Positions 1 to 64,000 of a DNA stretch of 64,000 nt are shown piece after piece. The position numbers and the translations under genes are program-made. Source of the stretch: a phage. The DNA lies in the sequence record PZ452583.1. One strand, given 5' to 3'. The notes beneath the pieces were generated by a model that was not told the DNA's origin, did not search any database, and saw only the letters and a program-made list of their open reading frames with translations. The stretch's first letter is position 1, and the number at the start of each line of letters is the position of its first letter.

Positions 1-88
1 CTACTGTCGATTTTGACCCACGCATCAAGGCGATAAACCATGGAAGCATGTATATAATAATAGCCAACACGCCTGAAACTAAAACCAT
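1..88 (-). CDS. Hypothetical membrane protein, N-terminal fragment (gene continues past window start); possibly the imm-position gene
   Basis: Reverse complement has ATG at 88..86 and stays open to the window edge; encoded N-terminus MVLVSGVLAIIIYMLPWFIALMRGSKSTV is strongly hydrophobic. Identity not established. Confidence 0.3.
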   Translation of the reverse strand, partial: MVLVSGVLAIIIYMLPWFIALMRGSKSTV

Positions 89-125
89 AAAAATTGAACC
101 TGCTACTAAAGTTTCCGTGTTTTCC

Positions 126-506
126 TCACTTAGTCAAATTTTTTACGCATGAATTATAAGAATTCACTACATACTCCATCGGAGCATTTTTACCAGTACG
201 CCATTGGTAATTATTAGCCCAATTAGCCCAAAGCTCGGCGCAGTAGTTTTCAATTTTTTCTTCGCGTGTAATTACATCCGAATTACGATATGCTTGAGCA
301 GATTCATCTGGACGAATAGCTTCGTCAAAATTCGCCTGCATTTGTTCGACTGTTTGCTTTGGAGCTTCTTTATAACACTTGACATTAGGATTATAAAACT
401 TGCTTGAACAGTTTACAATTTTTCCTACATCAGACTGATTTACTACCGGTCCTTGAGCCACACAACCAGTAAGACCTAATGCAATAACCAAAATAGCGAT
501 TTTCAT
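126..506 (-). CDS. Putative lipoprotein (signal peptide with lipobox LTGC)
   Basis: ORF track 126 aa; N-terminus MKIAILVIALGLTGC; ATG at 506..504 preceded by AGAGGAAA Shine-Dalgarno. Confidence 0.6.
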   Translation of the reverse strand: MKIAILVIALGLTGCVAQGPVVNQSDVGKIVNCSSKFYNPNVKCYKEAPKQTVEQMQANFDEAIRPDESAQAYRNSDVITREEKIENYCAELWANWANNYQWRTGKNAPMEYVVNSYNSCVKNLTK

Positions 507-518
507 AATAATTTCCTC

Positions 519-770
519 TTAAAACTTAACAAATAACTTTAAAGCATCTTCAGTTTTAATTCCTTTTCTTACACCCATAACAGAAATTGGCTGTGACTGA
601 AATTTTCCTTTACCATTATAAATTTCTAATCCAGTAACCATTCCATTTTGTTCTATAATACCGTAAGTGTTACCTTCATTTTCAAATTCTTTAACTTTAA
701 AGAGTTTATTAGCTTTTTCTGCGTTAACAACTTTTAAATTTTGAATAAAATTAGTTTGAATATTTTTCAT
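519..770 (-). CDS. Hypothetical protein (83 aa, hydrophilic)
   Basis: ORF track 519..953 reads through an upstream promoter; supported start is the internal ATG at 770..768 (MKNIQTNF...) preceded by GGAGG. Confidence 0.55.
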   Translation of the reverse strand: MKNIQTNFIQNLKVVNAEKANKLFKVKEFENEGNTYGIIEQNGMVTGLEIYNGKGKFQSQPISVMGVRKGIKTEDALKLFVKF

Positions 771-798
771 TTTGTGTTCCTCCGTAGTTGATAGTTGT

Positions 799-828
799 AT
801 AGTACCATGGAAGAACAGTCTTGTAAAC
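799..828 (-). promoter_or_regulatory. T4 early-promoter-like element (GTTTAC -35-like, 18-nt spacer, TACTAT -10-like)
   Basis: Minus strand reads GTTTACAAGACTGTTCTTCCATGGTACTAT followed by GGAGG and the ATG at 770; one copy of a reiterated element. Confidence 0.45.
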
Positions 829-910
829 AGTTTTGTGAAAAAATTTTTAATGAATTCAAAGGGTCCAGAATCATCTATTTTTCCTAAGTATAGATTTATA
901 TTACTTGTAT

Positions 911-932
911 GAAAAAGGGACCCGGAGGTCCC
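911..932 (-). terminator. Intrinsic terminator-like hairpin downstream of gene 43
   Basis: Minus-strand GGGACCUCCGGGUCCC hairpin followed by UUUUU, immediately after the gene 43 stop (946). Confidence 0.5.
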
Positions 933-945
933 TAGATTTATTCTA

Positions 946-3642
946 TCAGCCAAACAGGAAGTCTAACGAAGCTTTTTCTTCATAGTCCATACCAGCCGAT
1001 TCACACATGCCTGCAAGCGGTTTAACAAACGATTTTTGGAACAAAGTTGAGTAGTCAATCCAAGACAGTACGTCAGAACGAATTTCTTTTGGAAGTTCTG
1101 TGCCCGACGGCCAAGCAATGCACTTGTCACCAAATGGATTTCCTTCACGCAATGGAAGAACCATTACTTTATTTCCATCCAAAATTGGAGCTACACCTAA
1201 ACCGCTAACAGCTCGACGATAAGTTAGCACCCCACGAATATGGAACGGGCATTTAAATCCTGGCCAACCTTTATCATCATATTTCGCTATATCGTTCGCA
1301 GTTTTTACTTCAGCAATAACTTTATAGTCAAGTTGACGATATTCTTTCTCGAAGTTCTTGTAATATTCTTGGACAGACTCTTCACCTTCCTGAAGAATAC
1401 GACGAATACTTTCTTCGAGAGCTTCTTGGACCGCTTTAGGCGTTGAACTCTGCTGAGTTTCCATACCCATGATTTTTAGATGCGGTTCAGCAAATCGCTT
1501 ATCTTCCATATCATAAACGTTCAGAGCATAACGCTTTTTCGCTTTCCAAAATCCACCGACGCCCTTTGAACCAAGTGGAGGGCAAGAAATAGCTTCACGG
1601 TCCATATGCATCAGATGCTCGCGGTTATTCATATAATCACATAACTCACGATATGCAACATCAATCATAGGTTCCATCTTTTTCTTACCGAACTGATTCA
1701 TAAATTCAACCAAATCGTTCTGCTCTTTGAATCGGTCAAGACCAACTTTTTCAATAACTTTATCTACACAAACATATACCGAATCAGTATCACCTGCTGC
1801 AATGAAATCTTCGCCATTAGTTCCGCATACTTTATTCAGATATTCATTAATTTTACGAGCAATCCACTGAATACCAACTTGGCCGAAAATTGTGATAGCA
1901 GTAGCATTTCGCAAATCATAGTAGCGGAAATGAATATTACCAAGAGCACCGTAAAGGCTGTTAATAAGAATTTTACGGTTCAGCTGATTTGTATTAGCAA
2001 GTGTAGCTGCTTTTTCACATTCTTCAATCAAACTATTGAGAACAGATTCAGTATAATTCGATAGTTCATTTAAGAAATCATCACTGAACTTAACATATCG
2101 TTCAACTTCAGGTTTAGTTGAACAAGACCCTGCGCCTTTCATAATAATCTTTTTAATAGCTTCGGCATTCATTTCTTCAGCGAACATTTTCTTTTTCCAG
2201 TCTTTACGCTGGAAAAATACTTTAGCGATTTCCTTTGGAATGATACCTTCTTGATGCTTATCGTACATCCATCCATTCGGAGAACAAGAATATTCATCAC
2301 TCGGTTTAGGAGCTGTTCCTGTGATATATTCATGAATTGGATGAACTTTAAACTGACCACGAATAGTCTCAGGACTAATGTTAACCTGACGAATAATGCT
2401 CGGATACAGAGACGTCAAGTCAAAACTCATAATATATCGACGAGCAATTGGTTTAGGTTCAAACACAAATGCACCCGGAAAACTCTGTTTAACATGCGAA
2501 CCTTGTTGAGGAATAACCTTATGTTCACCTTTCAATGAGTTAAAAATAATGGCATCCCAGGTTTTAATAGGACTCATTACACCAGAAAAAGGCATTTTAG
2601 CGTAATAAGACATACTTAAAACTAGATCGATAAACCCGCGAATTTTATCAATTGCTTGAACTGATTCTACGTCAATGATGTTATAACTAATGTATCGTTG
2701 ATGATTAGTCTCACGAAGTTTATTAATAGGACCGTCGTATGGTAATTTACCTTTTTTGGTTTCATGCTGAGCAACTGATTCCAAAGAGAATGACGGCAAA
2801 TTAGTAAATGCGAATTTCTTATACAAATCTAAATAATCAAGAATAGATACGCCATCAATAGAATAAATTTCTTTGCTACCGTACATATTTTGGATAAGTT
2901 TAGATTTTACTCGACCGATTGGAGAGAAGCGTTTCATACTACGTTCACCGAGAACCATTTTAACGCGATTCATGATATACGGAACGTCAAATCCCTCAAT
3001 ATTCCAACCAGTAAAAATAGCAGGTCGTTTCTGTTCCCAAAGATTAATATATTCCATGAGCATATCACGCTCATTATCGAATGGCATATAAATTACTCGG
3101 TCAAGAATTTCTTGAGGAACTTCATCACCACCTTCACAGTCAAGCTTAGCAGCTAACTTTGCATCCCATTTTGATACTGAACCGTACATTGAATTCAAAA
3201 GGTCGAAAACATAAAAACGATCATCAATTGAATCGTAATGAGTGATAGCATCAATTTCATATTCAGCTTTCATTGGGTCAGGAAATTTATCACCAGTAAC
3301 CTCAATGTCACAGTTAGCTACACGAACAAATTTTCGGTCATAAACAATTTCTGAACCGTATGTATCACTGATATAAGCGAGTTTAAAATCGTTCATACCG
3401 AGAGCTTCGAGACCGATGTCTTCCATTCGTTTCATCCAATCTCGAGCATCTTTCATTGATGGAAATTTTTGAGGAGCGCAGTTTTTACCATAGATGTCTT
3501 TGTACTTTGACTCTTCCTTACAATGCCTAAACATAGTTGGAAGATATTCTACTTCACGAGTACGTTCATTTCCATTTTCATCAATATAACGCTCAACAAT
3601 GTTATTTCCGACTGTTTCAATAGAGATATAAAATTCTTTCAT
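946..3642 (-). CDS. 43: DNA polymerase gp43 (family B, with 3'-5' exonuclease)
   Basis: ORF track 898 aa; N-terminus MKEFYISIETVGNNIVERYIDENG as in T4 gp43; exonuclease DIE motif and polymerase GDTDS motif present; T4 size (898 aa). Confidence 0.97.
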   Translation of the reverse strand: MKEFYISIETVGNNIVERYIDENGNERTREVEYLPTMFRHCKEESKYKDIYGKNCAPQKFPSMKDARDWMKRMEDIGLEALGMNDFKLAYISDTYGSEIVYDRKFVRVANCDIEVTGDKFPDPMKAEYEIDAITHYDSIDDRFYVFDLLNSMYGSVSKWDAKLAAKLDCEGGDEVPQEILDRVIYMPFDNERDMLMEYINLWEQKRPAIFTGWNIEGFDVPYIMNRVKMVLGERSMKRFSPIGRVKSKLIQNMYGSKEIYSIDGVSILDYLDLYKKFAFTNLPSFSLESVAQHETKKGKLPYDGPINKLRETNHQRYISYNIIDVESVQAIDKIRGFIDLVLSMSYYAKMPFSGVMSPIKTWDAIIFNSLKGEHKVIPQQGSHVKQSFPGAFVFEPKPIARRYIMSFDLTSLYPSIIRQVNISPETIRGQFKVHPIHEYITGTAPKPSDEYSCSPNGWMYDKHQEGIIPKEIAKVFFQRKDWKKKMFAEEMNAEAIKKIIMKGAGSCSTKPEVERYVKFSDDFLNELSNYTESVLNSLIEECEKAATLANTNQLNRKILINSLYGALGNIHFRYYDLRNATAITIFGQVGIQWIARKINEYLNKVCGTNGEDFIAAGDTDSVYVCVDKVIEKVGLDRFKEQNDLVEFMNQFGKKKMEPMIDVAYRELCDYMNNREHLMHMDREAISCPPLGSKGVGGFWKAKKRYALNVYDMEDKRFAEPHLKIMGMETQQSSTPKAVQEALEESIRRILQEGEESVQEYYKNFEKEYRQLDYKVIAEVKTANDIAKYDDKGWPGFKCPFHIRGVLTYRRAVSGLGVAPILDGNKVMVLPLREGNPFGDKCIAWPSGTELPKEIRSDVLSWIDYSTLFQKSFVKPLAGMCESAGMDYEEKASLDFLFG

Positions 3643-3680
3643 AGATATTCCTTAGTTTATAGCCCGAGTTATTAGGCTCT
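3643..3680 (-). promoter_or_regulatory. Gene 43 translational operator (RNA hairpin plus Shine-Dalgarno, autoregulation site)
   Basis: Minus strand reads AGAGCCUAAUAACUCGGGCUAUAAACUAAGGAAUAUCUAUG directly upstream of the gene 43 AUG, matching the T4 gp43 operator as recalled. Confidence 0.6.
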
Positions 3681-3722
3681 TGATATATTATACTCCAAAT
3701 AAGGGGCCGAAGCCCCTTTGCT

Positions 3723-3959
3723 TTAAATTTCTATTGTACGACGCGATATAACGGACTTGCCATCTGTATTTGTGGTTTTGATAATCGCATGAAATGCGCG
3801 TTGGCGTGGGTAAACTAATCGTTGGAATTCTTTTTGGAATTCTATTTGTTTATCTTCCGGGAGGTCAAAAACCAGTTGGGTAGAAGACAGACCATATGTT
3901 TGTTTTAGATTTTCGAATATTAGAAAAGCTTCGGTAAACTGAATCTCTGATTGTGTCAT
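3723..3959 (-). CDS. Hypothetical small protein between regA and gene 43
   Basis: ORF track 3723..4010 overlaps regA; supported start is ATG 3959..3957 (MTQSEIQF...) with AAGGT Shine-Dalgarno; followed by a C(UUCG)G hairpin at 3702..3715. Confidence 0.4.
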   Translation of the reverse strand: MTQSEIQFTEAFLIFENLKQTYGLSSTQLVFDLPEDKQIEFQKEFQRLVYPRQRAFHAIIKTTNTDGKSVISRRTIEI

Positions 3960-3969
3960 ATAATTTACC

Positions 3970-4338
3970 TTAATTACCAATCGTATATTTAGGAACGAGT
4001 TTCCATTCATGTTTTTGTTTAAAAGAAATAACTCGGAAGTTATTAGTTAAATCTTTCATAAAAGTTCTTTGACCAGGAACGATTTCAATCAATCCCCAAT
4101 CTTCTAACAACCATGCAATCGAATCACGACGAACTTCATCTTCTTCTGTCATTTCAACTTGACGACCATCCATACGAAGCATTTCTTTAAAATGAACGAT
4201 ATAGTATAGTCCTTTTTTCTGAAGAATATGACAGGACTGATACAGAACTTTATCTTTATTATTAGCAATTCCCATACGAGTCAAAGTTTCTTTTACTTTC
4301 AGAAAATCTTCAGGTTTTTTAAGAGTAATTTCAATCAT
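3970..4338 (-). CDS. regA: RegA translational repressor
   Basis: ORF track 122 aa (T4 RegA size), N-terminus MIEITLKKPEDFLKVKETL; located between genes 62 and 43 as in T4. Confidence 0.9.
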   Translation of the reverse strand: MIEITLKKPEDFLKVKETLTRMGIANNKDKVLYQSCHILQKKGLYYIVHFKEMLRMDGRQVEMTEEDEVRRDSIAWLLEDWGLIEIVPGQRTFMKDLTNNFRVISFKQKHEWKLVPKYTIGN

Positions 4339-4339
4339 T

Positions 4340-4903
4340 TTACCATTCCAATGCTAGTTTTTTGAGTTGTTTCTGTTCTTTTACGTTCTTAGTCACTTCT
4401 TTCAAAAAATCATCCGTGACTAAACCTTTTAGTTCTTTTAATACTAAAGGAAGTTTTCCATTTTTAGTAAGAATTGATTTATAGTTAATTGCATCATTTG
4501 TATTAACTTGATACCGCTTAGCAATTAACTTAATAATCAATACTTCGGTGGAATCTTCAACTAGTTTTGCCCATTTACCATATCTTTTACCACGAGGAAC
4601 TGCAGCCATTAGATAATTAAAATGAGCTTCATCACTTAAGCCTGATCCAATTAAATTCATAGCATATACAGCTGGCATGCACTCTGGAAATTGTGATAAT
4701 GCATTTTCAACCATGAATTTTGAATAATCTTTTTGAGCAATAGAGCATTTAGTTTTATTATTAATAGCTCCAATTATTTCAAAAAATTCATTTTCAGCTT
4801 TTTCTTTAAAAGTATCAGCAGCAGATTGGACAGCTGTCCAATCTTTAGAATACCAAGCAACTTGATGCTCGTTTAATTGAATATCATCTTCAAATAAGCT
4901 CAT
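4340..4903 (-). CDS. 62: Clamp loader small subunit gp62
   Basis: ORF track 187 aa (T4 gp62 size); position between 44 and regA. Confidence 0.9.
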
Positions 4904-4904
4904 A

Positions 4905-5864
4905 TCACTTCCACTGCATTTCGCATGCTAATTGAATGAAAAGATAAGCTAGATGCAATTCAGTATTAGCTGCAATACCATGATACTGATTATTTTCGCC
5001 GACAATTTCGTACATACGAATAATACTTTGTGGAGTTACACGTGAATAGATTTCTTCGGCAAGTTTACCCACGAACCACGAATAATCGGCTGCATATTTT
5101 GGTGCTAAAGCTCTGAGTTGTTTAACATCTTTATTTTTGAGAGACTCAAGAACATCATCAATAGCACCACGATCGTTAGTAACCAGTGATAAAATACCAG
5201 CATCCAAAACACCTTTAGATGAATAACTATCGAGCTCGCCAATAGTTTTACGAAAATCAGGAAAATTCTTTTTAACCAAAGCTGCTACAACTTTCATATC
5301 AGCTATAGCAATACCTTCATGTTTACAGATTTCAGTCAATCGACGAATCATCTGCTTCATCATTTCAATTTTATCTTCATCGGTCGGTTGACCGAACGTA
5401 ATAACTCGGCAGCGTGACTGAAGTGGTTTAATAATACCATCAATATTGTTAGCAGTAATAATAATACTACAGTTTGAACTATAAGCTTCCATAAAGGAAC
5501 GAAGATGTCGCTGAGATTCTGCTAAACCTGAACGGTCAAATTCATCAATAACGATTACTTTTTGACGACCATCAAATGAAGCGGCGCTGGCAAAATTAGT
5601 CAAAGGACCACGAACGAAATCAATTTTACAATCTGAACCATTCACAAACATCATATCAGCATTTACATCATGACACAATGCTTTTGCTACAGTTGTTTTA
5701 CCTGTTCCTGGAGAAGGAGAATGAAGAATAATATGTGGAATCTTACCTTTACTTGTAATAGATTTAAAGGTTTCTTTATCAAAGGCGGGAAGAATACATT
5801 CATCGATAGTAGATGGACGATATTTCTGTTCAAGAATGTGTTCTTTTTCATTTACGGTAATCAT
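4905..5864 (-). CDS. 44: Clamp loader ATPase gp44
   Basis: Track ORF begins at a TTG; supported start is ATG 5864..5862 ([17 protein letters not shown], 319 aa) after GAGGAAA; Walker A GTGKT. Confidence 0.92.
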
Positions 5865-5915
5865 AATTTCCTCATTCAAGTTTTAGTGTAAATTATAAAG
5901 GGCCGAAGCCCTCTA

Positions 5916-6602
5916 TTAAAAATCGTGGGTAGAATCAGCTTCAAGAGCTACTACATAATTCGCATGTTCACCTTCAAATTTAGCAGCACCTTGTTTACCT
6001 TTTGCCCAGAGCAGAAGTTTATAATTTCCTGGTTGCATTTTCATATTTGCCATATTGATAATGAAATTAAATGTATTTTCACCATCATAATCACCAAGAG
6101 TCAAAGAATATTTAACACGGGTCAGAGCAGAATCTTCTACTTTATTAAAACCGTTAATTACGATTTTACCTTCTTTTACCGTGATAGCAATTGTATCAAT
6201 TTGCAGACCACGAGATACACGCAACAGTTGTTGAAGGTCTTCAGCTTTAATTTCAGTAACAACAGATGCTACCGGGAATGGAATTGGTTTATTAGGAGCA
6301 ACTACTGTACTCGGATCGGCTGCTGGCCAAAAAATTGTTGAACGGGCATCAGCAATTTTAATATTTCCATCTTCTGACTGGGAAATTTCTGCATCATCAT
6401 TAACTAGAGACAGAATACCAAGAAAACCGTTTAAATCGTAAATTGCTACATCAAAATCAATAACGTCAGAAATATTTGCTTCCGCATAAGTTGTACCATT
6501 AACTGCGCGAGTCATAATAAATTGACCGGATTTAAGCATAATACCGGAGTTAATAGTAGCGAAATTTTTAAGCAGAGCAGTAGTATCTTTAGACAGTTTC
6601 AT
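5916..6602 (-). CDS. 45: Sliding clamp gp45
   Basis: ORF track 228 aa (T4 gp45 size); T4 synteny. Confidence 0.92.
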   Translation of the reverse strand: MKLSKDTTALLKNFATINSGIMLKSGQFIMTRAVNGTTYAEANISDVIDFDVAIYDLNGFLGILSLVNDDAEISQSEDGNIKIADARSTIFWPAADPSTVVAPNKPIPFPVASVVTEIKAEDLQQLLRVSRGLQIDTIAITVKEGKIVINGFNKVEDSALTRVKYSLTLGDYDGENTFNFIINMANMKMQPGNYKLLLWAKGKQGAAKFEGEHANYVVALEADSTHDF

Positions 6603-6657
6603 GTAATTTCCTTCAATTCAAATGAGATTTAATTTTATAACTAATTTAATAAAGCAA

Positions 6658-7047
6658 TTAACGATTAAAATCAGCCGCAATTGTTTCCGCAACAATTTGA
6701 GCAGCAACAATTAGACGTTCATCTGCATTACCACAATAATCATCTTCAAGGCGTTCACCACATGAAGTCATAATAAATTTAGCACCGGCGTTTAGGGATT
6801 CTGTAGTATGTTTGCGCATTAGTTCAATCCATTTATTACTTACTTCACGATCGATAGCTTCATAATACGCATGACGAGCAGGTGCAGATTTAATTTTGTT
6901 CTGAATAACTTCCATTGCGTTATCAGAAAGAGACAAAACCCATGCGCGACGAATTTTATTTTGGTTTTGCGGATTTGAGTCAGAACGCACGTGTTTTGGC
7001 TGAATATCTTTTACATCAACAGTATAATTCACAGTAATTTTAGTCAT
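6658..7047 (-). CDS. rpbA: RNA polymerase-binding protein RpbA
   Basis: ORF track 129 aa, position immediately upstream (in transcription) of gene 45 as in T4. Confidence 0.7.
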
Positions 7048-7056
7048 AATACACCT

Positions 7057-7245
7057 TTAGTCATAATAATCAGTAACAGTCCAAGCTTCATTTCTATTGG
7101 ACATTATTTTTGTATATTCTGCTTTAAATGCATTCCTAAGCATAGATTCAGTAACTATATGCTCTTCATTAGAAAAATTATTTCTCAGAATATATCGTTT
7201 TATTTCAGGAAAAGTTAATAAATGCTGTCCAGTTGAATATTCCAT
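7057..7245 (-). CDS. Hypothetical protein (T4 45.2 position)
   Basis: ORF track 62 aa; ATG 7245 preceded by GGAGGAAAA. Confidence 0.6.
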   Translation of the reverse strand: MEYSTGQHLLTFPEIKRYILRNNFSNEEHIVTESMLRNAFKAEYTKIMSNRNEAWTVTDYYD

Positions 7246-7300
7246 GTTTTTCCTCCATAGAGATTATACTCTAATAAATTAAAGCATAATCTCTTATAAA

Positions 7301-8983
7301 TTAAACCATTACAGTAAATCGACCAACTTTCTTCATTTGAAGATGCTGACCGTATGCTTGTGGGTCATGGTCTCTATGCGAAATAACAAAAACATTAGTA
7401 TTTTTTAAACTATCTAAAATAGTTGAAATAGCTTTTACACCTTCAACGTCGGTCGCTGAATCAAAAACTTCATCAAGAATTAGTGTGTTTATTTTAACAC
7501 CTGAAACTTTTTCAGCAATATCACGCCAAGTAAATAAAAGAGCAATATCAATTCGCGCTTTTTCACCTTGACTGAATGAAGCATAACTAAAATCTTCACG
7601 ACCACGGGATTTAATTGTCTCATTAAATTCTTCATCTAATGTAAACACATAATCCGCTTCCATTATTTTAAGATAATGGTTAATCTGCTTATTAAATAAT
7701 GGAATGTACTTTTTAATAATAGCACCTTTAATACCAGAATCTTTGAGCATATCAGTCAAAATTCCTCGGTGGTATTTTTCCATTACTAAATTAGTTTTTG
7801 TCTTAACAATTTTATCAAGTTCTTCTTGAAGCAGTGCTATTTCATCAGCATGGTCAATAAACTCAGAAGATGCTTTTTCTATAGCTGCTTTAACTTTTTT
7901 AGCTTTATCTACTGTCGTGATTAGAGATTGCTTTTTATTGCGAATATCATTTGCCAACGACTGCTGGGTTTTAATATTATCTCGGTATTCATCAACAAGA
8001 ACTTTTAAATTATCACGGTGTGTTGAAAGCTGTTCAAACGAATGCGTGCATTCAGAAACTTTATCTTTAATTTTAGAAACAACTTTATCACCGGAACTCA
8101 ATTGTGACAAACAGGTTGGACATAATCCACCTTCGTGATACATATTAATGACTTTATTATACGAGTCAATTTTTGATTTAATTAAAACTGCTTCTTGACC
8201 GATTTTATTAAATGCATCAGTCGGGTCTTCGTCTAAAACAATATTAACTAATCTTTCATTAGCTTCTTCTATTTCCGATTTTAGCGTTCTAGCTTCTTTT
8301 GCCAAATCATCATACATATTTTGCAGACGAGTAAGATTGTCACCCGTTAATTTTTTCTGGCGTTCAACGTTATCATTATATATTTTAATTTGTTGGATAA
8401 TACTATCTTTTTTAACATCAAGCACTTGGTTTTGTGAATTTAATTCACGTATTAGTGCTTTATTAAGCTTATCCATTTCAGCTAATGTTCCTACCTCAAG
8501 CAGGTCTTCCACAAGCTTTCTTCGTGCAGGGGTCGACAAACCCATGAAAGGGGTATACCCTGCTGTACCAAGGACAACAATCTGCTTGAAACTGGCATAT
8601 GACATTCCGATAAGCTGTTCAAATTCTGCTTGGAAATCTTTACTGCTGGCAGATTCATTAAGACGTGTACCGTTAACGGTGATTTCGAAAACGTTTGGTT
8701 TTTGTCCTCTTTTGATATAGTACTTTTTCTCATCATATTCCATCCACAGTTCAACTAAAAGTTCTTTCTTATTTGTGCTGTTTATTAATTGACCTTTCTT
8801 TACATCACGAAATGGTTTGCCAAAAAGCCCAAATGTGATGGCTTCTAACATAGTAGACTTACCACCGCCATTTCGGCCAGTAATAAGAGTTTTTTGAACC
8901 TTATCTAATTGAATGTCAATAGGATTTCCACCTACTGACATTATATTTTGATACCTAACTCGGTTTAATTTAAAATTCTTCAC
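7301..8983 (-). CDS. 46: Recombination endonuclease subunit gp46 (Rad50/SbcC-like ATPase)
   Basis: ORF track 560 aa (T4 size); Walker A GRNGGGKST; apparent GTG start overlapping the upstream stop. Confidence 0.9.
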   Translation of the reverse strand: MKNFKLNRVRYQNIMSVGGNPIDIQLDKVQKTLITGRNGGGKSTMLEAITFGLFGKPFRDVKKGQLINSTNKKELLVELWMEYDEKKYYIKRGQKPNVFEITVNGTRLNESASSKDFQAEFEQLIGMSYASFKQIVVLGTAGYTPFMGLSTPARRKLVEDLLEVGTLAEMDKLNKALIRELNSQNQVLDVKKDSIIQQIKIYNDNVERQKKLTGDNLTRLQNMYDDLAKEARTLKSEIEEANERLVNIVLDEDPTDAFNKIGQEAVLIKSKIDSYNKVINMYHEGGLCPTCLSQLSSGDKVVSKIKDKVSECTHSFEQLSTHRDNLKVLVDEYRDNIKTQQSLANDIRNKKQSLITTVDKAKKVKAAIEKASSEFIDHADEIALLQEELDKIVKTKTNLVMEKYHRGILTDMLKDSGIKGAIIKKYIPLFNKQINHYLKIMEADYVFTLDEEFNETIKSRGREDFSYASFSQGEKARIDIALLFTWRDIAEKVSGVKINTLILDEVFDSATDVEGVKAISTILDSLKNTNVFVISHRDHDPQAYGQHLQMKKVGRFTVMV

Positions 8984-9243
8984 AAAAGATTCCTTTTAAT
9001 GTATCTTTTAGACCATTCTATCATATCATCATAATCTAAAAAGTATTCATCAAATTCAGCCATGCAAACAACACCTTGTGCTGCTTTTGATGTGATATAA
9101 ATTATTCCAACATATCTAGAATCTTCTTCGGTATAATCAATATTTGCTATGAATTCATCATTAATGTCAAATGTCGAAAACTTCACAGTATGCATCCTTA
9201 ATACAAGATACAGCCATATCTTGTAATGATTTAGGTGTGTCAT
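8980..9243 (-). CDS. Hypothetical protein (T4 46.1 position)
   Basis: ORF track 87 aa; overlaps neighbour, start uncertain. Confidence 0.45.
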   Translation of the reverse strand: MTHLNHYKIWLYLVLRMHTVKFSTFDINDEFIANIDYTEEDSRYVGIIYITSKAAQGVVCMAEFDEYFLDYDDMIEWSKRYIKRNLL

Positions 9244-9430
9244 TATCTAAAATGTTGAAGTTAAAAGATACAGCCCAGTCAGTGCAGACCGTAACCTTTT
9301 TAATACAATTATCTTCAACCTCTAACGGTTCAAACCAATATTCAATAATTTCTTTATGACCAATATCATCTTTTACTTCGCATTCAAAATGCTGACTCAT
9401 CATAACATTTTTAAATTCATCAAAAGTCAT
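9167..9430 (-). CDS. Hypothetical protein (T4 46.2 position)
   Basis: ORF track 87 aa, co-directional between 47 and 46. Confidence 0.5.
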   Translation of the reverse strand: MTFDEFKNVMMSQHFECEVKDDIGHKEIIEYWFEPLEVEDNCIKKVTVCTDWAVSFNFNILDNDTPKSLQDMAVSCIKDAYCEVFDI

Positions 9431-10446
9431 TGTGTTGCCTCTACATATAGCTGGTTTGCATATTGAATAAGTGCTTCACGGTCAGAATCAGTGATGTCTG
9501 GAATTGCATTAATGTATTCTTCCATCAACGTCTGAAGAGATTGAACTTCAACTTCTTCACTGTCATCTGACTCGACAGAGTTATCAATCTTTGACACAAC
9601 TCGTAATGAATGCACAACTTTTTCTAGTTCAGATTCGAACTTCGTCAGATTTTTGTCTACTTCAGTTACTATAACACGTACTGATAGATTTGTAAAATCT
9701 TTATAGTCAATTTTTCCTTTAAATGGATAATGAATTCTACGATGCCAGGTAGTATTGTTTGGAATAAATTCCATTCGTTCTGTTTCTGTATCAAACATCC
9801 AGAACCCACGAGGGTCATTCTCGTCACCTGCAGTTAGTGTCCATGGTGTCCCAATATATCTGACGTTAGCAGCCTCAGAGATAGTATGGAAGTGACCAGA
9901 CCACACTTCTTTATAAGTCTTAAGGAAATCAGGTTCAAGACCATGAGATTTCATTCCTTTATAAAAATAAAATCCGTTCAGTTCCCAGTGACCAACGCAA
10001 AAAGAAGCAGATGAAGTTTTGATGTGTTCAAGAATTTCACCAGTATTTTCTTCACACATCCAAGGAATTAAATCAATTAAACATCCGTCAAAATCTACTG
10101 TAGTAGGCTTATCATATACTTTAACATTAGGATATTTAGCCAAAAGCTCAGTAGAGGCATTTGGATGCATTACATTTTTGTAGTGGAGATCGTGATTTCC
10201 TACAATAGTATGTAATGTGATTCCAGCATCATCAAGCATTTGAACTATTTCGCGAGCGAACTCCATAGTTTTATGCGTGATTGCTTTTCGCACATCAAAA
10301 ATATCGCCGTATTGAATCCATGTAGTAATTCCATTTTTCTTAGAATATTCTATTGCTTGTTTAATTCCATCAATTTGAATACCGCGAATCCACTCATCAT
10401 CAGCTTTAACGCCTAAATGCCAATCACCTAAATTTAAAATTTTCAT
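9427..10446 (-). CDS. 47: Recombination nuclease subunit gp47 (Mre11-like phosphoesterase)
   Basis: ORF track 339 aa (T4 size); phosphoesterase motifs GDWHLG and GNHD. Confidence 0.92.
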   Translation of the reverse strand: MKILNLGDWHLGVKADDEWIRGIQIDGIKQAIEYSKKNGITTWIQYGDIFDVRKAITHKTMEFAREIVQMLDDAGITLHTIVGNHDLHYKNVMHPNASTELLAKYPNVKVYDKPTTVDFDGCLIDLIPWMCEENTGEILEHIKTSSASFCVGHWELNGFYFYKGMKSHGLEPDFLKTYKEVWSGHFHTISEAANVRYIGTPWTLTAGDENDPRGFWMFDTETERMEFIPNNTTWHRRIHYPFKGKIDYKDFTNLSVRVIVTEVDKNLTKFESELEKVVHSLRVVSKIDNSVESDDSEEVEVQSLQTLMEEYINAIPDITDSDREALIQYANQLYVEATQ

Positions 10447-10622
10447 ATATCAAGAACCGTCATTGAAATGCAAAATAAAATTATTGAAATAAACCCATCT
10501 GGTGTGCTAAAGAACCCAATCCAACATGCTCTAGTGAATAGATAAAATGCAAGAAAAAGTATCACATATCCAAGAAATATCATTATATCAAACTCCGTAT
10601 AAAGCTAAAGGGCCGAAGCCCT

Positions 10623-11825
10623 TTATTTTGTAATAATGTCAAACTGTTCTTTAAAGCAGAAGCTTGAATCTTGATGCTGATACAAAAATTCATAAGCTTT
10701 TTCGCGTTCACGGTCATAAAGAGTTCGGTCAGATGACAGTTCTTTAATACGCTCGAATGTTGATTCCATGTCATTTTCATCAAACCAAATGATACCGCTA
10801 TCATGCGAGGTCAAAGGAGTATTATCAACACGGAATTTTAAATTTTCGCCAGTAGATTTCCAAAATACCGGAATTGTTCCACATGCACCAAGCTCGAGAT
10901 GAGTATATTCTAAAGAACGTTGTAGATATTTTTTGTCCAACTTACTCAGCTGATAACCAAAACCGGATTTACTCATGCGTTCAAGCATTTCGCTATTTAC
11001 ATAACGGTCAAGAATTTGCGTTGGCAAATTAGGAGCAATTTTAATTTGGTCTACTTGATGAAGACGATAATACTCGTATGGAATTCCTTTTTCTTTAATA
11101 GGAATGAACGCTGGAGAACGTTCCAGACCTTCCATAATAGTACTTAGTCCTGCAGGTTTAAGATGTTTTTCATGAAAATCAAACATCTGATAAAAACCTT
11201 TCCATGTAGTCGTACGACCAATCCAACGGTTGATATTCATGTTAATTTCAGAAACATCTTTCCAGTAGGTTGACCGAACCTTCGCAATATCCATAGGAGG
11301 CTGAAAGTTATATACTGTCGGTGCTTCTTCAATATCATCAAACAGAGAAACTGTTTCAGGATACCATTCTTTCATCAGAACTTTATTAAAATCACCATTA
11401 TCAGAATGGCTAAAAATAACATCAGCTCGACGAACAGTTTCTTCTAATCCCAAATTTCGGCGCAAAGAAAGAGAAGAATGGTCATGTTGATAAACTACAA
11501 CACGAACAGAAGGTTTAATGTTATCAATAATTTTTTTATAGTTATTAATAGTGTCTTCTTCAACCGAAGTAGCAGGAACTGAATTGATAATTAGAATATC
11601 ACAATCATTTACCAGCTTAAGTGTTTTATCATATTCTTTTGCCAATAAAACCGGAATTGAAAATGATTTATAATCATGCGCGCAATTACGAGTAAATGAT
11701 TTATCTTTAGCATAAACCAAAGTTACTTCATGACCATTTTTAATAAACCAATCACGTTGCTCGAGTGAGAATTTTGTTACACCACAACCTTCAAGACCTC
11801 GAGCCATAAAAATACATACTTTCAT
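10623..11825 (-). CDS. a-gt: DNA alpha-glucosyltransferase
   Basis: ORF track 400 aa; N-terminus MKVCIFMARGLEGCGVTKFSLEQRDWFIKNGHEVTLVYAKDKSF closely matches T4 alpha-gt as recalled. Confidence 0.92.
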   Translation of the reverse strand: MKVCIFMARGLEGCGVTKFSLEQRDWFIKNGHEVTLVYAKDKSFTRNCAHDYKSFSIPVLLAKEYDKTLKLVNDCDILIINSVPATSVEEDTINNYKKIIDNIKPSVRVVVYQHDHSSLSLRRNLGLEETVRRADVIFSHSDNGDFNKVLMKEWYPETVSLFDDIEEAPTVYNFQPPMDIAKVRSTYWKDVSEINMNINRWIGRTTTWKGFYQMFDFHEKHLKPAGLSTIMEGLERSPAFIPIKEKGIPYEYYRLHQVDQIKIAPNLPTQILDRYVNSEMLERMSKSGFGYQLSKLDKKYLQRSLEYTHLELGACGTIPVFWKSTGENLKFRVDNTPLTSHDSGIIWFDENDMESTFERIKELSSDRTLYDREREKAYEFLYQHQDSSFCFKEQFDIITK

Positions 11826-12068
11826 TTAATATCCTCTTTGTTTTGGTTTATTTTACCAAAAATTTATAAAGCAATATAGGAGCCGAAGCTCCTATCCACA
11901 TAATACGCCATACAGAGGCTCATTAGAACTTTTAAATTTTATGCGCTTATATTTTATAGTTCCTTCTGCTTTAGCTTTATCATGAGACTCTTTAAAGAGT
12001 CTCATGATTTCCTCTTTAGAGGAACGAATTTTATTATAATCTATTTCAGAAGTCTGGGTGTTCATCTT

Positions 12069-12275
12069 TCATAACTGCCACCATTTTTTGACTTGATAAG
12101 AATCAACCCACACTTTCATATTAGGGTCTGCTCTTACAATAGGAGGATTAACTTCTTTAATTGAACTATCATGGTATTCTTTTTCAGAAATTTTCACACA
12201 AAGATGACCATTCAAAGATTCAGTAAATCCTGCATTAATTTTAAGACGCTTGAATTTTACGTGTGTAAGCATCAA
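12069..12275 (-). CDS. Hypothetical protein
   Basis: ORF track 68 aa; co-directional early-gene array between 55 and a-gt. Confidence 0.45.
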   Translation of the reverse strand: MMLTHVKFKRLKINAGFTESLNGHLCVKISEKEYHDSSIKEVNPPIVRADPNMKVWVDSYQVKKWWQL

Positions 12276-12558
12276 TCATATCCTCAATTTGCGATCTAGT
12301 AGTCTTCCAAAGAATACTGATGAGTTCATCGTTATATGGCTGTTTTAGAATATCCCGACTTTTCTTGATAGCATATTCGTATTGAGCAAAATTATTGTTT
12401 TCAGCTGCGATCTGAGCGTGCTTATAAAGACGATTCAGTTCGCGTTTGTTTTTAGACAATAACTTATTTGCTTTTCTTTCTGCTTCAAGACGGTTCTTTT
12501 CTTCAATAGAAGAAATAAGCTTTTCCACTTCATCATTAATTTCGGGTTTATCAGTCAT
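12241..12558 (-). CDS. Hypothetical protein (charged, helical)
   Basis: ORF track 105 aa. Confidence 0.55.
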   Translation of the reverse strand: MTDKPEINDEVEKLISSIEEKNRLEAERKANKLLSKNKRELNRLYKHAQIAAENNNFAQYEYAIKKSRDILKQPYNDELISILWKTTRSQIEDMIDAYTRKIQAS

Positions 12559-12559
12559 A

Positions 12560-12778
12560 TTATTTCTCTAATATAAAATAAAAATCATCATCTGTTAAAT
12601 GATACCTGTAATTTAATTCTACACCATTAGATTTAAAAGCGGTATCATACGGATTTTCTGGATCAATATCAATGTCAAGAGCTAAAACTTCCCTGAGATA
12701 CATTTTAAGTAAATAGGGAATAGCTTCAACTTCAGGTATTTCTTCCAAGAATCCGGAGAGGTTAATCGTTAGCCTCAT
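12560..12778 (-). CDS. Hypothetical protein
   Basis: ORF track 72 aa. Confidence 0.5.
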
Positions 12779-13319
12779 ATAAAAAATCCAAACTAGGAGA
12801 ATCGTCTACAACACTTTTCTTTTCAGCCCCCGGTGTTCTATAGGTTGATTCTTCGTAATGCGTCATTTTATCGTAGATGTCTTGAATAAAAGTTTCATCT
12901 ACTAACGCAACCATATCGTCGTCACGACTGTCATAGACATTGTGAACGAAGTAACTATATTTCTTTGCAACTTCCTTACGTTCTTTTTTAATACGCTGGA
13001 CGAATGCATTAAAACAAGCTTGAGTTATATATGCATGTGGGTTTTTATATTTCGTTTCATCAAAATTATGAAGCCCCTTAATAGAAGCTTCTATACCATC
13101 TGCAATCATTTCTTGTTTCCAAGACTGGGTGTATCCTGAAAAGTTGAAACGTTTAGATAAGCCTTCTGCAATAAGCATAATGGCTAATCCGATAGTATCA
13201 TTCTGACGAACTACTTTATTTGGGTCTTTATTATTTGCTAATTCTGTTTTCCAATCAATAATAGCTTGTAAAAGCTCTTTATTGTTTACGTAATTATATT
13301 TAGGCTTAGTTTCTGACAT
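12762..13319 (-). CDS. 55: Late-transcription sigma factor gp55
   Basis: ORF track 187 aa; supported start is ATG 13319..13317 ([17 protein letters not shown], 185 aa as in T4) after AAGAGGTGAA. Confidence 0.88.
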
Positions 13320-13397
13320 TTTCACCTCTTAGCTCAATTCATAGATCTATTATATCATAATATTTGAAGATCTATCTTAAAGCATAGAGGATATCAG

Positions 13398-13667
13398 TTA
13401 TCTAAGTAAACAGTATGCTTGGAACACTTTCTCCATCATCTTTTTAAATTCATGAATATCTATATAATGACTAGTTAAATCAGCATGATATAAAAAGTCT
13501 AAAAACTTTTCATGTGTGCTAACATATTCACTTTCATTTAATTCAGAAACATGACTTTCCCAATATCCAACACCAGTCTTATTTGGGAAAAATGAAATTT
13601 TCATGTATTGGTCAACATAGAAAATGCCATAATTTTCAATAGTAATAGAAATATTAATAAATTTCAT
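13398..13667 (-). CDS. Hypothetical protein
   Basis: ORF track 89 aa. Confidence 0.5.
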   Translation of the reverse strand: MKFINISITIENYGIFYVDQYMKISFFPNKTGVGYWESHVSELNESEYVSTHEKFLDFLYHADLTSHYIDIHEFKKMMEKVFQAYCLLR

Positions 13668-13879
13668 ACATTCATCAACTTAGCCGCTTCAAGAGCTGCA
13701 TCTAGTGAATCAAATTGGTCAACATATTCAATCAATTCGCCATAATTGGCATATAACCACCATTGGCTAAATTCATACTCAAGGATGAATCCGTTTCCTT
13801 CAATTTGAGTTAAACCAATGCCATTTGTATTTACTTCATACCCAGCAAGACGTAAATCGTTAATAAGAGCTTCGTTCAT
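13664..13879 (-). CDS. Hypothetical protein (acidic)
   Basis: ORF track 71 aa; start/stop overlap with neighbours. Confidence 0.5.
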   Translation of the reverse strand: MNEALINDLRLAGYEVNTNGIGLTQIEGNGFILEYEFSQWWLYANYGELIEYVDQFDSLDAALEAAKLMNV

Positions 13880-13881
13880 AA

Positions 13882-14208
13882 TTATACCTTAGTAATTTTC
13901 AGGTCTGCAAATTTTTTCTTGCGTTGATTTTTCATACGACGAATAGTTTTATCGGAAATTTCATGCTTTTGATAAGCTTTAGATTCTACGCCAAAAGCTT
14001 TAACATCAAATTCTGACAAGATATATTGAACCAACAATTCACGGACAGTATTGCGTCCAATCTTCTGATCATTCTGTTTCATCGTCTGATGAAGCTCTTT
14101 TTCCCATTTATCCAAAATTTGAGGAGTTACAATATCGCCTTTTTCTAGCAAAGAAACTACTTTATCATATGCGTAAGAATTGATGGCGTTTTTAATTTGA
14201 ATAGTCAT
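13882..14208 (-). CDS. Hypothetical protein (basic C-terminus)
   Basis: ORF track 108 aa. Confidence 0.55.
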   Translation of the reverse strand: MTIQIKNAINSYAYDKVVSLLEKGDIVTPQILDKWEKELHQTMKQNDQKIGRNTVRELLVQYILSEFDVKAFGVESKAYQKHEISDKTIRRMKNQRKKKFADLKITKV

Positions 14209-14259
14209 ACATTATCCTCAATTGCATTAAAATTTTATTATCCAAAAGGGCCGAAGCCC

Positions 14260-14460
14260 TTAGCTAAACTTTTTGGCACCCTTCCAGCCTTCGTACATCA
14301 TTGCGGCTGATATTAATATTGCTCCTGAGCAACTTGAATATTTGTGATTCCAAAACCAGTTTAGAAAAACTTCATCATCAATACCTTGGGCTATCATATT
14401 TTCAAAGAACTGACGACGAGCTTCGGCAATTCGTTGTGATAATTTAGATTCAGGATTCAT
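14260..14460 (-). CDS. Hypothetical protein
   Basis: ORF track 66 aa; stop overlapped by a C(UUCG)G hairpin at 14246..14261. Confidence 0.5.
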   Translation of the reverse strand: MNPESKLSQRIAEARRQFFENMIAQGIDDEVFLNWFWNHKYSSCSGAILISAAMMYEGWKGAKKFS

Positions 14461-14592
14461 TTAAATTTTCCAGTTACCATTTTCATCAATAAATTTAATC
14501 CAGTCATTTACTGACCACTTAGTTGTATCGCCTTTTGGAGTAACATTTAAAGTGTATAACCCCTGCTTAAAAAGCATTCGTTTAATATTCAT
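14461..14592 (-). CDS. Hypothetical small protein (43 aa)
   Basis: Track ORF 14461..14676 overlaps the upstream gene; internal ATG 14592..14590 is preceded by GAGGAAAAT. Confidence 0.35.
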   Translation of the reverse strand: MNIKRMLFKQGLYTLNVTPKGDTTKWSVNDWIKFIDENGNWKI

Positions 14593-14599
14593 ATTTTCC

Positions 14600-14893
14600 T
14601 CAGCTGTAACGATAACATTCGTTTGATTTGCGCTTAGCAACTCGTTGAGATGTATTATAATCAAAATCATCGTCAATGTAAACTGATTTTTTCAACTTTC
14701 TTACTTCACCACGCAGTTGACGATTCAATTCATTCTTAACCTCTGAATCAACACCTCGCATACGTCGCCATTTATCTGAACGAAAAATGTTTTCAACCAT
14801 ATCTTTATGACTTACCCCATCAGGAGCTTTACGCTTTCCGAAATAGTCATAATCACGAACTTTCAAGTCTTTACGACGATACGTTTTACCCAT
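14600..14893 (-). CDS. Hypothetical basic protein
   Basis: Track ORF 14600..14938; supported start ATG 14893..14891 (MGKTYRRKDL) after AAGGAAA; Lys/Arg-rich. Confidence 0.5.
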   Translation of the reverse strand: MGKTYRRKDLKVRDYDYFGKRKAPDGVSHKDMVENIFRSDKWRRMRGVDSEVKNELNRQLRGEVRKLKKSVYIDDDFDYNTSQRVAKRKSNECYRYS

Positions 14894-15068
14894 GGAGTTT
14901 AATTTCCTTAGCAACTGAACTAAATACAGCACGATCACAAATCATGTGTTTATGTAACTTAAGTATAAGATAATAAACATCATAACCATTTACGTAAGTA
15001 ACACGAACAACATTACCATTAATAAAATAATATTGTCCCTTTTTAATTTCTTTATCAACCACAACCAT
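14886..15068 (-). CDS. Hypothetical protein
   Basis: ORF track 60 aa; ATG 15068 after GAGGA; early-promoter-like element upstream at about 15090..15128. Confidence 0.5.
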   Translation of the reverse strand: MVVVDKEIKKGQYYFINGNVVRVTYVNGYDVYYLILKLHKHMICDRAVFSSVAKEIKLHG

Positions 15069-15226
15069 ATCAAATCCTCAAAGGCAATTCATATGTTAAT
15101 AATACCACGGTTTGAACTTGTTGTAAACAACTTTGTGAAAATTATTTTAGGGAATGATAAGAAGGGAACGATAGCTTAGAATGGTAATATACAGAATGTA
15201 AGAAAGAAAGGCCCAGAAGGCCCGTC

Positions 15227-15550
15227 TTAGTCTTCTATGATATCTCTATCATATCCAAGTGAAATGAGAGTTTCTTTGAAGTGTTTAATGTTCTTTTGTC
15301 TAGAATCATTAATGAAAATGACTGGATAACGAATGTTAAGAGATGTGAATCCAGCGCGTTTAGCAAGAGATACAATCAGCGGACGATCATACTCAATCTT
15401 ACCATTATTTGTAAGAACTTTATAGAAAGTAAAAGGAGCATTGAGCTCCTTTAGAAGTTTTGTAACTGATTGACATCCAGGACAACGACCAACTTCATCT
15501 GGAATTCCGTAGACTTCAATCTTATTCTTTAAGTTCGAGTTTTGTTCCAC
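15227..15550 (-). CDS. nrdH: Glutaredoxin-like protein (CPGC active site), NrdH-like
   Basis: ORF track 15227..15679; CxxC motif GRCPGCQ; start uncertain (candidate GTG at 15550 just after the upstream stop); T4 nrdH position. Confidence 0.5.
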   Translation of the reverse strand: MEQNSNLKNKIEVYGIPDEVGRCPGCQSVTKLLKELNAPFTFYKVLTNNGKIEYDRPLIVSLAKRAGFTSLNIRYPVIFINDSRQKNIKHFKETLISLGYDRDIIED

Positions 15551-15833
15551 GAGAAATAATTCCTTGGTAAGCCCAATAAGGAGGATTAACAGAATCCTCA
15601 CCAGAGTTTTCTTCAGGAAAATAAACCTGGATAACGAAGCCGGATTCATCAAAGGTGAAATAAGTAGTAGGCAGTTCACCTAACAAATCGGCACGAGCGT
15701 TGATTTCTTCGAGGTCTTGTTCACGTCCAGCCCAGAAGCTTGGGTTCAGACTACATTCATAGAAATAATAGTCATTACCGAACATATCAAAACCATTCCA
15801 ACTCTCTACTACATACCGCTCAAAACTAATCAT
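15522..15833 (-). CDS. Hypothetical protein
   Basis: ORF track 103 aa. Confidence 0.5.
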   Translation of the reverse strand: MISFERYVVESWNGFDMFGNDYYFYECSLNPSFWAGREQDLEEINARADLLGELPTTYFTFDESGFVIQVYFPEENSGEDSVNPPYWAYQGIISRGTKLELKE

Positions 15834-15835
15834 AA

Positions 15836-16051
15836 TTAAGCCTTTTTATCAAGAACAGCATTCAGCTTGTTAGTAATTTTATCCAGACGCTTATTGAACT
15901 CACTAGAAGATAAGCCCTTTTCTGGAGAAATTAAACTAATCACGAAAAATATAGCAATAAAAGGAATAAGGAAAATAGCTCCAACTGCCATAAACAGAAA
16001 GAATGTTACAGTTGTAAGAAAATCAGCTAAACCTTTACGAAATTTATACAT
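15836..16051 (-). CDS. Hypothetical membrane protein
   Basis: ORF track 71 aa; hydrophobic stretch FLFMAVGAIFLIPFIAIFFVISLI. Confidence 0.55.
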   Translation of the reverse strand: MYKFRKGLADFLTTVTFFLFMAVGAIFLIPFIAIFFVISLISPEKGLSSSEFNKRLDKITNKLNAVLDKKA

Positions 16052-16165
16052 ATTTACCCTTAATTAATTAACCAAGCATTGATAAGCACTAAACTATATT
16101 GCGAATAAAATTCTGGACCAAAATGAAAAATCATATCATTTATAGTATCCATAATGTAATTCAAT

Positions 16166-16636
16166 TTAATCATGTGTCCACACCCCATCGGTATTTGACC
16201 AAAGTCGCTGATTATCTGATCCTCGCCACAGCTTTTTGGTCGGAAGATTTTTCTCATACTTCCCATCAATAATAACATCAACATATTTAAGCATTTCTAG
16301 TTGTTTAATATCTTCAAACTTATATCCTGTCCACAACCAAATGCTTTTATTGGGATAAAGATTTTTAATAGTTTGAACCACAGAGTGAATCACGTCTCTG
16401 TTATCAGGATAAAGAGGGTCACCTCCGGTTATAGTTAATCCTTCTATATAATCATTATTCAAACATTCAATCAATTGTTCTAGTGTTTCACCAGTGAATG
16501 GAATACCATTTCTAGCATTCCATGTTGATTTATTATAACACCCTTCGCATTTATGCAAACAACCTGTAACGAAAAGAACGACCCTGCATCCAGGGCCATT
16601 CACAAAATCACAGGGATAAAATCTATCATAATTCAT
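16166..16636 (-). CDS. nrdG: Anaerobic ribonucleotide reductase activating protein (radical SAM)
   Basis: ORF track 156 aa (T4 size); CxxxCxxC motif CLHKCEGC. Confidence 0.9.
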   Translation of the reverse strand: MNYDRFYPCDFVNGPGCRVVLFVTGCLHKCEGCYNKSTWNARNGIPFTGETLEQLIECLNNDYIEGLTITGGDPLYPDNRDVIHSVVQTIKNLYPNKSIWLWTGYKFEDIKQLEMLKYVDVIIDGKYEKNLPTKKLWRGSDNQRLWSNTDGVWTHD

Positions 16637-18450
16637 TGGTGTTTAACCCTATGCATGATTTCTTTATTTTTACCGAGATTAAATCCGCGCTCGTTCGGAT
16701 TTCCCAAATAACCACATGTTCTTCTTATGGTATTCATCTTTTTAGGATCAGTTTCTCCACAAATAGAACAAACAAATCCGTTTTCAGTAGGAGTCATTTC
16801 ATGGGTACTTCCGCATGTAAAACACTTATCTACTGGCATGTTAACACCAAAATAATCTAAATGTTGTGCAGCATAATCCCACACGGCCTCAAGACCTTTT
16901 AAGTTATTTTTCATATCAGGAAGTTCAACATAAGAAATGTGACCACCTGTCGCAATGAAATGATATGGTGCTTCACGAGAAATCTTTTCAAACGGAGTAA
17001 CATTTTCTTCTACTGAAACGTGGAAACTGTTAGTGTACCAGCCTTTATCAGTAACATCCTTTACACTTCCATATTTTTCGGTATCAAGTTTACAGAAGCG
17101 ATAACACAAGTTTTCAGCAGGAGTAGAATACAAACTAAAAGCAAATCCGGTTCTTTCAGTCCATTGTTTAAGATGAGTATTCATTTTAGTTAAAATTTCT
17201 TGTCCAATATCACGACCGACAAGAATATTCAATTCGTGAATACCAATGTATCCTAGAGACACTGAACTTCTACCGTTTTTAAATAACTCAATTATGTCGC
17301 CATCAGGTTTAAGACGAACCCCGAATGCACCTTCTTGGTAAAGAATAGGAGCAACAGTTGCTTTAACTCCTTTTAAGGAACTAATTCTACACATCAAAGC
17401 TTCAAAACATAAATCCATTCGTTCATTGAACAATTCAACAAATTTCTGTTCATTGAATTGTGTTCCAATATAAGAATCTAACGCGATGCGAGGAAGATTC
17501 AATGTTACAACACCAAGATTATTACGTCCATCAAGAATTTCATTGCCAGTCGAATCTTTCCATACGCTCAAGAAACTACGGCAACCCATCGGAGAAACAG
17601 GAACAGATGAACCAGTGATAGCTTTATTGTTCTTAGCTGAAATAATATCAGGATACATCCTTTTGCTTGCACACTCTAGAGCAAGCTGCTTAATATCATA
17701 GTTCGGATCATCTTTATAAAGATTAACACCTTCTTCGACGAACATAACAAGCTTAGGGAAAATAGGAGTTATCCCATCACGACCGAGACCTTTAATACGA
17801 TTTTTCAGAATTGCTTTCTGAATCATTCGTTCAGTCCAGTCAGTTCCCGTACCAAATGTAATTGTTACAAAAGGAGTCTGTCCGTTTGAACTAAAGAGAG
17901 TATTTACTTCATATTCATACGCTTGGAATGCATCGTATACATCTTTTTCTGTTTTAGATTGAGCATAATTTAACGCATCAGCGATTTGCCATTTTTCTGC
18001 ATCCTCAATATGTTTTGCATAGGTGCGTTTAACATAAGGAGAAAGTACTTTATCTACATTAGCAAAAGTCGTTCCGCCATATTGATGGGAAGCAACTTGC
18101 GCAGTAATTTGTGCCATAATTGCAGTAGCAACACCGATTGATTTAGGAGTTTCAATCTGCGCATTACCAAGCTTAAATCCTTTCTCAAGCATTCCTTTTA
18201 AATCTACTAAACAACAATTAGTAAATGGAAGAGCAGGGGAATAATCAATATCGTGGAAATGGATAATTCCGCTTTCATGCGCTTTCATAATAAAAGACGG
18301 GACCATATTTTTGGCAATGTGTTTAGACACAATACCAGCCATAAGGTCCCGTTGAGTTGGAAAAACACGAGAATCTTTATTAGCATTCTCGTTTAAAAGG
18401 TCTTTATTAGTTTTATGAATCAATCCTTCAATTTCTTTTTCAATTGTCAT
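16633..18450 (-). CDS. nrdD: Anaerobic ribonucleoside-triphosphate reductase (glycyl radical enzyme), uninterrupted
   Basis: ORF track 605 aa continuous; C-terminal glycyl-radical motif RRTCGYLG. Confidence 0.95.
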   Translation of the reverse strand: MTIEKEIEGLIHKTNKDLLNENANKDSRVFPTQRDLMAGIVSKHIAKNMVPSFIMKAHESGIIHFHDIDYSPALPFTNCCLVDLKGMLEKGFKLGNAQIETPKSIGVATAIMAQITAQVASHQYGGTTFANVDKVLSPYVKRTYAKHIEDAEKWQIADALNYAQSKTEKDVYDAFQAYEYEVNTLFSSNGQTPFVTITFGTGTDWTERMIQKAILKNRIKGLGRDGITPIFPKLVMFVEEGVNLYKDDPNYDIKQLALECASKRMYPDIISAKNNKAITGSSVPVSPMGCRSFLSVWKDSTGNEILDGRNNLGVVTLNLPRIALDSYIGTQFNEQKFVELFNERMDLCFEALMCRISSLKGVKATVAPILYQEGAFGVRLKPDGDIIELFKNGRSSVSLGYIGIHELNILVGRDIGQEILTKMNTHLKQWTERTGFAFSLYSTPAENLCYRFCKLDTEKYGSVKDVTDKGWYTNSFHVSVEENVTPFEKISREAPYHFIATGGHISYVELPDMKNNLKGLEAVWDYAAQHLDYFGVNMPVDKCFTCGSTHEMTPTENGFVCSICGETDPKKMNTIRRTCGYLGNPNERGFNLGKNKEIMHRVKHQ

Positions 18451-18920
18451 TTTAAACTCTTTCTAAGCTGCTTCTTAAATGAAGCTATTAATTGTGTTTT
18501 AGTGTCAGATTCATTATATTCAAATCCTCTTTGAAGCATCTCAGCCATCATTTCCTCTTTTCCTAAACGAGAAAATTCCTTTGATTTATCTCCAACAAAG
18601 TTAGGGTGAATATTATTTTGGGTGTAATCGGATTTTAAATAAGTAAGTAAATTTTCTAACCATTCAAGATAATCAACACCTTGCCCCTTTAAGCCAGAAC
18701 GATTAAATTTATGTTTCATTTGACCTTCTGCGGCATTGCAGAGATTACAAAGCAATCCACGTACCTTTCCTGCTTTTGGTCCATTTAATTCATGGTCATG
18801 ATCAAGATGATTAGCTTGAACATCAGGATTTAGTTCTCGTTGGCAAATTAAACATTTACCATTTTGTGCATCATAAAATTTCTGTTTTTCTTCTTTATAT
18901 AATTTGCCAGTCAATAACAT
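18447..18920 (-). CDS. 49: Endonuclease VII (Holliday junction resolvase) gp49
   Basis: ORF track 157 aa (T4 size); Cys-rich zinc site CLICQ...CNLCN. Confidence 0.9.
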   Translation of the reverse strand: MLLTGKLYKEEKQKFYDAQNGKCLICQRELNPDVQANHLDHDHELNGPKAGKVRGLLCNLCNAAEGQMKHKFNRSGLKGQGVDYLEWLENLLTYLKSDYTQNNIHPNFVGDKSKEFSRLGKEEMMAEMLQRGFEYNESDTKTQLIASFKKQLRKSLK

Positions 18921-18961
18921 AATAAACCCTTACCTTAAATAGATAAGGGTATTTATTATTT

Positions 18962-19447
18962 TCAAGTATTGTAAAACACTTGATTCAATCGCTTATATTG
19001 CCGAATCTTTTGGTCAGAAAAAGAAATTTGGGTTTCAAGCCATTCAATATATTCTGCCGCAGCTTGCATCAAATTTCCTTCATAGCCATCGTTATTTTCT
19101 TGTGCAGCTAATTTAGCTAATGCATATGAAATACGTTCACCTTGAAAATCGGCTTTAGGCTTCTGAACAACTTGATTAGTTCTATCTACAACTTCTTCAA
19201 TTTCGCCATTTTCTACTGATTCAGTATTCCACAAGCACCAATACGTAATTGGCTTATCGTAGATGTTAATAATCTTTCCATCAGAAAGTTCAATTTCAAT
19301 AATTCCAGTATCAGGCTCTATATCATCTTCACATTCTTTTGCAAGTTCACGAACTTTAAAGACAGTACCTGCACTAAGTTCCGGCCAGTAATTACACAGC
19401 CCTGTATCAGCACGATTAATTCTAAACCACTTATCTACTGTAATCAT
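18962..19447 (-). CDS. pin: Protease inhibitor Pin (T4 pin position)
   Basis: Track ORF 18962..19465; supported start ATG 19447..19445 (MITVDKWF, 161 aa); follows gene 49 as in T4. Confidence 0.65.
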   Translation of the reverse strand: MITVDKWFRINRADTGLCNYWPELSAGTVFKVRELAKECEDDIEPDTGIIEIELSDGKIINIYDKPITYWCLWNTESVENGEIEEVVDRTNQVVQKPKADFQGERISYALAKLAAQENNDGYEGNLMQAAAEYIEWLETQISFSDQKIRQYKRLNQVFYNT

Positions 19448-19570
19448 GTCCCATCTCCATATCAATTAAGTCATTTATCGTTGGTTCATTATATATTGTT
19501 TCTTCATCAGTGTAAACCGGTTCTTCCGGCTCTGGCTCTACAGTTTCCCATCTAGCCGCCCACCAAGGTT

Positions 19571-19891
19571 TTATAGCGTAATCCATTCTCGTACTGTCTG
19601 AGTTACTACACGTTCACGGGGCTCGACTAGTTCAACAGTCGGAACTGCATAATACCAATCAGAATGATAAGAACCTGACCGAGATTCATTTACAGCCACA
19701 TGTACATTATGTTTTGGACTAAAGTAAACACACTGACGATATTGACATTTACCATCTTGCACCCAGTCTTCTATTTCGACAGGTTTAAGATAATCGGAAA
19801 AATCGAAATCATAGTTTTCCGAAAATGCATCATGGTCTTCAATGATTTCGCTCAGAACTGCATCAACATCTAATTTATTTTCAATAGTCAT
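19571..19891 (-). CDS. Hypothetical protein
   Basis: ORF track 106 aa. Confidence 0.55.
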   Translation of the reverse strand: MTIENKLDVDAVLSEIIEDHDAFSENYDFDFSDYLKPVEIEDWVQDGKCQYRQCVYFSPKHNVHVAVNESRSGSYHSDWYYAVPTVELVEPRERVVTQTVREWITL

Positions 19892-19901
19892 TTTTCACCA
19901 A

Positions 19902-20072
19902 TTAATTTCGCAATTTATTAAGTTCTTCATCATCAATCCAGGATTCTAGTCCTGATGGCAGGTCACATTCAATTTCCCAAAGAAGTTCTTCAATTTTCTG
20001 AAGACGATCTAGTTCTTCGGCTGGAATAGTAACCATTGACGGAGCTCGTGATACATTAATATCGTAAATCAT
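19902..20072 (-). CDS. Hypothetical small acidic protein (56 aa), below ORF-track threshold
   Basis: Reverse-complement reading gives ATG...MIYDINVSRAPSMVTIPAEELDRLQKIEELLWEIECDLPSGLESWIDDEELNKLRN-stop, filling an otherwise empty gap. Confidence 0.3.
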   Translation of the reverse strand: MIYDINVSRAPSMVTIPAEELDRLQKIEELLWEIECDLPSGLESWIDDEELNKLRN

Positions 20073-20074
20073 AT

Positions 20075-20290
20075 TTACCCCAATTTAACCATACAATCGC
20101 CGTATTTCCACTTAGAAATAGACTTTTCACCATTAGAATAATAAACTTCGAGTTTAGCACGATTATTTTTAATTTGAATAACCTTGGCTGTCATCAAAGT
20201 TCCATACCCATAATAAACTGCAACTTCATCACCTACATATACCGCGCTTCCGCGGTAATCATGAATATAGTCATTTCCTTCGAGCATCAT
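20075..20290 (-). CDS. Hypothetical protein
   Basis: ORF track 71 aa. Confidence 0.5.
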   Translation of the reverse strand: MMLEGNDYIHDYRGSAVYVGDEVAVYYGYGTLMTAKVIQIKNNRAKLEVYYSNGEKSISKWKYGDCMVKLG

Positions 20291-20550
20291 TTAAAATATT
20301 CTCGCAGCTGGTCAAATCCACCAATATGACTTCCATCAGGAGCAAATACCTGGGGCATTGTCAAGCCGATTTGAGTATCACGACCTAGTTTAGTCAGAAG
20401 CTCAGCGATTTTCTCATCATCAAAAACACCTTTTTCCGGCATAATGTTGATAAATTCAAACGGCTGTTTCTTCACGGTCAAAAGACGTTTTGCATTATCG
20501 CAATACACACATTTATGAATGTTGCTATCATAACCATATACTTTAAACAT
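20287..20550 (-). CDS. nrdC: Thioredoxin/glutaredoxin NrdC
   Basis: ORF track 87 aa; sequence MFKVYGYDSNIHKCVYCDNAKRLL with CVYC active site matches T4 thioredoxin as recalled. Confidence 0.92.
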   Translation of the reverse strand: MFKVYGYDSNIHKCVYCDNAKRLLTVKKQPFEFINIMPEKGVFDDEKIAELLTKLGRDTQIGLTMPQVFAPDGSHIGGFDQLREYFK

Positions 20551-20551
20551 A

Positions 20552-20794
20552 TTATTCCTTAATTCCTAGTACTTGTTTAAAAGTCTCGTCGTAATCAAGA
20601 CTTTGGCCCGTTTGTTCTTTATGTTTGTATATAATATCACTTACTTCTGATAGCATATTTTTATATGAACGAGTTAAAGCAGATTTAAGCACGCTGTATC
20701 TATCAGGAAATTTACCATGTTCATTATAATAAGCTATTGCTAATTCACGGACTGCCTTTTCAGCAGCCTCCATATATTCTTTACGCTTGGTCAT
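20552..20794 (-). CDS. Hypothetical protein (T4 nrdC.1 position)
   Basis: ORF track 80 aa. Confidence 0.55.
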
Positions 20795-20796
20795 TT

Positions 20797-21186
20797 TTAA
20801 TCCAAAATATTATTAGGCATTGGTTGAACACTCACAAGTTCTTTAAAGAACTCAGTAGAGTCAGGCAATTTAACCATTTCCGGAGCATGCTTACTGAATT
20901 TATGTTTACATTGACGGCATTTATATTCAAGCTCTGGTTTACGCCAGTTAATCAATTGAACTTGTTCAGTACCGCATTCAGGGCAATTAGGAACGTTTTT
21001 AGAAGCTCTTTCACGTCGTTCAACCATAGCCATAATAGCATCCCATGCTGGAGGTTTAAAATCTAAATCGTCGCAGCCGTGAATCTTTCCACGCATTTCC
21101 ATATCATCTTCCTCACCAGCCATAATAATTTTAATTAAACTAGAATTACTTGAAGCTGCAATGTCTTCTAATAAACGCTTTTTCAT
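20797..21186 (-). CDS. Hypothetical zinc-ribbon protein
   Basis: ORF track 129 aa; CPECG...x17...CRQC motif. Confidence 0.55.
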
Positions 21187-22112
21187 TTCAATACCTCAAT
21201 AGCATTACGTAAACCATTTGCTTTTGCATTAAGAGCTTTTAACAATTTGGTGTGTTCTGCAATTTGGGCTTCAACTTCAATCAAACGGGCATTGAGATAT
21301 TCACGTTCTTCACTCAGATTATCAACCTTTTCTACTTTAGGCTCTTTTACAACTGTCTTATATGTATTAGGGTTCTTCAGTTTAATTAGAATGCGTGAAC
21401 TGTATAACATTGAACCATTATCTTCGGTTTCGTCATACATTTCCACTACGTCCATAATTTTTAACATCATGCGGAGTTTATAAGACAACGAACGAATAGT
21501 TTTGTTGTGCTTATTAATTTCTTTAGCTGTCATGGTGCCAAGATTACGTGAGTAATAATAAGGAACCTGGATATTAATTAATACTGATGAACCACCTGGC
21601 TTGTGTGTTACTTCATCAGCAATAACCCAGTCCTTAACATGAACTGTATTTGTACGGTCATCGCCCGCGGTAAATAGTTTGCGAGCATGCTTAAAAAGCA
21701 TATTCACTTGGTCATTGAATTGACAAGCAAATTTATCAGCAAATTTAGTTTCAGGAATGGTAGAAAACCAATCAGCCAAATGAGTCTTTTTAACATCATT
21801 AACAATAGTAAATTCAACCAAATCGGTTATAGATGTCTCAGATTTAATGAAGCTCGGCTTCATAAAGTTTTTAATGTTCTCATGAGCTACAGTAGAAGAT
21901 AACATACGAGAACGTTTAAACCATTCAAGCAAATTGCCTAACGAATGAGAATAAGCGTTTTGAGTATCTTTACAGATATGATTTTCCTGACCAACATATT
22001 GAAGGAAATCACGAAGAATATTATTGATTACTGCTCTGTGCCCGATCTGATAATTACGGTGTTTAGTAATAAGACTGTCAAAATAATCAATATAATGTTT
22101 ACGAGTTTTCAT
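21183..22112 (-). CDS. Hypothetical protein with C-terminal coiled coil
   Basis: ORF track 309 aa; C-terminal heptad-like [39 protein letters not shown]. Confidence 0.6.
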   Translation of the reverse strand: MKTRKHYIDYFDSLITKHRNYQIGHRAVINNILRDFLQYVGQENHICKDTQNAYSHSLGNLLEWFKRSRMLSSTVAHENIKNFMKPSFIKSETSITDLVEFTIVNDVKKTHLADWFSTIPETKFADKFACQFNDQVNMLFKHARKLFTAGDDRTNTVHVKDWVIADEVTHKPGGSSVLINIQVPYYYSRNLGTMTAKEINKHNKTIRSLSYKLRMMLKIMDVVEMYDETEDNGSMLYSSRILIKLKNPNTYKTVVKEPKVEKVDNLSEEREYLNARLIEVEAQIAEHTKLLKALNAKANGLRNAIEVLK

Positions 22113-22164
22113 ATTCTTCTCACTTGGTTAATGGTTTATACTCCGAGCCATCCTTGGCTTTAAA

Positions 22165-23166
22165 TTACTTAATTAACTGTAAAGCTTGTTCAAGACGATC
22201 AAGACGATTAACAGATTCTTCCCAAATCCTTTTAGCCTGCTCATATTCTTTCTGCGCTTTATTAGAAATTTCTAGAACTTCTTTATAAGCTTTTTCTAGT
22301 GCAATAACTTCTGGACGAATTTCTACCGGTTCAGGTGAATCGTCAAGATTATCCATTAGTTCCTCAAGGGTAGTTTCTTCTTTAGAAGTATTCACAATTT
22401 CCTCACATTTTTGTTGATAAATTTCTTTATCAGTAGGTGAATAAGCACATTTCACTTCACGAAGACTAATTACAATTTTATATCCTTCCCATCCGCATAT
22501 ATTCTTAAAAGGATATGTATGAATATTTTCTACTGTTTCCATACAAAGTAGTGCAGTCTCTAATTGTCGAGTTATATCACTAGCAATTGAGAAAAATTTA
22601 TTAATATTCTTTTGGTTAGCGTTTGGTGTAAAAAATCCATAATTCACAAAAATAGCTACTTTATTTTCATCAAGCTCATATTCTTTTACGATAATCATAT
22701 CAGAAGCCAAAGGATGAATTTGACGATAATCGCCATAACATAATTTAGAAGCTGATTTTAGAATTTGTCCTTTGAAAAGTCTGAAATTACTAATCCAACG
22801 ACGAGTAAAAATATTCTCAGGGTCTTCTTTATTATTAAGATGATAAGAATTAACATCACCGAACCAATTATATCCTACTACATCTTTAGTTCGTTTAATT
22901 TCTTTCCCAAATTTACTAAGAATATCTCTGTTGACTAAGTATGAAAGAAGACGAGACCCTTTAAAGGTTTTCTTAATGTCATCTTTATCTGTACGACTAG
23001 AAATTTCACGAACTTCATGAATAAATTTGCCGGAAGAAACAATACTTGCATTAGTATTATTGAGCCATTGATTGATAATAGAAATCACACTATTCTTACT
23101 AGACATAGGTTTAACTTTATCATCAATAACGCTGTTGAACGATTTAATATATTCGTTGCGAGTCAT
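22165..23166 (-). CDS. Hypothetical protein with C-terminal coiled coil
   Basis: Track ORF 22165..23217; supported start ATG 23166..23164 (MTRNEYIKSF) after GAGGAG, with an early-promoter-like element upstream. Confidence 0.6.
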   Translation of the reverse strand: MTRNEYIKSFNSVIDDKVKPMSSKNSVISIINQWLNNTNASIVSSGKFIHEVREISSRTDKDDIKKTFKGSRLLSYLVNRDILSKFGKEIKRTKDVVGYNWFGDVNSYHLNNKEDPENIFTRRWISNFRLFKGQILKSASKLCYGDYRQIHPLASDMIIVKEYELDENKVAIFVNYGFFTPNANQKNINKFFSIASDITRQLETALLCMETVENIHTYPFKNICGWEGYKIVISLREVKCAYSPTDKEIYQQKCEEIVNTSKEETTLEELMDNLDDSPEPVEIRPEVIALEKAYKEVLEISNKAQKEYEQAKRIWEESVNRLDRLEQALQLIK

Positions 23167-23223
23167 ATTAATCTCCTCAGTAGAAAGTAAGAACATTATA
23201 CCACATCCTTGTGGCAAAGTAAA

Positions 23224-24228
23224 CTAGTTCAGTGCATTTAGTGCATTGTTCAATTTAGAACGTTGCTTCGTGAGATTTTTTACTTTTTCTTGAGCTTTTT
23301 CTAGCATCTTTTCAGCTTCTAACACTTCATTAGTTGCTTTAACGAGTTCATCATCTACTGCCTTAAGGGACTTCTCAATCGCATCCGCGTGCCATTTTTC
23401 AACAGGTTTAAGACTCGGATTTTCAACAGGAAGAAAATTCACTTTATTGAATTTCCATGCATCTTTATTACCTGAACTATACATCCAAAATTTAGGATCG
23501 TTTGATGAGTAATTAGTTTGGGGTTCAGGTTTTTTCTCTTGTGTAACTTCGTCCTTTCTCAAAAAATCATATTTAAATGAAACGATCATATCAAGTTCAT
23601 ATGTTGTCGTATCTAATTTAAATCGTTCGAAATGCTGCGAAATCTTAGATTGAACAGCATCAACAACATCCATATACTTAAATGCTTCTGTCAACTGTGA
23701 TTTAAGGCATTCACAAATTGAAAGAGAATTTTTTGTATTAGGTTTAAAGCTAATTCGTGCAGTTCTATTATTTTCTTTTAACGGTCTTACTTCCATCTGA
23801 AGAGTATAACCATCAAATTTCAGATTCTTTAAGTTAATATCAGAACCTTTTAATCGACTAGCCGTAGACAAAATTTGCTTTAATTGTTTACGGAATAGAG
23901 CAATAAATCTCCATTCAAGACGATAATGATTTGGATTAAAAAATCCTGTTGATAAATCAACCTTACTCTGACCAACGCCTTGAACAAATAGAGGATTTTT
24001 ATAATCAATAGTTTTACAGAAATCGGTGAGCTGCTCACGAGCAGTCATTTGAGTAATATACCCTGCTTCATTAAAATGACGTAACCATTCACTGCTATTC
24101 ATATACTTAAAGTGAATATCACGATTAACTTTATCAGGGTCTAAATTATTTTGGCACAAAAATGTCATAACATTACGGGTATAGCTGGCATTACGAACCA
24201 TATCTTCAATTTGAGAACGAGTTTTCAT
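23224..24228 (-). CDS. Hypothetical protein with C-terminal coiled coil
   Basis: ORF track 334 aa. Confidence 0.6.
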   Translation of the reverse strand: MKTRSQIEDMVRNASYTRNVMTFLCQNNLDPDKVNRDIHFKYMNSSEWLRHFNEAGYITQMTAREQLTDFCKTIDYKNPLFVQGVGQSKVDLSTGFFNPNHYRLEWRFIALFRKQLKQILSTASRLKGSDINLKNLKFDGYTLQMEVRPLKENNRTARISFKPNTKNSLSICECLKSQLTEAFKYMDVVDAVQSKISQHFERFKLDTTTYELDMIVSFKYDFLRKDEVTQEKKPEPQTNYSSNDPKFWMYSSGNKDAWKFNKVNFLPVENPSLKPVEKWHADAIEKSLKAVDDELVKATNEVLEAEKMLEKAQEKVKNLTKQRSKLNNALNALN

Positions 24229-24236
24229 AGTGTTCC

Positions 24237-25145
24237 TTAAGATTTAAGTAAATCAACAATTTTAATTAATTTTTCACGCTCAGATTTAGCTTTACTACTC
24301 AATCCAGATAGTCTGAAAATTTCATCGTCATACTGTTGAATAGAAATATTCAGCTCTTCAATTTGCTTATTAAAATAATCAATTTGTTCAGAATGTTTTT
24401 CGTTACTACGAACTGGTACAGGTTTTGTAGGAAATTTAGTTAAACTGGATTCATCCGGGCGATAAATTAAAATGCAATTTGAACCAATCGAGCATTTAGC
24501 ACCAGATGAATATTCTAACGTTCCAGCTTCTTTTAAAACTTCAAAAGCTAAACAGAGATGATGCCCCATATTAACATAATCAGTAGAGCGAGCTCTGATA
24601 TAATAATCATCGCCGCGAATACTAAATTTAAAGCATTTAAGGTCTTCTGTATTATTGGTCTTAAAAATCATTTGTTTATCTAGACCTTTAGCTAATCGAG
24701 CGCCTAATGCTAATAATCGTCGTTGATTTTCCCACAAATCTGCGATCATTTGGTCAAATGATAATTTCGGCATTAGTCGACCGTAAAGATCATAGCCTTT
24801 ATTATAATTGCGAAGAATTTCACTTGCATTAATACGAGACAATGCTCCAATTTTATTAAGGGCTTTCATAATGCGATTAGATAAACCCATTCCAGACCCG
24901 TTTGTTCGCTGTAAATGTTTTTCTAATCCAAATCCAATATCAACTTTAAACTTATCTAAAATTTCTGCATGAACATCTCTGTCAATAACATTCAAATCCA
25001 AAGTTGGGTTAAATCTATGAAAAAATTTATCTGGCTCTCCACGACGAAGTACAGTCCATTCATTCAATTTTTTATTAACTAAAGATTTAATTACTGCATT
25101 GACATTATTAATTACTACTGACATATTTTCCTCACTCAATTTCAA
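24237..25145 (-). CDS. Hypothetical protein with C-terminal coiled coil
   Basis: ORF track 302 aa. Confidence 0.6.
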   Translation of the reverse strand: MKLSEENMSVVINNVNAVIKSLVNKKLNEWTVLRRGEPDKFFHRFNPTLDLNVIDRDVHAEILDKFKVDIGFGLEKHLQRTNGSGMGLSNRIMKALNKIGALSRINASEILRNYNKGYDLYGRLMPKLSFDQMIADLWENQRRLLALGARLAKGLDKQMIFKTNNTEDLKCFKFSIRGDDYYIRARSTDYVNMGHHLCLAFEVLKEAGTLEYSSGAKCSIGSNCILIYRPDESSLTKFPTKPVPVRSNEKHSEQIDYFNKQIEELNISIQQYDDEIFRLSGLSSKAKSEREKLIKIVDLLKS

Positions 25146-25539
25146 TTTTACTAAATACGCAGAATATGATGGAAAAGACTATATAAGCACCGCATACAGA
25201 TTGAACTAATACCATTCCAAAGAACCAAACAATATTATCAAACAATGTCTGTTTTACGTCGAAAGGACGTAAACTTACAGTAATATTATCGCCTTTTTCT
25301 ATTGATGAATACATCTCTGGGGAAATATATTCGCTAAATCTATAACCGTCTTTGAGTTCATATACGGCAATAAACGATAAACTAGACCCCTTTCCTTGAG
25401 TTCCTGTAAGGGTATTAACTACAGTAACATCATAATCTTTATAATGCATATAATCATTAATTGCGTAATAACCATATGCAACTACTACGCATAAACAACA
25501 TATCAATAAATTCAATCTTTTAATTATCAACTGTTTCAT
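25132..25539 (-). CDS. Hypothetical membrane protein
   Basis: ORF track 135 aa; hydrophobic N- and C-terminal segments. Confidence 0.55.
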   Translation of the reverse strand: MKQLIIKRLNLLICCLCVVVAYGYYAINDYMHYKDYDVTVVNTLTGTQGKGSSLSFIAVYELKDGYRFSEYISPEMYSSIEKGDNITVSLRPFDVKQTLFDNIVWFFGMVLVQSVCGAYIVFSIIFCVFSKIEIE

Positions 25540-25594
25540 AATAATCTCAATTAAAAGGGCTTAGAACCATTATACCATCCTTGGTATAAAGCGG

Positions 25595-26122
25595 TTATGC
25601 GAGTACCGTCTTTAACCGTTCTTCAAACTTCCGAAGAGTATTCTGGCGTTCAGCTCTTTGCTTTTTGTAAGTTTCAATACGCTCTGAAATGAGAGTGTAT
25701 CGTTCATTTACTGATTCTTTCATAAAATCAGGAATTTCACGAGAAGCTTTAATCTCGTCAAATTTATCAATAACAGCTTGCTCTTCAGCAATTAAGTTAT
25801 CATACATCAAAATATCTTTCTTGATGAACTCAATATCTTCTTGAGTTACACGAGATAATTTAGATGCTTTATCCTTTTTGTACTGTTCGTTAGTATCACG
25901 AGACCAGTGTAATGTACGATTTTTATTCGTATTCTTGTAAATTTCTACAATACCAATCTCATCGATAATAACGATCCAATTCCAACGGGATTTGTAAATT
26001 TGTCCTCCATCAACCGTGATTTCACCACCGATTGAGACATCATTAAAGAACTTGCTTTGAGCTTCAGATTTAAATTTACCATCATTGTAGTTTACCAAGT
26101 TGAAAATATCTTTAGCATTCAT
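25595..26122 (-). CDS. Hypothetical protein
   Basis: Track ORF 25595..26182 reads through a promoter; supported start ATG 26122..26120 (MNAKDIF) after GGAGG. Confidence 0.55.
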   Translation of the reverse strand: MNAKDIFNLVNYNDGKFKSEAQSKFFNDVSIGGEITVDGGQIYKSRWNWIVIIDEIGIVEIYKNTNKNRTLHWSRDTNEQYKKDKASKLSRVTQEDIEFIKKDILMYDNLIAEEQAVIDKFDEIKASREIPDFMKESVNERYTLISERIETYKKQRAERQNTLRKFEERLKTVLA

Positions 26123-26150
26123 TTTCTGTTCCTCCGTAGTTGATAGTTGT

Positions 26151-26180
26151 ATAATACCACAGAGGAACAGTCTTGTAAAC
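26151..26180 (-). promoter_or_regulatory. T4 early-promoter-like element
   Basis: Minus strand GTTTACAAGACTGTTCCTCTGTGGTATTAT then GGAGG and ATG at 26122. Confidence 0.45.
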
Positions 26181-26182
26181 AA

Positions 26183-26497
26183 CTAAAAGAAACTTCTTTC
26201 ACAATTTTTTCCACTGAACCAAGCGCTCACTGCTTTCTTAGTCTCAGGAGCAGTGTTATCCATAAACCATTCAAAGGCAGCCTTTTTATGATTCTGGAGG
26301 GCTTCTCGGGCTTTAATCTGCTCACGGTCTATTAACACTAACATATGAGCCTTTCTTGTCACCAAGGGCTTCTTATGATTTTTTGAATACTCCCAATCAT
26401 TTGTCCAACGCATTGTCGTTGCGAACTGATGAACCGCGTCTTTAATTTTAGTTTCATAAATTTCACGAGCTTTTGAGTATAACATCTTTACCTCCAT
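26183..26497 (-). CDS. Hypothetical protein
   Basis: ORF track 104 aa. Confidence 0.55.
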   Translation of the reverse strand: MEVKMLYSKAREIYETKIKDAVHQFATTMRWTNDWEYSKNHKKPLVTRKAHMLVLIDREQIKAREALQNHKKAAFEWFMDNTAPETKKAVSAWFSGKNCERSFF

Positions 26498-26586
26498 TTA
26501 CTAGTTTAATTCTAGTCATCTTTTTAATGGCAGTCCATATAATCTATTTCTGAACTGCCTTTTTGTCTTAGAAGTCCTCTTATGAA

Positions 26587-27555
26587 TTATTTCAGAAGAG
26601 TAACCTCAGCGATTTCTTCCCAACCGTTTTTGTCGGTCATAATAAAGTCAGCAAGATAAAGCGCAGTACGCAGTGAAACATTGCGTAAACGATTAACATT
26701 GACTTTCATCCATGATAATGCTTTATAAGTTTCTTCATCAGAAAGACCGCGCTTTTGCATCATGTCAGTTGAAAGAATAACATCTTCAACCCTGACCATA
26801 ATTTCTTCATTAGTGTGAACACCCAAATCCAAATAAACTGAGCGGGACACTAATGCTTGTAAATGTGGAGCAAGTTTAGTACCACGGTCTAATTCGCGGT
26901 CAATGTCAACGTTTGTGATAAAAACAATCGTTCCTTTAAATTCAAACTCACGCTCAATGCCTTTTTCTTCTAAGTAAGAAGATGCGGTGCTCCAGCAGAC
27001 TTTACGGGTCTCTCCGGTGTCCAGAGCAGCTTTCAGAAGATTAAGAATGTCCATATCAGAGAAAACATCCACATCATCAATCAAAAGGACAGAATTCTCT
27101 TCACGATTATTCCAAAGCTGTTCATAAAGACCGATACCAGAGATTTTACCATTAATGCTTTTATATTCAATGTATCCAATATCATTTGCTTTATTTAAAG
27201 CTTTATCTAAAGAATATGTTTTACCTATACCTGCCGCGCCAGAGATAATTAATGAACGAATATTTCCATTAATAATACCATTCGTCATCATTCCCATAAC
27301 ATTAAATCTTTTATTAATGCGGGTTTTCATATCTTCATATGATTCTTTAACTTCTTCAACTTTTACACCATCATATGAAATGTCTGATTTGTAAACCCAA
27401 ACACCGCGACGTTTACCATCAATTTCAACAAAAACTTTACCATCTCCTTGTGCATCTACCGGAGCATTATCTGGGAACCATTCACCTAAGAGCTCAAAAG
27501 TTCCAGAGATTTCTTTACCGAAGTAGATACCCTTATTGATAGTTACAGTTTTCAT
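26587..27555 (-). CDS. Predicted P-loop ATPase (AAA-like)
   Basis: Track ORF 26587..27621; supported start ATG 27555..27553 (MKTVTINKG) after GGAGAA; Walker A GAAGIGKT, Walker B-like LLIDDVD. Confidence 0.65.
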   Translation of the reverse strand: MKTVTINKGIYFGKEISGTFELLGEWFPDNAPVDAQGDGKVFVEIDGKRRGVWVYKSDISYDGVKVEEVKESYEDMKTRINKRFNVMGMMTNGIINGNIRSLIISGAAGIGKTYSLDKALNKANDIGYIEYKSINGKISGIGLYEQLWNNREENSVLLIDDVDVFSDMDILNLLKAALDTGETRKVCWSTASSYLEEKGIEREFEFKGTIVFITNVDIDRELDRGTKLAPHLQALVSRSVYLDLGVHTNEEIMVRVEDVILSTDMMQKRGLSDEETYKALSWMKVNVNRLRNVSLRTALYLADFIMTDKNGWEEIAEVTLLK

Positions 27556-27589
27556 TTTATTCTCCAAATCCGTATCAGTTGATAGTTGT

Positions 27590-27619
27590 ATAGTACCATA
27601 AAGCTTTATGCTTGTAAAC
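27590..27619 (-). promoter_or_regulatory. T4 early-promoter-like element
   Basis: Minus strand GTTTAC, 18-nt spacer, TACTAT, upstream of the ATPase gene start. Confidence 0.45.
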
Positions 27620-27640
27620 AACTTTGTGAAAAATTTTTGA

Positions 27641-27667
27641 AATAAAAAAGGGAGCCCGAAGGCTCCC
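27641..27667 (-). terminator. Intrinsic terminator (C(UUCG)G-type hairpin plus U-tract)
   Basis: Minus strand GGGAGCCUUCGGGCUCCC followed by UUUUUUAUUU, just downstream of the 27670..28683 gene. Confidence 0.6.
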
Positions 27668-27669
27668 TA

Positions 27670-28683
27670 TCATTTATAATAACTTCGATGGTTTTCAAGA
27701 TAGACCTTCTCAAGGAAGTCATCCCAGAAACCCATGTCTACTGTTTTAGGCATACCATTCTTAGAAGCGTCAGTAGATGCTGCTTCTACTTGATCGACCA
27801 CATCTTCCAAAAACTCTTGAACTGTTTTAAATGGATGTTTACCCAACTTCACGTCGAGAATAAATGGAGCATCTTGGAGTGGATAAACCAAGTCACCAGT
27901 TTTGTAAATTTCCAATAGTTGAAGTCCACCACGACAAGCATGACTCAGAGCTTTCCAGTCAATACCTTCATTGGCTTCGGCCTTACGAGCACGTTCACCA
28001 TATTCAGCATCTAATTTGTTCAGTGACTGCTTAAGCTCAATAAGAGAAAGCGTTGTCTGATATTTACGACCCAACACAGTGTAGAACGTTTGTGGGCCTG
28101 TTTTCTCATGATTATGGAACACCCATTCACAGAATTCGTTTTCTGGAAGACGATGCTTAATATCTTCAACTTTAGTGCGACGCTGCTTAATGGAACCGTC
28201 TTCTTGGTAATCAACCCATTGCTCAGGGATTTGATTAACTACTTTCAATACATCACGTAATGCAGCCAAACGAGAACCCTTGACACCGTATTTAGAAGCT
28301 TGCTTGCGGACATATCCTAAATATGATTTCATGTTAGTCGTATAAAAACGAGAACGGTTGTCTTGAATAAACTTCCACACATCAGGCAAATCTGATTTAA
28401 CTACTAGTTCAGGTGGAGTGTGAAGCATATCTAATGCTACGGTTTCACCATCTGCTGCTAATTTAAAGAAATATTTAAGACTGTATAGTTCATGGTCAAT
28501 ATCATCTTTAGTGTTTTTAGATGATGTGTTGTTAGTGTTTTTACTCATGTGCTCTTTGACATTTCCGATAAGAATATCGCGAGCAGGAGGAACAAAGATT
28601 TCTTTAAAATCTACATCAGATTCTGGGGTAGAAGTTCCATAAAGATGACTACCAAAATAGCTTTTCATTACTGTTTTCATCAT
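27670..28683 (-). CDS. Predicted nucleotidyltransferase-fold protein
   Basis: ORF track 337 aa; N-terminal GS-x10-DVD pattern (YFGSHLYGTSTPESDVDF) typical of Pol-beta-type nucleotidyltransferases. Confidence 0.55.
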   Translation of the reverse strand: MMKTVMKSYFGSHLYGTSTPESDVDFKEIFVPPARDILIGNVKEHMSKNTNNTSSKNTKDDIDHELYSLKYFFKLAADGETVALDMLHTPPELVVKSDLPDVWKFIQDNRSRFYTTNMKSYLGYVRKQASKYGVKGSRLAALRDVLKVVNQIPEQWVDYQEDGSIKQRRTKVEDIKHRLPENEFCEWVFHNHEKTGPQTFYTVLGRKYQTTLSLIELKQSLNKLDAEYGERARKAEANEGIDWKALSHACRGGLQLLEIYKTGDLVYPLQDAPFILDVKLGKHPFKTVQEFLEDVVDQVEAASTDASKNGMPKTVDMGFWDDFLEKVYLENHRSYYK

Positions 28684-29141
28684 TCAGCCTTATATTCAAT
28701 AACAGGACATACTTTAGCTTTACGAGCTTTTAAAAATTCAACGATAACCGATTTCTTGGGTTGAATAGGAGGTAAACCTTTATACGCCCTATCAATATTT
28801 TCTACGTGTAAAGCATAATCCTTTTTCCATTTATAATCTTTATATTTTTCACGCAAATGTGCAGGAATAACAAATGAACCGATAATAAGTAAAACAACCA
28901 AAAGCGCAAGTATAAATGCTGATGGAAGCAAAGTCCATAAACTACCAAAAATAAGCCAACGTTGTAGGCTTTCTGCACAAATAATTGTTAGCCCTACGAG
29001 TATAGCACATCCAAAAATAGAAACGAAAAATGTAGGAATGGCAATAGACCAAAAATATGCGCATAGTGTCTTAGGTCGTTGCCATTCATCGTTAAACAAT
29101 TTGAATAATTTATAGTGCCAAGAGTTTTCATTAATAATCAT
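28680..29141 (-). CDS. Hypothetical membrane protein
   Basis: ORF track 153 aa; multiple hydrophobic segments. Confidence 0.55.
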   Translation of the reverse strand: MIINENSWHYKLFKLFNDEWQRPKTLCAYFWSIAIPTFFVSIFGCAILVGLTIICAESLQRWLIFGSLWTLLPSAFILALLVVLLIIGSFVIPAHLREKYKDYKWKKDYALHVENIDRAYKGLPPIQPKKSVIVEFLKARKAKVCPVIEYKAE

Positions 29142-29143
29142 AA

Positions 29144-29665
29144 TTATCCTCTCATTGAAGGCGTAACAGTTGTTAAATACTTAATCATAGCTTCAGCTTC
29201 TGATTTTGATAATGAAATTTCTCCATTGTTTTGACGAATAGAAATAAAATCCGGATGACGGTCACCACCAGCTTTTAAAACACACATATAAGTATCAACT
29301 TCATCTTCAATATTTGAAATGATTGAAGCAGTTCCACATGAATGCGGTTTTTGATAAATCAATGCAGCTTTTCTTCCGCCATTTGACTGTTCATAAACTT
29401 TTAATACATCAAACAAATCACTTCTTTTATCAATAGCTAAAATGTTATTTTCATCTTCAATGTTAAATCCTTCGGATACTTCATAAAGTGTCACCCATAA
29501 ATCGCCAATATCAATAACAGCGTTCACTTTTCCATGACTTTCAAGAGCATGACAAATTTTCTTGATTTCGTCATAACTCATTTTAATAATATCATCTCCT
29601 TGAATAAGAAAGATGTCATTTTTAAATTCAACACGAATTAAACCACTTCCACTTGAAATAAACAT
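29144..29665 (-). CDS. Hypothetical protein (paralog-like to 29672..30226)
   Basis: ORF track 173 aa; C-terminus EAEAMIKYLTTVTPSM resembles the neighbour's EAIALKTYLDSVIPTM. Confidence 0.55.
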   Translation of the reverse strand: MFISSGSGLIRVEFKNDIFLIQGDDIIKMSYDEIKKICHALESHGKVNAVIDIGDLWVTLYEVSEGFNIEDENNILAIDKRSDLFDVLKVYEQSNGGRKAALIYQKPHSCGTASIISNIEDEVDTYMCVLKAGGDRHPDFISIRQNNGEISLSKSEAEAMIKYLTTVTPSMRG

Positions 29666-29671
29666 ATTTCC

Positions 29672-30226
29672 TCACTTTGAAATCATAGTTGGAATGACAG
29701 AATCAAGATAAGTCTTTAGCGCAATAGCTTCGTCTTTGGTAAATGTGACAATATGTGCTCGAGAATCATCATTTTGGCGAACAAGTACGACATCGCCATC
29801 TTCATAAGAAGTCTTGACATCCAAAGTCGTAGTATAATTTGCAGCTACTGGATTAATAATGTTAGCACCGCGATCTTTAGCCCATTGAAGTTTAGCCTTT
29901 TCAGGTGTTTCGACTGTTTCAGATTCCAAGAATTCTTTCACCTTGGCAACGAATGTTGCCCAATTGTTAATAGAAAGACACATAAATTCAGTTTCAATAT
30001 TACCGCCGTAAAGGCCACGATAAAAACGAACTTGGAGGTCGTCTGTAATATTAGTTACACCGGTAACTCCTGAGGGAGCATAAGATAAAATCGCAGCCAG
30101 TTCCATAGGAAGAATAGTAATACTATCGTCTTCCTGCGTCAGAACGTATACATTACCGCGTTTTTCGATAACTAGGTCACCGAACAAATCAGTTGTTTCA
30201 ATTACAGCTTTCATATTATTTACCAA
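29672..30226 (-). CDS. Hypothetical protein (paralog-like to 29144..29665)
   Basis: ORF track 184 aa. Confidence 0.55.
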   Translation of the reverse strand: MVNNMKAVIETTDLFGDLVIEKRGNVYVLTQEDDSITILPMELAAILSYAPSGVTGVTNITDDLQVRFYRGLYGGNIETEFMCLSINNWATFVAKVKEFLESETVETPEKAKLQWAKDRGANIINPVAANYTTTLDVKTSYEDGDVVLVRQNDDSRAHIVTFTKDEAIALKTYLDSVIPTMISK

Positions 30227-30401
30227 TTAAAGTTTCAATATAAGAATCGAGATTTACTTTAGCTTCTTCCATAAGAGTTTTGTATTTAATCTTGTTGGCA
30301 TGTCCGGAAAAAGCTGATTCATCAATAATTGTTGATGTATGAACAGCTTTACTATACGTCTCAATTAATTCTCTTAATTTAAAAGCCTGCTCACTTGTCA
30401 T
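30216..30401 (-). CDS. Hypothetical protein
   Basis: ORF track 61 aa; ATG overlaps the stop of an upstream small ORF. Confidence 0.45.
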   Translation of the reverse strand: MTSEQAFKLRELIETYSKAVHTSTIIDESAFSGHANKIKYKTLMEEAKVNLDSYIETLIGK

Positions 30402-30505
30402 TACATACTCCTCTGAATCATATCAATAATGTTATTCACCAAATTATAAGTAAACATTGGGTAATTATATTGAATCATTACATACACAACAAACAAAACT
30501 TTCAT
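30401..30505 (-). CDS. Hypothetical small hydrophobic peptide (34 aa), below ORF-track threshold
   Basis: Reverse complement reads GGAGAAGAGA-ATG...MKVLFVVYVMIQYNYPMFTYNLVNNIIDMIQRSM-stop, stop overlapping the next ATG; early-promoter-like element upstream at about 30510..30550. Confidence 0.3.
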   Translation of the reverse strand: MKVLFVVYVMIQYNYPMFTYNLVNNIIDMIQRSM

Positions 30506-30728
30506 TCTCTTCTCCTTGACAGTTGACAAGATTACTATACCATAACCTTGCCAACTTGTAAACCGTTAAATGTTGTTTTCAATAAAATTTTGAAGCTTTG
30601 TGTGAGCATCAACCATGATTTTCATTTCTTCCTTTGCGAAAGCTGTACCTCTTTCCCGAGAAGAACACTCATAGTCAGAAACTGCATTAGCATATTCTTC
30701 AATTAGTTTCATTAAAAACATCTGCTTT

Positions 30729-30923
30729 TCAGTTTTCATTATTCCACCTAATCATTTCAAGATATTGAACTAACTTAGCTTTAGATTTGTCCAAATCCTT
30801 TTTAGCTGCTTCTATACCGTCGTATGAATATCCTTCACAATGCTCAACTGCTAATTGGTATGAATCTATTTCAATATCATGCGCTAATTTAATGATTTTT
30901 TCAAACTGTTCGCGTGTTAGCAT
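30729..30923 (-). CDS. Hypothetical protein
   Basis: ORF track 64 aa. Confidence 0.45.
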   Translation of the reverse strand: MLTREQFEKIIKLAHDIEIDSYQLAVEHCEGYSYDGIEAAKKDLDKSKAKLVQYLEMIRWNNEN

Positions 30924-30925
30924 AA

Positions 30926-31129
30926 TTAAACTCTCGTATTATGATCGATAATTTCATCAAGAAACATATCTAACGCTTCTAAAGCATTATCAACTTTAGC
31001 TTCAAGTTCATCAATGCCTTTATTTGCAATGCCTGACGAAAACCAAGCAAAGTCACTAAGTTCCTCGTCTGCTTTACGAATTAAAGCTACCAATTCCTTA
31101 ATTTTATCCGCTTGTTCGATACTAATCAT
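30926..31129 (-). CDS. Hypothetical protein
   Basis: Track ORF 30926..31165; supported start ATG 31129..31127 ([11 protein letters not shown]) overlapping the upstream stop. Confidence 0.45.
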   Translation of the reverse strand: MISIEQADKIKELVALIRKADEELSDFAWFSSGIANKGIDELEAKVDNALEALDMFLDEIIDHNTRV

Positions 31130-31317
31130 TATTCCACCACATATGAAAGAGAGAATATTGCACACGCCATGTGAGTTGCAACTTCATCACACATATTATA
31201 ACGTTTCTTAAGAAGTTCTACAAGTTCTTCACTAGTAACTTCATCCATGTCGACGAAAAAATCACCATTAATGATGACGTAGATATTTCCTTCTTGATTA
31301 AGTGCTTCAATTTTCAT
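31129..31317 (-). CDS. Hypothetical protein
   Basis: Track ORF 31129..31362; supported start ATG 31317..31315 ([10 protein letters not shown]) after GAGGAGAA; early-promoter-like element upstream at about 31330..31372. Confidence 0.45.
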
Positions 31318-31384
31318 GATGTTCTCCTCTTTATCCGATGGTTGTATAGTATCACAGCTCAAATGGAAAGTAAACCGGTAAAAT

Positions 31385-31408
31385 GAAAAAAGTCTCCCGA
31401 AGGAGACT
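31385..31408 (-). terminator. Intrinsic terminator (C(UUCG)G-type hairpin plus U-tract)
   Basis: Minus strand AGUCUCCUUCGGGAGACU followed by UUUUUUCAUUUU, downstream of the 31413..31799 gene. Confidence 0.55.
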
Positions 31409-31412
31409 AACG

Positions 31413-31799
31413 TTATTCGAGGGAAAGAAGATATTTACTCTGGTAAAACATTCCAGTAATATCATCTATCGTGCTTTGAATGGCTGGAGGCATTTCTTTG
31501 TAAATGCTGTTAGATTGGTCTAGTATGCGATCAATCATTTTAATTGTGTCGGTAGGAAGTTTACTGGCATCTGGAATTGAAGGTGTGTATTTTCTACCAG
31601 AATACCCCAAATATTGCTCACCAAATTTATCAATCAAATCTGGCAACTCGGAGAAAATAAAATCGTATGCTTTGTGTCTAGCATAACTTTTAGTTTCAAA
31701 ATGTGCAGAATGAAAATAAGTTTGTGCAGCCATTAATAAACCTAAGTATTCATCTGCCTTTGAAGGTTTTCCACTTTGTGAAAAGTCGCTGAATTTCAT
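31413..31799 (-). CDS. Hypothetical protein (T4 rI.-1 position)
   Basis: ORF track 128 aa; immediately downstream of rI. Confidence 0.55.
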
Positions 31800-32089
31800 T
31801 CAGTCTCCAATTTAATGTTCATAATTCTAGCGTATGATTGTGCCATCTCCGCGCATCGCTCTATACATTCAAAATCAGAAGAGCACGGGTCATTTTTATA
31901 GGTCGTTCTCATAAAACTATAGAATTGTTCAGACGATTCTACGCTTTTATTTTCAAAAAGCATATAAACGTGCCTAATACCAGATTCCATAAATTTATCA
32001 AAATGAGGATCGACATTCGCTTCAATCGATGGAGATAAAACAAATGACAATCCTAGCATGGCAAATAGTGCCGTTGCTTTTAAGGCCAT
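31796..32089 (-). CDS. rI: Lysis-inhibition regulator rI (periplasmic/membrane)
   Basis: ORF track 97 aa; sequence MALKATALFAMLGLSFVLSPSIEANVDPHFDKFMESGIRHVYML matches T4 RI as recalled. Confidence 0.88.
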   Translation of the reverse strand: MALKATALFAMLGLSFVLSPSIEANVDPHFDKFMESGIRHVYMLFENKSVESSEQFYSFMRTTYKNDPCSSDFECIERCAEMAQSYARIMNIKLETE

Positions 32090-32101
32090 AAAGGCCTCCT
32101 A

Positions 32102-32314
32102 TCATTTTTGTCCTGTATTTACTTTATGCCGGTGCACGGCCTTAACTTTATCAAGGTATTTTTCAAAATTTCGCAATCTAGTATAGTCTGCCGGAGATTG
32201 GTTGAGCGATACTTCTCGACGCAAAGCTGAAATGATATTTCCAACTTCCCTACGAATTTCATCTAATTGAAGCACAGTAAGATTGCGAAGTTGCTTTTCA
32301 GTTAATTGTAGCAT
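32102..32314 (-). CDS. Hypothetical protein (T4 rI.1 position)
   Basis: ORF track 70 aa. Confidence 0.5.
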
Positions 32315-32356
32315 ATATACCCCTTTAGTTAGATAAACCTATTTATAACTTTTGCA

Positions 32357-32938
32357 CTAACCAAGCTTTTTAGTTAATTCATTCCAATGTTTTCTGCACA
32401 AAGAAACATAAATTTCATCACCAATACAGATTTGATTACCTTCTTTAACTGGTGTTCCATCTTCCATTAATCGAGCTGTCATAATCGCTTTTTTGCCGCA
32501 ATGACAAACTGCCTTTAGTTCAATAAGTTTATCTGCAATCGCTAAAAGTTCTTTAGAACCTTCAAACAATTTTCCAGCGAAATCAGTCCTTAATCCATAA
32601 GCCATAACAGGAACATTATATGTATCAACAATTCGGCTTAATTGGTGCACCTGTTCAGTTTTTAAAAACTGAGCTTCATCTACAAATACGCAATGAATAT
32701 CTTTTTGTGCTTCAGCCCATTTATAGAACTCGAAAATATCCATATCATCTGTAATAATATTCGCTTCCTGTTTAATTCCAATGCGAGAAACAACTTCACA
32801 GACAGAATCGCGAGTATCAATAGCAGGCTTAAGAACTAATACACTCATTCCACGTTCTTTATAATTATGTGCAGCAGTCAAAAGAGAAGCAGATTTTCCA
32901 GCATTCATTGCTGCATAAGTAAAAATTAAACTCGCCAT
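32357..32938 (-). CDS. tk: Thymidine kinase
   Basis: ORF track 193 aa (T4 size); P-loop MNAGKSASLL; C-terminal zinc-site cysteines. Confidence 0.92.
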   Translation of the reverse strand: MASLIFTYAAMNAGKSASLLTAAHNYKERGMSVLVLKPAIDTRDSVCEVVSRIGIKQEANIITDDMDIFEFYKWAEAQKDIHCVFVDEAQFLKTEQVHQLSRIVDTYNVPVMAYGLRTDFAGKLFEGSKELLAIADKLIELKAVCHCGKKAIMTARLMEDGTPVKEGNQICIGDEIYVSLCRKHWNELTKKLG

Positions 32939-32947
32939 ATCACCTTC

Positions 32948-33133
32948 TTAAAGCGTATTCACATAAGCTATTAATTCATTTTCTTTCTTATCAAACCGAT
33001 CAGCAAATTCTTCCTGCTGTTCGGGAGATAGCGGGCCGTATTCATCATAAAAGGTGTTTGCTTCTGCATGCTCATCTAGAAGTTCATGGATAAGCTCAAA
33101 CAATTTATCTTTTTGTTCTTTGCTTAGGCTCAC
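32948..33133 (-). CDS. Hypothetical protein
   Basis: ORF track 61 aa, acidic. Confidence 0.5.
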   Translation of the reverse strand: MSLSKEQKDKLFELIHELLDEHAEANTFYDEYGPLSPEQQEEFADRFDKKENELIAYVNTL

Positions 33134-33302
33134 AGTATGTCAATCCCCAAAAGTTTTAAAATGACTCGTTTCTGATTCATAACCGCTACGATTGAATGAC
33201 CGTTGGGGTCTTTTTGACCCGATCCAATTATAAATCCTTTTTGTGCAGAAAGTTCAATCAAAACATCAAGTTCACGTAATAATTGATATTTTAAATCATC
33301 AT

Positions 33303-33509
33303 TCATTTTGGTTTACCTTCTTTAACGAAATCAGGATAAGGATAAAATCCCGAATAAAATCCTTCACCTTTATGATTGATGCATCCTTTATTAGAACAAT
33401 AGCACCAATAATCGAAATCACAAGCCATTTCATCATTACATAAAGCAAAAACAACAGGCCACTTACACTTTTCACAGTGGGCATTTTTAAGAATACTAGT
33501 TTGGCTCAT
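33303..33509 (-). CDS. Hypothetical Cys-rich protein
   Basis: Track ORF 33303..33530; supported start ATG 33509..33507 in an ATGA overlap with the upstream stop; multiple Cys pairs (CEKC, CYC). Confidence 0.45.
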   Translation of the reverse strand: MSQTSILKNAHCEKCKWPVVFALCNDEMACDFDYWCYCSNKGCINHKGEGFYSGFYPYPDFVKEGKPK

Positions 33510-33718
33510 AACCATGTAACCTTTAAGCAATATTCTTCTACATGTTGTTTACGACCTTTCTTATCAATAAAGGTATATTCAACGAATGTTCCAATGTAGT
33601 CTTTATCTACATCATGTGGACTATTAATTGGACATTTAGTACGGCAAATGCGTTCCCATTGACGAATAATTACTGCTTTGTTTTTAGGATCAAACGGATG
33701 CGGGTAATGTACTTTCAT
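33506..33718 (-). CDS. Hypothetical protein
   Basis: ORF track 70 aa. Confidence 0.45.
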   Translation of the reverse strand: MKVHYPHPFDPKNKAVIIRQWERICRTKCPINSPHDVDKDYIGTFVEYTFIDKKGRKQHVEEYCLKVTWL

Positions 33719-34169
33719 AATCCACCACTATTAAATCAATATCAGGAGTAAACATGTCGATTAATTTAGAAACCTTATCCCAATCGCCGCCAGCAATACC
33801 ACAACCTATGCGTGGAATGTAAATTACCGGTTTAAACAAAAGGGTTTCTGCCTGTAGATTTAATTCTATCATGCAGTTTACTAAAGCACCATAATCAAGA
33901 TTAGGACCTGGTTCGTATTGCGTATACAAGTTATAACATATGCCAAAACCATTAGGTTTATGTTTAAAAACAATAGACATATCGCCTAATTTATCACGAG
34001 AACCGTACTCAGTAGTGGTTTTATCTATTTCTAAAATTTTGGGATAGGCTCTTGCTAATTGACCCGCTACACCTGAACCCATAGTATGAAAACAATTGCA
34101 CCCGTGCGCAATAATATTACCTTGAAGAAATAGGGCGACAATATCGCCCTTGATATATTTTACAATCAT
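33690..34169 (-). CDS. Macrodomain-like protein (predicted ADP-ribose binding/hydrolase)
   Basis: ORF track 159 aa; N-terminal KGDIVAL...GNIIAHGCNCFHTMGSGVAGQLA and C-terminal IPRIGCGIAGGDW resemble macrodomain signature regions. Confidence 0.55.
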   Translation of the reverse strand: MIVKYIKGDIVALFLQGNIIAHGCNCFHTMGSGVAGQLARAYPKILEIDKTTTEYGSRDKLGDMSIVFKHKPNGFGICYNLYTQYEPGPNLDYGALVNCMIELNLQAETLLFKPVIYIPRIGCGIAGGDWDKVSKLIDMFTPDIDLIVVDYESTLPASV

Positions 34170-34507
34170 CTAGTACTCAATCCTCGATTATAAGAATCTA
34201 CCAAACGGTCAACCATTGAATGACAAGCGGCTTTATCTTTCTCCTCCGCAACTGAACATTCTAAGGTATTCCACTTTTTAGCATATCGTTTTAACAGTGT
34301 ATCATTTTTGTATCTGCTTGATTTATCTCTTTCTCCGTCTTTATATGCATATATTAATTTCTGCGCAAATTCAGCTTGGCATGCTTTATTTTTCCCGCAA
34401 TAATCCGCTGCAGTACGGTTTACATACTCTCTAATTTCAGTATATGATGTATCTGCTAACGCAGAAAATGAAATTAATCCTATACATAAAACCAAAATTT
34501 TAGTCAT
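34166..34507 (-). CDS. Hypothetical exported protein (signal peptide), T4 vs position
   Basis: ORF track 113 aa; N-terminus MTKILVLCIGLISFSALADTSY is a typical Sec signal peptide. Confidence 0.55.
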   Translation of the reverse strand: MTKILVLCIGLISFSALADTSYTEIREYVNRTAADYCGKNKACQAEFAQKLIYAYKDGERDKSSRYKNDTLLKRYAKKWNTLECSVAEEKDKAACHSMVDRLVDSYNRGLSTR

Positions 34508-35045
34508 TTACTATTTCCAAAAGTTTATTATTTTTAAGGTAATTAGCCTTTTCTAGGACTTCAGAAGCATATTTAGAACCTGCTTTAACATTCCATCCCG
34601 AATTATAAGAGGATATTGCTTTTCTTATATCGCCCTTATGTATATTTAACCAATAAGAAAGTTCAATGTACGCCCAGGAAGCTGAATTGGACCGTTTATT
34701 CAACATTCTTTTTATTTCAGCATCGGTCATATTATAACCAAGTTCCTTAACTCTTGCTCGCATAGTAGGCAAATAATTTTGGAACATTCCATAAGCGTGA
34801 TGCTTTGGTTTAGATTTTAAATTAACTCCGCCAGAGCTTTCTTGCCATAAAATAGCAGCCATTATATGACCTAATCCGCTCTTGTGGATATTTTTGTGTG
34901 TTTTATATTTTCCATCCTTAGAAAATTGTTCCCCGAATTGATACGCGTAACGCATGTTATCGAGTTGGACATTACTGAAAGTATGCTCGGAGCTATGTGC
35001 CATCATTGAAATGGCCAATAGACCAGCGAGTAGTGCTTTTCTCAT
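34500..35045 (-). CDS. Predicted periplasmic lytic transglycosylase (SLT-like)
   Basis: ORF track 181 aa; signal peptide MRKALLAGLLAISMMAHS; SLT-like motifs ILWQESSGG, YGMFQ, SSYNSG. Confidence 0.6.
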   Translation of the reverse strand: MRKALLAGLLAISMMAHSSEHTFSNVQLDNMRYAYQFGEQFSKDGKYKTHKNIHKSGLGHIMAAILWQESSGGVNLKSKPKHHAYGMFQNYLPTMRARVKELGYNMTDAEIKRMLNKRSNSASWAYIELSYWLNIHKGDIRKAISSYNSGWNVKAGSKYASEVLEKANYLKNNKLLEIVND

Positions 35046-35052
35046 GCTTACC

Positions 35053-35514
35053 TCATTGAGTTTTAATTACTGCTTTAGAAGCCTTTCCTGGTAAACGACG
35101 ACTGTTGATAATTGCCATCCTGCATTGAAGTGACGGGTTTTTGAACTTCTCATTAGGCTTACAAACCGTAAATCCAAGCCAAAGATTTCCATCTGTGATT
35201 TCTAAACGTCCAGGACGATATTCAACCCCATCAATAAAATCCTCGTCAATGTCAGGACGCGGAGGCATACTCAGGAATTCATTAACTTCTAAAACATGGT
35301 CTTTTATTTTATGGAATAATTCAAAAACATATGTCTCATCAATCTCCCGTTGAATTGCACGATCAAGAAGATGCTGAGAATATTTTAGATGAAACGATGA
35401 GACCCCTGCTGCTTTTGATGCCTCACGAATCTCATTGTTAATTTGACGAAACTCCGACTCAAAGTGACGACGAAGCTTATTTCGACGGATAAAAACTTCT
35501 GTATTGATAGTCAT
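35053..35514 (-). CDS. regB: RegB site-specific endoribonuclease
   Basis: ORF track 153 aa (T4 size); T4 synteny (between the vs region and denV). Confidence 0.8.
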   Translation of the reverse strand: MTINTEVFIRRNKLRRHFESEFRQINNEIREASKAAGVSSFHLKYSQHLLDRAIQREIDETYVFELFHKIKDHVLEVNEFLSMPPRPDIDEDFIDGVEYRPGRLEITDGNLWLGFTVCKPNEKFKNPSLQCRMAIINSRRLPGKASKAVIKTQ

Positions 35515-35541
35515 GTTATTCTCCTCTTAACTGATAGAAAA

Positions 35542-35571
35542 ATTATACCACAGTCAAGAGGAAAAGTAAAC
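35542..35571 (-). promoter_or_regulatory. T4 early-promoter-like element upstream of regB
   Basis: Minus strand GTTTAC, 18-nt spacer, TATAAT, then GAGGAG and the regB ATG. Confidence 0.5.
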
Positions 35572-35573
35572 AG

Positions 35574-35852
35574 TTATTCTTTAAATCTAATCAATTTATT
35601 CATAGACTTTGAAACTTCTGCACGAACCTCATGTAAGTTTTTAAGCTGTTCAAGACGCTGCTCATAGTAAGCAATTTCATCTTCTTCGAGACAGTCCTGT
35701 GAATCTTCTTTAAGATAACGTGCATAGTCCTGAAAAGCTTTACGGACTACTTCCTGGAAGTCATCAAGACTTTGAATTTTCTTAGGAGCGGCAGATACAC
35801 GACGAGGTGCAGTATAATACTCATAACCAAACCCTGCACTTAATTGAGCCAT
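35574..35852 (-). CDS. Hypothetical protein
   Basis: Track ORF 35574..35894; supported start ATG 35852..35850 overlapping the upstream stop. Confidence 0.5.
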
Positions 35853-36118
35853 TAGTATTTTTCCTCTGGTTGGAACACTGCACGACAAGCCCACATACTG
35901 GCTTCTTTGAGTTTCGTTTTAGCAATAGTTAACTGATCGAGGCTTTCAGCATAATTCTTCGCGAGTTCATCATCTTCACAATTATCTAGTGCTTCCCAGA
36001 ATTCATCGTATAAAGCGTCAAAGATAAGTCCTAAACGAACTTCAGCGTCTTTAATAGCATTCACTTTACCGATTTTCTCTTCAGTATGCGGCTTATAACC
36101 TTTAATGTCTTCAATCAT
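35852..36118 (-). CDS. Hypothetical protein
   Basis: Track ORF 35852..36154; supported start ATG 36118..36116 ([15 protein letters not shown]). Confidence 0.5.
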
Positions 36119-36332
36119 ATTTGACTTCCTCACCAGTACATAAATCATATTCAACTAAACGAATAGGTTCATGAATGCCATATCCTTGAACAGAAATTTC
36201 TGTCGTAGGATAAATTCCATCAATATCACCCATATTCCAGGCTTCATTAAATTGCTGTTCGCCTGAATTACTAAACCACTCGGCGAAAGCATTTAGCACA
36301 TCTTTAGAACCTTCAATAATTATCTTTGCCAT
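36111..36332 (-). CDS. Hypothetical protein
   Basis: ORF track 73 aa. Confidence 0.5.
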   Translation of the reverse strand: MAKIIIEGSKDVLNAFAEWFSNSGEQQFNEAWNMGDIDGIYPTTEISVQGYGIHEPIRLVEYDLCTGEEVKYD

Positions 36333-36694
36333 TACAAACTCTCAGTAAAGGTACGAGCAATAACGTCGCGCTGCTGTTCCGGAGTCAGAGAGTTAAAGCG
36401 AACTGCATAACCTGATACACGGATGGTCAGCTGCGGATATTTTTCCGGATGCTTAACTGCATCTTCCAGAGTTTCACGACGCAGAACGTTAACGTTCAGG
36501 TGTTGACCACCTTCAATTTTAACTGTAGGCTGTTGCTCAATTTCAATTTCACGGGCATGCAAACCATAGAAAATTTCTGGGTCTACAAAAGAGTCCTCTT
36601 TAAAGGTTTTAGAGACAATAATTCGTGCTTGAATACCATCTTCAAAATAAATAGTACCTTTATGTGTGCCTTCAAGAATTTGATATGCTTTCAT
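36332..36694 (-). CDS. Autonomous glycyl-radical cofactor-like protein (GrcA/YfiD-like)
   Basis: ORF track 120 aa; glycyl-radical signature RVSGYAVRF near the C-terminus; size and layout as for a PFL C-terminal domain homolog. Confidence 0.75.
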
Positions 36695-36701
36695 ATAAAC
36701 C

Positions 36702-37031
36702 TCAATTAGAAAATAAATTTATCCAAGATTGTTCTTTAATTAAAAATGGCTCAGAATCATATGCCATTAAACTTTGGGTGATTAGTCCTTTAAAAGGCCC
36801 ATCAATAAATTCCATGGTAAAATATGGAATTTTATTCATTAGCCGTGCATTAGGAGCAGTACACAAAACTCTGCATCCTTTGAATACGCCTTTTTGTAAT
36901 TTGTATTGCTTGGGATAAAATTCGCTCAAAATGTTATTATTTGCTAAAATTTCAAAATGATTCACCAATTTATTTTTAATAGTTTTTGGCGAAAAATAAA
37001 GATATTCGAAAAGCTGAGTGTCTGTCATCAT
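36702..37031 (-). CDS. Hypothetical protein
   Basis: Track ORF 36702..37082; supported start ATG 37031..37029 ([13 protein letters not shown]). Confidence 0.5.
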
Positions 37032-37624
37032 TGCATTCCGATTACGAAAAACTGTGGACGAGTAATACCACCAATGCAACATTTACTATTGCAGCAGTGT
37101 TGCACAGTTTCAATATGAATATCGTAAATTTTATCCATATCAGGAGATTTAACAGGCTCATCAATTATATACAAAATTCGTGAAAGCGATAAACCTCTGA
37201 ACTTGCTACCTCTATTACCAATAAAACTGCGCACAGAATCAGTAAATAAACGAAAACGTATATCATCATTAGAATAACGCGAAAATTCCTTTTTAATGTT
37301 ATTTGCAGAAATTTTAGCGTAAGCTGAAGTATTAGATAGAACAATAACTGTTCCGCCATCATACAGCCAATTAGCAGCAAAGTTAGTCACAGCAATTGAT
37401 TTACCGGATTGACGTCCACCATCTATACGAAGTGTACAGTACTGTTTAAGTAATTCTTCAAATGGCGGGATATATTCGTTTTTACAAATTTCTTCTACTC
37501 TAGCATCAGAATGGTGTGTAAAAGCATTCATCAGGGATAGATACGGGCCAGTTAAAAATGTTCTCATATTTTCTCTCTTAATTTTTGGGCCATTCCATGG
37601 CACATGAGTTGTCCATTCCTGCAT
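37028..37624 (-). CDS. Predicted P-loop NTPase
   Basis: ORF track 198 aa; Walker A-like GGRQSGKS; start ambiguous (ATG 37624 or 37567). Confidence 0.5.
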   Translation of the reverse strand: MQEWTTHVPWNGPKIKRENMRTFLTGPYLSLMNAFTHHSDARVEEICKNEYIPPFEELLKQYCTLRIDGGRQSGKSIAVTNFAANWLYDGGTVIVLSNTSAYAKISANNIKKEFSRYSNDDIRFRLFTDSVRSFIGNRGSKFRGLSLSRILYIIDEPVKSPDMDKIYDIHIETVQHCCNSKCCIGGITRPQFFVIGMQ

Positions 37625-37702
37625 TACCCATTACCGCGCTTTGGCTCGACCTTATCACAGGTTGGCGGGAATACCTCAAATGAGGTCCAGGCTGTTCCCA
37701 TA

Positions 37703-38176
37703 TTATTTGAACGATTTAACGTACTGAATAGAACCCTTACTATTCACAAAGGCAATTTTACCATTTTTATTATACATGGTAGCAGTACGCTGATAACCAT
37801 AGGTTTGTTTACCAGATTGATAACCAACTAATGCAAAATTATCTTCACCCATTTTATTCTGTTTAGCGCGAATGCGTTCATGACCATGTGCCATAAGAAC
37901 CTTAGCATCACCAGTTGCAATGGATCGACGAGTTTTTTCATCTTCAACTGTATTAACAAAGTCGTCAAATGAATCAAATTTAGCATGAGATTTATTATAC
38001 AGTTTTCCATCTACTGCATAATTATATCCTTGTACATCCATCTCAACTTCTGTACCATCATCCAATACAGCAGTGATTTTTTGACCTTTTTTAAATTTCA
38101 AAAGATCAGTAAAAGATTCAGCAATAATTTGAGAATTAATAGCTGCTTCAGTAATAAATTCTTGATATGTTTTCAT
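37703..38176 (-). CDS. Internal-protein-like (capsid-targeting sequence) protein
   Basis: ORF track 157 aa; N-terminus MKTYQEFITEA nearly identical to the T4 IPIII capsid-targeting sequence MKTYQEFIAE, with an I-T-E gp21-type cleavage motif; AAAGGAAA Shine-Dalgarno. Confidence 0.65.
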   Translation of the reverse strand: MKTYQEFITEAAINSQIIAESFTDLLKFKKGQKITAVLDDGTEVEMDVQGYNYAVDGKLYNKSHAKFDSFDDFVNTVEDEKTRRSIATGDAKVLMAHGHERIRAKQNKMGEDNFALVGYQSGKQTYGYQRTATMYNKNGKIAFVNSKGSIQYVKSFK

Positions 38177-38185
38177 GGGTTTCCT

Positions 38186-38602
38186 TTAAATGTAAATATT
38201 TTTACCGTAATACTTATACCAATGTGGTTTCATTAAAATTTTTTCATCAAGTCGTTGTTGACTCAATTTAATAGCTGATTTGCATGGATTATAATCATTT
38301 TTCCATTCTACTGGAATATCGCTGATGTCAGGAACTTCAGTATCTTTTATACTGAACCCGCGTTTTAAGCATTCCGTTATAATGTCTAATTGACGCTTTC
38401 GCAAAAATTCTAACTTATCGTAAAAGAACGTAACATGACCAGAACCTAAAATAAACTCGGAAGATATTTTAAAATCTTTAACGCGCTTACCGTTTGCCAC
38501 ATGCTTACGAACTATACCAAAAACACGCGGCAATTCACGGTATTCTGCGATTAAATGTTGATCAGCAAGTTCAGATACTAAAGTCAAATTAATACGAGTC
38601 AT
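38186..38602 (-). CDS. denV: Endonuclease V (pyrimidine-dimer DNA glycosylase)
   Basis: ORF track 138 aa; N-terminus [29 protein letters not shown] matches T4 endo V as recalled. Confidence 0.92.
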
Positions 38603-38627
38603 TTTATCCCTCCAATTAACTGTGAAT

Positions 38628-38657
38628 ATACTATCACAATTCTAGGAGAAAGTAAAC
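38628..38657 (-). promoter_or_regulatory. T4 early-promoter-like element upstream of denV
   Basis: Minus strand GTTTAC, 18-nt spacer, TAGTAT, then GGAGGG and the denV ATG. Confidence 0.45.
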
Positions 38658-38661
38658 AACT

Positions 38662-39630
<969 letters not shown>

Positions 39631-39634
<4 letters not shown>

Positions 39635-40119
39635 TTTAATTTCCTGCATTCAGTGATAAAGTTATTTAAATTTTGAGTATATTTCTTTTCATCAAAAATC
39701 TTTTGCTGTCTGCGTAACCGCCATGGCATTTCAATGAACACGCACCATATCCCAGATAATATTGCTGCTGTAAAAATATTAACAAGTATGGTTAAAAGAA
39801 TCCAATCTCCTATTCTGTCCATTGGATTTTTTATAAAAAAGTAAAATACGAATGATGTCACAGGAAGACTAATAATATACCACAGAATCATAATTTTATC
39901 TGTGAACCAATCAGCGTTCGTTAACTTAGCGCGACCATTATGAATACATACGAACTTATCATCTGTTATAGTAGATGGCTTAGCTGCTTGATATCCCATT
40001 CTAAACTCCCTAATTAACATTTTTTTCATATCTTCGGAACAGCCACTCCAGTCAACTCTATCAACTGAAATGCCATCATCCCCATCATCTAAATCATACC
40101 AGCGAGTTTTTAAAATCAT
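39631..40119 (-). CDS. Hypothetical membrane protein
   Basis: ORF track 162 aa; two or more hydrophobic helices. Confidence 0.55.
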
Positions 40120-40490
40120 TTAATTTTCCTACAATCACTCACAAACTCTTCCATTGATTCTTTTTCAATATAAGACATGTAGCTATTATATTCCTTTAAT
40201 TGTATTTTGTAATCCTTTTTTCTTTGCCAATTTATTTTAAAATTATCATAATGAAAATATAACATTGTACCAAAGAATGAAAATAATGAAATCGCTATAG
40301 TATAATGAAGTTCACTCCAAACTTCTATTATATCTATTATACCGCTGACGTTACTACGGATGTTTAAAATAAAACAGTCAATTAACAATCCAATAAGACT
40401 ACCTGCAAGAGCTGCAAATGCTGATACGGCAAGAATTAATAGTGCCTCTGGAAACGAATATTTAACTTTATTTAGTTTTGGCTTTTGCAT
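40116..40490 (-). CDS. Hypothetical membrane protein
   Basis: ORF track 124 aa. Confidence 0.55.
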   Translation of the reverse strand: MQKPKLNKVKYSFPEALLILAVSAFAALAGSLIGLLIDCFILNIRSNVSGIIDIIEVWSELHYTIAISLFSFFGTMLYFHYDNFKINWQRKKDYKIQLKEYNSYMSYIEKESMEEFVSDCRKIK

Positions 40491-40864
40491 CGTGATTCCT
40501 TAACAAATTTCATAATTTCATCAAATTCATACGCAGCAAGTTTAAGCTGGTGTTCATTTTTAATCTTTTTACACTGAGCTTTCCATTCGCGTACGCGTTT
40601 ACGATAATGTCTTCCTTGATACCAGTATCCTACCCAATTTATAGGTACTAATAAAAATGGAACTACTAATGGAAGAATTAATACTAACAGAAATATTACG
40701 CCAGATTCAATATCAGTCATAAAGTCTATAATCATTCCAACAATCAATAGAATTACAAATGATATAGCTGTCACAGGACCTATTAATACATCAGTAGAAA
40801 TTAGCTGGCGCTTTAATTCATACTTTAAGGGTTTACTTGGAAGATACATTGATGGCTTTGACAT
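40472..40864 (-). CDS. Hypothetical membrane protein
   Basis: ORF track 130 aa. Confidence 0.55.
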   Translation of the reverse strand: MSKPSMYLPSKPLKYELKRQLISTDVLIGPVTAISFVILLIVGMIIDFMTDIESGVIFLLVLILPLVVPFLLVPINWVGYWYQGRHYRKRVREWKAQCKKIKNEHQLKLAAYEFDEIMKFVKESRCKSQN

Positions 40865-41441
40865 ATTCTCTGCATTCCTTCACAAATTTTTCTAGTAATA
40901 AATCGCTTTCAAAATTGGGATTTTCTACGAATTTATCAAAAAGATCATCAACAATAGTTAAGATATTCTTTTTACTAAGAATACGTTTATTTTCATGCTT
41001 CGTTTCAGAATCAACTATAAGAGTAAAGAAATATTTCTTGCCCTGAAATTTTACAGTAGTATCAATATAAAATAAATTTGACTTTTGTAAATTACGTTTA
41101 AACCGTGCATCACTTAAACTATAAACGCCAAGATAATCATAATCGTCGTTTAAATAACAGACCGTCCATTCAGGAGAAACAAAATCAGTAAATTCAACGT
41201 CAAAATCGCATGTTAATAAATGAATTGATTCAATACTGTTAATAAGTATTCCAGGACGTATTAAAGACTTTTTACCTCTAGAAAATCCTCTAGAAAGACT
41301 TTCATCAGTTTCATATGAAGAACCCCAATAATAATTACGTCCTTCTGCCATACGTTTAAGAGCATTTAATAATTGATCTGGAACATCAACCTGTCTTTGG
41401 AACTCTTCAAACATTGAATTGAAATCACTTTGCATTTTCAT
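40833..41441 (-). CDS. Hypothetical protein
   Basis: ORF track 202 aa. Confidence 0.55.
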   Translation of the reverse strand: MKMQSDFNSMFEEFQRQVDVPDQLLNALKRMAEGRNYYWGSSYETDESLSRGFSRGKKSLIRPGILINSIESIHLLTCDFDVEFTDFVSPEWTVCYLNDDYDYLGVYSLSDARFKRNLQKSNLFYIDTTVKFQGKKYFFTLIVDSETKHENKRILSKKNILTIVDDLFDKFVENPNFESDLLLEKFVKECREYVKAINVSSK

Positions 41442-41482
41442 TCCTACTTACTCCAAGTAATAGGGGCCGAAGCCCCTTATCA

Positions 41483-42076
41483 TTATTTCAGAGAATTAAT
41501 ATATTCCTGAACATCGGCAGAGGTAGTTTCAACCCCAGAAATATTGCCATTAAAGGTTTCAACTCGGGCAAGAGTATCTTCAATATCAACCTTAGTCAGC
41601 GCTGCAATTTCAACTACATCATCAGCAGTACTAATTCCGAGGGCATTCGCAGCACGAGTTTCACGGATATATTCCAATTTAACTGCAAGTTCTTGGCGAG
41701 CATCATCTAACTCAACTACTTTCTTGGCAATTTCAATTCGCATTTCAGCATAACCATCAGCTTTAGTAGTCAACTGCTCAGCTGTTCGACGATATAGTAA
41801 ACCGAGTTTAGCATGCATTGTTACATCTTGACCTTCAGAAAGAAGCTTGCGAATTTCACGCTCTTTTGATTCGGCCTGCTTATTCTTTTCGACAATAAGT
41901 TCACGAATACGCTTTTCTTCATTAATAGATTTAACAGAAGCAGTTTTTAGATCTTTAATCTTATCAAGTAGTTTTGCTGCCGCAGCAGTATACTGTTCTT
42001 CAACAGATAGATTTTTAGCCATAGCAGAACCAAGTTTAGTGCGAATAAACTCAACAATTTTCTTCAGCATGTTCAT
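41483..42076 (-). CDS. Hypothetical coiled-coil protein
   Basis: ORF track 197 aa; long charged heptad-like regions. Confidence 0.55.
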
Positions 42077-42150
42077 AGCATTTCCTTTAGTTAATTAAGG
42101 GTTTTATAATCCGTGGGAGTATTATACTCTACTCCCAAGAGTTTGTAAAC

Positions 42151-42483
42151 TTATTCTTCGTCCAATTCATCAATAAATTTATCGATACTACTATTAATAG
42201 ACTCATCAATGATTAACAAAGCATCATCATCCATAATATTAATATTTTCTAAAGCATCAATATAAGCTTGATTGACTGTAGACCATGCCCTTTGAAAATA
42301 TGGGGCTTCATCATCAGGACTGAACCAACGCACACCTTCAAAGATACGTTTGGCATAATCTAACACCCATTGTACAGGCATGTTTTGAGAGCGTTCATTA
42401 AACTCTTCAAAGTCCTTAGATTCAAAAAGCTCTTCAGGATAATAATTTCTATTACAAAAAGCTTTACTAAAGTTGCGTTTCAT
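42151..42483 (-). CDS. Hypothetical protein
   Basis: ORF track 110 aa. Confidence 0.5.
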   Translation of the reverse strand: MKRNFSKAFCNRNYYPEELFESKDFEEFNERSQNMPVQWVLDYAKRIFEGVRWFSPDDEAPYFQRAWSTVNQAYIDALENINIMDDDALLIIDESINSSIDKFIDELDEE

Positions 42484-42539
42484 AATGTTCTCCTCAAAGT
42501 TATAGGCTCATAATATCTCAATCATGAGCCTGTGTAAAC

Positions 42540-42803
42540 TTATTTCATATTATTGAAATATTCTTCAGCAATTTCATCATTATCATGATAAACTTTAGAA
42601 GACAGTTTAACATAACTTTCAGCAGTGAACATGTTAATCACAACCTTTACAGTATACCACTGACCGTCTTCATTACCCATTACTGCGTAAGTTTCAAACA
42701 TCGGATGATCAGGACCGATAACTTTAATATCATTCACTGTACGACCAAAATCTTCTGAAACACATTTCATAAAGAAGTTGAACAGTTCACCATAATTATC
42801 CAT
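42540..42803 (-). CDS. Hypothetical protein
   Basis: Track ORF 42540..42938 reads through a promoter; supported start ATG 42803..42801 (MDNYGELFNF) after GGAGA. Confidence 0.5.
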   Translation of the reverse strand: MDNYGELFNFFMKCVSEDFGRTVNDIKVIGPDHPMFETYAVMGNEDGQWYTVKVVINMFTAESYVKLSSKVYHDNDEIAEEYFNNMK

Positions 42804-42846
42804 TTCATTCTCCAAGTTGTTTTCTGTATCAGTAGTTGATAGTTGT

Positions 42847-42876
42847 ATAGTACCATGGAAGGACAAGGATGTAAAC
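42847..42876 (-). promoter_or_regulatory. T4 early-promoter-like element
   Basis: Minus strand GTTTAC, 18-nt spacer, TACTAT. Confidence 0.45.
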
Positions 42877-43010
42877 CGTTTTGTGAAAAAAATTTTTAAA
42901 AAGTTTTGGGGAATTCTAGGGCAGGGAGGGGAAATCAAAGGATAGGATAATATATTATAAAGGGTAGAAACTAAATGATGTCTAGAGAGGCCTGGAAAGG
43001 CCTAGATACC

Positions 43011-43038
43011 AAAAAGCCCCAACCTTTCGGCTAGGGCT
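43011..43038 (-). terminator. Intrinsic terminator (long stem, GAAA tetraloop, U5), copy A
   Basis: Minus strand AGCCCUAGCCGAAAGGUUGGGGCUUUUU immediately downstream of the 43046..43519 gene. Confidence 0.6.
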
Positions 43039-43045
43039 AAGAATG

Positions 43046-43519
43046 TTATTTGATTTGTTTAGCAGACCAAATGCGGTCTTTAATAATTTTTTGGATGTCT
43101 TCAACATACTCAAGAGAGTGAGCATGTGGGTTATCTTTGAAACTATAAGCACGAGCTAGCTTTTGGCCTTCAGTTTTGATTACTAAAAGCTCTTTAAGGA
43201 TAGCTTCATATTTGGAGATAATTCCTTTAACAATATTTTTCTCTTGTGCGACTTTAGGATCTGCTTTAGGAGCAGGTTTACCTGAAGCCTTTGCAAAAGC
43301 AGCGCCAGTAGCAACTAAACTTTTCCAGGCCATACTAACAGCATTCCCCGTAAATCCTTCTGCTTTCATGTCGCGAGCAAATTGGAATCGTGATTCATCA
43401 GAAGCATCTTTATAGGAATATTTACCCGCTGCAATGGCTGCTTTTGCGACAGCTTGAATTTCGGTGCTAGACGCTTCATTTAACACCGCTTCATTTAAAA
43501 ATTGAGCATATGATTTCAT
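43046..43519 (-). CDS. Internal-protein-like (capsid-targeting sequence) protein, late-promoter driven
   Basis: ORF track 157 aa; N-terminus MKSYAQFLNEA fits the CTS pattern; TATAAATA late-promoter octamer on the minus strand at plus 43556..43563. Confidence 0.6.
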   Translation of the reverse strand: MKSYAQFLNEAVLNEASSTEIQAVAKAAIAAGKYSYKDASDESRFQFARDMKAEGFTGNAVSMAWKSLVATGAAFAKASGKPAPKADPKVAQEKNIVKGIISKYEAILKELLVIKTEGQKLARAYSFKDNPHAHSLEYVEDIQKIIKDRIWSAKQIK

Positions 43520-43555
43520 CTTATTTCCTGTTTTAATTTGTAGATTTAATATACT

Positions 43556-43563
43556 TATTTATA
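43556..43563 (-). promoter_or_regulatory. Late-promoter octamer TATAAATA upstream of the internal-protein-like gene
   Basis: Plus-strand tatttata at 43556..43563, about 37 nt upstream of the ATG at 43519. Confidence 0.5.
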
Positions 43564-43565
43564 CT

Positions 43566-43593
43566 AAAAAGCCCCAACCTTTCGGCTGGGGCT
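43566..43593 (-). terminator. Intrinsic terminator (long stem, GAAA tetraloop, U5), copy B
   Basis: Minus strand AGCCCCAGCCGAAAGGUUGGGGCUUUUU; near-identical to copy A at 43011..43038. Confidence 0.6.
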
Positions 43594-43904
43594 AAGCCTT
43601 GCGGCAACCTTGTCGGGGTTCCACCTGCTAAGGCAAGTGTTTGTACGAAACGCCGGGATTCGAACCCGGTTATCAAGCAGTTGACGCTACTCAATATTTT
43701 TAAAAGGCCATATCTCGACCATATCCGAACGTTCCGTCAAAAACGCTACTCGGCTTACGGCAAAGATATTTCCTCGAATCGATAATTCGGTGCGCCGTTT
43801 CTGCTGTGATATAAGGGGACATTAACAAAACATAAAGATTTATTAATGCCAGTCCTTAAACAGGGAACATCAGTCCGACGACTTACCGGTAGCGACCCGG
43901 TTTC
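43594..43904 (-). ncRNA. Candidate structured non-coding RNA region downstream of the tRNA operon (contains a tRNA-like T-arm)
   Basis: About 310 nt with no ORF of 60 aa or more on either strand, between the 43905..44255 gene and terminator copy B; minus strand contains CCGGGUUCGAAUCCCGG (plus 43651..43667). No acceptor stem or CCA found, so not a canonical tRNA. Confidence 0.25.
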
Positions 43905-44255
43905 TTAATATTCTTTTAAAGCATCAATCTGTTCACGGCGTTTACGCCATAAATCAATTGCTTCATACGCAGATTCAGCATTTCGAATTAGCCGGCATTT
44001 ATGTAAAGACTTATGATTTTGATATTGTGTAGATAATGGAATTGTATCTAAAAGGTCTTTACGATCAAAGTATTCGTAACCATCTAAACCAAATGAACGA
44101 TTTTTGAGAAATTGCCAATGGCCAAATTCATTTTCAACATAAACATAATCTGCATGCTGATAAAGTAAATTAATTACACGTTCAGAAATAACAGTATCAT
44201 TATGATTAAAATAGAATGTTAAATCATGAACTACTAAATAAACATTACCTTTCAT
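43905..44255 (-). CDS. Hypothetical protein
   Basis: ORF track 116 aa; ATG 44255 preceded by GAGGAAAA, 18 nt downstream of tRNA-Arg. Confidence 0.55.
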   Translation of the reverse strand: MKGNVYLVVHDLTFYFNHNDTVISERVINLLYQHADYVYVENEFGHWQFLKNRSFGLDGYEYFDRKDLLDTIPLSTQYQNHKSLHKCRLIRNAESAYEAIDLWRKRREQIDALKEY

Positions 44256-44273
44256 ATTTTCCTCACTTATAAT

Positions 44274-44349
44274 TGGTCGAGGCAGTAGGGATCGAACCTA
44301 CGACCTAGGACTTAGAAGGTCCTTGCTCTTCCTTCTGAGCTATGCCCCG
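44274..44349 (-). tRNA. tRNA-Arg (anticodon UCU)
   Basis: Hand-folded cloverleaf from reverse complement: T-arm GUAGG-UUCGAUC-CCUAC, anticodon loop CUUCUAA, encoded CCA. Confidence 0.8.
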
Positions 44350-44353
44350 TAAT

Positions 44354-44429
44354 TGGGGTGACCGATGGGAGTCGAACCCATGACTACGAGAATCACAATC
44401 TCGAGTTCTACCAACTGAACTACGGCCAC
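44354..44429 (-). tRNA. tRNA-His (anticodon GUG)
   Basis: Hand-folded: acceptor GUGGCCG/CGGUCAC, D-stem GUUC/GAAC, anticodon stem CGAGA/UCUCG with loop UUGUGAU, T-arm AUGGG-UUCGACU-CCCAU, discriminator C, CCA; no encoded G-1. Confidence 0.65.
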
Positions 44430-44543
44430 ATTAATATCTACTCCAACAATCATGATGTCTTCACACGAAATTAAGAGAAGAGTGATCAGTTAAACCCTTA
44501 TAATCGCGTCAAGTAGATATTAATGTGACAGTTGTCACAAATT

Positions 44544-44618
44544 TGGCGGACGTGATAGGATTCGAACCTATAACCAATCGCTTAACAGGCGATCGCTCTG
44601 CCATTGAGCTACACATCC
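44544..44618 (-). tRNA. tRNA-Asn (anticodon GUU)
   Basis: Hand-folded: acceptor GGAUGUG/CACGUCC, anticodon stem AUCGC/GCGAU with loop CUGUUAA, T-loop UUCGAAU, CCA. Confidence 0.7.
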
Positions 44619-44622
44619 AAAT

Positions 44623-44709
44623 TGGTGGGGAGTGGTGGAGTCGAACCACCCGAGTCGCAATGACAATGAATTTACAGTCCACACCGCTACCTCTACGGGA
44701 TAACTCCCC
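44623..44709 (-). tRNA. tRNA-Tyr (anticodon GUA), type II with long variable arm
   Basis: Hand-folded: acceptor GGGGAGU/ACUCCCC, anticodon loop CUGUAAA, variable arm hairpin, T-arm GGUGG-UUCGACU-CCACC, CCA; anticodon stem has two G-U pairs. Confidence 0.6.
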
Positions 44710-44721
44710 TAATTCATAATT

Positions 44722-44796
44722 TGGTGGCCCTGGGTGGAATTGAACCACCATCTGGCGATTATGAGTCGCTTGCTTGAACCTTCCAGCTACAGGGCC
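44722..44796 (-). tRNA. tRNA with CAU anticodon (Ile by analogy to T4 tRNA-Ile; Met by anticodon alone)
   Basis: Hand-folded: acceptor GGCCCUG/CAGGGCC, anticodon loop CUCAUAA, T-arm GGUGG-UUCAAUU-CCACC, CCA. Confidence 0.7.
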
Positions 44797-44797
44797 T

Positions 44798-44873
44798 TGG
44801 TGCTGATTGACGGAATCGAACCGCCGACCTTCTCATTACAAGTGAGTTGCTCTACCTACTGAGCTAAATCAGC
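44798..44873 (-). tRNA. tRNA-Thr (anticodon UGU)
   Basis: Hand-folded: acceptor GCUGAUU/AAUCAGC, D-stem GCUC/GAGC, anticodon loop CUUGUAA, T-loop UUCGAUU, CCA. Confidence 0.75.
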
Positions 44874-44878
44874 AAAAC

Positions 44879-44968
44879 TGGCGGAGGCGATAGGATTTGA
44901 ACCTATGAGTCGCCGGAGCGACTGCCGGTTTTCAAGACCGGTGCATTAAACCACTCTGCCACGCCTCC
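44879..44968 (-). tRNA. tRNA-Ser (anticodon UGA), type II
   Basis: Hand-folded: acceptor GGAGGCG/CGCCUCC, anticodon stem CCGGU/ACCGG with loop CUUGAAA, long variable arm, T-loop UUCAAAU, CCA. Confidence 0.75.
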
Positions 44969-44970
44969 AG

Positions 44971-45044
44971 TCTCCATACAAGGATTTGAACCTTGGACCT
45001 CCTGATCCCAAATCAGGCGCTCTACCAAACTGAGCTACACGGAG
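44971..45044 (-). tRNA. tRNA-Pro (anticodon UGG), CCA not encoded
   Basis: Hand-folded: anticodon stem CCUGA/UCAGG with loop UUUGGGA, T-arm CAAGG-UUCAAAU-CCUUG; 3' end abuts tRNA-Ser (Pro-Ser dimeric arrangement as in T4). Confidence 0.75.
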
Positions 45045-45054
45045 TAAATTAAAT

Positions 45055-45128
<74 letters not shown>

Positions 45129-45133
45129 AAATT

Positions 45134-45220
45134 TGGTGCGAGAAGTGGGACTCGAACCCACAAGGAAATCATTCCGCAGCATTTTAAGTGCTGTGCCTTT
45201 ACCAATTTGACCATTCTCGC
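45134..45220 (-). tRNA. tRNA-Leu (anticodon UAA), type II
   Basis: Hand-folded: acceptor GCGAGAA/UUCUCGC, anticodon stem CAGCA/UGCUG with loop CUUAAAA, long variable arm, T-arm GUGGG-UUCGAGU-CCCAC, CCA. Confidence 0.75.
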
Positions 45221-45226
45221 GTTATA

Positions 45227-45835
45227 TTATTTATTACGTGAAAAAGACTGTTCTATCAATTCTGGACACTTTCGTTCTATCCATTTTCTAGCTTTTTGTG
45301 GGCTTATACCTATTATTTTAGCAGCTTTACTAACCCATCCAAATTTAGAATAATCGATTTTAACTAATTCTTCGTAAATTTCATTAGTTAAAATCTTTTC
45401 ATTAATATTTACCAGTAAATGATATAATTTGTTATCATTAGCAATTTTAATGAATCTTTTATAGTTTCCGCCTTTACTTAAACCTAATGAAGTAATTGCA
45501 GATGATATAGTAGCCGAATTTAATAATGCGTTTAAAATTTCTTCATCACTAACATTATAACGCTTTTTATTATTTTTAATATTTTTACCAGCAAAAGTAT
45601 CAGTTTGCGAATGACAGTTTGGACATAATAATCTTAAATTTGATTTAAGATGATTTTTGTTATTTCCATCAATATGGTCTAATTGCAGAACAATATGCTT
45701 ATTTTGCCATTTTGAAATTTTACAAATTGCACACTCATATGGAAAAATATTTTCTTTTATTATTTTGTCTTTCAGCTTTCCTGTACTAAAATTTGGATGT
45801 TTTCCTTCAAAAATTTCAGCTAATTTAGTATCCAT
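45227..45835 (-). CDS. HNH homing-endonuclease-like protein (free-standing, adjacent to tRNA array)
   Basis: Track ORF 45227..45859 (TTG); supported start ATG 45835..45833 (MDTKLAEIF); HNH core LDHIDGNNKNHLKSNLRLLCPNCH with paired Cys (CAIC...CPNC). Confidence 0.7.
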   Translation of the reverse strand: MDTKLAEIFEGKHPNFSTGKLKDKIIKENIFPYECAICKISKWQNKHIVLQLDHIDGNNKNHLKSNLRLLCPNCHSQTDTFAGKNIKNNKKRYNVSDEEILNALLNSATISSAITSLGLSKGGNYKRFIKIANDNKLYHLLVNINEKILTNEIYEELVKIDYSKFGWVSKAAKIIGISPQKARKWIERKCPELIEQSFSRNK

Positions 45836-45934
45836 AATATGATTCCCAATTATTAACAAAGGCTCTCAAATAAGAACCCTTGATGATAGAGGGTATTAAT
45901 CAGTGCGGTATGAGTTAATAATAACAAATAATTC

Positions 45935-46450
45935 TTAAAGCAAATCAACCATTTTAACAGTCGGCAAAACAATTTCTTCTTCGATATAAGCAAATTCTAC
46001 ATGTTCAACTACACGCAAGAAATCATATTCATAGTATTCAGAAGCATGACCAAGAATATCAATGAGGCCTTCAGATATCTTATTACCATTCACAAAGAAT
46101 AAATCAAATACACGTTCTTCATCTTCTTCGGATTTATTACCAAGGTCAACTTCTATATCAAAGACCTTTTTAATGAATTCTGGATAAAGTTGGTCTGAGA
46201 ACAGTCCTTCAACCAAATATTCATATATAAAAAGCTCTTGCTCGCTGAACAACCCATTACCACAATAACGGTCAGCTTTAGTGCTAGAATGACGACTCTT
46301 AAACTTCTTCAAAAGATATTTAAATTGTTGGAGCTCATGCTCTTCTACGCCAAACAGTGTTTTGGTTTTATAGTTATCACCATCATTTTCCCAGGTAGTG
46401 ACATCAATTACGTAACCCTTAGGAATTGTGCTGCCTAAACGAATATTCAT
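45935..46450 (-). CDS. Hypothetical protein
   Basis: ORF track 171 aa. Confidence 0.55.
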   Translation of the reverse strand: MNIRLGSTIPKGYVIDVTTWENDGDNYKTKTLFGVEEHELQQFKYLLKKFKSRHSSTKADRYCGNGLFSEQELFIYEYLVEGLFSDQLYPEFIKKVFDIEVDLGNKSEEDEERVFDLFFVNGNKISEGLIDILGHASEYYEYDFLRVVEHVEFAYIEEEIVLPTVKMVDLL

Positions 46451-46746
46451 TTGCTCACCATATTAATGTAAGTATATTCAATACATTCAAGACCCAAAGG
46501 ATTCTTGAAAATATCATATTCAAGAGGACCTTTTTCTGTTTCAATAAAGAAATCAAAATTTACTGTATTAAATTTACGGTCTTCCTTCACTAATTTAACT
46601 TGAGAAGATGAACGGTCAACATAAACCTTTTCAACTTCAAAACACGTTAAAACGCCATAATCATCAATCAAGGCTTTAGCCGCGTCTTGATCATATTTAT
46701 ATCCATTTTCAATGGATGATACTTTTGCATAAAGAATCATTATCAC
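46447..46746 (-). CDS. Hypothetical protein
   Basis: ORF track 99 aa. Confidence 0.5.
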   Translation of the reverse strand: MIMILYAKVSSIENGYKYDQDAAKALIDDYGVLTCFEVEKVYVDRSSSQVKLVKEDRKFNTVNFDFFIETEKGPLEYDIFKNPLGLECIEYTYINMVSK

Positions 46747-47123
46747 ACTCCGTAGTCTATCTTGACCAATCTACCTTTGTAGTAGCCAAAGTTCTTTGGA
46801 AAGGCATCATACTCAAAGAAATCACGGTCAAGCGTTCTACATTCATCACCATCAACATCATTATAGAGCTTTTGCAAATCAGATTTAAAAAGCTCCTTAT
46901 CCTCAACTGGCTCTGCTTTGTGCATCACAACCATGAGACCAAATCTGTTTGAGTATGCTATTGGGCATAGGTGCTTGTTATCATACCCCTTCCACTGACC
47001 TTCTGTAAGATTGCTGAGCATACCCTGCACGAAGTATTTCCATGTCTTGGGGATAGGGAACTTAATAGCATACTTACGTGTTAGTAGTACCCATCTGGTT
47101 CCACCCGATTTAATTAATTTCAT
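46743..47123 (-). CDS. Hypothetical protein
   Basis: ORF track 126 aa. Confidence 0.5.
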   Translation of the reverse strand: MKLIKSGGTRWVLLTRKYAIKFPIPKTWKYFVQGMLSNLTEGQWKGYDNKHLCPIAYSNRFGLMVVMHKAEPVEDKELFKSDLQKLYNDVDGDECRTLDRDFFEYDAFPKNFGYYKGRLVKIDYGV

Positions 47124-47197
47124 AGTCTCAGCTACCTCAATATTAATTTAAGCAATATCATTCCTATAAGGTAGTACTTTAGCATAAAGAATCATTG

Positions 47198-47608
47198 TCA
47201 GCCTCTATCAACGATAGCATGAGTATGGGCATTTACGATTTGCCACCAGTCGAAACGATTGGAACCATAATCTGGTTTATTTTCATTTTCTTTAATGATA
47301 TCACGCAGCTTATCTTCTGTTTCAGCATACGCAATTAAATCATCATATCCACCGCAAGGATAATAATTATCACCTGCGAATAAAAGAAAATTTACCTTAG
47401 ATGGATTTACGTAATAATGGTCTTTAGGATATTTAGTTCCTCTCCAATCAGTTACTTCAACATAACGGTAAGAAAATCCATTTTTACTTTCAATCCAACT
47501 CCACGCTTCAAAAGGAGTATTAAAAACTTTATCAGGTATTAAATTACCTTCAAAATGAGAAGGATTTGCATAATCCCCGGCATAAACATAATATTCGTTA
47601 ATACTCAT
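47198..47608 (-). CDS. Hypothetical protein
   Basis: ORF track 136 aa. Confidence 0.55.
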   Translation of the reverse strand: MSINEYYVYAGDYANPSHFEGNLIPDKVFNTPFEAWSWIESKNGFSYRYVEVTDWRGTKYPKDHYYVNPSKVNFLLFAGDNYYPCGGYDDLIAYAETEDKLRDIIKENENKPDYGSNRFDWWQIVNAHTHAIVDRG

Positions 47609-47794
47609 TTATTCACCTTTAGAAATTTTATCCATAACGATAGCGATTAAACCAATTAAAAATGCTACTACAAGCGAAAACACATTTTCTGCTGTAGTTA
47701 ATAATCCGCATATAAATCCAACAAACATTGAAAAACTAAAAGCGGAAGCAGAAATTGCAATAGCAACATTTCGAATTAATTCACAACGTTTCAT
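47609..47794 (-). CDS. Hypothetical small membrane protein
   Basis: Track ORF 47609..47854 reads through a promoter; supported start ATG 47794..47792 (MKRCELIRN) after GAGGAG; hydrophobic helix FSMFVGFICGLL...VVAFLIGLIAIV. Confidence 0.5.
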   Translation of the reverse strand: MKRCELIRNVAIAISASAFSFSMFVGFICGLLTTAENVFSLVVAFLIGLIAIVMDKISKGE

Positions 47795-47822
47795 TTTATT
47801 CTCCTCAGTAGTTGATAGGGTA

Positions 47823-47852
47823 ATAGTATCACTACTAAAACCCCGTGTAAAC
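47823..47852 (-). promoter_or_regulatory. T4 early-promoter-like element
   Basis: Minus strand GTTTAC, 18-nt spacer, TACTAT. Confidence 0.45.
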
Positions 47853-47864
47853 AACTTTGTGAAA

Positions 47865-48122
47865 TTATTTTAAATCTTCTAATCGTTTCTTCATCTTAGA
47901 ACCATTTTTAGCGATTTCTCCTGCGTCAGAGCATAATGCTAAAAGTGCTTTAACTTTAGTTTGGTCTCCTTTAAAAGACGAAGGATCGACTGCAGCAGCA
48001 AGTTCTTTAATACGAGAGAAAAGACGCTCAGCTTCAGCTAAAGCCATTCCAAGCTTTACTTCCATACCATGAGAAGATTCAGTGATAATAGTTTCTGTAG
48101 CAAACTCTTTATAAGTTTTCAT
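47865..48122 (-). CDS. Internal-protein-like (capsid-targeting sequence) protein at the T4 ipI position
   Basis: ORF track 85 aa; N-terminus MKTYKEFATETIITE fits the CTS pattern; immediately downstream (in transcription) of 57B as ipI is in T4. Confidence 0.6.
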   Translation of the reverse strand: MKTYKEFATETIITESSHGMEVKLGMALAEAERLFSRIKELAAAVDPSSFKGDQTKVKALLALCSDAGEIAKNGSKMKKRLEDLK

Positions 48123-48153
48123 TTTATTTTTCCTAATTAATTTTGATGAGGTA

Positions 48154-48183
48154 ATAGTATCACTACCTCATCAGTGTGTAAAC
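48154..48183 (-). promoter_or_regulatory. T4 early-promoter-like element upstream of the ipI-position gene
   Basis: Minus strand GTTTAC, 18-nt spacer, TACTAT. Confidence 0.45.
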
Positions 48184-48195
48184 AACTTTGTGAAA

Positions 48196-48892
<697 letters not shown>

Positions 48893-48893
<1 letters not shown>

Positions 48894-49618
48894 TATAGTA
48901 CCTTTAGTGTATTTTTAATTTTAGAAAAAAGTTCTTCAAGAGAACCATCGTTTGTAATTACTAAATCGCCATCACGAATTGGCAATCCAGCTTCTGTAAT
49001 ATGTGTATCATTGGATTTTTGACCAGGACGAACTACATGAATTACTGTAGCACCCATCGCCCTAGCCGCATCCATTTCATGATCTTGACGAGTATCAGGA
49101 ACGATATAATAATCATAACCTGAGTTAAATTTATCAAGATAATCTAAAGCAAATAATTTTACCCAGTACATGCGGTCGAAGTTATTAACAATCAAATCCG
49201 TACCTAGGGCTTGCATCAGACGACGGACTGACCATTGATCTTCAATATTATTTATAACGTCAATAATCTTGTTAAATGCTACGGAATTAACTGATTCTTG
49301 TCCTTCGTCATCAAAAACAAACACACCTTTAATCGGGCTTTTACCATTAAGATAGCAAAATGCTTGTTCCATAATCGTGATTACTTCTAATTTAGTCAGA
49401 TTTAAATTAGTCTCACGATCATAGTCAATTCCTTCAAACTCTTTACGAGTTAAGCAAGGATAGTCAGTGTTTGCTGCAAATACTCCCCATGCATAAGCCA
49501 ATGCATCCTTAATAGGACCAGCAAGTTGGTATTTAACTGCAGAATAATTGCTCATGATAAAATCAGCAGTAGTATCTTTTCCACTACGCTTTACACCGCT
49601 TAAAAAGATTAGTTTCAT
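48893..49618 (-). CDS. 1: Deoxynucleoside monophosphate kinase gp1
   Basis: Track ORF 48893..49657; supported start ATG 49618..49616 (MKLIFLSGVKRSGKDT, 241 aa) after GAGGAGAAAC; P-loop GVKRSGKDT. Confidence 0.9.
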
Positions 49619-49667
49619 GTGTTTCTCCTCAAATTTAATTAAGATTATAACACACAAAACTGAAGCA

Positions 49668-50198
49668 TTAAACTTCTGCTATAATTTTTCCATCTTTTTC
49701 TACTTGAAAATAGGTGTAAGGAATCGTTGCAGTACATACTAAAGCCGGGTCTGAATCTTCCGTATAGCTAAATTCTACTTCAGATAGGTCAGAAACCCAA
49801 GGCTTATAAAAATTTATTGACATCACGATTTCAGTTTTGCTATTATCTAAGATGTAAAGCGTAATGTACTCAGGACCTGTTTTTTGGGCAGTATTTTCAC
49901 CTGTAAGATAGTTGCTAGTTCCTAGCATCCATTCATACATTCCTATCCACGACTTAAGTTCTTCATCAACTATAAATCTCACAATGAGTGGATCATACTC
50001 AAATGTAACACCTGGACGTTGTGCTCGACCCAGTCCAAACGGCCCAGTCACGGTATCAGTAACAGGTATTCTAATTCCTGGAATAGGAACTGACTGAGCA
50101 TTTAAAGTAAAAGCAGATGTAGTATTACTATGTGGTATTGATACTACAAAGTTAGTTGTATTTGCTTGGTTAAAAATTTGTTGCAGAGCTTGCGACAT
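49668..50198 (-). CDS. 3: Tail completion/sheath stabilizer gp3
   Basis: Track ORF 49668..50279; supported start ATG 50198..50196 (MSQALQQIFNQ, 176 aa) after GAGGAA. Confidence 0.8.
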   Translation of the reverse strand: MSQALQQIFNQANTTNFVVSIPHSNTTSAFTLNAQSVPIPGIRIPVTDTVTGPFGLGRAQRPGVTFEYDPLIVRFIVDEELKSWIGMYEWMLGTSNYLTGENTAQKTGPEYITLYILDNSKTEIVMSINFYKPWVSDLSEVEFSYTEDSDPALVCTATIPYTYFQVEKDGKIIAEV

Positions 50199-50304
50199 AT
50201 ATTCCTCATAATGCTTTATAACTGTTGGTGGTATAATGGGTCTAAGTCCCTTCCATTCAATTCCATTTAGAACAAACAACAGAAAAGAATGGAAGATAAT
50301 AGAA

Positions 50305-51129
50305 TTAGATATTTGACCAGACTTTGTTTGCAGAGAAACGTTTTCCTTTTGAAACGAACTGCTGAAGTGGCATCAACACAACGTTCGCCCAGTCTTTCGG
50401 GGCGATTTCAACAAGACTACCCATAATATTACCGGGTATATATGCCTTAATCATTTGGTCTGCACCCCTAAATCCTTTCACTTGACTCCAATCAATTTTT
50501 AATTTCGTTTTATTAGTAATAGTAGGTGTATTTGAATATTGCTTTAAAAGCTCTTCTAGAAATTGCTGACGAGCTTTAGGTGGAATATAGTGCAAGTTCA
50601 ATCCGTACATTAAATTATGCTTACCTAAACCAAGGTAAATTATCAAAGGAAATTTATCCCAGTAAGGAAGAGTTTCCTTGTGTTTAGCATCATAAGCAAA
50701 AGCATATATTCGTCCCGGCTGCGGGCGAACAACTTTATGTCCTTTTACTTGCTTAATAGTTTCAGCAAACCATTTTCTGGTTTTATTATTAATTGCTGCG
50801 CCTTCATTACGAATTTTATCGCGCAATGTTTGTCTGAATGAATTTATCATAAGCAGTTGTCTTTCTTGCTTATTGAGCTTATTCATTGGTTTTGATTCAA
50901 GCTTTTGAATCTTTTCAGCCGTTTTAATTCCTGAAGCATATTTTGACATTGCCGAAGTAAACGTAGAGTATTTGATTCCTCTTTCTTCAGCAAATTGTTT
51001 TCCTGTCATTCCTTTTGCTTTGGCCTTTTTATATTCAAGACCTATCTGAATCCATTTCTTTTCGTTTAATGATTGCTTAACCTTTGGAACTTGGGGAGTG
51101 CTTTCATTAATTATTTGAAAAATAGCCAT
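50305..51129 (-). CDS. 2: DNA end-protector protein gp2
   Basis: ORF track 274 aa (T4 size); start overlaps the gene 4 stop. Confidence 0.88.
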
Positions 51130-51581
51130 TATGCCCCCTTAAAGCCAAGAGCTCGTAATCCATCTTCTGTTAGAATTCTAAATTTTATTCCACGCTTTTC
51201 AGCTAAAGATTGTGCTGCTTTCCATTTGTCAGTGTTCACAGACCAGGTATAAATTTCATTCATAAATCTTTTCTTCGCTGCGGTTGTTAGATGTGCTGGT
51301 TTAACTGGTGGTTGTGTTTCTTTTTTAGGTTTTATTTCAATAAAAAATTCTTGTCCAGAAGAATCTTTCATCCAAATATCCATGAAGTATCTACGTTTTT
51401 TCCCTTCTGCATTACAAAAATAAGGAATTACTGCTGTTTCACTACCCCATGCAATAATTTCTGGATTTTTATCTAACCATTCAAAAAAGAATTTTTCCCA
51501 ATTTGATCTATACGTAATTTTTTTAGGGTCACCTCTATACTTTGATATATTTTTAGGAACCCATTTTCCAGAATATGCCAT
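51129..51581 (-). CDS. 4: Head completion protein gp4
   Basis: ORF track 150 aa (T4 size); divergent from gene 53. Confidence 0.88.
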
Positions 51582-51592
51582 TGGATTCTCCT

Positions 51593-51600
51593 TATAAATA
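51593..51600 (+). promoter_or_regulatory. Late-promoter octamer TATAAATA for gene 53
   Basis: tataaata at 51593..51600, 28 nt upstream of the gene 53 ATG. Confidence 0.6.
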
Positions 51601-51607
51601 GATAATA

Positions 51608-51615
51608 TATTTATA
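51608..51615 (-). promoter_or_regulatory. Late-promoter octamer TATAAATA for gene 4 (divergent)
   Basis: Plus-strand tatttata at 51608..51615, about 27 nt upstream of the gene 4 ATG. Confidence 0.55.
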
Positions 51616-51628
51616 AACAGGAGGGCCC

Positions 51629-52219
51629 ATGCTCTTTACATTTTTTGATCCGATTGAATATGCGGCCAAAACGGTGAATAAAAACGCGCCGACTATTCCT
51701 ATGACAGATATTTTTAGAAACTATAAAGACTATTTTAAACGCGCTCTTGCGGGATACCGCTTACGTACTTATTATATTAAAGGTTCACCACGCCCGGAAG
51801 AATTAGCAAATACTATATATGGAAATCCACAGTTGTATTGGGTTTTATTGATGTGTAATGATAATTATGACCCGTATTATGGATGGATTACTTCACAAGA
51901 AGCTGCTTATCAAGCATCTATACAAAAATACAAAAACGTAGGTGGAGACCAAATAGTATATCATGTGAATGAAAACGGTGAAAAATTTTATAATTTAGTA
52001 TCATACGATGATAATCCATATGTTTGGTATGATAAAGGCGATAAAGCTAAAAAATATCCTCAATATGAAGGAGCGCTTGCTGCGGTCGATACGTATGAAG
52101 CTGCTGTTCTTGAAAATGAAAAACTTCGTCAAATAAAAATAATAGCAAAATCAGACATCAATTCATTTATGAACGACCTTATACGTATAATGGAGAAATC
52201 TTATGGAAATGATAAGTAA
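51629..52219 (+). CDS. 53: Baseplate wedge protein gp53
   Basis: ORF track 196 aa (T4 size); GGAGGG Shine-Dalgarno; late promoter upstream. Confidence 0.9.
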   Translation: MLFTFFDPIEYAAKTVNKNAPTIPMTDIFRNYKDYFKRALAGYRLRTYYIKGSPRPEELANTIYGNPQLYWVLLMCNDNYDPYYGWITSQEAAYQASIQKYKNVGGDQIVYHVNENGEKFYNLVSYDDNPYVWYDKGDKAKKYPQYEGALAAVDTYEAAVLENEKLRQIKIIAKSDINSFMNDLIRIMEKSYGNDK

Positions 52220-53930
52220 TAACCTTAATTGGTTTGTTGGTGTTGTTGAAGATAGAATGGACCCATTAAAATTAGGTCGTGTTCGTGTTCGTGTTGTTGG
52301 TCTGCATCCACCTCAAAGAGCACAAGGTGATGTAATGGGTATTCCAACTGAAAAATTACCGTGGATGTCAGTTATTCAACCTATAACTTCTGCAGCAATG
52401 TCAGGAATTGGAGGTTCTGTTACTGGACCAGTAGAAGGAACTAGAGTTTATGGTCATTTTTTAGACAAATGGAAAACTAACGGAATTGTCCTTGGCACGT
52501 ATGGTGGAATAGTTCGCGAAAAACCGAATAGACTTGAAGGATTTTCTGATCCAACTGGACAATATCCTAGACGTTTAGGAAATGATACTAACGTACTAAA
52601 CCAAGGCGGTGATGTAGGATATGATTCCTCTTCTAATGTTATTCAAGATAGTAACTTAGACACTGCAATAAATCCTGATGATAGACCACTATCAGAGATT
52701 CCAACTGATGATAATCCAAACATGTCAATGGCTGAAATGCTTCGCCGTGATGAAGGATTAAGACTAAAAGTTTATTGGGATACTGAAGGATATCCGACAA
52801 TTGGTATTGGTCATCTTATCATGAAGCAGCCAGTTCGTGATATGGCTCAAATTAATAAAGTTTTATCAAAACAAGTTGGTCGTGAAATTACAGGAAATCC
52901 AGGTTCTATTACAATGGAAGAAGCGACGACTTTATTTGAGCGTGATTTGGCTGATATGCAACGTGATATTAAATCACATTCTAAAGTAGGACCAGTCTGG
53001 CAAGCTGTCAACCGTTCTCGCCAAATGGCATTAGAAAATATGGCATTTCAGATGGGTGTTGGCGGCGTAGCTAAATTTAACACAATGTTAACTGCTATGT
53101 TAGCAGGAGATTGGGAAAAAGCATATAAAGCCGGTCGTGATTCATTGTGGTATCAACAAACAAAAGGCCGTGCATCCCGTGTTACCATGATTATTCTTAC
53201 GGGAAATTTGGAATCATATGGTGTTGAAGTGAAAACTCCGGCTAGGTCTTTATCGGCAATGGCTGCGACTGTAGCTAAATCTTCTGATCCAGCTGATCCT
53301 CCTATTCCAAATGACTCAAGAATTTTGTTCAAAGAACCAGTTTCTTCATATAAAGGCGAATATCCTTATGTGCATACAATGGAAACTGAAAGTGGACATA
53401 TTCAGGAATTTGATGATACCCCTGGGCAAGAACGATACAGATTAGTTCATCCAACTGGAACTTATGAAGAAGTATCACCGTCAGGAAGAAGAACAAGAAA
53501 AACTGTTGATAATTTGTATGATATAACCAACGCTGATGGTAATTTTTTGGTAGCCGGTGATAAAAAGACTAACGTCGGTGGATCAGAAATTTATTACAAC
53601 ATGGATAATCGTCTTCACCAGATAGATGGAAGCAATACAATATTTGTACGTGGCGATGAAACTAAGACGGTTGAAGGTAATGGAACTATCCTAGTTAAAG
53701 GTAATGTTACTATTGTAGTTGAAGGTAATGCTGACATTACAGTTAAAGGAGATGCTACCACTTTAGTTGAAGGTAATCAAACTAACACAGTAAATGGAAA
53801 TCTTTCTTGGAAAGTTGCTGGGACAGTTGATTGGGACGTTGGTGGTGATTGGACAGAAAAAATGGCATCTATGAGTTCTATTTCATCTGGTCAATACACA
53901 ATTGATGGATCGAGGATTGACATTGGCTAA
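52203..53930 (+). CDS. 5: Baseplate hub/central spike with lysozyme domain gp5
   Basis: ORF track 575 aa (T4 size); internal lysozyme domain MAEMLRRDEGLRLKVYWDTEGYPTIGIGHL; C-terminal VxGxxxxxV beta-helix repeats. Confidence 0.95.
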   Translation: MEMISNNLNWFVGVVEDRMDPLKLGRVRVRVVGLHPPQRAQGDVMGIPTEKLPWMSVIQPITSAAMSGIGGSVTGPVEGTRVYGHFLDKWKTNGIVLGTYGGIVREKPNRLEGFSDPTGQYPRRLGNDTNVLNQGGDVGYDSSSNVIQDSNLDTAINPDDRPLSEIPTDDNPNMSMAEMLRRDEGLRLKVYWDTEGYPTIGIGHLIMKQPVRDMAQINKVLSKQVGREITGNPGSITMEEATTLFERDLADMQRDIKSHSKVGPVWQAVNRSRQMALENMAFQMGVGGVAKFNTMLTAMLAGDWEKAYKAGRDSLWYQQTKGRASRVTMIILTGNLESYGVEVKTPARSLSAMAATVAKSSDPADPPIPNDSRILFKEPVSSYKGEYPYVHTMETESGHIQEFDDTPGQERYRLVHPTGTYEEVSPSGRRTRKTVDNLYDITNADGNFLVAGDKKTNVGGSEIYYNMDNRLHQIDGSNTIFVRGDETKTVEGNGTILVKGNVTIVVEGNADITVKGDATTLVEGNQTNTVNGNLSWKVAGTVDWDVGGDWTEKMASMSSISSGQYTIDGSRIDIG

Positions 53931-53964
53931 TATACTTCCAATGAGCGCTGATTTAGGAGAATCC

Positions 53965-54459
53965 ATGGAAGGTTCTTCTATCGACGTCACCTTTACCGCT
54001 CAATTAGAAACAGGTGAAACGTTAGTATCTATAAATATAACTAGTTACGAAGAAACTCCTGGGGTTTTAGTAGAAGAAAATCGCTTATACGGAACATATG
54101 AATCTGTGTTTGGATTTGGAAATGACGCGTTGAAATATCGTTTAGGTGATGAATTTAAAACTGCTGCTTCATGGGAAGAACTTCCTACTGATTCTGACAC
54201 TCAGTTGTATTTGTGGAAAGCTCCTAAAAACCTCCAGAAGACATTCACTTACGAAGTAACATTAATATATGACTACCAAGAACAAAGTGAATCTGGAGGT
54301 TCTGGCAGTAATTCTAGGTCATCTTCTGATACTACTGAACCAACGGATCCTCCTGCTCCAATAAGAAAAACTCTCGTTAAAAATTATACTAAAACTATAG
54401 TTGGAAATTGGAGTCGTTGGGCTAATAAATTGAGAAGCTATGTGTATGAGAGGCCATAA
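53965..54459 (+). CDS. Hypothetical protein (T4 5.1 position)
   Basis: Track ORF 53902..54459; best-supported start ATG 53965 after AGGAGAA; start uncertain. Confidence 0.5.
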
Positions 54460-54753
54460 ATGTCAGGATTAAGTTATGATAAGTGTGTTACTGCTGGCCA
54501 TGAAGCGTGGCCTCCAACAGTTGTGAATGCTACACAAAGTAAAGTATTCACTGGAGGAATTGCTGTTCTAGTAGCAGGCGATCCAATTACAGAACATACA
54601 GAAATTAAAAAGCCATATGAAACACATGGCGGAGTGACACAACCTAGAACTTCTAAGGTATATGTCACAGGAAAGAAAGCTGTTCAAATGGCTGATCCAA
54701 TATCATGCGGTGATACTGTGGCTCAGGCATCATCTAAAGTATTCATTAAATAG
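54460..54753 (+). CDS. 5.4: PAAR-repeat spike-tip protein gp5.4
   Basis: ORF track 97 aa (T4 gp5.4 size); ATG overlaps the upstream stop. Confidence 0.8.
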
Positions 54754-54761
54754 GATTTAAA

Positions 54762-56744
54762 ATGGCAAATACCCCTGTAAATTATCAATTAACAAGAACA
54801 GCAAATGCTATTCCCGAGATATTCGTCGGGGGTACGTTTGCTGAAATAAAACAAAACCTCATTGAATGGCTTAATGGCCAAAATGAATTTTTGGATTATG
54901 ATTTTGAAGGCTCAAGATTAAACGTTCTGTGTGACCTTTTGGCTTATAATACGCTGTACATTCAGCAGTTTGGTAATGCTGCTGTGTATGAAAGCTTTAT
55001 GCGTACTGCTAACTTACGAAGTTCAGTTGTTCAAGCTGCACAAGATAACGGATATTTACCTACTTCAAAATCCGCTGCGCAGACCGAAATTATGTTAACA
55101 TGCACCGACGCATTGAATAGGAATTACATTACTATTCCTCGCGGAACTCGCTTTTTAGCATATGCAAAAGATACTTCTGTTAATCCATATAACTTCGTTT
55201 CTACCGAAGACGTTATTGCTATTCGTGATAAAAATAACCAATATTTTCCACGTTTAAAATTGGCCCAGGGACGTATAGTAAGAACTGAAATCATTTATGA
55301 TAAATTAACACCTATTATCATTTATGATAAAAATATTGATAGAAACCAGGTTAAATTATATGTTGATGGAGCGGAATGGATTAACTGGACGAGAAAGTCA
55401 ATGGTTCATGCTGGTTCAACATCAACGATTTACTATATGCGTGAAACTATTGATGGAAACACTGAATTCTATTTTGGCGAAGGTGAAATTTCTGTTAATG
55501 CTTCTGAAGGAGCTTTGACCGCTAATTATATCGGAGGTCTTAAACCTACCCAGAACTCTACGATTGTTATTGAGTACATCAGTACTAACGGTGCAGATGC
55601 GAATGGCGCAGTCGGATTTTCATATGCAGATACATTAACAAATATAACTGTCATCAATATTAATGAAAATCCAAACGACGACCCAGATTTTGTCGGAGCA
55701 GATGGCGGCGGTGATCCAGAAGATATTGAACGTATTCGCGAATTGGGTACTATTAAACGCGAAACTCAGCAACGATGCGTAACTGCGACTGACTACGATA
55801 CATTCGTTTCAGAGAGATTTGGTTCTATTATTCAAGCTGTTCAGACTTTCACTGATTCTACTAAACCTGGGTATGCATTTATTGCTGCTAAACCTAAATC
55901 AGGTCTGTATTTAACTACTGTGCAACGTGAAGATATTAAAAATTATCTCAAAGACTATAATTTAGCTCCTATTACGCCATCAATTATTTCTCCTAATTAT
56001 CTTTTTATTAAGACTAATTTAAAAGTCACATATGCTTTAAATAAGCTGCAAGAATCCGAACAGTGGCTCGAAGGTCAAATAATTGATAAAATTGATCGTT
56101 ATTATACCGAAGATGTAGAAATTTTCAACTCGTCTTTTGCCAAGTCTAAGATGTTGACATATGTAGATGATGCAGATCATTCTATCATTGGTTCATCAGC
56201 GACAATTCAAATTGTTCGTGAAGTACAAAACTTCTATAAAACGCCTGAAGCGGGTATTAAATACAATAATCAAATAAAAGATCGTTCTATGGAATCTAAT
56301 ACGTTTTCATTTAATTCTGGACGAAAGGTTGTAAATCCTGATACTGGTTTAGAAGAAGATGTATTATACGATGTTCGTATAGTATCAACAGACCGAGATT
56401 CTAAAGGAATTGGTAAAGTTATTATTGGTCCATTTGCTTCTGGCGATGTTACAGAAAATGAAAACATTCAGCCGTATACAGGCAACGATTTTAACAAATT
56501 AGCAAATTCTGATGGACGCGACAAATACTATGTTATCGGTGAAATAAATTATCCAGCTGACATGATTTATTGGAATATCGCTAAAATTAATTTAACATCT
56601 GAAAAATTTGAAGTTCAGACTATTGAATTATATTCTGACCCAACCGATGATGTTATCTTTACTCGCGATGGTTCACTGATTGTATTTGAAAATGACTTAC
56701 GTCCACAATACTTAACTATCGATTTGGAGCCTATATCACAATGA
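54762..56744 (+). CDS. 6: Baseplate wedge protein gp6
   Basis: ORF track 660 aa (T4 size); T4 synteny. Confidence 0.93.
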   Translation: MANTPVNYQLTRTANAIPEIFVGGTFAEIKQNLIEWLNGQNEFLDYDFEGSRLNVLCDLLAYNTLYIQQFGNAAVYESFMRTANLRSSVVQAAQDNGYLPTSKSAAQTEIMLTCTDALNRNYITIPRGTRFLAYAKDTSVNPYNFVSTEDVIAIRDKNNQYFPRLKLAQGRIVRTEIIYDKLTPIIIYDKNIDRNQVKLYVDGAEWINWTRKSMVHAGSTSTIYYMRETIDGNTEFYFGEGEISVNASEGALTANYIGGLKPTQNSTIVIEYISTNGADANGAVGFSYADTLTNITVININENPNDDPDFVGADGGGDPEDIERIRELGTIKRETQQRCVTATDYDTFVSERFGSIIQAVQTFTDSTKPGYAFIAAKPKSGLYLTTVQREDIKNYLKDYNLAPITPSIISPNYLFIKTNLKVTYALNKLQESEQWLEGQIIDKIDRYYTEDVEIFNSSFAKSKMLTYVDDADHSIIGSSATIQIVREVQNFYKTPEAGIKYNNQIKDRSMESNTFSFNSGRKVVNPDTGLEEDVLYDVRIVSTDRDSKGIGKVIIGPFASGDVTENENIQPYTGNDFNKLANSDGRDKYYVIGEINYPADMIYWNIAKINLTSEKFEVQTIELYSDPTDDVIFTRDGSLIVFENDLRPQYLTIDLEPISQ

Positions 56745-59700
56745 CAGTAAAAGCACCTTCAGTCACTAGTCTCAGAATTTCCAAGTTATCCGCAAATCAG
56801 GTGCAAGTACGCTGGGATGACGTTGGTGCTAATTTCTACTATTTTGTAGAAATCGCTGAGACAAAAACAAACTCGGGGGAAAATCTCCCGAGTAATCAAT
56901 ACAGATGGATTAACTTAGGATATACTGCAAATAACAGCTTCTTTTTTGATGATGCTGATCCATTGACATCATATATTATCAGAGTAGCTACAGCTGCGCA
57001 AGATTTTGAGCAGTCTGATTGGATTTATACTGAAGAGTTTGAAACTTTTGCTACGAATGCTTACACATTTCAAAACATGATTGAAATGCAATTAGCCAAT
57101 AAATTCATTCAGGAAAAATTTACTCTTAATAATTCTGATTATGTTAATTTTAATAATGACACTATAATGGCTGCATTGATGAATGAATCATTTCAATTCA
57201 GCCCATCGTATGTTGATGTCTCATCAATCAGTAATTTTATTATTGGTGAAAATGAGTATCATGAAATACAAGGTTCTATTCAGCAAGTATGTAAGGATAT
57301 TAACCGAGTTTATTTGATGGAATCAGAAGGAATTCTATATCTTTTTGAGCGCTATCAACCTGTAGTTAAAGTATCCAATGATAAAGGACAAACCTGGAAA
57401 GCTGTAAAGCTCTTCAATGACCGTGTAGGATATCCTCTATCTAAGACAATATATTACCAATCTGCGAACACAACATACGTTCTAGGATACGACAAGATTT
57501 TCTATGGCCGCAAATCTACTGATGTTAGATGGTCAGCCGATGATGTCAGATTTAGTTCTCAGGATATAACATTTGCTAAACTTGGCGACCAACTTCATTT
57601 AGGATTTGATGTAGAAATTTTTGCCACTTACGCGACTTTGCCAGCGAATGTATACCGCATTGCAGAAGCTATTACTTGCACCGATGATTACATTTACGTT
57701 GTCGCCAGAGACAAAGTTAGATACATAAAAACGAGTAATGCACCTATAGATTCTGATCCATTATCTCCAACATATTCGGAAAGACTTTTTGAACCTGATA
57801 CTATGACTATAACCGGAAATCCTAAAGCGGTATGCTATAAAATGGATTCTATCGGTGATAAAGTTTTTGCTCTTATTATTGGTGAAGTTGAAACATTAAA
57901 TGCTAATCCTAGAACATCAAAAATAATTGATTCCGCTGATAAAGGAATATATGTTTTAAATCATGACGAAAAAACATGGAAAAGAGTTTTTGGTAATACC
58001 GAAGAAGAAAGAAGACGTATTCAACCCGGATATGCGAATATGTCAACTGATGGTAAATTAGTTTCTCTGTCTTCGAGTAATTTTAAATTTTTAAGTGATA
58101 ATGTTGTTAATGACCCTGAAACTGCAGCAAAATATCAGTTAATTGGTGCTGTCAAATATGAATTTCCTCGTGAATGGCTAGCTGATAAGCATTATCATAT
58201 GATGGCATTTATAGCGGATGAAAAATCTGATTGGGAGACTTTTACTCCTCAACCAATGAAATACTACGCAGAACCGTTCTTTAACTGGTCTAAAAAATCT
58301 AACACACGCTGTTGGATAAACAACTCCGATAGGGTTGTAGTAGTTTATGCTGATTTAAAATACACTAAAGTTATAGAAAATATTCCGGAAACATCACCAG
58401 ATAGATTAGTTCATGAATACTGGGATGATGGCGATTGTACTATAGTAATGCCAAATGTTAAATTCACTGGATTTAAAAAATATGCATCTGGGATGCTTTT
58501 CTATAAAGCCTCTGGTGAAATAATTTCTTACTATGATTTTAACTATCGTGTGAGAGATACAGTAGAAATTATTTGGAAGCCAACTGAAGTATTTTTAAAA
58601 GCATTTTTACAAAACCAAGAGCGTGAAACTCCTTGGTCACCAGAAGAAGAACGTGGATTAGCTGACCCTGATTTAAGACCATTAATTGGCACAATGATGC
58701 CTGATTCTTATTTGTTACAAGATTCTAATTTTGAGGCATTTTGTGAAGCATATATTCAATATCTTTCTGACGGATATGGAACTCAGTATAACAATTTACG
58801 AAATTTAATTCGTAACCAATATCCACGAGAAGAGCATGCGTGGGAATATTTGTGGTCAGAGATATATAAAAGAAACATTTATTTAAATGCTGACAAACGT
58901 GATGCTGTTGCAAGATTTTTCGAATCACGTAGCTATGATTTTTATTCTACTAAAGGAATTGAAGCATCATACAAATTTCTTTTTAAAGTTCTTTATAATG
59001 AAGAAGTCGAAATTGAAATTGAATCGGGAGCAGGTACTGAATATGATGTAATCATTCAATCTGATTCTCTTACAGAAGATTTAGTAGGACAAACGATTTA
59101 TACAGCTACAGGAAGATGTAATGTTACTTATATAGAAAGAAGCTATTCTAATGGTAAATTGCAATGGACCGTAACTATTCATAATCTTTTGGGACGATTA
59201 ATTGCTGGCCAAGAAGTTAAAGCAGAAAGACTTCCTAGTTTTGAAGGCGAAATTATTCGTGGGGTTAAAGGAAAGGATTTGCTTCAAAATAATATAGACT
59301 ATATTAATAGAAGTCGATCATATTATGTAATGAAAATTAAATCCAATTTACCTTCTTCTCGTTGGAAATCTGACGTTATTCGTTTTGTTCATCCAGTAGG
59401 ATTTGGATTTATAGCAATTACCCTTTTAACGATGTTTATTAATGTCGGTTTAACTCTTAAACACACAGAGACAATAATTAATAAATATAAAAACTACAAA
59501 TGGGATTCTGGATTGCCTACTGAATATGCTGATAGAGTAGCTAAATTAACTCCTACCGGTGAAATTGAACACGATTCAGTAACAGGCGAAGCAATTTATG
59601 AGCCTGGCCCAATGGCTGGTGTAGAATATCCTCTTCCTGATGACTATAATGCTGAAAATAATAATTCAATATTTCAAGGTCAATTGCCGTCTGAACGACG

Positions 59701-59839
59701 TAAATTAATGAGTCCTTTATTTGATGCATCTGGAACAACATTTGCGCAATTTAGAGATTTAGTTAATAAACGTCTAAAAGATAATATAGGAAATCCAAGA
59801 GACCCTGAAAATCCAACACAGGTTAAAATAGATGAATGA
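56741..59839 (+). CDS. 7: Baseplate wedge protein gp7
   Basis: ORF track 1032 aa (T4 size); ATGA start/stop overlap with gene 6. Confidence 0.93.
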   Translation: MTVKAPSVTSLRISKLSANQVQVRWDDVGANFYYFVEIAETKTNSGENLPSNQYRWINLGYTANNSFFFDDADPLTSYIIRVATAAQDFEQSDWIYTEEFETFATNAYTFQNMIEMQLANKFIQEKFTLNNSDYVNFNNDTIMAALMNESFQFSPSYVDVSSISNFIIGENEYHEIQGSIQQVCKDINRVYLMESEGILYLFERYQPVVKVSNDKGQTWKAVKLFNDRVGYPLSKTIYYQSANTTYVLGYDKIFYGRKSTDVRWSADDVRFSSQDITFAKLGDQLHLGFDVEIFATYATLPANVYRIAEAITCTDDYIYVVARDKVRYIKTSNAPIDSDPLSPTYSERLFEPDTMTITGNPKAVCYKMDSIGDKVFALIIGEVETLNANPRTSKIIDSADKGIYVLNHDEKTWKRVFGNTEEERRRIQPGYANMSTDGKLVSLSSSNFKFLSDNVVNDPETAAKYQLIGAVKYEFPREWLADKHYHMMAFIADEKSDWETFTPQPMKYYAEPFFNWSKKSNTRCWINNSDRVVVVYADLKYTKVIENIPETSPDRLVHEYWDDGDCTIVMPNVKFTGFKKYASGMLFYKASGEIISYYDFNYRVRDTVEIIWKPTEVFLKAFLQNQERETPWSPEEERGLADPDLRPLIGTMMPDSYLLQDSNFEAFCEAYIQYLSDGYGTQYNNLRNLIRNQYPREEHAWEYLWSEIYKRNIYLNADKRDAVARFFESRSYDFYSTKGIEASYKFLFKVLYNEEVEIEIESGAGTEYDVIIQSDSLTEDLVGQTIYTATGRCNVTYIERSYSNGKLQWTVTIHNLLGRLIAGQEVKAERLPSFEGEIIRGVKGKDLLQNNIDYINRSRSYYVMKIKSNLPSSRWKSDVIRFVHPVGFGFIAITLLTMFINVGLTLKHTETIINKYKNYKWDSGLPTEYADRVAKLTPTGEIEHDSVTGEAIYEPGPMAGVEYPLPDDYNAENNNSIFQGQLPSERRKLMSPLFDASGTTFAQFRDLVNKRLKDNIGNPRDPENPTQVKIDE

Positions 59840-60836
59840 TTCAAGTGTTATCTATCGTGCGATAGTTACTTCAAAATTTAGAACAGAAAAAATGTTGAAT
59901 TTTTATAATTCAATTGGAAGTGGTCCGGATAAAAACACTATCTTTATCACATTTGGAAGATCAGAACCGTGGTCATCAAATGAAAATGAGGTGGGCTTTG
60001 CCCCACCTTATCCTACCGATTCTGTATTAGGTGTAACTGACATGTGGACTCATATGATGGGAACAGTAAAAGTTCTTCCATCAATGCTTGATGCTGTTAT
60101 TCCTCGCAGAGATTGGGGAGATACTAGATATCCGGATCCATACACATTTAGAATTAACGATATTGTAGTGTGTAACTCAGCTCCTTACAACGCTACTGAA
60201 TCAGGCGCAGGCTGGTTAGTATATCGTTGTTTAGATGTTCCTGATACCGGAATGTGTTCAATCGCATCTTTAACTGATAAGGATGAATGCCTTAAGTTAG
60301 GTGGAAAATGGACTCCTTCTGCTAGGTCAATGACTCCTCCTGAAGGTCGAGGAGATGCTGAAGGAACAATTGAACCTGGGGACGGGTATGTGTGGGAATA
60401 TCTATTTGAGATTCCGCCTGATGTATCTATAAATAGATGTACGAATGAATATATCGTGGTTCCTTGGCCTGAGGAATTAAAAGAAGACCCGACTAGATGG
60501 GGATATGAAGATAATCTCACTTGGCAACAAGATGATTTTGGATTAATTTACCGTGTTAAGGCAAATACTATCCGTTTTAAAGCATATTTAGATTCAGTTT
60601 ATTTTCCTGAAGCTGCATTGCCAGGAAATAAAGGATTTAGACAAATATCAATAATCACGAATCCTCTTGAAGCTAAAGCTCATCCAAATGACCCAAACGT
60701 TAAAGCTGAAAAGGATTATTATGATCCGGAAGATTTAATGAGGCATTCGGGCGAAATGATTTATATGGAAAATAGGCCACCTATTATTATGGCAATGGAT
60801 CAGACAGAAGAAATCAATATTCTGTTTACATTTTAA
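59832..60836 (+). CDS. 8: Baseplate wedge protein gp8
   Basis: ORF track 334 aa (T4 size). Confidence 0.93.
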   Translation: MNDSSVIYRAIVTSKFRTEKMLNFYNSIGSGPDKNTIFITFGRSEPWSSNENEVGFAPPYPTDSVLGVTDMWTHMMGTVKVLPSMLDAVIPRRDWGDTRYPDPYTFRINDIVVCNSAPYNATESGAGWLVYRCLDVPDTGMCSIASLTDKDECLKLGGKWTPSARSMTPPEGRGDAEGTIEPGDGYVWEYLFEIPPDVSINRCTNEYIVVPWPEELKEDPTRWGYEDNLTWQQDDFGLIYRVKANTIRFKAYLDSVYFPEAALPGNKGFRQISIITNPLEAKAHPNDPNVKAEKDYYDPEDLMRHSGEMIYMENRPPIIMAMDQTEEINILFTF

Positions 60837-60841
60837 ATTAA

Positions 60842-60865
60842 GGGAGCCCATGGGCTCCCTTTTTC
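60842..60865 (+). terminator. Intrinsic terminator after gene 8
   Basis: Palindrome GGGAGCCCATGGGCTCCC followed by TTTTTCTTT. Confidence 0.55.
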
Positions 60866-60867
60866 TT

Positions 60868-60875
60868 TATAAATA
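60868..60875 (+). promoter_or_regulatory. Late-promoter octamer TATAAATA for gene 9
   Basis: tataaata 24 nt upstream of the gene 9 ATG; AAGGAAA Shine-Dalgarno between. Confidence 0.6.
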
Positions 60876-60899
60876 CTATAAACTCATAAGGAAACCGCT

Positions 60900-61766
60900 A
60901 TGTTCATTCAAGAACCAAAGAAATTGATTGATACCGGCGAAATTGGTAACGCTTCTACTGGTGATATCTTATTCGACGGTGGTAATAAAATTAATAGTGA
61001 TTTTAACGCAATTTATAATGCGTTTGGCGATCAACGTAAAATGGCAGTAGCAAATGGCACCGGAGCAGATGGTCAAATTATCCATGCTACTGGATATTAT
61101 CAAAAACACTCTATTGCAGAGTATGCAACTCCAGTAAAAGTTGGCACTAGGCATGATATTGATACCTCTACTGTAGGTGTTAAAGTTATCATTGAAAGAG
61201 GCGAACTCGGCGATTGTGTTGAATTCATTAATTCTAACGGATCAATATCAGTTACTAATCCTTTGACAATTCAAGCTATTGATTCAATTAAAGGTGTTTC
61301 AGGTAATTTAGTAGTAACTAGCCCATATAGTAAAGTTACTTTACGCTGTATTTCATCTGATAATTCTACGTCGGTTTGGAATTATTCTATTGAAAGTATG
61401 TTTGGACAAAAGGAATCACCAGCTGAAGGTACATGGAATATTTCTACATCTGGATCAGTTGATATTCCACTATTTCATCGCACTGAATACAATATGGCTA
61501 AATTACTAGTTACATGCCAATCGGTAGATGGAAGAAAAATTAAAACAGCAGAAATAAATATTCTTGTGGATACTGTCAATTCAGAGGTAATTTCTTCTGA
61601 ATATGCTGTCATGCGAGTTGGGAATGAAACCGAAGAAGACGAAATCGCTAATATTGCATTTAGTATTAAAGAAAATTACGTAACGGCGACTATAAGTTCT
61701 TCAACTGTCGGTATGAGAGCAGCAGTTAAAGTTATCGCTACGCAGAAAATCGGGGTGGCTCAATAA
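60900..61766 (+). CDS. 9: Baseplate protein gp9 (long tail fiber socket)
   Basis: ORF track 288 aa (T4 size). Confidence 0.92.
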   Translation: MFIQEPKKLIDTGEIGNASTGDILFDGGNKINSDFNAIYNAFGDQRKMAVANGTGADGQIIHATGYYQKHSIAEYATPVKVGTRHDIDTSTVGVKVIIERGELGDCVEFINSNGSISVTNPLTIQAIDSIKGVSGNLVVTSPYSKVTLRCISSDNSTSVWNYSIESMFGQKESPAEGTWNISTSGSVDIPLFHRTEYNMAKLLVTCQSVDGRKIKTAEINILVDTVNSEVISSEYAVMRVGNETEEDEIANIAFSIKENYVTATISSSTVGMRAAVKVIATQKIGVAQ

Positions 61767-63574
61767 TGAAACAAAATATTAATATCGGTAATGTTGTAGA
61801 TGATGGTACCGGTGACTACCTGCGTAAAGGTGGTATAAAAATAAATGAAAACTTTGATGAGCTTTATTATGAACTCGGTGATGGTGATGTTCCATATTCA
61901 GCCGGTGCCTGGAAAACTTATAATGCTTCATCAGGACAAACATTAACAGCAGAATGGGGAAAATCATACGCTATTAATACATCTTCTGGAAGAGTGACTA
62001 TAAATCTTCCAAAGGGCACAGTTAATGATTACAACAAGGTAATTAGAGCTAGAGACGTATTTGCTACATGGAACGTCAACCCAGTTACACTAGTAGCTGC
62101 TTCCGGAGATACGATTAAAGGGTCTGCAGTACCAGTTGAAATTAATGTTCAATTCAGCGATTTAGAACTAGTGTATTGTGCCCCAGGACGTTGGGAATAT
62201 GTCAAAAATAAACAAATTGACAAAATTACCAGTTCAGACATTAGTAATGTAGCTCGTAAAGAATTTTTAGTCGAAGTCCAAGGACAAACAGACTTTTTAG
62301 ATGTTTTCCGTGGAACCAGTTATAATGTAAATAACATCAGAGTAAAACATCGTGGTAACGAATTGTATTATGGCGATGTGTTTAGCGAAAACAGTGATTT
62401 TGGCTCTCCAGGTGAAAATGAAGGAGAACTGGTTCCTCTTGATGGATTTAATATTCGATTAAGACAGCCTTGTAATATTGGTGACACTGTTCAAATTGAA
62501 ACATTTATGGATGGTGTATCGCAGTGGAGAAGTTCATATACAAGACGTCAAATTAGATTGTTAGATTCAAAATTAACGTCAAAAACTTCTTTAGAAGGAA
62601 GCATTTACGTTACTGATTTATCAACAATGAAATCAATTCCATTTTCTGCTTTTGGATTAATTCCAGGAGAACCTATTAATCCTAACTCTCTTGAGGTTCG
62701 TTTTAACGGGATTTTGCAGGAATTGGCTGGCACAGTTGGAATGCCATTATTTCATTGTGTTGGTGCCGATTCAGACGATGAAGTAGAATGCTCTGTTTTA
62801 GGTGGAACTTGGGAACAATCTCATACCGATTATTCAGTTGAAACTGATGAAAACGGCATACCGGAAATTTTACATTTCGATAGAGTATTTGAGCATGGTG
62901 ACATTATCAATATCACCTGGTTTAATAATGATTTGGGTACATTATTAACAAAAGATGAGATTATTGATGAAACTGATAATCTCTATGTATCGCAAGGACC
63001 AGGGGTAGATATTTCAGGTGATGTAAATTTAACAGACTTCGATAAAATTGGTTGGCCAAATGTAGAAGCAGTTCAATCTTATCAACGCGAATTTAATGCT
63101 GTTTCAAATATCTTTGATACGATTTATCCTATTGGAACTATATATGAAAACGCTGTTAATCCAAACAACCCTGTTACATATATGGGATTCGGCTCATGGA
63201 AATTATTTGGGCAAGGAAAAGTTTTAGTTGGATGGAATGAAGATATTTCGGATCCGAATTTTGCTCTAAATAACAACGATTTAGATTCTGGCGGAAATCC
63301 TTCGCATACTGCAGGTGGAACAGGTGGTTCTACTTCTGTTACATTGGAAAATGCTAATCTTCCTGCAACTGAAACAGATGAAGAAGTTCTAATAGTTGAT
63401 GAAAATGGATCAGTCATTGTTGGTGGGTGTCAATACGATCCAGATGAATCCGGTCCAATTTACACTAAATACCGTGAAGCTAAAGCATCTACTAACTCTA
63501 CTCACACTCCGCCAACATCAATAACTAACATTCAACCATATATTACAGTTTATCGTTGGATAAGGATTGCATAA
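61766..63574 (+). CDS. 10: Baseplate wedge/short-tail-fiber attachment protein gp10
   Basis: ORF track 602 aa (T4 size). Confidence 0.92.
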
Positions 63575-64000
63575 TGAGTTTACTTAATAATAAAGCGGGA
63601 GTTATTTCCCGCTTAGCCGATTTTCTTGGTTTTAGACCTAAAGCTGGTAATATAGATGTAATGAATCGTCAATCAGTTGGGTCAGTGACAATTTCTCAAT
63701 TAGCGAAAGGATTCTATGAACCAAACGTAGAATCAGCTATTAATGATGTTCATAATTTTTCTATAAAAGACATTGGTACAATTATTACTAATAAAACTGG
63801 TGTTTCTCCTGAGGGTGTTTCTCAAACTGATTATTGGGCATTTTCTGGAACTGTAACAGACGATTCTCTTCCTCCGGGTTCTCCTGTCACAGTATTAGTA
63901 TTTGGTCTTCCAGTTTCAGCAACAACTGGAATGACGGCAATTGAGTTTGTTGCAAAAGTTCGTGTTGCCCTTCAAGAAGCTATTGCGTCATTTACTGCTA
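63574..64000 (+). CDS. 11: Baseplate wedge protein gp11, N-terminal part (runs off window end)
   Basis: ATG at 63574 overlapping the gene 10 stop; reading frame open to the window end ([20 protein letters not shown]...). Confidence 0.8.

Follow-up and report, generated by a model that had tools for sequence, protein, structure and literature searches.

Homing genes residing in phage tRNA clusters were described as 'rarely observed' in the report on the SegB endonuclease of phage T4 (PMC2330249). According to the T4 record, segB lies between the tRNA-Arg and tRNA-Ile genes at the distal end of the tRNA array, not upstream of it. A middle promoter is located just upstream of the T4 tRNA cluster, and its transcript runs through the cluster and ends after the species I RNA (PMC2330249). 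The tRNA gene region of phage T5 harbours an HNH endonuclease, HegA (F-TflIV), for which PMC2330249 and PMC5714182 cite Akulenko et al. (2004); this enzyme is listed together with the Mob proteins among the group 1 His-Me finger nucleases (PMC5714182). HNH genes have also been associated with viral tRNA clusters and proposed to reshuffle their tRNA content (PMC5966550; PMC6409571).

In this study, we analysed a stretch of 64,000 nucleotides of phage DNA (sequence record PZ452583.1; the whole stretch is referred to here as the window), which is from a Tequatrovirus, a T4-like phage. A gene for an HNH-type nuclease occupies the head of its tRNA array, at the position of a tRNA-Gln gene. The gene and its family are already known: relatives in RefSeq bear the name "HNH endonuclease", and the RefSeq record of phage ACG-C40 notes 'similar to T5 H-N-H endonuclease TflIV'. 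A literature search returned no paper describing this HNH gene or the loss of tRNA-Gln. The main interest of the locus lies in a clean prediction of the target of the enzyme and in a possible family-wide preference for the boundaries of class II tRNA genes.

The HNH gene at the head of the tRNA array

The open reading frame (ORF) is real. A first-pass annotation, made from the sequence of the window, had placed it at 45227..45859, which is its extent on the minus strand when counted from a TTG codon at 45859; the frame itself is retained here and its start is moved. This TTG falls within a tRNA leader that is conserved in phages without the gene. The first ATG of the frame is at 45835 and gives an ORF of 609 nt and 202 amino acids, and an ATG start with a 609-nt coding sequence is annotated in all four of the RefSeq relatives that were checked. 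Judged from these comparisons, ATG 45835 and not TTG 45859 is likely to be the start. As claimed in the same annotation, the gene adjoins the tRNA array, its stop codon occupying 45227-45229 and tRNA-Leu(taa) beginning at 45220. The features of the locus are as follows.

45227..45835, minus strand: HNH endonuclease ORF of 202 amino acids, with ATG at 45835 and stop codon TAA at 45227-45229 (PHROG 14736; RefSeq relatives).
44274..45220, minus strand: T2-type array of ten tRNA genes (Leu, Gly, Pro, Ser, Thr, Met, Tyr, Asn, His, Arg), without tRNA-Gln and without segB (ARAGORN).
45134..45220, minus strand: tRNA-Leu(taa), which in the absence of tRNA-Gln heads the array as it is transcribed (ARAGORN, Rfam).
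45842..45848, minus strand: TGGGAAT, 7 nt left over from the start of the displaced tRNA-Gln, shortly before the ATG (alignment; junction table of 15 phages).
45836..45841, minus strand: CATATT, six cassette-specific bases between the tRNA-Gln remnant and the ATG, forming the left junction (alignment; junction table).
45221..45226, minus strand: TATAAC, a six-base spacer that separates the stop codon from the 5' end of tRNA-Leu and forms the right junction (alignment; junction table).
45918..45944, minus strand: middle-promoter-like element consisting of a MotA box TTTGCTTTA (45936-45944), a 12-nt spacer and a -10 element TATTAT (45918-45923), read from the alignment and a leader table.
45858..45881, minus strand: hairpin in the leader, its stem invariant and its 5-nt loop region at 45867-45871 hypervariable.
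43789-43905, minus strand: rnaD, 87% identical to T4 rnaD (blastn), distal in the transcription unit that includes the array.
43644-43782, minus strand: rnaC, 98% identical to T4 rnaC (blastn), likewise distal in that unit.

The window was aligned with T4 and with ESh17, a phage with a tRNA array otherwise the same as that of the window. In this alignment the HNH cassette stands precisely where the other two phages have tRNA-Gln: with a length of 621 nt, it substitutes for the tRNA gene from position 8 onwards. The distance between the same two anchors is 621 nt in nine carrier loci and in the window and 67 nt in six non-carriers. No copy of tRNA-Gln was found elsewhere in the window, either by ARAGORN or by blastn with the T4 tRNA-Gln gene, and blastn with T4 tRNA-Ile likewise found no copy of that gene in the window. 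A scan of positions 43000-46500 against Rfam returned only the tRNAs and chance matches below threshold, with no remnant of tRNA-Gln or other RNA inside the cassette. Within the otherwise tight array, a spacer of 114 nt between tRNA-His and tRNA-Asn (44430-44543) contains neither a tRNA nor an Rfam match.

The MotA box and the -10 element are common to the window and T4, in which they lie upstream of tRNA-Gln; the promoter call is based on the reading of the MotA box and on the literature. A scan of the ORF region for consensus promoters and terminators gave nothing above shuffled expectation. A Shine-Dalgarno-like element, GGGA, is contained in the tRNA-Gln remnant, 8 nt before the ATG. The 5' leader was folded in search of a hairpin of the kind that sequesters the start in other T4 homing genes, and the folding was not better than that of shuffled sequences (z=-0.84). 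The loop of the leader hairpin occurs in seven forms among 15 Tequatroviruses, while identity over the remainder of the 100-nt leader is 96-100%. At the distal end, a terminator-like hairpin follows rnaC and rnaD at 43570-43593; short ORFs that had been listed at 43644-43905 were rejected as spurious, this region being rnaC/rnaD. In such an arrangement the HNH gene would be the first cistron of the tRNA operon and would be transcribed together with the tRNAs from the middle promoter, and cleavage by RNase P at tRNA-Leu would leave the HNH message with a 3' end 6 nt beyond its stop codon. By analogy with segB and tRNA-Arg (PMC2330249), we infer that 5' processing of tRNA-Leu would set this 3' end.

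Protein features and other homing-type genes of the array

The 202-residue protein includes the stretch ...YECAICKISKW...LQLDHIDGNNKNHLKSNLRLLCPNCHSQTDT... and an HNH core containing LDHIDGNNKNH...LLCPNCH, with cysteine pairs at C35-x2-C38 and C71-x2-C74; the core and its flanking pairs are thus present as the first-pass annotation had described them. Two regions of the protein can be delimited.

45602..45733, minus strand: HNH catalytic and zinc core, residues 35-78 (C35, C38, W43, D53, H54, G57, N66, C71, P72, N73, C74, H75 and T78).
45251..45547, minus strand: C-terminal helical part, residues 97-195, with two predicted helix-turn-helix-like (HTH-like) DNA-binding modules; it aligns with the C-terminal HTH of T5 HegA.

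In an alignment of the window protein with 67 relatives (68 aligned sequences), C35, C38, W43, H54, G57, N66, C71, P72, N73, C74, H75 and T78 are invariant and D53 is nearly so (at least 90%). These positions include the elements that define an HNH nuclease, namely the catalytic histidine in the 'DH' strand (H54), the structural asparagine (N66) and the metal-binding histidine in the following helix (H75), as well as the two CxxC pairs, which constitute a four-cysteine zinc site round a beta-beta-alpha core and are invariant throughout the 68 sequences. An AlphaFold (AF2) model calculated from the alignment of the relatives is confident (mean pLDDT of 91.6) and shows the beta-beta-alpha-metal fold. 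Among the viral structure models that match it at E<=0.001, all those that are named are HNH or NinG-type nucleases. The model has helices at residues 97-134 and 151-195, and residues 164-192 give weak matches to the Pfam families HTH_29, P22_Cro, HTH_17 and HTH_28.

Profile searches, as proposed in the first-pass annotation, place the HNH assignment clearly beyond chance. The window protein matches PHROG 14736, 'HNH endonuclease', with E=2e-123, and all but one of 14 further PHROG matches are to HNH-type nuclease families. Taken alone, it stays under the Pfam threshold for HNH (PF01844, 17.3 bits against a gathering score of 21.4; E=0.0053), and with E<=1e-3 PF01844 is matched by 31 of the 68 aligned relatives and PF13392 by 27 of the 68. 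A sequence search of the PDB gave nothing relevant, the best match (E=0.12) being to a non-HNH stretch of a Cas9 fragment. Because of the matches to PHROGs and of its relatives to Pfam, the invariant core, the matches of the AF2 model and the matches of the C-terminal part to HTH families, the protein is by sequence and fold an HNH nuclease with intact active-site residues, and its C-terminal tail is likely, on the predicted structure, to bind DNA. No GIY-YIG match was obtained in Pfam or PHROGs and no similarity to SegB was found, in agreement with the earlier view that the gene is of the HNH and not of the GIY-YIG type. Nothing places the protein in a non-nuclease zinc-finger family, and T4 segB does not encode an HNH protein homologous to it.

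The position of the gene relative to segB has to be revised. The first-pass annotation had located it where T4 carries segB and had suggested an independent invasion of the same site. The HNH gene occupies the tRNA-Gln position and T4 segB the interval between tRNA-Arg and tRNA-Ile, so that the two slots are approximately 1.2 kb apart at opposite ends of the array; moreover, both genes occur together in HY03 and pSe_SNUABM_01, which carry the HNH gene along with a SegB 95% and 82% identical, respectively, to that of T4. A third slot is used in AR1 and CM8, in which a chimeric GIY-YIG gene resembling segB replaces tRNA-Pro.

L015 (AR1) 1343-1993 and L002 (CM8) 2208-2816: SegB-like chimera, its first 99 amino acids 83% identical to T4 SegB and its C-terminus unrelated.

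The tRNA array as a whole, and not one shared site, is a hot spot for homing-type genes. The T-even array has been invaded at three or more slots, by segB (Arg/Ile), by the SegB-like chimera (tRNA-Pro) and by the HNH gene (tRNA-Gln), and each invasion costs or swaps tRNA genes, which helps to explain why near-identical phages differ in their tRNA sets. The C-terminal HTH of the chimera is 50% identical over 24 amino acids to residues 161-184 of the window HNH protein, a likeness that hints, at the sequence level, at DNA-binding modules common to the two nuclease families. The array of the window also contains a tRNA-Asn gene (44544-44618, minus strand). The tRNA-Asn gene of T2L is the preferred cleavage site of T4 SegB (PMC2330249); if this site is conserved in the window, the phage would be a target of SegB while bearing a different homing gene.

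Searches of the window by tblastn revealed no homologue of MobA, MobB, MobC, MobD, MobE, I-TevII, I-TevIII or SegB. The absence of mobD reported earlier is confirmed by this result, and in the place that mobD has in T4, between nrdC.11 and mobD.1, stand two unrelated ORFs; in neither was a nuclease recognisable by tblastn with the T4 homing genes.

28680-29141, minus strand: ORF for a hydrophobic protein of 153 amino acids, between nrdC.11 and mobD.1.
29144-29665, minus strand: ORF for a protein of 173 amino acids, in the same interval.

The alignment with T4 MobA-E, I-TevIII and SegB that had been proposed disclosed no similarity; the HNH protein is a different nuclease, homologous to none of them.

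Distribution, predicted target and alternative explanations

With a query spanning both junctions, the HNH allele was detected in 64 of the 521 records that match the flanks (12%), and in the sampled rows of the remaining records tRNA-Gln lies between the same flanks. The HNH junctions are identical in all ten loci inspected, and the cassettes of nine carriers are 98.1-99.8% identical to one another. About 100 nt upstream, the carriers fall into two contexts that cannot be aligned with each other, containing either the T4-type trna.2 or a 516-nt ORF, both of which exist with and without the cassette; downstream, the array is of the T2 type, the segB type or the CM8 type, and each of these also exists without the cassette. 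Across the local contexts compared, the distribution of the cassette is independent of the flanking backgrounds. The variable codons among nine phages comprise 11 with synonymous changes only and four with amino-acid changes, and the protein is therefore under constraint (purifying selection). Among close relatives the gene is thus a presence/absence polymorphism at one locus with constant junctions. This polymorphism, its occurrence in several flanking backgrounds and the purifying selection fit a mobile homing-type element, as the first-pass annotation had assumed. The leader and the tRNA flanks are 96-100% identical in carriers and non-carriers, and some non-carriers match the window exactly both in the 100-nt leader and in the tRNA-Leu/Gly stretch (170 nt downstream). 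Co-conversion tracts are not visible, because the flanks are conserved across all Tequatroviruses, and the mosaic distribution could also come from ordinary homologous recombination.

We consider it probable that a free-standing homing endonuclease gene resembling that of F-TflIV replaced tRNA-Gln at the head of a T4-like tRNA cluster. During mixed infection, the enzyme would nick or cut the genome of a phage that still possesses tRNA-Gln, and repair from the HNH-bearing genome would copy the cassette in and delete tRNA-Gln; carriers would be immune, their target being gone. Since the body of tRNA-Gln is the only local difference between the two alleles, a site that overlaps tRNA-Gln or the boundary between tRNA-Gln and tRNA-Leu is the most probable target. 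T4, T2 or RB-type phages with the tRNA-Gln allele are accordingly predicted to contain the target, at or close to the Gln/Leu junction. At locus L004 a 68%-identical homologue lies 14 nt after an intact tRNA-Gln, and because the homologue adjoins an intact gene, a target wholly inside tRNA-Gln is unlikely for the L004 enzyme; a site spanning the 3' end of tRNA-Gln and what follows it would fit the arrangements of both L004 and the window. The target could also lie outside tRNA-Gln, since nickases are numerous among the HNH enzymes of phages and the cleavage sites of free-standing endonucleases are often remote from the genes that encode them. If it spreads in this way, the HNH gene could be a candidate driver of marker exclusion in crosses of therapeutic or model T4-like phages.

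The region that follows the homologue at L004 was inspected separately. A stretch of 406 nt (L004 4604-5009) contains no ORF, has a G+C content of 47% vs 41% in its surroundings, and comprises an rnaD-like segment with extensive folding and no Rfam match. A tRNA-Leu remnant after this homologue was considered and rejected: the 'GCGAGA' found there precedes the rnaD-like RNA and not a tRNA-Leu.

Other explanations of the locus have to be weighed against replacement by a homing gene. The gene might have become a domesticated or resident HNH nuclease that no longer spreads by itself and has another use, such as the cutting of competitor or host DNA or recombination, its patchiness being the product of ordinary T-even recombination. 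Purifying selection would fit any useful function of this kind, and with flanks 96-100% identical in relatives normal recombination can move the cassette. On the other hand, a tRNA gene is lost wherever the cassette is carried, and the cassette lies in a dispensable region, like known homing genes (PMC2330249); the closest of its characterised relatives, from the T5 tRNA region, is listed as a homing-type endonuclease, and homing genes are classically recognised by a presence/absence pattern with a single constant junction. We therefore regard domestication as unlikely. Still less probable is a decaying relic, that is, an old invasion whose ORF is inactive and has had too little time to erode. 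The nine carriers whose cassette was read from end to end all have an ORF of full length, each of the 64 records covers the ORF completely, its catalytic and zinc residues are all intact, its variable codons are mostly synonymous (11 vs 4), and the homologues at 58-68% identity keep both length and architecture; what speaks for decay is that T4 itself has defective homing genes, mobA and I-TevIII being annotated as defective, and that the carriers are so alike (98-99.8%) that little time is sampled.

An RNA substrate would offer a direct explanation of why the family inhabits tRNA clusters, the protein then serving in the processing or quality control of neighbouring tRNA precursors; the family is indeed strongly tied to such clusters, with ORFs that end at the 5' ends of tRNAs. 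Yet all the solved or named relatives that were found are DNA nucleases or DNA-targeting HNH domains, the C-terminal modules resemble DNA-binding HTH motifs, and T4 and most of its relatives process the same tRNAs without this protein, which makes a role in RNA processing highly improbable.

The wider family and comparison with known systems

The family comprises 5,510 proteins at E<=1e-5, and homologues at 68% and 58% identity occupy the same place in more distant T4-like phages. With the family profile, 80 loci were retrieved from environmental viral contigs (L018-L097); 77 of them contain at least one tRNA and 66 three or more, and 763 of their 863 tRNAs are on the strand of the HNH gene. 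The end of the ORF falls between -40 and +20 nt of a same-strand tRNA in 29 loci. The next tRNA is Leu(taa) in 13 of these 29 and a class II tRNA (Leu, Tyr or Ser) in 23, against a background in the 80 loci of 37/863 (4%) for Leu(taa) and 184/863 (21%) for class II. Among other ORFs abutting tRNAs in the same loci, Leu(taa) is the neighbour of one in 103 (binomial 6e-11, Fisher 3e-9, the loci not being independent samples). When the set was de-replicated at 70% identity, tRNA-Leu(UAA) was still the neighbour in 12 of 23 clusters; the tRNA-Leu genes beside these ORFs are diverse, and the HNH domains concerned have a median identity of 57%. Most of the relatives abutting tRNA-Leu group together in a rough neighbour-joining tree based on 88 columns.

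In the short relatives of the 80 viral contigs (approximately 140-155 amino acids), the HNH domain is at the C-terminus. In many cases their stop codons fall within the opening bases of the tRNA gene that follows (gaps of -36 to 0), and processing by RNase P would therefore strip the stop codon from the message.

Membership of the window gene in the clade abutting tRNA-Leu was examined and rejected, as the neighbour-joining tree places it with L004 and L005; the adjacency of the window gene to tRNA-Leu may, to judge from this tree, be independent or coincidental. A tentative reading of the family, which we find possible and somewhat doubtful, is that its members are specialised tRNA-gene homers that recognise DNA at the 5' boundary of particular conserved tRNA genes and use RNase P processing to end, and perhaps to limit, their own message. 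Were this reading true, the window gene, 6 nt before tRNA-Leu(UAA), would be one more instance of it, and the family would represent a general engine that reshuffles the tRNA sets of phages. The link with class II boundaries, if it holds, would supply a target rule for a large uncharacterised group of phage HNH proteins.

T5 HegA/F-TflIV is the only characterised protein with significant similarity to the window protein (34.7% over 170 amino acids, E=1e-14 to 3e-21; profile match, E=3e-35). The alignment covers both the HNH core and the C-terminal HTH, and both genes are free-standing, lie within a phage tRNA cluster and are on the same strand as the tRNAs. HegA differs in its length of 227 amino acids, with an extra N-terminal HTH segment of about 70 amino acids that is absent from the window protein. 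The positions differ as well: hegA lies 24 nt after tRNA-Ile2, whereas the window gene precedes a tRNA, and HegA has displaced no tRNA at a site shared with the window phage.

The likeness to SegB is one of setting. Both are free-standing genes in a T-even tRNA array, and the window gene, like segB, would be transcribed with the tRNAs from a middle promoter; the segB ORF, too, ends right before a tRNA, and the spread of SegB rewrites the tRNA gene content. SegB is a GIY-YIG enzyme, however, and thus belongs to another nuclease superfamily, with no sequence similarity to the window protein, and its homing has been proven by experiment, whereas the HNH gene of the window is known from sequence. 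MobA-E and I-TevIII share with the window protein a broad superfamily (His-Me finger group 1; PMC5714182) and their free-standing occurrence in T-even phages, but no pairwise or profile similarity was found (blastp and profile E>=0.03 in a 13-sequence database), and their genomic sites are different. The reports on HNH genes in the tRNA clusters of mycobacteriophages and other viruses (PMC5966550; PMC6409571) are surveys of gene content, which do not include this gene, the replacement of tRNA-Gln or a preference for class II 5' boundaries.

What the first reader, a model, noticed from the sequence alone, without database searches (positions are those of the whole stretch)
47865..48183. ipI-position gene encodes a divergent 85-aa capsid-targeting protein with its own early-type promoter
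ORF 47865..48122 begins MKTYKEFATETIITE (CTS pattern) and sits next to 57B where T4 has ipI, whose product inhibits the GmrS/GmrD type IV restriction enzyme. It is preceded by a GTTTAC / 18-nt spacer / TACTAT element. If the mature protein differs from T4 IPI, it may target a different host nuclease.
Basis: partly seen in the sequence, partly recalled or inferred. Interest (0 to 1): 0.5.

Follow-up and report, generated by a model that had tools for sequence, protein, structure and literature searches.

The report
Known T-even internal protein Ip5 cassette
This is the already named ip5 gene of T2/T6-type phages: a small protein predicted to be packed into the phage head and injected with the DNA, sitting as a swappable cassette where T4 carries its nuclease inhibitor ipI. 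Its target is unknown, but public transposon data point to a defence present in E. coli CFT073.

Summary
An 85-aa ORF lies on the minus strand at 47865..48122, next to 57B, and begins with a capsid-targeting sequence. A GTTTAC/18 nt/TACTAT early-type promoter precedes it.

It is not a divergent IPI. It is Ip5, an unrelated protein that shares only the propeptide. PP01, RB51 and wV7 annotate it as ip5. Its mature 70 aa are 100% identical in at least 232 phage records, including T6 and RB32. The predicted fold is all-helical (pLDDT 91.9) with no PDB match, whereas IPI* is alpha/beta.

The gene is one cassette in a variable array bounded by repeated promoter/stem-loop elements. This was described by Repoila 1994.

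The target is unknown. T2 and T6 carry Ip5 yet are restricted by three characterised GmrSD enzymes. ip4-10 gave no reproducible inhibition of other GmrSD variants.

There is a new lead from published HIDEN-SEQ tables. Disrupting the identical gene in phage Bas37 lowers fitness about 4-fold in UPEC CFT073 only. CFT073 encodes GmrSD-family genes.

The most likely mechanism is packaging, gp21 cleavage after ITE15, injection, and inhibition of a host-specific, probably type IV, nuclease. Verdict: already known, moderate-to-low interest.

The parts
47865..48122 (-). ip5 coding sequence (85 aa plus stop)
   Evidence: ORF list and sequence. 99.2% DNA identity to PP01, where it is annotated ip5. Full-length match to PHROG 3499 'internal head protein', E 3.7e-50. 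Purifying selection.
48078..48122 (-). Predicted capsid-targeting propeptide, codons 1-15 (MKTYKEFATETIITE), with predicted gp21 cleavage after I-T-E15
   Evidence: It aligns to the T4 IPI propeptide, whose cleavage after ITE19 is fixed by PDB 2JUB starting at residue 20. Tyr4 and Phe7 are kept, as is an L/I-X-E motif (rules in PMC9026906). The DK-13 allele has a 10-aa propeptide ending ITE directly before the same SSHGMEV. Cleavage itself was not tested.
47868..48077 (-). Predicted mature Ip5* (70 aa, 7.5 kDa, pI 9.2)
   Evidence: 100% identical in at least 232 phage records. AF2 on a 4-sequence alignment gives pLDDT 91.9 and pTM 0.73, with helices 2-29, 39-48 and 52-68. No PDB fold match (best E 3.9). 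Mass and pI.
48131..48134 (-). Shine-Dalgarno AGGA, 8 nt before the ATG
   Evidence: Read from the sequence. Conserved in T4 and PP01.
48154..48183 (-). T4-early-type promoter: GTTTAC (48183-48178), 18-nt spacer, TGn (48162-48160), TACTAT (48159-48154)
   Evidence: Conserved with T4 upstream of ipI. The UP/-35/TGn/-10 architecture of T4 early promoters is described in PMC2988021. Activity was not tested.
48144..48173 (-). Inverted repeat (10-nt exact arms, 13-bp stem when folded) overlapping the promoter spacer and -10
   Evidence: the repeat finder pair I10. RNA fold dG -18.7 kcal/mol, z -3.98. It would form only in transcripts reading through from 57B.
48143..48211 (-). Upstream copy of the 69-nt direct repeat: last codons of 57B (..DLK-TAA), A/T-rich region, promoter and stem-loop
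   Evidence: Repeat family D1, 86% identity. Sequence.
47812..47880 (-). Downstream copy of the 69-nt repeat: last codons of ip5 (..DLK-TAA) plus the promoter of trna.4 (GTTTAC 47852-47847, TACTAT 47828-47823)
   Evidence: Conserved with T4.
48196..48651 (-). Flanking gene 57B, an Acb1 anti-CBASS phosphodiesterase (context; left boundary of the IP locus)
   Evidence: Pfam PF23474 Acb1, E 3.3e-60. Synteny with T4 and PP01.
47609..47794 (-). Flanking gene trna.4, a 61-aa predicted membrane protein (context; right boundary of the IP locus)
   Evidence: PHROG 1692, E 6e-35. Annotated trna.4 in PP01 and T4.

Best explanation
The gene is ip5, one of the interchangeable 'internal protein' cassettes of T-even phages. 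Each step of the proposed mechanism is marked as shown or inferred.

1. Transcription comes from the gene's own T4-early-type promoter (motif shown, activity inferred). Late in infection it probably also comes from read-through of upstream late transcripts (inferred).
2. The 85-aa precursor is directed into the prohead scaffolding core by its N-terminal capsid-targeting sequence MKTYKEF... (inferred from conservation of the residues that matter in T4 IPIII).
3. The prohead protease gp21 cuts after I-T-E15 and releases a 70-aa, basic, all-helical Ip5* (cleavage site inferred; fold predicted).
4. Ip5* is injected with the glucosyl-hmC DNA and neutralises a host-strain-specific defence by direct binding (inferred by analogy with Ip1, Ip2, Ip3 and Bas37_0260).

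The target is not any of the three characterised GmrSD enzymes. The best current lead is a defence present in uropathogenic E. coli CFT073. The GmrSD-family type IV nucleases of its immigration-control region are the prime candidates.

The locus itself evolves by recombination between the repeated promoter/stem-loop units, which add, delete or swap whole IP genes.
For: Identity:
- 99.2% to PP01 ip5.
- PHROG 3499, full length.
- Mature region identical in T6, RB32, RB3 and Bas37.

CTS:
- Tyr4, Phe7 and I-T-E are kept, matching the experimentally defined rules.
- The cleavage site of IPI is verified by 2JUB.
- The DK-13 allele keeps ITE|SSHG with a shorter propeptide.

Cassette nature:
- Flanks are conserved with T4 while the body is unrelated.
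- A 69-nt repeat sits on both sides.
- The same locus holds ip5 alone (window, PP01, pSs-1), ip5+ip7 (T2), ip5 plus a 77-aa IP (T6, Bas37), ip5+ip9+ip7 (RB32) or ip5+ipI (RB3).
- A 51-54% paralogue sits in the other IP locus in about 226 records.
- The literature agrees.

Anti-defence role of the class:
- Ip1, Ip2 and Ip3 each block one GmrSD variant.
- The neighbour of Ip5 in Bas37 blocks McrBC.

Ip5 itself:
- It is under strong purifying selection.
- It is dispensable on K-12: 18 of 18 TA sites were hit.
- Transposon disruption lowers fitness in CFT073 (mean 263.4 to 61.0, log2FC -2.09, adjusted p shown as 0.00000). There is no effect in CFE299, CFE303, CFE331 or CFE336 (-0.01, -0.01, -0.13, +0.26).

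Candidate target and substrate:
- CFT073 carries an intact 550-aa GmrSD_N+GmrSD_C gene and a split one.
- The intact allele is in 620 of 5426 complete E. coli genomes.
- The window encodes alpha-glucosyltransferase, so the phage DNA is a GmrSD-type substrate.
Against: - I found no virion proteomics for Ip5, so packaging and cleavage rest on sequence analogy.
- ip4-10 expressed in trans gave no reproducible inhibition of the GmrSD variants tested. That their 'ip5' is this protein rests on the name only.
- T2 and T6 carry Ip5 and are still restricted by GmrSD of CT596, ECOR17 and ECOR21.
- The CFT073 signal is about 4-fold, seen in one host, from a pooled screen. It has not been confirmed by a clean deletion and the authors do not discuss it.
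- The link to the CFT073 GmrSD genes is circumstantial: I did not show that the other four isolates lack them.
- The fold gives no functional clue.
Confidence: 0.7

Rival explanations
1. Ip5 is an injected anti-defence protein, but its target is not a GmrSD-family enzyme. It could be another CFT073-specific system, for example a DNA glycosylase of the Brig type, a type III R-M or BREX remnant, or an unrecognised system.
For: ip4-10 were negative against the active GmrSD variants tested. Its locus neighbour in Bas37 targets McrBC, not GmrSD, so IP targets are not confined to GmrSD. Other modification-directed defences against T-even DNA exist. CFT073 has a type III R-M and other defence remnants near the same region.
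Against: All four IPs with known targets inhibit type IV restriction nucleases. CFT073 does carry GmrSD-family genes that K-12 lacks.
Confidence: 0.25
2. Ip5 has mainly a structural or DNA-charge-neutralising role in the head, or helps head assembly as IPIII does. It has no specific host target.
For: It is small and basic (pI 9.2) like other IPs. IPIII mutants show a head-assembly defect.
Against: Disruption has no cost on K-12: 18 of 18 TA sites were hit and mean counts are typical of non-essential genes. The only effect is host-specific. The gene is present or absent among close relatives, which does not fit a structural need.
Confidence: 0.07
3. The protein is not packaged. It acts only as an early-expressed cytoplasmic protein, and the CTS-like N-terminus is a relic of cassette recombination.
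For: It has its own strong early-type promoter. The recombination junction lies inside the propeptide, which exists in two variants differing at 3 codons while the mature part is invariant. IPIII without its CTS works when supplied in the host.
Against: Both propeptide variants keep Tyr/Phe4, Phe7 and the I-T-E site. A defence that cuts incoming DNA must be met before any phage gene is expressed.
Confidence: 0.06
4. The CFT073 signal in the HIDEN-SEQ table is a polar or technical artefact and says nothing about Ip5.
For: It comes from a pooled screen with only 17 TA sites. The upstream gene 57B is also depleted in the same host (-1.56), so the locus as a whole may respond. The authors do not follow it up.
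Against: The downstream genes 0260 and 0259 show no depletion in CFT073 (309.3 and 1025.6), so polarity on them is excluded. The same K-12 control gives log2FC of about 0 in four other hosts. The adjusted p is below 1e-5.
Confidence: 0.2

Closest known systems
Ip5 of T2, T6, RB15, RB32, RB70, PP01 and Bas37 (bas37_0261); PHROG 3499
   Same: It is the same protein. The whole protein is identical to PP01, and the mature 70 aa are identical to T6, RB32, RB3 and Bas37. It has the same position next to 57B.
   Different: The window and PP01 carry the propeptide variant MKTYKEFATETIITE instead of MKTFKEFATKTTITE (3 codons). Here ip5 is the only gene in the locus.
T4 IPI / IPI* (Pfam PF11634, PDB 2JUB), inhibitor of GmrSD from E. 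coli CT596
   Same: Same locus, same promoter/stem-loop and RBS, and a homologous propeptide with an I-T-E cleavage site. Similar size and charge after processing (7.5 vs 8.0 kDa, pI 9.2 vs 9.0).
   Different: The mature parts share no detectable sequence similarity. The fold is all-helical rather than two beta-sheets flanked by helices. It does not replace IPI functionally: T2 with Ip5 is restricted by CT596 GmrSD and rescued by IPI*.
Bas37_0260 (the 77-aa internal protein also present in T6), inhibitor of McrBC
   Same: It is a CTS-bearing cassette in the same locus, directly downstream of ip5 in Bas37 and T6. Its function was found by the same kind of host-specific fitness signal.
   Different: The mature sequence is unrelated. 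It is absent from this window. Its requirement is on K-12, whereas Ip5's is on CFT073.
T4 Ip2 and Ip3, inhibitors of GmrSD from ECOR21 and ECOR17
   Same: Same class: CTS, injected, and one inhibitor per nuclease variant.
   Different: They lie in the other IP locus and are unrelated in sequence. T2 and T6 carrying Ip5 remain sensitive to both enzymes.
PeSL promoter-early/stem-loop shuffling cassettes (Arbiol 2010; Comeau 2014)
   Same: A repeated early promoter plus stem-loop flanks variable genes and marks the recombination boundaries.
   Different: The authors themselves class the IP-locus elements as analogues, not homologues. They are T4-early-type promoters with weaker, A/T-rich stems lacking polyG/polyC, which is what is seen here.

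Membership tests
Ip5 family (PHROG 3499) | Full-length sequence similarity to named Ip5 proteins | tested here: met
   PHROG 3499 E 3.7e-50, residues 1-85 of 85. Identical to PP01 Ip5. Mature part identical to T6 and RB32 Ip5.
T-even internal proteins (CTS-bearing, gp21-processed, injected) | N-terminal capsid-targeting sequence with the key residues 4 and 7 | tested here: met
   MKTYKEF has Tyr4 and Phe7, as in IPIII MKTYQEF. Rules from PMC9026906. Alignment to IPI.
T-even internal proteins (CTS-bearing, gp21-processed, injected) | gp21 cleavage motif L/I-X-E at the end of a 10-19 residue propeptide | tested here: met
   I-T-E at residues 13-15, aligned with the verified I-T-E19 of IPI. The motif is kept in the DK-13 allele directly before SSHG. 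Only the motif was tested, not cleavage.
T-even internal proteins (CTS-bearing, gp21-processed, injected) | Encoded in one of the two IP loci (57B-trna.4 or e-denV region) | tested here: met
   It lies between 57B and trna.4.
T-even internal proteins (CTS-bearing, gp21-processed, injected) | Physically present in the virion in processed form and ejected into the host | not testable with these tools
   No virion proteome mentioning Ip5 was found.
T4 IPI (Pfam PF11634 IPI_T4) | Sequence similarity of the mature region to IPI* | tested here: not met
   BLASTP aligns residues 1-22 only. There is no PF11634 hit at E<=1 for Ip5, against 7.3e-54 for IPI.
T4 IPI (Pfam PF11634 IPI_T4) | Compact alpha/beta fold (two beta-sheets flanked by helices, PDB 2JUB) | tested here: not met
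   The AF2 model of mature Ip5 is all-helical, pLDDT 91.9. 2JUB is not among the Foldseek PDB matches. The IPI* fold is as described in PMC3012670.
T4 IPI (Pfam PF11634 IPI_T4) | Protects against GmrSD of E. coli CT596 | tested here: not met
   From the literature, not my own test. T2, which carries Ip5 and Ip7, does not grow on CT596 GmrSD and is rescued by IPI* (PMC4437046 Table 3).
PeSL cassettes sensu Arbiol 2010 | Early promoter combined with a stem-loop, repeated at the borders of variable genes | tested here: met
PeSL cassettes sensu Arbiol 2010 | Sigma-70-like promoter with G/C-rich (polyG/polyC) stem; sequence homology to RB49/phi1 PeSLs | tested here: not met
   The stem TGATGAGGTA/TACCTCATCA is A/T-rich. 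The authors state that IP-locus elements are analogues only.

The most novel reading that the evidence does not exclude
Ip5* is a new, all-helical type of injected inhibitor. Its cognate target is the immigration-control-region GmrSD of the CFT073 type, an allele present in about 11% of complete E. coli genomes. If so, the most widespread IP allele of T2/T6-like phages would match one of the most widespread GmrSD alleles of extraintestinal E. coli.
Probability: 0.3. Interest if true: 0.55.

Novelty: already known. Interest (0 to 1): 0.3.

Why it matters
Internal proteins are the first phage molecules to meet host immunity, and they set host range in T4-like phages used for therapy and biocontrol. 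Only four of the more than ten named IPs have a known target.

Ip5 is about as common as T4 IPI: about 269 phage records carry it at 90% identity or more, against about 280 for IPI. It is carried by T2, T6 and the O157 phages PP01, AR1 and wV7. Knowing its target would therefore explain part of the host range of a large group of phages.

Nothing in this window itself is new. The useful outcome is a concrete, cheap experiment: an ip5 deletion plated on CFT073 with and without its GmrSD genes. This follows from connecting the gene to an undiscussed row in a public data table.

Tried and rejected
- Sequence families. Pfam gave no family for Ip5. A sequence search of PDB found nothing below E 0.5. 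Two database-wide protein searches found only T-even phage relatives: 5 proteins in one and 3 clusters in the other. No distant homology can therefore be used.
- Fold searches. The full-length single-sequence model gave only generic helical hairpins, such as the LSD1 tower and designed hairpins, in PDB and BFVD. The better model of the mature protein matched nothing (best E 3.9). I rejected any functional reading of these hits.
- Structure prediction. I repeated the prediction without it.
- Was Ip5 the newly reported McrBC inhibitor of Bas37? No. The genome shows that inhibitor is bas37_0260, the 77-aa neighbour, and Ip5 is bas37_0261.
- Papers not held. I could not read Repoila 1994, Bair 2007, Rifat 2008 or Miller 2003. 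What I say about them comes from papers that cite them.
- Literature searches. Searches for virion proteomics of Ip5 phages led nowhere, and a search for 'Ip5' by name mostly returned inositol-phosphate papers.
- Silas et al. supplements. I could not confirm the sequence of their 'ip5' construct there.

Full report
**1. The observation**

The ORF 47865..48122 exists but lies on the minus strand. It has an ATG start and 85 codons and reads MKTYKEFATETIITESSHGMEVKLG...LEDLK. It sits directly downstream of 57B (48196..48651) and upstream of trna.4 (47609..47794). This is the gene order in which T4 has ipI.

On the minus strand GTTTAC occupies 48183-48178 and TACTAT 48159-48154, with 18 nt between them. 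A TG two bases before the -10 gives an extended -10. This is the UP/-35/TGn/-10 layout described for T4 early promoters (PMC2988021).

The two hexamers alone are not significant: the region has 14 sigma-70-like sites against 12.4 +/- 3.7 in shuffles. Other results show the element is real:
- The 20-mer around the -35 occurs five times in the window against 0.03 expected.
- A 69-nt copy at 86% identity precedes the next gene.
- The element is almost invariant between this window, PP01 and T4, although the coding body that follows is unrelated.
- A 13-bp stem-loop overlaps the spacer and the -10 (dG -18.7 kcal/mol, z -3.98).

**2. What the gene is**

Positions 47600-48700 are 99.2% identical to phage PP01. 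There, and in RB51, wV7, T2 and others, the ORF is annotated ip5, 'Ip5 internal head protein'.

- It matches PHROG 3499 over its whole length (E 3.7e-50) and no Pfam family.
- The predicted mature 70 residues are 100% identical in at least 232 phage records, including T6, RB32, RB3 and Bas37, and 98.6% identical in T2.
- For comparison, mature T4 IPI is found at 90% identity or more in 280 records. Ip5 is therefore an equally common alternative, not a rare variant.
- An exhaustive HMMER scan of 1.84 billion representative proteins found only three clusters. The family is confined to T-even phages.

**3. Relation to T4 IPI**

Only the first ~22 residues, the propeptide, align (12 of 26 identities).
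- IPI hits Pfam IPI_T4 at 7e-54 and Ip5 does not hit it.
- PDB 2JUB covers IPI residues 20-95, which fixes its cleavage after I-T-E19.
- AlphaFold2 on a four-sequence alignment predicts mature Ip5 as three helices (2-29, 39-48, 52-68) with pLDDT 91.9 and pTM 0.73.
- IPI* is two beta-sheets flanked by helices (PMC3012670).
- Foldseek finds no solved structure resembling mature Ip5 (best E 3.9). The full-length model matches only generic helical hairpins.

So this is not a 'divergent IPI'. It is a different protein behind a shared propeptide. After processing the two are alike only in size and charge: 7.5 kDa and pI 9.2 against 8.0 kDa and pI 9.0.

**4. Capsid targeting and processing (inferred)**

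In T4 the propeptides are 10-19 residues long. Targeting depends mainly on residues 4 and 7, processing depends on residues 8 and 10, and gp21 cuts after L/I-X-E (PMC9026906).

Ip5 has Tyr4, Phe7 and I-T-E at residues 13-15, aligned with the verified I-T-E of IPI. The Gaprivervirus DK-13 allele has a shorter propeptide, MKTYQTFITE, followed directly by the same SSHGMEVKLG. This supports cleavage between Glu15 and Ser16.

I found no virion proteomics for Ip5. Packaging is therefore an inference.

**5. It is a functional gene**

Among Tequatrovirus alleles the mature region differs at 6-7 synonymous and 0 non-synonymous codons. Against DK-13 the counts are 34 synonymous and 7 non-synonymous.

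The propeptide exists in two versions that differ at three codons, all non-synonymous: MKTYKEFATETIITE here and in PP01, and MKTFKEFATKTTITE in T6, T2, the RB phages and Bas37. This fits recombination junctions lying inside the propeptide.

**6. Cassette architecture**

The T4/window alignment shows near-identity through the end of 57B, the promoter/stem-loop, the RBS and the first codons. Similarity is then lost across the body, and near-identity returns at the next promoter.

The 69-nt repeat includes the last codons of both upstream genes. 57B and ip5 both end ...D-L-K-TAA.

Related phages carry different loads between the same flanks:

| Phages | Genes in the locus |
|---|---|
| window, PP01, pSs-1 | ip5 alone |
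| T2 | ip5 + ip7 |
| T6, Bas37 | ip5 + a 77-aa IP |
| RB32 | ip5 + ip9 + ip7 |
| RB3 | ip5 + ipI |
| DK-13 | five small genes |

The RB32 annotator notes that Ip5 'replaces ipI' and that the Ip9/Ip7 pair is flanked by '43 bp direct repeats'. A 51-54% paralogue of Ip5 sits in the other IP locus, between e and denV, in Kha5h and about 226 records.

This is the polymorphism reported by Repoila et al. 1994, as summarised by Arbiol 2010 and Comeau 2014. Those authors call the IP-associated elements analogues of PeSLs.

**7. Function: what is known**

T4 Ip1, Ip2 and Ip3 each inhibit one GmrSD variant, with no cross-protection (PMC12373910).

Evidence bearing on Ip5:
- The same study tested ip4-10 against further GmrSD variants and found no reproducible interaction. 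That their ip5 is this protein rests on the name; I could not find the sequence.
- T2, which carries Ip5 and Ip7, is restricted by CT596 GmrSD and rescued by IPI* (PMC4437046 Table 3).
- T2 and T6 are restricted by the ECOR17 and ECOR21 enzymes.

Ip5 therefore does not neutralise any of the three characterised GmrSDs.

**8. Function: a new lead**

The HIDEN-SEQ preprint (bioRxiv 10.1101/2025.11.20.689424) reports that bas37_0260, 'at the ipI locus' of phage Bas37, is a McrBC inhibitor.

I fetched Bas37 (KarlGJung, MZ501089). Its locus is 57B - bas37_0261 - bas37_0260 - trna.4. Gene 0261 is Ip5, with a mature part identical to the window's. Gene 0260 is the unrelated 77-aa IP also found in T6. 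So Ip5 is not the McrBC inhibitor.

The paper's supplementary table gives Ip5 its own phenotype. It is non-essential on K-12, with 18 of 18 TA sites hit.

| Host compared with K-12 | log2FC for bas37_0261 (Ip5) |
|---|---|
| CFT073 | -2.09 (mean 263.4 to 61.0; adjusted p printed as 0.00000; one of 14 significant genes) |
| CFE299 | -0.01 |
| CFE303 | -0.01 |
| CFE331 | -0.13 |
| CFE336 | +0.26 |

Polarity on the downstream genes is excluded, because 0260 and 0259 are not depleted in CFT073. The authors do not comment on this row.

**9. A candidate target**

CFT073 is listed among strains whose mcrBC is replaced by a gmrSD homologue, c5421 (PMC4437046). In the RefSeq record I find two loci in the immigration-control region:
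- A split GmrSD (an N-domain pseudogene plus a GmrSD_C/DUF5655 gene) at the mcrBC position.
- An intact 550-aa GmrSD_N+GmrSD_C gene at the mrr position.

The intact allele occurs in 620 of 5426 complete E. coli genomes. The window encodes alpha-glucosyltransferase, so the phage DNA is the kind of substrate these enzymes attack.

The link between Ip5 and these genes is circumstantial. I could not check whether the four unaffected isolates lack them.

**10. Expression**

The promoter predicts early synthesis, but packaging needs late synthesis. TATAAATA late-promoter motifs lie upstream on the same strand at 49249-49256 (inside gene 1) and 51608-51615. Read-through is therefore plausible.

In CFT073, insertions in 57B, just upstream, are also depleted (-1.56). 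This could reflect such read-through or the function of Acb1 itself.

**11. Verdict**

The gene, its class and the cassette mechanism are already described.

The remaining open question is the target of Ip5. It becomes directly testable with the CFT073 lead.

My confidence:
- About 0.9 that it is a CTS-targeted internal protein.
- About 0.7 that it is an anti-defence factor.
- About 0.3-0.45 that the target is a GmrSD-family enzyme of the CFT073 type.

Noticed in passing
window 48196..48651 (-): The neighbour '57B', often annotated as hypothetical protein or RNA ligase, is a full-length Acb1 anti-CBASS phosphodiesterase (Pfam PF23474, E 3.3e-60). The IP locus thus abuts another anti-defence gene. 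In Bas37 its disruption is also depleted in CFT073 (log2FC -1.56).
   Followed up: partly
window 37703..38176 (-): This is the only other ORF in the window with a capsid-targeting N-terminus (MKTYQEFITE|AAINS..., 157 aa, Pfam DUF7412; the 'Ip4/ipIV' type), downstream of denV. Nothing lies between e (38662..39156) and denV (38186..38602). The phage's whole IP repertoire in both loci therefore appears to be Ip4 plus Ip5, with no homologue of the McrBC inhibitor Bas37_0260.
   Followed up: partly
window 47865-47880 and 48196-48211: 57B and ip5 both end with the same codons ...D-L-K-TAA, which are part of the 69-nt direct repeat. The recombination module therefore reaches into the 3' end of the coding sequences and may dictate the C-terminal residues of whatever gene is inserted.
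   Followed up: no
window 822-841, 15122-15141, 27613-27632 (all - strand): There are three further copies (1-3 mismatches) of the promoter core TTTCACAAAGTTGTTTACA elsewhere in the window, against 0.03 expected. They are probably other early promoters of the same subfamily and possible recombination partners.
   Followed up: no
window 44274-45220, 45227..45859 (-), 45935..47123 (-): There is a cluster of ten tRNA genes (Arg, His, Asn, Tyr, Met/Ile-CAT, Thr, Ser, Pro, Gly, Leu). It is followed by a 210-aa ORF with a weak HNH motif, at the position of Bas37's 'putative homing endonuclease'. Three ORFs (171, 99 and 126 aa) without any Pfam family then sit where T4 and PP01 have trna.2. This is a second variable stretch right next to the IP locus.
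   Followed up: partly
window 49249-49256 and 51608-51615 (- strand motif TATAAATA): T4 late-promoter consensus motifs lie upstream of 57A (inside gene 1) and upstream of gene 4. They could supply the late transcripts needed to make Ip5 for packaging.
   Followed up: no
L010 (RB32) 1484-1756; literature table in PMC4437046: RB15 lacks IPI yet grows on CT596 GmrSD, while T2 (Ip5+Ip7) does not. According to the RB32 annotation, RB15 carries Ip5, Ip7 and Ip9. Ip9 is therefore a candidate second inhibitor of the CT596 enzyme, unless RB15 differs in glucosylation.
   Followed up: no
L013 (E. coli CFT073) 7679-9772 and 16396-18048: The CFT073 immigration-control region holds two GmrSD-family loci flanking a type I R-M system. 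One is split (an N-domain pseudogene plus GmrSD_C fused to DUF5655) and one is intact (550 aa). The intact allele is in 620 of 5426 complete E. coli genomes.
   Followed up: partly
L005 (Kha5h) 2438-2719: A 93-aa paralogue of Ip5 (51-54% identity, own CTS MKTYSEFLSESILNE) sits in the other IP locus, between e and denV, in about 226 phage records. The Ip5 fold has therefore diversified and moved between the two loci.
   Followed up: partly
window 10623..11825 (-): DNA alpha-glucosyltransferase (Pfam AGT, E 4e-237). The window starts inside the DNA polymerase region, so the second glucosyltransferase (beta or beta-alpha type, next to gene 42) lies outside it and the sugar pattern of this phage cannot be read from the window.
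   Followed up: no
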